A stretch of DNA of 21,560 bases, taken from positions 1-21,560 of the forward strand of contig MCFH01000171.1 of NCBI GenBank assembly GCA_002104945.1. The letters run 5' to 3'. Shown here piece by piece: positions 1 to 21,560 of the stretch. This DNA is from Piromyces finnis finn. Its lineage: Eukaryota > Fungi > Neocallimastigomycota. How positions within the stretch are numbered: the stretch's first letter is position 1; each line of letters opens with the position of its first letter. A program made the translations under genes and the position numbers. A model generated the notes under the pieces. It saw only the letters and a list, made by a program, of their open reading frames with translations, was not told the DNA's origin and did no database searches.

Positions 1-255
1 TTTTGAATTTTATTTTAATTATTAATTATTTAATCCAATTTATTTTTAGATTGATGATTAATATATATATATATTAGTGTATTAATGTATTCATGATTGT
101 AATTTTAATAATTTTTAATGAAAAAGATCTATTAATATTAATCTATTATAATAAAATTTAAAATTAAATGTTATTTTTAAGTAAAAATTTTCATATTTTC
201 TTTAAATTCTTTATTTATAATATTAATTTTAATGCATATTGATAAAATTAATAAT

Positions 256-336
256 CCTTGGGAACGTACCTTCATTTATTTAATAAATGAAGTTTCCTAA
301 GTGGCCCTACTCAAGCTCATGGTACTGAGAGAGTAG
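256..336 (+). ncRNA. Candidate structured RNA motif, copy 1 (pseudoknotted; putative ribozyme or 5'-processing element of the LINE)
   Basis: Manual folding. Stem CTTGGGAA(257-264)/TTCCTAAG(294-301) encloses unpaired CGTACC (265-270), a 9-bp AU hairpin (271-291) and an unpaired GT (292-293). A second hairpin CTACTC(307-312)-AA-GCTCA-[TGGTAC 320-325]-TGAGA-GAGTAG(331-336) follows. Loop GGTAC is complementary to GTACC 266-270. The whole motif recurs at 461-540. Function is inferred only. Confidence 0.55.
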
Positions 337-460
337 AGTTGATAATCTGAGTGTTTGTTATATCATTTTTTCTTCCATCTTCTAAAATTTCCACTAATTA
401 TATAATATATCCGTCTTTACTAATATTATTTATATCTTACTATATATTTCAATACTTCAA

Positions 461-540
461 CCCTGAGGGAACGTACCGTCATTTATTAAAATGAAGTTTC
501 CCGAAGGGGTCTACTCAAGCTCGTGGTACTGAGCGAGTAG
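461..540 (+). ncRNA. Candidate structured RNA motif, copy 2
   Basis: Stem CCCT-GA-GGGAA(461-471)/TTCCC-GA-AGGG(498-508), then GTACC 473-477, AU hairpin 479-494 and hairpin CTACTC-AA-GCTCG-[TGGTAC 524-529]-TGAGC-GAGTAG. Differences from copy 1 fall mostly in a loop or the linker, or keep base pairing (A-U to G-U, G.A to G-C). Confidence 0.55.
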
Positions 541-585
541 AAAAAATAATAAATAAATCCAATCATTGCGCAATGGATGTTTGGT

Positions 586-635
586 TGGTCTTTATTGGGA
601 AATATTATAAAGACTAAGCTCATGGTACTGGGCGA
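586..635 (+). ncRNA. Partial third copy of the motif (TGGTAC-loop hairpin preceded by a different 10-bp stem)
   Basis: AA-GCTCA-[TGGTAC 623-628]-TGGGC-GA at 616-635, with a U-G wobble replacing U-A. The preceding stem is TGGTCTTTAT(586-595)/ATAAAGACTA(607-616). Confidence 0.4.
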
Positions 636-1231
636 ATTATTTTTTTTTTCCATCGAGTATTAGTTTATTTGATGGATAAGTTGAATGTTGATATTCAGGT
701 AAGTTTGTTTAGTATTTAATTAGAAGAGTAATACATTTTTGTTGCTGTATTTTTTCTTTTAATTCATGTATTTATGTAGTACTACTCTTCTCTTGTAAGA
801 ATCCAATGTAGTCAACTTTAGCATTTGCATTGTATTTTTATATTCATGTAGCTATGGTTGAATTGTTTCCTGTAAGAGATTGATTTACTCTGTATCATGT
901 AAAAATACTATTCACAATCTTTCTGATGTCGACATTCAATTCCGATTTAAAATCTTACCAATTTAAATATTTATGAAAAAGTAAAGTCAAATAATTTTTA
1001 GTGTCAAAAAGCGAATCGAATTTACTAACAACAAACCAAAACTAGAATTTACAAAGAAAAATTACAACTTCAAATTAAAAAAAAGAAATTATAATCAAAG
1101 CATTGAAACAATTTTTTGTACTATTCAGTACTTTTTTAAGAAGAGAGATACAGATTTTTCCCATTATATTTATAATTATTTATTAGTTCTTATTTTATAT
1201 TCAATTTATTTTTTAATTAGAATTAATTATC

Positions 1232-1610
1232 ATGTCCGTTCTTTATATCAAAGATAAGAATTATATTAGACGTGGTACCCGCTCTTATGGTATTCCCTTA
1301 GATAATATTAGATCCTTCTTTATCCGTGGTATTCGATCATGGTCAGTTAGCAAACTATAGGAAAAACTCGAGGTTATTCTGAAGGACAATTTTAATTCAG
1401 TTATTAGTGTTAAATATTTGAAGAATTTCAATGATCACTTTTTCACTTTTTCTTAGTCAAGGTTCATGGTTCAATGAAAGACTGTTATAATATTTTACAC
1501 ATCTTAAGGAAGAAACTTTCAACTGCCAAAATTTCCTTTTCAGCTCGTAGTAGAAGGAATCACAAATACACTTTTTCTTCACTCAAACGTAAATTTTTAG
1601 TTTCCAATAA
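1232..1610 (+). pseudogene. N-terminal (ORF1-like) region of the LINE protein, possibly an RRM-like RNA-binding domain; interrupted
   Basis: ATG 1232 reads MSVLYIKDKNYIRRG...SFFIRGIRSWSVSKL*(TAG 1358)EKLEVILKDNFNSVISVKYLKN..HFFT, then one added T (run 1447-1451) gives FFLVKVHGSMKDCYNILHILRKKLSTAKISFS. The beta-alpha-beta-beta-alpha-beta pattern was judged by eye. A stop-free stretch in another frame (985-1257) could extend the N-terminus. Confidence 0.4.
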
Positions 1611-1766
1611 AAAAACAACAATCAACAACATCAATTCAACAATCATCTCAACAATCATCTCAACAATCTCATCAACATTCAGATCATTAATAACGATGAC
1701 AATAATAATAATAGTTATAGCAACGATTCTTGCTCATCCAACAAGCCCGATAATTTTTCTTTCTGT

Positions 1767-2410
1767 CTTAGTTGGAATACCAATGGGTGGAATCATGAGA
1801 AGAGAGATAGCATTAGCTATTTCACAGCTATTTTATAAACCATTATTTTTATGCTTTCAAGAAACTGGTAATAATTCTGGATCGAATACAGAGTATCCTT
1901 GTCGTGTTACTTTGCGAAATTATAGACACTTTTTCAAGAAAGCTGATGAATTAGTTCCTGGAATGAGAGGTTTATATTTAGGTATTCACAATTCGTGTCA
2001 AGCCTCACTTGAAAACTTCTTAGGTAAGTATATTATCTCTATTTATACTTTTAGCCTTTGGAATAGATTCAAATGCTCGATTGGGAATGTTTATATGCCT
2101 CATAGTCATCACAACATCTATGTTGATCATTCAAAGTTAGAAGTTCGCTTGTGGTTACAAACTCACTCATCTCATCCATCGATTCTTGTTGGTGATTTTA
2201 ATATGTCTAAAGTAAAATTATCCAACTGGTTATCACTAATGGATTAGGAGATTGGGAATTCTTCCCTTAAAGGTTCTCTATCTCTTGGACTCGAGGTGAT
2301 CAATCTTCCGACATTGACATGCTCTTATCAATTCGAAGATGAAAGATCTTATTCACTCAGGATCATTTATAAATAATTTTTATCCTGTATCAGACCATAA
2401 GCCACTTCTT
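1767..2410 (+). pseudogene. APE-type (exonuclease/endonuclease/phosphatase) endonuclease domain of the LINE, split across frames
   Basis: LSWNTNGW (1767-1790), FQET (1855-1866), GNVYMP, ILVGDFN (GDFN 2191-2202), DIDHALIN (after +1 C at 2318) and VSDHKP (SDH 2390-2398). These are the canonical catalytic motifs in the correct order. Confidence 0.9.
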
Positions 2411-3286
2411 ATTAATGGTAAATTATTCCTATGGAAGATTTTTCTAATGACTTTAATGTTCCTAAGAAAATTCTGAAATGGAATAGATTAAAATGTATTG
2501 AGGAAAAGGAATCTATTCTCAGTCATAATAAATTCCAAATACTTTCAGCAAAATCAACGATCCTAATGTTTCTACAGATGAACTTTCTCAAAGAGTTTAC
2601 TTCAACTGCTTTTTCAATTGCAGACGAGCTCAGTATTACTTCAGCAAATAATGTTATAAAGTCTTCATTTCATATTTCACAACAAATTTTTAATCTTCAA
2701 AAAATCAAAATGAAGTTGTATAAGAGATTTAAAAAAGAAAGAATTTATGATATAGATGAATTTATTAAAAGAATTAAAATCTACCGTAACTCATTGATTA
2801 CATCCACAAAAGAGTAATGAATTTAGGAACAAGAATATCTTCATTGGATTAAAACAGGATGTGAGTATATGAAGAGTCATAATCCTAAGAAGGCCTGGAA
2901 ATGGATCAAGAAAACTGCAAAAATTGGAAAAGATTTTTCTTTATTGCTCAACCAATTAAAAATAAAAAGGAGAATTAGTTGTTGCTACGGAAGAACAACT
3001 AGATGTGTGGCATGATCATTTCGAAAATCTTGCATCAACCAAGTGGTGTAAGTCTTGATTTGGAGCATTGGTATGAAGAACCAACGAATAAACGTTTTTC
3101 ACTTCCTATGCTTGATGAGTGGGATATCAACCAAGATATTAGTATTGATGAAGTCAAGTCAGCTATCCTCTCTACTCCAAATTATAAAGCATCAGGTCCG
3201 GATGGTATTCCAATTGAATTTTACAAAGCATTAATTCCATCAAGTAATGATTCTAATAATGCTACAGATAATAATTCTTCTGGTAA

Positions 3287-5542
3287 TACACTTCAGATAA
3301 TGATGCTCATGGTTTAAATTTTATTCTTAAATTATTCAACCGTATTTGGGATGGAGATTTCCCCAACTCATGGAATGAATCCAGTATTGTTTCTATTCCT
3401 AAGAAGGGAGATTTGACAGATTGTGATAACTATCGAGGTATATCACTTATCAATAATGGTATTAAGTTGATTTCCAAAATTGTCACCACTAGAATCTCAG
3501 AATATGGTTTAAAGAATAATTTCATTAGACCTGAACAATTTGGTTTTCGAAAAAAGGAAGAAAGTATTAGTCTTTTCATTTCAATCCAAGAAATATGCCG
3601 TAGACGTCAATTAGATAATAAAGAGACATATTTGGCCTTTTTAGATCTCAGGAAAGCATACGATTCAGTCCCAATCGGTAATATTCTCCATAAATTAGAT
3701 TGTTTAGGAATCCGAGGTAAGAGTTTACAATTTATCAAAAATTTATATTTAACATCTAAGGCTAATGTCAAATTAGATGGACAATTCTCGAAATCTTTTG
3801 ATGTGAAGAAAGGAGTCCGTCAAGGTTGCCCTCTTTCTCCTATTCTCTTTAATCTCTTTATTAATGATATATTTAGAGAGTGCGAAGATCTAGGAGTCAG
3901 TTTAGGTGACACTCGATGCTGTGGTGGACTTTTTGCAGATGATATAGTTATTTGTGCTCCAACAAGAGGATGCTTAAAAAAGATGCTTAGAAGAGTTAAT
4001 GAATGGGCATTGTATAATGAAATGGAATTTGGTATCCAGAAATGTTCAACGATGGTGATTCGTCCTGAATCAATAGAAAATCAGAACAAGAGAGATCCAA
4101 CATTTTACTTAGCAGGACAACCCATTCCAACTACTGATTGCTATACTTATCTTGGTGTTCCATTTGATAAGAATCTGTCCCTTAAACCAGTAATTAAAGC
4201 TCTTAATAACAAGGTTTTGAAAGGGCTTTTCTCAGTCAGTAAATTCTTAAGAAATCCTAATATTCCTATTCCCTTCAAAAAGCTAGTACTTAACTCACAA
4301 GTGATTAGTAGAGTTTCATACTTTGCACCATTACTTGGATCCAACAAAGCTAGGTCTAGGATTGCTCAGAAGCATGTTAACAAAGGAATACGATGGGTTG
4401 CCGGAGTTCATAAAGCTGTATCGTTTATATCTTTATACTCTATTTCAAAAGATTTGAATATTCCTCCATTGTCAGCCAAATGTGCGTTAGCTCAGGTTAG
4501 ATGTTTTAACAAATGGAAAAACTCAAATTGTATAATCTCACACCTTGTCAATTACATTCCTAAATTTAGAAAATACACGTGGTGCAAATCAAGTAGGACA
4601 CTTGATAAAAAACTAAAGAAACATGGAGATGTTAAAGCAGTTAAAAACTTTTATTGGAAAGATCTCAAAGGGAATTCAATCAAAGCGCAATATTATGATG
4701 ATAATAAATTTATTGAAACTAAAGATTTTATTAAATTATGTTATGAGTACCCAGAGTTTGCCTATGGCTTCTACTGGCTATTGAAAGCAAGAAGCGGATA
4801 CAAGTTGGATGCTAGAGTTGCCAAAGCTGCCAAATTTGTTGATCCAGTTTGTCCTAACTACTGTCCATGTTGCAAGTGTGGAGATCAAAGTATTAAACAT
4901 TGGTTATTAGATTGTCCAACATTTAGAGATATCCGTATTAAACATTATGATTCTATAGTCCATCTATTAAATTTTTTCAGTCAACGTAATTCCAATAGTC
5001 CTATCAATAATAATGAAATTGATAATATCAGTAGAGATAGTAATAACATTAATAGTAATAGTAACAATAGTAGTAATAACAATAGTAATAGTAACAATAG
5101 TAATAATAACAATAATAGAAATAATAATATTAGTAATGATAGCAATAGTGAAGATAATAATTCTAATTTAGATAGTAATTTAGTTAATGATAGTAATAGT
5201 TCTAATAATCCGGTGAATATTAATGTGTATGATTATTCTAGTGTGTGCAGTAAAATATTTAAATTCCTTCTTGGGGGAAGAAGTTTTAACAATATTAATT
5301 ACAATTCAAGGGAATGGAAAGAACTTTGTAAGCGTCAGATTCAATCTGGTACTAACGAAGGAACACCATTCTTGACGGTAACCGCGGAACTTCTAACCAA
5401 AATCATGCCTTTTGCTATTGGCCAGCAATGGACAATGTTCAAAAGGTTTGAAGCAACATCCAAGAGCGTCAATGCTGAAGAAACAGTAAGACAGGCCAGG
5501 AGGGCCAGCGCAACCAATGGAGATCATAATTTTGTTCCATGA
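3287..5542 (+). CDS. Reverse transcriptase plus C-terminal CCHC zinc-finger portion of the LINE ORF (uninterrupted frame)
   Basis: Motifs IPKKGD..NYRGISL, QFGFR, FLDLRKAYDSV, GVRQGCPLSPILFN, FADD (3932-3943), YTYLG and CPCC..H..C (4862-4915). The upstream GPDG motif lies in the 3003-3317 frame. The frame is open from 3287, so the ORF-track TTG start at 3413 is not a true start. Confidence 0.95.
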   Translation, partial: YTSDNDAHGLNFILKLFNRIWDGDFPNSWNESSIVSIPKKGDLTDCDNYRGISLINNGIKLISKIVTTRISEYGLKNNFIRPEQFGFRKKEESISLFISIQEICRRRQLDNKETYLAFLDLRKAYDSVPIGNILHKLDCLGIRGKSLQFIKNLYLTSKANVKLDGQFSKSFDVKKGVRQGCPLSPILFNLFINDIFRECEDLGVSLGDTRCCGGLFADDIVICAPTRGCLKKMLRRVNEWALYNEMEFGIQKCSTMVIRPESIENQNKRDPTFYLAGQPIPTTDCYTYLGVPFDKNLSLKPVIKALNNKVLKGLFSVSKFLRNPNIPIPFKKLVLNSQVISRVSYFAPLLGSNKARSRIAQKHVNKGIRWVAGVHKAVSFISLYSISKDLNIPPLSAKCALAQVRCFNKWKNSNCIISHLVNYIPKFRKYTWCKSSRTLDKKLKKHGDVKAVKNFYWKDLKGNSIKAQYYDDNKFIETKDFIKLCYEYPEFAYGFYWLLKARSGYKLDARVAKAAKFVDPVCPNYCPCCKCGDQSIKHWLLDCPTFRDIRIKHYDSIVHLLNFFSQRNSNSPINNNEIDNISRDSNNINSNSNNSSNNNSNSNNSNNNNNRNNNISNDSNSEDNNSNLDSNLVNDSNSSNNPVNINVYDYSSVCSKIFKFLLGGRSFNNINYNSREWKELCKRQIQSGTNEGTPFLTVTAELLTKIMPFAIGQQWTMFKRFEATSKSVNAEETVRQARRASATNGDHNFVP
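4985..5220 (+). repeat. Low-complexity AAT/AGT/AAC tract encoding an Asn/Ser-rich segment inside the LINE ORF
   Basis: Translation NSNSPINNNEIDNISRDSNNINSNSNNSSNNNSNSNNSNNNNNRNNN..., in frame and without stops. Confidence 0.9.
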
Positions 5543-5752
5543 CAAAATTTTGATCTTTGGCTCGGTGTCCCATTGGAAGTCAAATACAATTATTATACTT
5601 TAGTATGATAGTGGCTTTCTTACTTTAATTAAAATTACTAGAATACATTATACCCAATTTTTATTCATTTGTGTTTATTTAAACATATTTTTTTTATTTT
5701 TATTTTATTTTAATTTTTATATTACATGTATTATAATTTTAATTAAATTAAT

Positions 5753-5777
5753 AATAAAGTTTAAAATATTTGATGCC

Positions 5778-5814
<37 letters not shown>
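5753..5814 (+). terminator. LINE 3' end: AATAAA signal and poly(A) tail
   Basis: AATAAA at 5753-5758 and 34 consecutive A at 5781-5814, 238 nt after the stop codon. Confidence 0.8.
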
Positions 5815-5818
<4 letters not shown>

Positions 5819-5986
5819 TATTACATTCCAATATTTCTACTCTGTCTAAATACTAAAACGTTAATTCTGTCGTTGTTAACTATTAAAACCTTAACTAAAA
5901 CAAGAAGCCCTCTTAATAATAATTATTCCCTAGACTTACTTAATAACTAATTGATTATACAATTACATTATTCTTTTACATTACTA

Positions 5987-6716
5987 GGCCTTAAAATCAT
6001 TTCAAAAATCGTAACTGATAAAATCTCAAAGTATACACATTCTCATAATTTTATCAGACCTGAGCAATTTGGTTTTCGTAATAAGGAAGAATGCATTAGC
6101 TTATTTATTTCCATTAGAGAAATCTGTCAAAGAAGAAAGTTTAAAGGAAAAGCCACTTATGTTGCTTTCCTTGACCTCAAAAAAGCGTACAACTCGGTTC
6201 CTATATTTAATATCCTTACAAAGTTATATAAATTAGGTATACATGATAAATGTATTGATTTTCTCAACAATCTTTACTCTACCTCAAAAGCTTGTGAACG
6301 TTTCTTGGATATACTCTAATGAATTTCCTATCAACGGTGGTGTAAGACAAGGAATTTAAGGATTCCAACACTTTCAGGTATTTGTGCTGCGCAACAAGTG
6401 AAATGCTTTGCTAAATGGAGAAAATCAAACTGTATTAATAATGATCTCGTCCGATTTATTCCCTCCCATGTTCATTACTTTTGGGCTAAAGAATCTTGTT
6501 CACTACATAAGAAACTTACGAAAATAAATATTAAAAGTACTAAAGATATTAGAGAACATTATTGGAATAATAGTAGCCTAAATAATGGAAGTAAAGCCCT
6601 CAGATATACTAACAACAAATTCTTTAATTCAAATCGCCTAATGCATATCGCACTTAATTTTAGGAACTACTTGGATTGACCAATCCATACAGTACGAATT
6701 TCAAAGTTCATTGAAC
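5987..6716 (+). mobile_element. Truncated, internally deleted relic of a related LINE subfamily (RT N-terminal half joined to the post-RT region)
   Basis: GLKIISKIV..EQFGFR..AFLDLKKAYNSV..GVRQG(6339-6353) joins directly to NLRIPTLSGICAAQQVKCFAKW, which matches DLNIPPLSAKCALAQVRCFNKW of the first element. The PLSP, FADD and YLG motifs are absent, and there is no poly(A). Confidence 0.9.
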
Positions 6717-7039
6717 TTTTATGCAACTTTAATAATTATTTTATTTTATTTTATATTTATATTTTTATATATATATATTTTATTATTTTTATTTATCATT
6801 TATTATGTCAATATGTATTATCACCTAATATAATGTAATATTTCAAATTAAATAAATAAATACAAGAAGTGTATTATCCTCCTGGTCTAAAAAAAATAAA
6901 TTCTTTTATATTGCATGCTCGTACATTAGCCATACATTTGTATTACATTCTTATATATAATAGAATTTAATAAAAAATTTATAATTTTAAAAAAGTATCC
7001 ATTTTTAAATTCTTAATATCTATTATAGTATAAAGAGAA

Positions 7040-10000
7040 ATGGATTTCGCAAGTTTTATGCTTGTTTTGAAGGAAAACTATCCTAATGTTAGTTTGTCCG
7101 AAGATGAAGAAGAATACATTAGTTCATTATTTGAAGATGAAATCTCTATGGACGAATTAAAAGATGTAACAGAAGCTTTCCTTCAAAATGCTGGTATGGG
7201 TGATGATGACTGTAGTCAATTTTATACATTATTAGATAAAAAATTCAATTTAAAAGCCAATGATGTTCCAGAAGAGCCAATAAAAGTTGAACCGGTAAAC
7301 TTATATTGAATAAATAAATAAAACAATAATTGATTTTTACTACCTTTTTAAATATTATTTTTAAGAAAATCCATTTTAAAATTAAAACAAATTTATTTAA
7401 ATATATTCTTTTATATATATTACTATTATAAATAAATCTTTTATAATAATTTATCAATTAAATCATTATTACATAATAATGCATTGATATATTTTAAAAT
7501 AATATTATTAACAATACAATTCAACAAATAAAAAACAATATATATAAATGTATTTCTAAACATGATATGTAGGCTACAATTGAAAAAAATCTTTCACAAA
7601 TGTCACTCAATTCAGAAAAAGTTGAACCAAAAAAGACATTATTAACCTCAAGTTCACCAACCAATACTAAAAAGGGTAGAGCCGCTAAGGGTAGAAGAAG
7701 AGAAAGAAATAAAACAAAGAGTGTTGAAGACACAAAGGAAGATGATGAAGACAAGACATATGATTCACTTAAAAGTATTAATGCATTTTCACAAGTTTCA
7801 CGTTATCACACTGAAACCATTGATTCATATGCCAAAGATATTGATCTTAAAGATTTAAATATTTTAGTTGGAGATAGAGAAATTTTAACCGATGCAAATT
7901 TAAAATTAAATCAAGGTGTTCATTATGGTTTAATTGGTCAAAATGGAATTGGAAAATCAAGTAATTATAATTCTATATTCATTATTAATATTATTATGCA
8001 AAATTAAACAAAACAAAATAAACAAACAAACAGAAAAAAAAAAAATACATAATATACTAATTAAATGAATTCACATTTTACGAAAAACTATATTATTTTT
8101 CTTATTAATTATAATTAGCATTATTAAAGGCAATTGGATATAAGTTAATTATTGGTTTCCCAGAACAAGTTCAAACTCATTATGTTGAACAATTAGAAAA
8201 TGTTAATTTAGAAATGTCAGTAATTGATACCATTTTAGAAAGTGATAAAAAGGCAGAAAGAATTAAGAAAGAACACAAATTACTTCAAGAAGCAGTTGAA
8301 GGAGGAAATACTCAAAGTATTGTTAAAACAGTCTTACAAATTAAGTATGATAGACTTTGTAGTGCATTAGAAGATCAAGAAAAAGTTTTTAAAAGAAGAA
8401 GCCGTGAACGTGCTAAAGAAGCTAGAGCAAAGTATTTTGTTATTGAAGAACAAGTTAAAGAAGCTGAAAAGTAATAAATTATATATATATATATATAAAT
8501 ATATAAATATATAAATTATACATTATACATATATAAATTATACATATAAATTGATAAATTATTTATTATACTTATTTGTTATATTTAATAATTATTATAT
8601 TTATTAATTATAATATTTATTATTATTTATATCTATTTATCATTTATATTGATTATTATTCATATTGATTATTAATTGATTAATTGATTATTAAAATTCC
8701 TATTATATAAGAAATTTAACGAAAAAGTATTCACACGATGAAGAGCAACAACTTGTTTTAGAAGGAACCGAAATGTTAAATGATTTATATATTGAACTAG
8801 ATTTAGTAAGTTATTAAAATCCTAAAAATTTTACATGTTTATATCTATATCTATGTTTATGTCTATATATGAATTATTGAAGTTATAGTCAAAGACAAAA
8901 TACTGATTTCTAATAATATTAATTTTTAATAATATTAATTATTTATAAAAAAAATATATGTTACTTAAAATATAATAAAAAAAAAAAAAAAAATTTAGAT
9001 TGATGCAGATGCACTTTACGCCAAGGCCTCCAAAATTTTAAGTGGTCTTGGTTTTTCAGAAGAATGGCAAAAAGGACCAATGAAGAATTTATCAGGAGGA
9101 TGGAGAATTAGAGCATCATTAGCTCAAGCTTTATTCCTTGAACCATTTATTCTTTTATTAGATGAACCTAGTAAATATCATTTTTAAATTATCATTTGAA
9201 TACTTTACTTGTTACTATGTTGTTGAATTTTTTTTTATTTATTTTTTAAAATGATAATGTTTTTTATTATAAATATTAATATAATACTCTATTTTTTTTT
9301 ATTATAATAAAAAGCAAATCATCTTGATTTCCCAGCTATTATTTGGCTTGAAGGTTATTTAAAATCATTAACTGAAACTACCTTAGTGATTGTTTCTCAC
9401 GATCGTGCATTCCTTAATGAAGTAGTTGATGAAATTATTGTTTTAAAGAATAAAACATTAAAATATTATTCAGGAAATTATGATATATATGAACAAGCTT
9501 ATGAAGAAGATCAATTACACAAACAAAGACAAAAAGAAACCATTGAAAAGAAAAAGCAAGCTTTACAACAAAATATTCAAAAGAATTTACAAATGGCCAG
9601 AAAAAGTGGAGATGATAAAAGACTTCAACAAGTTGCTAGTAGAAAGAAGGTTTGATACTAAAGTTAAATTATAATAAATTATAATTTCACATCAATAGTT
9701 TTGAAAATATATATATTATTTATTAATATTAAATTTATAAACAATATAAATAATTTTTACTGTTTTTTTTTTTTTTTAAAAAAATTAAAAATATTAATAA
9801 TGTTTTATATTTAAATTTTTAATAAAAGAAATTAGTTGAAAGAACAGGTCTTGAAACCAATCAATATGGTTTTAAATTTAAGCTTAATCGTGATATGGTT
9901 GGATACTTTGATTCAAACCGTATTGATGTTGAATTAGATACAGCTAATGCAAAACCACATTGGGATATTCCAGAACCAGGTGTTTTAAGAAATAAAGATT

Positions 10001-10875
10001 CTATATTGAAGGTTCAAAATTTGTCTTATAAGTATGGCAATAATTTACCATGGATCTTAAGAGATATTTCCTTAAATATTGAACTTGGTAATAAAGTTGG
10101 TATTGTAAGTGTCAATCCACAACAATTGTTGTTAAGTAACATTATATATATATATATATATTTTTTTTTTTCATATTAAAACTAAATTTATTTAGTCATC
10201 AATTTTATTAGTTGTTAAACTCGTATTAATAATATTTTTTAATATTAATGTTTATTTTGATGCAATGAATTTAATAATAATGCATTCCGTTACCATTAAT
10301 ATCTTATAAATTTATAGATGGGTTCTAATGGAGAAGGTAAATCTACTTTTGTATCATTAATTTCTGGTAGATTTAATCCAGTAGACGGAACTATTCTTCA
10401 TCATCCACAAGCAAAAATTGGATGTTTCGAACAACACGATGTAGAAAAATTAGTCAATACTTACAAGAATTTAAATTGTATTCAATACCTTTCACAACTT
10501 TATCCAGAAGCCCAAAGCCAAGATTTATATAATTTAATGGGATCATTTGGTATTTCAGGATCCTTAGGACAAAATCCTATTTATACATTATCTGGAGGAC
10601 AAGTTGTAAGATTAATTATGGCATCCATCTTTTATAATAAACCACACTTTATTATTCTCGATGAACCTACTAATCACTTGGACACCGAAACGATTGAAGT
10701 CATGATTGAAAATTTAAAGAAATTTTCAGGATCTGTTATTATTGTTAGCCACGACCAATATTTTGTTGATCAAATTGCAGAAAGAGTATATTATTTAAGA
10801 AAACAAAGATTCCATAAATTAGAAGGAGGTGTTAAAGAATATATTAAAATTGTTAAAAAAGATATTAAAATGTAA
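7040..10875 (+). CDS. ABCF-family soluble twin-ABC ATPase (GCN20/ABCF3-like), 8 exons, 809 aa predicted
   Basis: Exons 7040-7294, 7573-7960, 8119-8470, 8712-8805, 8999-9170, 9315-9649, 9829-10104 and 10318-10875 (2430 nt, all GT-AG, phases consistent). Motifs are GQNGIGKST, LSGGW, LLLDEPTNHLD, VSHDR, then GSNGEGKST, LSGGQ, ILDEPTNHLD, VSHDQ. No transmembrane domain. Confidence 0.93.
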
Positions 10876-11152
10876 ATGAAAATGTCATAATATACATAGT
10901 TATGAATTTATTTAATTATTTTTTAAACATGTTTAAAATTAAAATAAAATAATTTATTTACAAGAACATATAAAAGATAATCAAGGTATAAATCCCACAC
11001 AATACACTTATCTTAAAATATAAATAGATTAAAATATTAAAATAATATTTCTATCTTGAATTGTAAAAAAAGAAAAAATAGAAATATTTACACAAATATT
11101 TATTTCATCGTAATATCAACTATTTTTTATTATAAAAACATTAAAAAAAAAA

Positions 11153-11170
11153 CACACACACACACACACA
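11153..11170. repeat. (CA)9 microsatellite
   Basis: Read directly from the sequence. Confidence 0.9.
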
Positions 11171-12478
11171 TACATAAATATATAATATAAAATAATAACA
11201 ACAATAATAATAGAAATAATATTTCTTGTTAATCATAATATAATATTAGATTAATATAAATATTATTAATAAATTAATTTTCTAGATCTTAGTCTATTAA
11301 ATTTATATTTTTTAATATAAAGAAAGTGAAACATTTTTTGAAATTTAATTAATAAAATACATTAAAAAACGGTTTTTTTTTTTATAAAAAAACTTTAAAT
11401 TATCATTTAATAAGTTTTACTTTTTGAATTTAAATCATTTGAAAAGGTAAAGATAACCTTGTTATTAAAGAAATAGAGGACACTTAAATACTGTATAACT
11501 GAAAAAAAGAAAAGGAAAAAAAAAAGATACTTTTCCTTTTAATTTATTTTAAAAAATCTTTTTATCTTTAATAGTAAAGAATTTCTATTAGTAGTTGTAT
11601 ATTATTAATAGTACTATTATTAAAGTAGTACTTATTATTAAGTATTTTCAATACCAAATAAAATATTTAATGTTGTTGTATATATTTAAAAAACAAAAGA
11701 ATTTTAAATATAAATAGAAATATATACATATATTTTGATTTTTTCTATAGTAGTAAAAAAAAAAAAAAAATCCAGTTTTTTTATTCCATCTTTCTAGTTT
11801 ATTATAATTGTAATTATCATTATATTTAAAATTATAATAATAATATTAAAAAAAGACCGTCATTTTAAAAGACTAGAACAATTTTTCAGTTTAAAATGTT
11901 TAATTAATTTTATTATGAGTATGGTTACATATAATGAAAATTTCATTCTATGATGTAACTAATTATTTCAACTTTAAAAATTAGTCAAATATGATTAATT
12001 AATCAATGATAATTTTAATGGAAAAATTTATTTATCATCTTCATTATTTATATTAAAAATAAAAAAAAAAAATTTACTGAATTAAAATGTAAAAGAATTA
12101 TAGATAAAATAGATAAAATAAAAAGACCTTTTTATAATTTTAATAATAAATAAGAATAGATTATAAAATAATATAACATGTAATAGTATGTATAGTTTTA
12201 TATAGTTTTATGATATAAAAAAAGTACAATAACTATATAATAAATGATTCATTAAAAAAAAAAAAGTATTTGCATTTATATTAGTAATTTATGCATTGTA
12301 TATATTACAAATATAATTTAGTTTAAAAATCAATATGAAACATATATAATAATATATATATATAAATGTATAAAATATTCTAATATATATTATATATTTT
12401 TTCTATTGTGTATTTTATATATAATTATATAGAAATCATGTAATATAAATTGTTAGAATATGTGAAACGTTATGTCAC

Positions 12479-12516
12479 ATGTATTCAAATGTATTGAAAT
12501 GTATTAAAACGTATTT
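12479..12516. repeat. Degenerate 10-bp tandem repeat (ATGTATTnAA, about 4 units)
   Basis: atgtattcaa atgtattgaa atgtattaaa acgtattt. Confidence 0.6.
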
Positions 12517-14016
12517 GTATATATTGTATTTGATTATATGTTTAAGCCACAATGTAAATGTATAAATACATGTAGTTTGAGAAGAATGTAACGCAAGTAG
12601 TTCTTTATCATAAAATATATTAATAAAGTTGACATAATTATAAACCTAAATTAAACAACTCTTAATATAAATCTTAAGATAAATTGAAAATCCTTTTTTA
12701 ATTTAATTAAAGTAGTACATATTAATACTATATTAAACTTTAATTTTAATAAAAAATATATTTCATAATGATTATTTTATCAAATATTAAGAATAAGGTT
12801 TCTTCCTTTTTTTTAATATAATAAATACATTAAATATGCTATTTAATTCATATTTAAGTAATGTACCACATATTAATAAATAATGAAAGAATTTGTGGAT
12901 GATCATTTCTAATTCCTTTAAATCCTTAAAAAAGAATTTTTATTTAGAAACTTAATTTTTATATAAAATTATTAAATGTTTTTTTAAAAAATACTATTTT
13001 CATTATAATTTTAAACGTTAGTATAAAACAAATATAAGCTTATTTTTTCAAAATAATAATATACGAAGAGTATTTAAAATTGAGTATTATCTTTTACATA
13101 ACAATTATAAATTATAAAGAAATAGTTATATAAAAAATAGGGGATATACTAATTCTAATTGTACTCCTATTGTTTCTGTGGCTGGTGAATAACAATTGAA
13201 ATGATAGTTTTTTTAAAAAAGTCATATCAAAGGTTTAATATTTAATTAGATTATATAAAAAATAAATATAAATAAAGTTAATATTATTTAGTAGATTTTT
13301 ATTTATGATAAAACCTTTATTACATTGAATTATTAATATATCTTTTTTTTTTTAAAAAAAATGGAATAGTATTATAGTATGTGTGTCATTATTATAAATT
13401 CTTATCCAATAAAATATTAATTAAACTTTTTACTTTATATTAATTTTTTATTATTGTACACAATTTAATATCATTACCTATTATTTTTAATATAATATAT
13501 AAAAGCAAAAATTTCTCTATTCATTTAATTTTTTTCAAAAAAAAAAACAAAAATATAGTAAATATAAAAAATAAACAATAAATATAAATAATAAATAATA
13601 AATCAAAATTAAAGAATAAAAATAAATTAAAAAATATATATAATTTTTAAACCTTTATATAATAATTTGAATTGATAGAAATAAGTGGTTTAAAAATAAT
13701 TAAAAAAAAAAAACTTTTAATATTGAGAAAAAAAGAAATGAAAATATAATATTTTTTTTTCAAAAACAATAAAACACAAATTTAAAGAAAATTTTTATCA
13801 AAATAAAATATATGTTTAAGATTTTTCTTTAAAAAGAAGCAAACAAAACAAAAACAACAACTATAAATAATTATCATTATTTTATAATGTTGAAATTTTA
13901 AACATATATAATAATATAAAAAAATCAAAAGAAAAAAATAATTAAAATTTTATTATTTATTATTATAAATAATACTTATTAAATAGATATAATTTTATTA
14001 AAAAACTAAAATAAAA

Positions 14017-14199
14017 ATGTTAAAAGTAAGGAAAAGAATAGACGGTATACCTATATTTGATAAATTAGATAGACCATTATATCACTTAAATTCAGAAAAT
14101 GAAATAAATAAATATATGGTAGTAGTGGATGAGATTAATAATATAGAAGGACATTATATAAAATTAGATGATTGTTTAAAAGAAAATATGAGAAAATGA
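14017..14199 (+). CDS. 60-codon ORF, either the true N-terminus of the downstream gene (frameshifted) or a uORF
   Basis: ATG start and coding-like composition compared with the flanks. It overlaps the next ORF by 28 nt in the -1 relationship. Confidence 0.4.
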   Translation: MLKVRKRIDGIPIFDKLDRPLYHLNSENEINKYMVVVDEINNIEGHYIKLDDCLKENMRK

Positions 14200-16259
14200 A
14201 TATATATACCAAATCACCATTATCTAATAATACATATATTATAGAAGATCAATCGTCAATAAAATCAGTACTTGGCTGGATAAATAAATGGAATAATAAA
14301 AAGAAAATTTCAAAAAATTTTAAAATCAGAAAATCAAAATCAAAATATATAGGCAATTTAAATAACGAAATACCTCTTATTATTAAACTTTTTAAGTATA
14401 ATAAAAATAAGAAAATTGAAATGAACACAATTCATTTAAATGTTTACGCTGATGAAAATATATTAAATATAAAAGATAAATCAAAAAAGTTAAAAAAGAA
14501 TTTAAAGCCAGTTGAAAATAAGAAAAAACAAAACAAGAAAACTACTCCAAATCTTTTATGTATACCAATTAAATCAACAAAATTTAACTGGTTAAAGAAA
14601 AAAGAACAAAAAGAATTTGATGCTAATATGTCAATTGACGATTTTCAATTCCAAAGCTCTGATTTAAAAAGCTTTTTACCAATCAAATCCAATAATATAT
14701 TTGAACAAAGTAACTTTAAAACAGAAGAAGATAAAGGAATGGATATCAATGTTGATAAAATGTTAGATGATAAAGAAATAAAAAATTCTTTAAAGAGAGA
14801 AAGTAATAGTGAAATAATAAGAGAAAATTGTAAAAAGAGAAATGTAAAAACTGAAATGATAAATGAACAAAAGAACGATCAAAAAAATACTGGTAAAAAT
14901 AAACAATGCTTACAATCATTAGTAATACCAACTAATAATTTATATAAATTAAATAATAATTCAGCTAAAAATTTATCAGCTTCAACTCTTGGTAACAATG
15001 AATATTTTGATTGCCCAAAATATCAAGAAGCAACTTCATACATGCCATCACCATGCAATTCAACAGCATCTACATTGGTATCACCAGTAGCATCTGTTTC
15101 CCCTAAAATAGAATCAAAATTTGAAATAGATTCTTGTGATTATGCTGATTTTTTAAAAGAGAGAATTAATGAACAATCAGAAAATAACGAAGTTACTGAT
15201 TTAGAAAGAAAGCATTGTTCATTACCATTATGTCCAGAAAATATAAAAAATAGAAAAACTCGTAGAAGATCATATGCATTTTCATTGACTTCAAATGAAT
15301 TTAATTTAATATATTCTGAAGCTAATCAAGCTGTTATTTCAGGGTTATGTAAAACCGTTGAAAATAAACAAAATAAGAAAAGTGAAAGAGAGAAACTTAC
15401 CACAAAAAAGGATGAAGGTGAAAAACCATTTATTAAAGGTCACTCTAGAACGCAATCTAGACACCGTCGTTCTCATGCTGTTTGTCTCTCAAGTGAACAA
15501 ATATTAAACTTTGGTAATGAAGATGACTCAAAACAAATTAATAATGGAGTTTCCTTATCTTCATATGCTATATTAAATTCAAATTCAAAAACTAATAAAG
15601 ATACCCAACTTAAGAGAAGAAGCACAAATATAATTAAATATAAAAATTCTAATTCATCTCTTAGTTCTTCAAATAGTTTTTGTAGTAATTCAGGAAATAT
15701 GAGACCTCTATCAACAAACAGGTTATCTCGTGATATTGAATTATTAAGAGCTATGAAAATGAAAAGAAGTAGATCCGTACCAAAATTGGATCAACCGGAA
15801 TCAAATAGAAGTCCTTCTAATTCAAGATTTAGTATGGATGTTACTTCTTATAAAGAAAATATTGGAATAAGTCTTCATAGTAATTCAACAAATAGTCTTA
15901 CTCCTCCAAGTAATATTGTATATTATTCTTTTAATAATAAAAATGAAAATAATTCTATGTTGGATGGATATAAAAAAAATAACAATCGTGGAAGTTATGG
16001 TTTATTTACTGATACTATTAATCAAAAAACCAATATAACAAGTCGATGGAGTAATGTTTTTGAAAGCAGTAGTTGTGGAAGTAGTACCTATTGTAATAGT
16101 GAAGAAGATGGTTTTCATAATAATGGAATAGTCAATTCCAAGGAAGATTTATTAAATTTTGAATTAGCTAATAAGAGTTTTAATGAATCAATTCAAAATG
16201 AATCACCGGAAATCATTGTTCAACGTCCACCACCAACACCAATGATTGGAATGCTATAA
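14172..16259 (+). CDS. Hypothetical intronless Ser/Asn/Lys-rich, probably disordered protein (first in-frame ATG 14196)
   Basis: A 2.1-kb open frame in very AT-rich DNA. I recognise no domain. It has several basophilic R-R/x-x-S sites and a C-terminal RPPPTP. Confidence 0.8.
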   Translation: MFKRKYEKMNIYTKSPLSNNTYIIEDQSSIKSVLGWINKWNNKKKISKNFKIRKSKSKYIGNLNNEIPLIIKLFKYNKNKKIEMNTIHLNVYADENILNIKDKSKKLKKNLKPVENKKKQNKKTTPNLLCIPIKSTKFNWLKKKEQKEFDANMSIDDFQFQSSDLKSFLPIKSNNIFEQSNFKTEEDKGMDINVDKMLDDKEIKNSLKRESNSEIIRENCKKRNVKTEMINEQKNDQKNTGKNKQCLQSLVIPTNNLYKLNNNSAKNLSASTLGNNEYFDCPKYQEATSYMPSPCNSTASTLVSPVASVSPKIESKFEIDSCDYADFLKERINEQSENNEVTDLERKHCSLPLCPENIKNRKTRRRSYAFSLTSNEFNLIYSEANQAVISGLCKTVENKQNKKSEREKLTTKKDEGEKPFIKGHSRTQSRHRRSHAVCLSSEQILNFGNEDDSKQINNGVSLSSYAILNSNSKTNKDTQLKRRSTNIIKYKNSNSSLSSSNSFCSNSGNMRPLSTNRLSRDIELLRAMKMKRSRSVPKLDQPESNRSPSNSRFSMDVTSYKENIGISLHSNSTNSLTPPSNIVYYSFNNKNENNSMLDGYKKNNNRGSYGLFTDTINQKTNITSRWSNVFESSSCGSSTYCNSEEDGFHNNGIVNSKEDLLNFELANKSFNESIQNESPEIIVQRPPPTPMIGML

Positions 16260-17091
16260 ATAAAGAAAAATTACATAGGTTTATTCCTGTTATTTTATAA
16301 AAAAAAATGAAATAAATATATAATATAGAAAAAATTTATCAAATTTAGATTTTATAGATATACCTTTGAATACCAATAAACAATTAATATATAAAAAATA
16401 AATCAAAGATAAAGGTTAAAGCCAAAAACCAATATAAAATATATTATTAACAAAACAACATAATAATAATACTAAAAAAGAAGTATAACAATAATAATAA
16501 CAATAACATTACTAAATAATATTAAATAATCTTATTAATATCAACTTTTTGTAAGGTAAATAATATTAAATAAAATATATATTTTATTTATATATTATTT
16601 ATCTTAATTTTTCTAGAAAAAATATATATAATATATTATACCAATAAACACTCTAAAGCATGCAGGAATTAATAATAATGAATTATTAAAGGATTCACTA
16701 TTAATTAATTATTAAATCAAACAAAACTAATAATAAGTTTAGAGAAATTTAAAAATTTAGATTTCTTATAATAAATAATTAAAAATCAAACTATTATAAA
16801 AATTATATGTAATAAAATAAAACAATAGTATTATTTTTAATTATTAAATTATTTATAAATATAGAGTGAAAGAGGAAAAGTAAAAATATAAAAAGAATAG
16901 ATTATTAATTTATTTATATATATAATAATTATAGTTTAAATATTCTTTATATATTTTTCTTTTTACTCATTCACACATCATAATAGATAAAAATATTTAT
17001 TTTATCATTTTTTTTTTTTTATTTTATTATTTAGAAAAAAAGAATAATAATAAAAATATAGATAACTTTATATAGTTTTTTTATGTTTTTT

Positions 17092-17121
17092 CTTTTTTTT
17101 TTTTTTAAAAAAAAAAAAAAG
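17092..17121. repeat. Perfect 30-bp palindrome C-T14-A14-G
   Basis: T 17093-17106 and A 17107-17120, flanked by C and G. Confidence 0.8.
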
Positions 17122-19043
17122 TTAGTAAAAAAAAAAAAAAAAAAAGAACAAAGAACAAATAAATAAATTAGTAAATTTAAAGTTATAAAAAAAAAAAAAA
17201 GGAAGTATATTTTGTGTAAAAAAGTTATTTGATTCATTATTAAAGATTTTGATTTGATTTTACTAAATTTTTATATTTGTTAATCGAGTGGTTTAAACAA
17301 CCAGTAAATAGTGTTATCAAAACAAGAAAGTTAAAAAAACCTTTTTTTTTAATAAAGTAATTATTGTATATCACTATATATAAATTTAATTGTATTTTAT
17401 TCATTTCATTGAGCAAAAGTTAATTATTTTACTAATATACATTTTTTTTCTTTTATTTTGTTATTAATAAAAGCAATGCATATTAGAAGTGAAAAAAAAA
17501 AAAAAAAAAAATTTGTTATTAAAAACAACTAACATTCAATATTTTATTGTTAAATTTTATTGTTATTTAAATATATATACAATTGAGTAAAATCAAGTAA
17601 TAGTTTTATATATATTAAATGAAATAAATCTTTAATATTTATAAGACTCTGTATTAATTCTTAAAATTCTATTTCTTATTTCTTTTTTCCTTTTTCTTTT
17701 CTTTTTTTTTTAACATTTTATTTGTAAAATAAGAAATATAAGGTTTTATATGATAAAATTTATTTTAATATTAGTTATAATTTAATGCATGATAATTGTT
17801 AATTAGTTAGATTTATTCTTAAAAAAAGGTAAATTGTTAATCATTACTAGATAATTCACTTTATTAAAGTTTTTCATTCATTTTCTATATTATTTTGATG
17901 AATTAATAAATAGAGTTTAATTATTAAATCTATTTTTTGAAACCTTAATAGTTTTTTATTTTACCGAAGATATAATGAATAATGAATAAAAGTAGATATT
18001 CTTTTTATTTTGAAAATTTAATTATTAAATTTTAAAAAATATAAAAGTTTAAAATGTTTTTTTAGAAATTATCATCTAATTTCTATTAGGATATATGAAT
18101 AAAGTAAAAATCTTAATTTATAAGAAATGTTAAAATAAGAATAAGAATAAAAATATATATTTATAACTATGGAAATAATAATATTATAATTTATGATGTT
18201 TTTATAATTTTTATTTGTATTATATGTTAAAAATTATATTATCTTTAATGTTGAAAAAATAAAAAAGAAAAGTTAAAAAAAAAAGAGAATTTTAAGGATA
18301 CTTAATACTTTTTTTTTTTTTTTTTGATTTAAAAGAATAACCATATATACCCATATATATATCTTTTGTTTTTCCTTTTTATATATATATAAAGAAAAAA
18401 TATATAATATATATATTTTCATTTTATACCTTAAACATATTTGGATAAGCGATTGTTAATATATAATATATAATACAATAATACAATAATACAATAAAGT
18501 ATTTTATTTATTTTATAATTTTGGAATATAAAGGAAATTTTAACAAAGAATATATATTTAAATAATTATAAAAATTATATATCATATAGCTAAGAATATA
18601 GTTATATGTTATAATAATTTATTTGTATATGCAAAATCATATGGAAGAGGGATCTCTATTAGTGAAAGAACTAAAAATGAATAATAAGGTTACAAAAGAT
18701 TTAATATATAAAATACTAAATATAGCATTATAATTTTTTTTATATTCATTTATTCAGAATAACTATATAAATACTCTCAATTCGATTATTTAAATATACC
18801 AATATTATATAAGAAAGCTCTAATAATTCTGGATATTATTATTAATATTTTAATAATATTAATAATAATAATAATAAACAAATATTAATAACAATAATAT
18901 TATAAGATAAAAAAATAAACATACTATTTGAAGAATAAATATTATCAAAACATTTATTATAACATTATATTTTGATTATTATTATTTTTTTTTCGGTATA
19001 ACTCAACATTTATAATATTACAATACAAATCGTATAAAAACAA

Positions 19044-19105
19044 ATGACAGAAATAATCAACAATACTAATACTAATATTAATACTACTACTACTACTACT
19101 ACTAC

Positions 19106-19142
<37 letters not shown>

Positions 19143-21460
19143 AACAATAACAATAATAACAATAACAATAATAATAATTATAATGATATAGAATATTATA
19201 AAGAATTATGTAAAAAAGTACAACCATTTTTATCAGATCATATACGAAAATACCTACAAACAATAACCAATGTAAAAAGTCTTACCCCACAAGCATTACC
19301 ATGCTATGGAATTGTTGTTATAGCAGATATTAGTGGTACTTTTCATTAATAATTTATTGCAATCTTATCTCTTATAAAAAAACATCTTCGATCAAATATA
19401 TATACATATTTTTTAAAGAATATTAATACTTAAATTACTTGCTAATAATTATTTTTGCCATATATATAAATATGTGTACTTCAAATATAAATGTAATCAT
19501 TTAACAGGATACAGTAAATTAGCATCAATACTAGCAGAGCAAGGCAGTATTGGTGCAGAAGTATTATCAAAAACAATGAATGGATATTTAGATATGCTAA
19601 TTGATGTAATTACAAGTTATGGAGGAGATCTAAGTAAATTTTTTTATTCATTTAATATACTATATTATATATAAAAAACATAATTATATGTTTGAAATTA
19701 TTAATTATAATACTAAATTATTTCTTATTTGAAATCAAATAGTAAAATTTGCAGGTAAGATTATTTAATTTTTTCATAATCATTAATTACATTTTAAAAT
19801 CATATGGATTAAATTATATTTTATATATTTTATATAATATTTATATATACATATTATATTATAACCAAATATTTTATCAAAAAAATGATTAAATAAAAAA
19901 TATGATACAAAAACCAAAAAACTTTTTCTAAAAATAAAAAAACATAACAGGTGATGCTGTAATATTTTGTTGGACATATGATCTTGGCAATGATATTGTG
20001 GAAAATACTGATTATGCAATTAATTTTTTTGATACTGGATATATGATAATAAATGTAATTATGTGTTGTTTGGAATTAATTAAAACAGTAAATGAAAATC
20101 CAATCTATATTCCTGGTTATCAAACAGTAACTGGGTTTACATATGGCATAGGTGCAGGAAATATGTTCATATTCATGTAGGAGGTCCTCCTGGACGTTGG
20201 GAACATTTTATTGCAGGTAAAAATTAATAATTACATTATTAATATTTTATTTTATTTTTAATATAAATTGATAAAAGCTATGTAAAAAAAAAAAAAAAAT
20301 AAAATCTATCATTATATCATGAAAATAAATCTAATGTAATTAATTAAATATTTTTATCAAACAAAATCTATAGGAAATGTAACAACACAATTATCTAAAT
20401 TGCTTGATGAAGCAAATCAGGTATGTTATAGAAAAATAAATATAAATATTCAATTTTAAATATTCATCTCTAAATAAAAAAATAATTTATTAAAAAGTAA
20501 AAATAAATAAACTAATTAATATATGCATAATAATCAATTAAATAAATAAAAAATAAATATGATATATATAGGGCAAATTGCAATATCTAATCAAGCATGG
20601 AAATATAATTAAAGGTTTCACCGATGAATTTAAAAAACATTTGACAATAAATAATAATGGAGATGGATGTGTAATTATTGAAAGCGGGAAAATTCCAGAT
20701 AATATTTTCAATATTGATAAAAAGAATCTTAGAAGTAATAGTGGAGCAAAGGAAGCGTGTTTGATAAAGATTATATAATAAATGGCGATATTATGTAAAT
20801 GTTAGTGCATTACATAAAATGGAAAGCGGTATCAGTAATCTTATAGAATTCAATGAGTTAAGAAAGGTTACCACGGTTTTTATACGGCTAACACAAATTA
20901 AATTTAATAGTAAAGATGATTTACAAATAGCACAGGAAGCGTTAAGTGCTGTTCAACGTATATTAGCCGTTCAAGAAGGAACGCTAAGGCAATTCTTATA
21001 TGATGATAAAGGAGCTGTTTATTACTATATTTTGGTATACCTCCATACTCTCATAATAATGATGCATTAAATGGTATTGAATCAGCATTGCAAATATGCT
21101 CAAATTTAAAAAAGAATTTTAGATGATTTTACAATTGGTGTAGGTACTGGGATGACATGGGTTGGTGGTATTGTTAGTATTCATGATTTTTTAATCAATC
21201 TACTACTATTAATAATAATGTAATCTATTAAAAATCCATAAATTTAATTATATATTAATTATTATATTTTCTTAAAAAAAATTAGGGAAATAGAATTCGT
21301 TCAGATTATTCAGTGGTATATATCTTGTATAATTTGTCTAATTTATAATATTTTTAAAATTAATAAATATAAAAATTCTAAATGTATATATGCATACATA
21401 AAAATAATTATATATATATATTTTTTTCAAAATAGGTTGGAGATTCAGTAAATATGGCTG
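19044..21460 (+). CDS. Soluble adenylyl cyclase (sAC/ADCY10-like, class III, tandem C1-C2 domains), 5' part; runs past the window end; contains apparent frameshifts
   Basis: Exons 19044-19335, 19508-19633, 19743-19754, 19951-20216, 20374-20420, 20572-21172, 21286-21315 and 21436-21460. C1 motifs are VIADISG, GAEVL, GGDLIKFAGDA and HVGGPPGRWEHFIAG. C2 motifs are NELRKVTTVF, YDDKG, FGIPPYSHNND, IGVGTG and GNRIRSDYSVVGDSVNMA. The K and S residues at the base-specifying positions suggest ATP as substrate. Confidence 0.9.
19083..19178 (+). repeat. Coding trinucleotide tract (ACT)8 plus AAT/AAC runs, giving poly-Thr/poly-Asn at the cyclase N-terminus
   Basis: Translation T8-N11-T-N12. Confidence 0.9.
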
Positions 21461-21560
21461 GTAACATCTAAACTATTATATTAAGTAATTAATTAGAAAT
21501 GAATAAATTTTATTAAAAATCTTTTTTTTATTTATTATAAAAACTTATATAATAAATAAT

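Follow-up and report, generated by a model that had tools for sequence, protein, structure and literature searches.

Each new copy of a LINE must have its 5' end rebuilt in full, and to our knowledge few solutions for this end are known, namely internal promoters, HDV-like ribozymes, and the protein-binding 5' RNA of R2. The pseudoknotted 5' RNA of R2 binds the protein of the element, and the 5' UTR of mouse L1 is built from monomers of ~200 bp, which work as promoters at the DNA level and are passed on intact within their arrays. In R2, RTE, and L1Tc, HDV-like ribozymes free the LINE RNA from the upstream transcript (PMC3185411, PMC3774820). The module of Trypanosoma cruzi L1Tc (Pr77, or L1TcRz) is an HDV-like nested double pseudoknot that cleaves in vitro (PMC3185411, PMC3383444).

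Here we describe a structured RNA module of Piromyces finnis, hereafter the head, for which no description was found in the literature. The head is well supported as a conserved, structured, and uncatalogued 5'-terminal RNA fold of APE/RT LINEs of anaerobic gut fungi. A long P1 closes a junction that holds the unpaired CGU(A/G)CC together with an inner hairpin; next come hairpin B, which folds back and has a loop of the GUAC type, and hairpin C, whose loop reads GCGCAAUG. Like Pr77/L1TcRz, it is a ~80-nt module that occupies the first bases of its LINE and is common to several element families, and we propose that, as in Pr77/L1TcRz, one stretch serves both as internal promoter and as structured RNA; it differs from L1TcRz in topology, gives no match to HDV-like models, and is known here from its sequence. 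It also resembles the R2 5' end (PMC3774820) in being a structured 5' RNA of a LINE, one that may form a pseudoknot and would define the 5' junction in cis. R2, however, is specific to a site in the rDNA and co-transcribed with 28S, whereas the element carrying the head is dispersed and appears to be self-transcribed, and no sequence or model similarity between the two was found.

Two heads in two nested LINEs

The window, i.e., the whole stretch of 21,560 nt analyzed here (C81:1-21560), belongs to a genome of which 56.5 Mb in 232 contigs were searched, and it is very AT-rich (GC 10-36%). Two GC-richer look-alikes of ~80 nt had been predicted in it, and both are present on the + strand at 256-336 and 461-540, where a repeat search returned direct-repeat blocks at 260-283/467-490 (92%, 207 nt apart) and 285-346/489-550 (81%, 204 nt apart). 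Folding reproduced the structure that the original prediction had assigned to both copies: P1 encloses the unpaired CGUACC (J) and an AU hairpin, and hairpin B carries an internal loop and the apical loop UGGUAC. In copy 1 (MFE -27.8 kcal/mol, z -3.2; 96.9 bits with the covariance model), P1 pairs 256-264 with 293-301, J (CGTACC) lies at 265-270, the AU hairpin at 270-292, and hairpin B at 307-336 with its TGGTAC loop at 320-325. The corresponding parts of copy 2 (MFE -31.7 kcal/mol, z -4.2; 80.3 bits) are P1 at 461-471 with 497-508, GTACC of J at 473-477, the AU hairpin at 479-495, and hairpin B at 511-540 with TGGTAC at 524-529. GTACC (266-270, 473-477) is complementary to GGTAC (321-325, 525-529) in either copy. 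The 3-nt indel between the copies sits within the loop of the AU hairpin, and the sequences between and after the copies share nothing with each other, both as had been noted before.

What had been read as a device duplicated within one 5' UTR is instead the 5' ends of two different elements, as a guest LINE (461-5814) sits inside an older LINE from a second family (family B: L003, L006, L007, L010, and L098) and each brought its own head. Copy 1, which lacks about the first 3 nt, is the head of the family-B element and is followed at 337-389 by the first ~50 nt of the family-B 5' UTR (AGTTGATAATCTGAG...; 88% match to L007, L098, and L003), in the same order as in L003, L006, L007, and L010. 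The two heads are separated at 390-460 by a fragment of another dispersed repeat (at least 40 genome copies, with 86-97% identity to many loci), which always has the same internal context at its other loci. Similarity to the canonical element starts at 461, and copy 2 is therefore base 1 of the guest LINE and makes up its initial 80 nt. Further along the guest are hairpin C at 559-584 (CCAATCAT, loop TGCGCAATGG, ATGTTTGG; one U-U mismatch in this old copy) and a tail at 585-636 composed of a helix (585-615) and a third hairpin, GCTCA/TGGTAC/TGGGC (618-633), which the repeat search identified as a partial 20-nt copy of the apical hairpin (616-635).

The guest is a single-ORF APE/RT element of ~5.35 kb whose ORF is broken in the window copy and whose poly(A) lies at 5781-5814; in a BLAST comparison with a canonical copy, it was 85% identical over 468-1685 and 97.5% over 1685-5814. 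The body of the host element resumes 3' of it with the RT region at 5985-6677 on the + strand (89-91% identity to L098 and L006; RVT_1 at 5951-6319). A clean target-site duplication was looked for around the window guest and was not found. In a metagenome relative (L096:1100-1140), a head is likewise inserted within the RT-coding sequence of another LINE, so that other species also have nested LINEs.

Family B and the canonical LINE are 92% identical in the head and 88% in the last ~130 nt, yet their ORF proteins share only 33-49% identity (L098, G000:C162:1000-7950, minus strand, versus L081). This distribution of identity indicates that the head has been swapped between LINE families as a module, and both element ends seem to have been exchanged in this way.

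Two other features of the window were recorded. Positions 1-1845 are near-identical, flanks included, to G000:C196:10617-13706 (L001), and this contig-start copy reflects either assembly redundancy or a recent segmental duplication. Downstream of the LINEs, 7600-8007, 10318-10875, and 14172-16259 hold two ABC-transporter ATPase fragments and a 695-aa ORF without Pfam match; the ATPase fragments probably belong, as exons, to a single host gene.

The 5' end of a young, transcribed LINE family

Genome-wide, the head forms the exact first bases of a LINE family that is young and transcribed and has more than 150 near-identical heads. The occurrence of the head in the genome (>140 matches in BLAST and, at about 110 bits, >150 with the covariance model) is far beyond chance, and the near-identical canonical heads saturated the covariance-model search of this genome, among which no divergent copies were found. 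At ~25 loci with unrelated upstream flanks, similarity sets in exactly at (C)CCTCTTGGG or (C)CCTCTTGGGAACG, which is the 5' strand of P1, and 37 of the 43 distinct 5' junctions start with CCCT. The full copy L081:89-5784 has one 1508-aa ORF with an RT domain, an 892-nt 5' UTR, and a poly(A) tail, and is bracketed by the 10-bp target-site duplication GTAGACAATA, which sets the start of the element at C1 of CCCTCTTGGG. An endonuclease-type domain is seen in the window copy and in relatives of the family.

The base preceding CCCT in the 5' junctions of L012-L060 is T in about 27 of 37 cases and never G or C, and an extra T, TT, or AA is occasionally present at head-to-head joints. The T is probably a non-templated addition by the reverse transcriptase.

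Transcription was assessed by mapping Logan contigs on the canonical copy L016 and its flanks, with three runs from the same organism and one gut metatranscriptome; these contigs show neither RNA 5' ends nor strand nor end chemistry. The 500 nt upstream of the element were at depth 0 in all runs, and cover starts in the bin containing base 1 and runs on through the element (contigs of the three runs). A neighboring gene further upstream was very highly covered, so the data behave as RNA. This onset at the element rather than in the flank would suit a head that is an internal promoter monomer of the mouse L1 type, with ACGTGCC, TGGTAC, and TGCGCAATG as transcription-factor sites and with an incidental RNA fold. 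It argues against two other readings: a self-cleaving ribozyme of a new class that cuts at its own first base and frees the LINE RNA from an upstream transcript, as the original prediction had suggested, would find little co-transcript to remove next to a silent flank, and the silence also speaks against a 5' end made by a host nuclease. Moreover, contigs cross the positions at which a ribozyme would cut: one (X1 record 3, 1568-1654; depth about 1050) spans the junction of the first head with the second (M1 and M2) in a canonical copy, and one X2 contig joins 255 nt of foreign flank at base 2 of the head.

The 5' UTR of the window LINE also contains intron-like signals at 697-705, 1023-1029, and 1042-1045 (CAG|GTAAGT, then TACTAAC ~20 nt before AG). 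No joint of a spliced form of GTAAGT...TACTAAC...AG was present in the RNA contigs, which span the region unspliced.

Canonical copies carry two tandem 124-nt units, and other spacings (69 and 94-378 nt) exist, so that the tandem arrangement of mouse L1 monomers, i.e., short units at the 5' end whose number varies between copies, is found in the canonical family; the pair in the window arose from nesting instead. M2 occurs at many loci with different flanks and is therefore inherited in canonical copies. The units differ from mouse L1 monomers in their conserved sense-RNA fold and in that P1 of the inherited internal unit is damaged in every case. All 32 inherited M2 units have a central-P1 mismatch (G8A in 25, G10A in 5, and A47T in 2, with one A47T together with G10A), often with C44A in addition, and the changes fall on either strand of P1, 36-40 nt apart, and in M2 units of differing background. 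Perfect internal heads were found solely in one-off arrays of varied spacing (94-378 nt), which are better explained by nesting or template jumps at insertion. The probability that the mismatches concentrate in central P1 by chance is about 0.01 by a rough, post hoc estimate. A comparison of M1 and M2 diversity profiles was discarded because its copies had been selected for a perfect M1 and were thus biased.

Two loci, L051 (G000:C57:540552-540766) and L060 (G000:C112:1171427-1171641), have an identical joint (full head, CCCT, T, and a new head) on different M2 subtypes, which suggests repeated insertion or jumping at one head position.

The damage to inherited internal heads is what would be expected if an intact head always became the 5' end, and it hints at a role in defining this end at the level of the RNA; it fits self-cleavage, a nuclease stop, or a second start site alike. 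It counts for a ribozyme and, in that an intact head seems not to be heritable internally, equally for a host nuclease. Mouse L1 monomers pass on intact, and a passive promoter repeat would be expected to do likewise; the damaged M2 units, hit on both P1 strands at positions 36-40 nt apart, are unlike such a repeat. We regard as rather doubtful, though worth keeping in view, that the intact head sets the RNA 5' end through an RNA-level event, be it self-cleavage of a new class or a nuclease stop. If true, this would explain why all inherited internal heads have central-P1 damage on either strand and why perfect internal heads occur only in one-off arrays.

Head folds in related LINEs

Copies within the genome are young or decaying, and pairing among 20 distinct copies equaled that of shuffles (90.1% versus 90.0% of cells pair), so the fold was examined in relatives instead. 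These were LINE ORFs of 44-69% identity from a protein search of gut metagenome contigs (4-5.6 kb) and an Orpinomyces protein set, with contigs giving 500-1050 nt upstream of the ORF. Related heads were found upstream of these ORFs, as the original prediction requires, and in a comparison of distant heads that was partly made by eye, relatives with 44-57% protein identity retain P1, J, the inner hairpin, and hairpin B in a different spelling. At the scale of the genome, covariation was indistinguishable from shuffles; among relatives, the helices persist with changed letters. A covariance model built from the genome copies and run on the relatives with filters off recovered L083 (25 bits, E 7e-4), weakly L089 (11 bits), and no other head; a further match, at L084:287-377, lies in a different conserved part of the UTR and is probably a false one.

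The head of L083 (57% protein identity) has J ACGUACC and the loop UGGUGC, with the inner hairpin and both parts of hairpin B spelled otherwise. L084 and L089 have P1 CCCCUAGCA/UGCUAGGGG, J GGGGCGUACUCG, inner hairpins that differ between the two contigs, and a downstream hairpin AUUCCU-CAGUAC-AGGAAU. In L086 and L091, P1 is CCCUCC/GGAGGG, J is CCGUAA, hairpin B is GCUG-GUACGG/GUGCGG-CAGC, and hairpin C is UUAAACAUUA-UGCGCAAUGA-UAAUGUUUAA, and L088 has P1, J GAUACACC, the inner hairpin, a hairpin B with loop CGGUGU, and a hairpin C with loop GCGCAAUGG. The heads of L085 and L090 (51-58%) have a long P1 at the start and a different interior. Every head starts with (U)CCC(C), with GGG(G) a few bases on, and the hairpin C loop GCGCAAUG is retained on different stems in L086/L091 and L088.

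Folding favored the sense strand in all five lineages tested, with -43.4 kcal/mol for the sense and -29.0 kcal/mol for the antisense strand of the canonical head (L081), -37.1 and -34.6 kcal/mol in L083, -48.4 and -40.7 kcal/mol in L084, -33.4 and -29.2 kcal/mol in L086, and -44.0 and -33.3 kcal/mol in L088 (sense z -1.8 to -5.1), which agrees with the earlier observation that G-U wobbles favor the + strand, i.e., the sense strand of the LINE. The motif [UCG][AG]GU[AG][CU] with a stem of at least 4 bp was found in 12 of 18 cases in heads (plus two with a shifted stem) versus 3 of 288 elsewhere at the same loci, and six different stem spellings flank the GUAC-type motif in heads. These proportions are the unbiased figure; a count of hairpin pairs, for which hairpins had been pre-selected for four inner pairs, is descriptive only. 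On this evidence, we take the helices of the sense RNA to be real.

These data bear directly on whether the head acts as a promoter in DNA only. Short blocks conserved across lineages while the stems change, the tandem 124-nt units of the canonical family, and the exchange of the head between families all fit that account, but stems around the conserved blocks keep pairing with different letters, and the stability is sense-specific through G-U pairs in five of five lineages. Together with the damage on both P1 strands of internal heads, this makes it improbable, in our judgment, that the head is a promoter monomer with an incidental fold.

The complementarity of J and the apical loop extends over 5-6 positions in every lineage, with letters changed. 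The pairs are GUGCC/GGUAC in the canonical head, GUACC/GGUAC in the window, GUACC/GGUGC in L083, GUACU/AGUAC in L084, L096, and the old copy L008b, CGUACU/AGUACG in L089, CCGUA/UACGG in L086, CCGUA/UGCGG in L091, and GAUAC/GUGUC in L088. P1 and hairpin B are similar in length (9-12 bp), which a fold-back contact would need for the loop to meet J. Shuffles of J and loop gave p values of 0.02-0.35 per lineage and about 0.05 for four lineages combined (Fisher). Of the GTACC/GGTAC pseudoknot put forward originally, the complementarity therefore held in every lineage, but its statistics are marginal, and on these sequences the pseudoknot is plausible. The loop core GUAC is self-complementary, and loop-loop pairing between two RNAs is therefore an alternative. 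As regards an R2-type 5' RNA, the head has helices kept with different letters, a sense bias, and a pseudoknot that is compatible in all lineages (p about 0.05).

Sequence conservation across relatives (44-57% protein identity) is higher in another stretch of the 5' UTR than in the head. This stretch (window 740-915) contains repeated (C/U)AUGUA(G/A) and UUGUAAGA words and ends in ...GAUUCACUC..., and its equivalents lie at L081:500-660, L083:360-520, L085:290-450, L088:330-520, L095:120-300, and L096:1340-1530. The weak covariance-model match in L084 falls in its counterpart.

Known RNA classes and candidate mechanisms

The novelty originally claimed for the motif withstood a search of Rfam. 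At the gathering score, the whole window gave no match; at E<=10, cmscan of window 200-760 and of the canonical head returned only chance sRNA, snoRNA, and miRNA matches, and five relatives gave nothing relevant, with all ribozyme models included. ARAGORN detected no tRNA in its search. The reading that HDV, hammerhead, and twister cores are absent was also borne out, both by eye and by the lack of any such Rfam model at E<=10.

Specific classes were rejected on the following grounds. For an HDV-like ribozyme, no HDV-type Rfam model matched at E<=10, and the partner of J lies inside the hairpin B loop and not 3' of a P4; the AU hairpin that takes the place of P3 has 10 bp and a 3-nt loop, which leaves no possibility of a P1.1, and refolding by hand into an HDV-like form gave no fit. 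A hammerhead was discarded, as the head has CTGAGAG instead of CUGANGA, no GAAA junction on either strand, and no Rfam hammerhead match. Pistol, twister, twister-sister, and hatchet ribozymes are, like hammerheads and like the head, small RNAs with helices tied by loop-junction pairings, but the head, unlike all of these, gave no covariance-model match at E<=10 and lacks their conserved cores. No Rfam xrRNA family matched, and on inspection, the 5' strand appears to edge a closed loop rather than to be threaded through it.

The last point weighs on the idea that a host nuclease makes the 5' end, either as a 5'-3' exonuclease that stalls at the head in the manner of an xrRNA or as an endonuclease that recognizes the fold, with the RNA itself being non-catalytic. 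A precise 5' end and a stable fold from base 1 would be expected in that case, but the match to an xrRNA family is missing, the 5' strand seems not to be ring-threaded as in flaviviral xrRNA, and the upstream flank is silent; we consider a nuclease-made end very unlikely.

Self-cleavage by a new ribozyme class appears unlikely as well. P1 begins at base 1 of the insertions, the position it has in HDV-like retrotransposon ribozymes, which provide a precedent (PMC3185411, PMC3774820), and the exact 5' location, the compact fold with P1 and hairpin B alike in length, the J-loop complementarity with changed letters in every lineage, and the central-P1 mismatch in 32 of 32 inherited internal heads (post hoc p about 0.01) all speak for it. 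The original proposal nevertheless found no direct support: no Rfam ribozyme model matched even at E<=10, the fold has neither an HDV-like topology nor a hammerhead core, the presumed cleavage site has no conserved unpaired nucleotides beside it, contigs bridge the M1/M2 boundary and run from foreign flank into the head, and the statistics of the pseudoknot are marginal. Its fallback, another conserved RNA device of the 5' UTR, agrees with the exact 5' terminus, the transcription, the sense-biased fold, the kept helices, and the lack of an Rfam family.

The reading we favor, to which we give about an even chance, is that the head is a 5' cis module that works as part of an internal promoter in DNA and as a non-catalytic handle in RNA. 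As DNA, it would help to place the transcription start at base 1. As RNA, its fold would mark an intact 5' end, and the handle might act by shielding the end and/or, in the manner of the R2 5' RNA, by binding the protein of the element, so that propagation would be limited to RNAs whose first structure is an intact head. A pol II start at a C within a pyrimidine run is unusual and counts against the promoter part, and the P1 damage in all inherited internal heads fits a processing step better than a passive handle.

Overall, the very active LINE family described here begins, at base 1, with an uncatalogued conserved fold that is common to families whose proteins are only 33-49% identical. A young, abundant, and transcribed family with naturally crippled internal copies (e.g., G8A and G10A) is a convenient system for studying how LINE 5' ends are marked, and it also suits asking whether a further ribozyme class exists.
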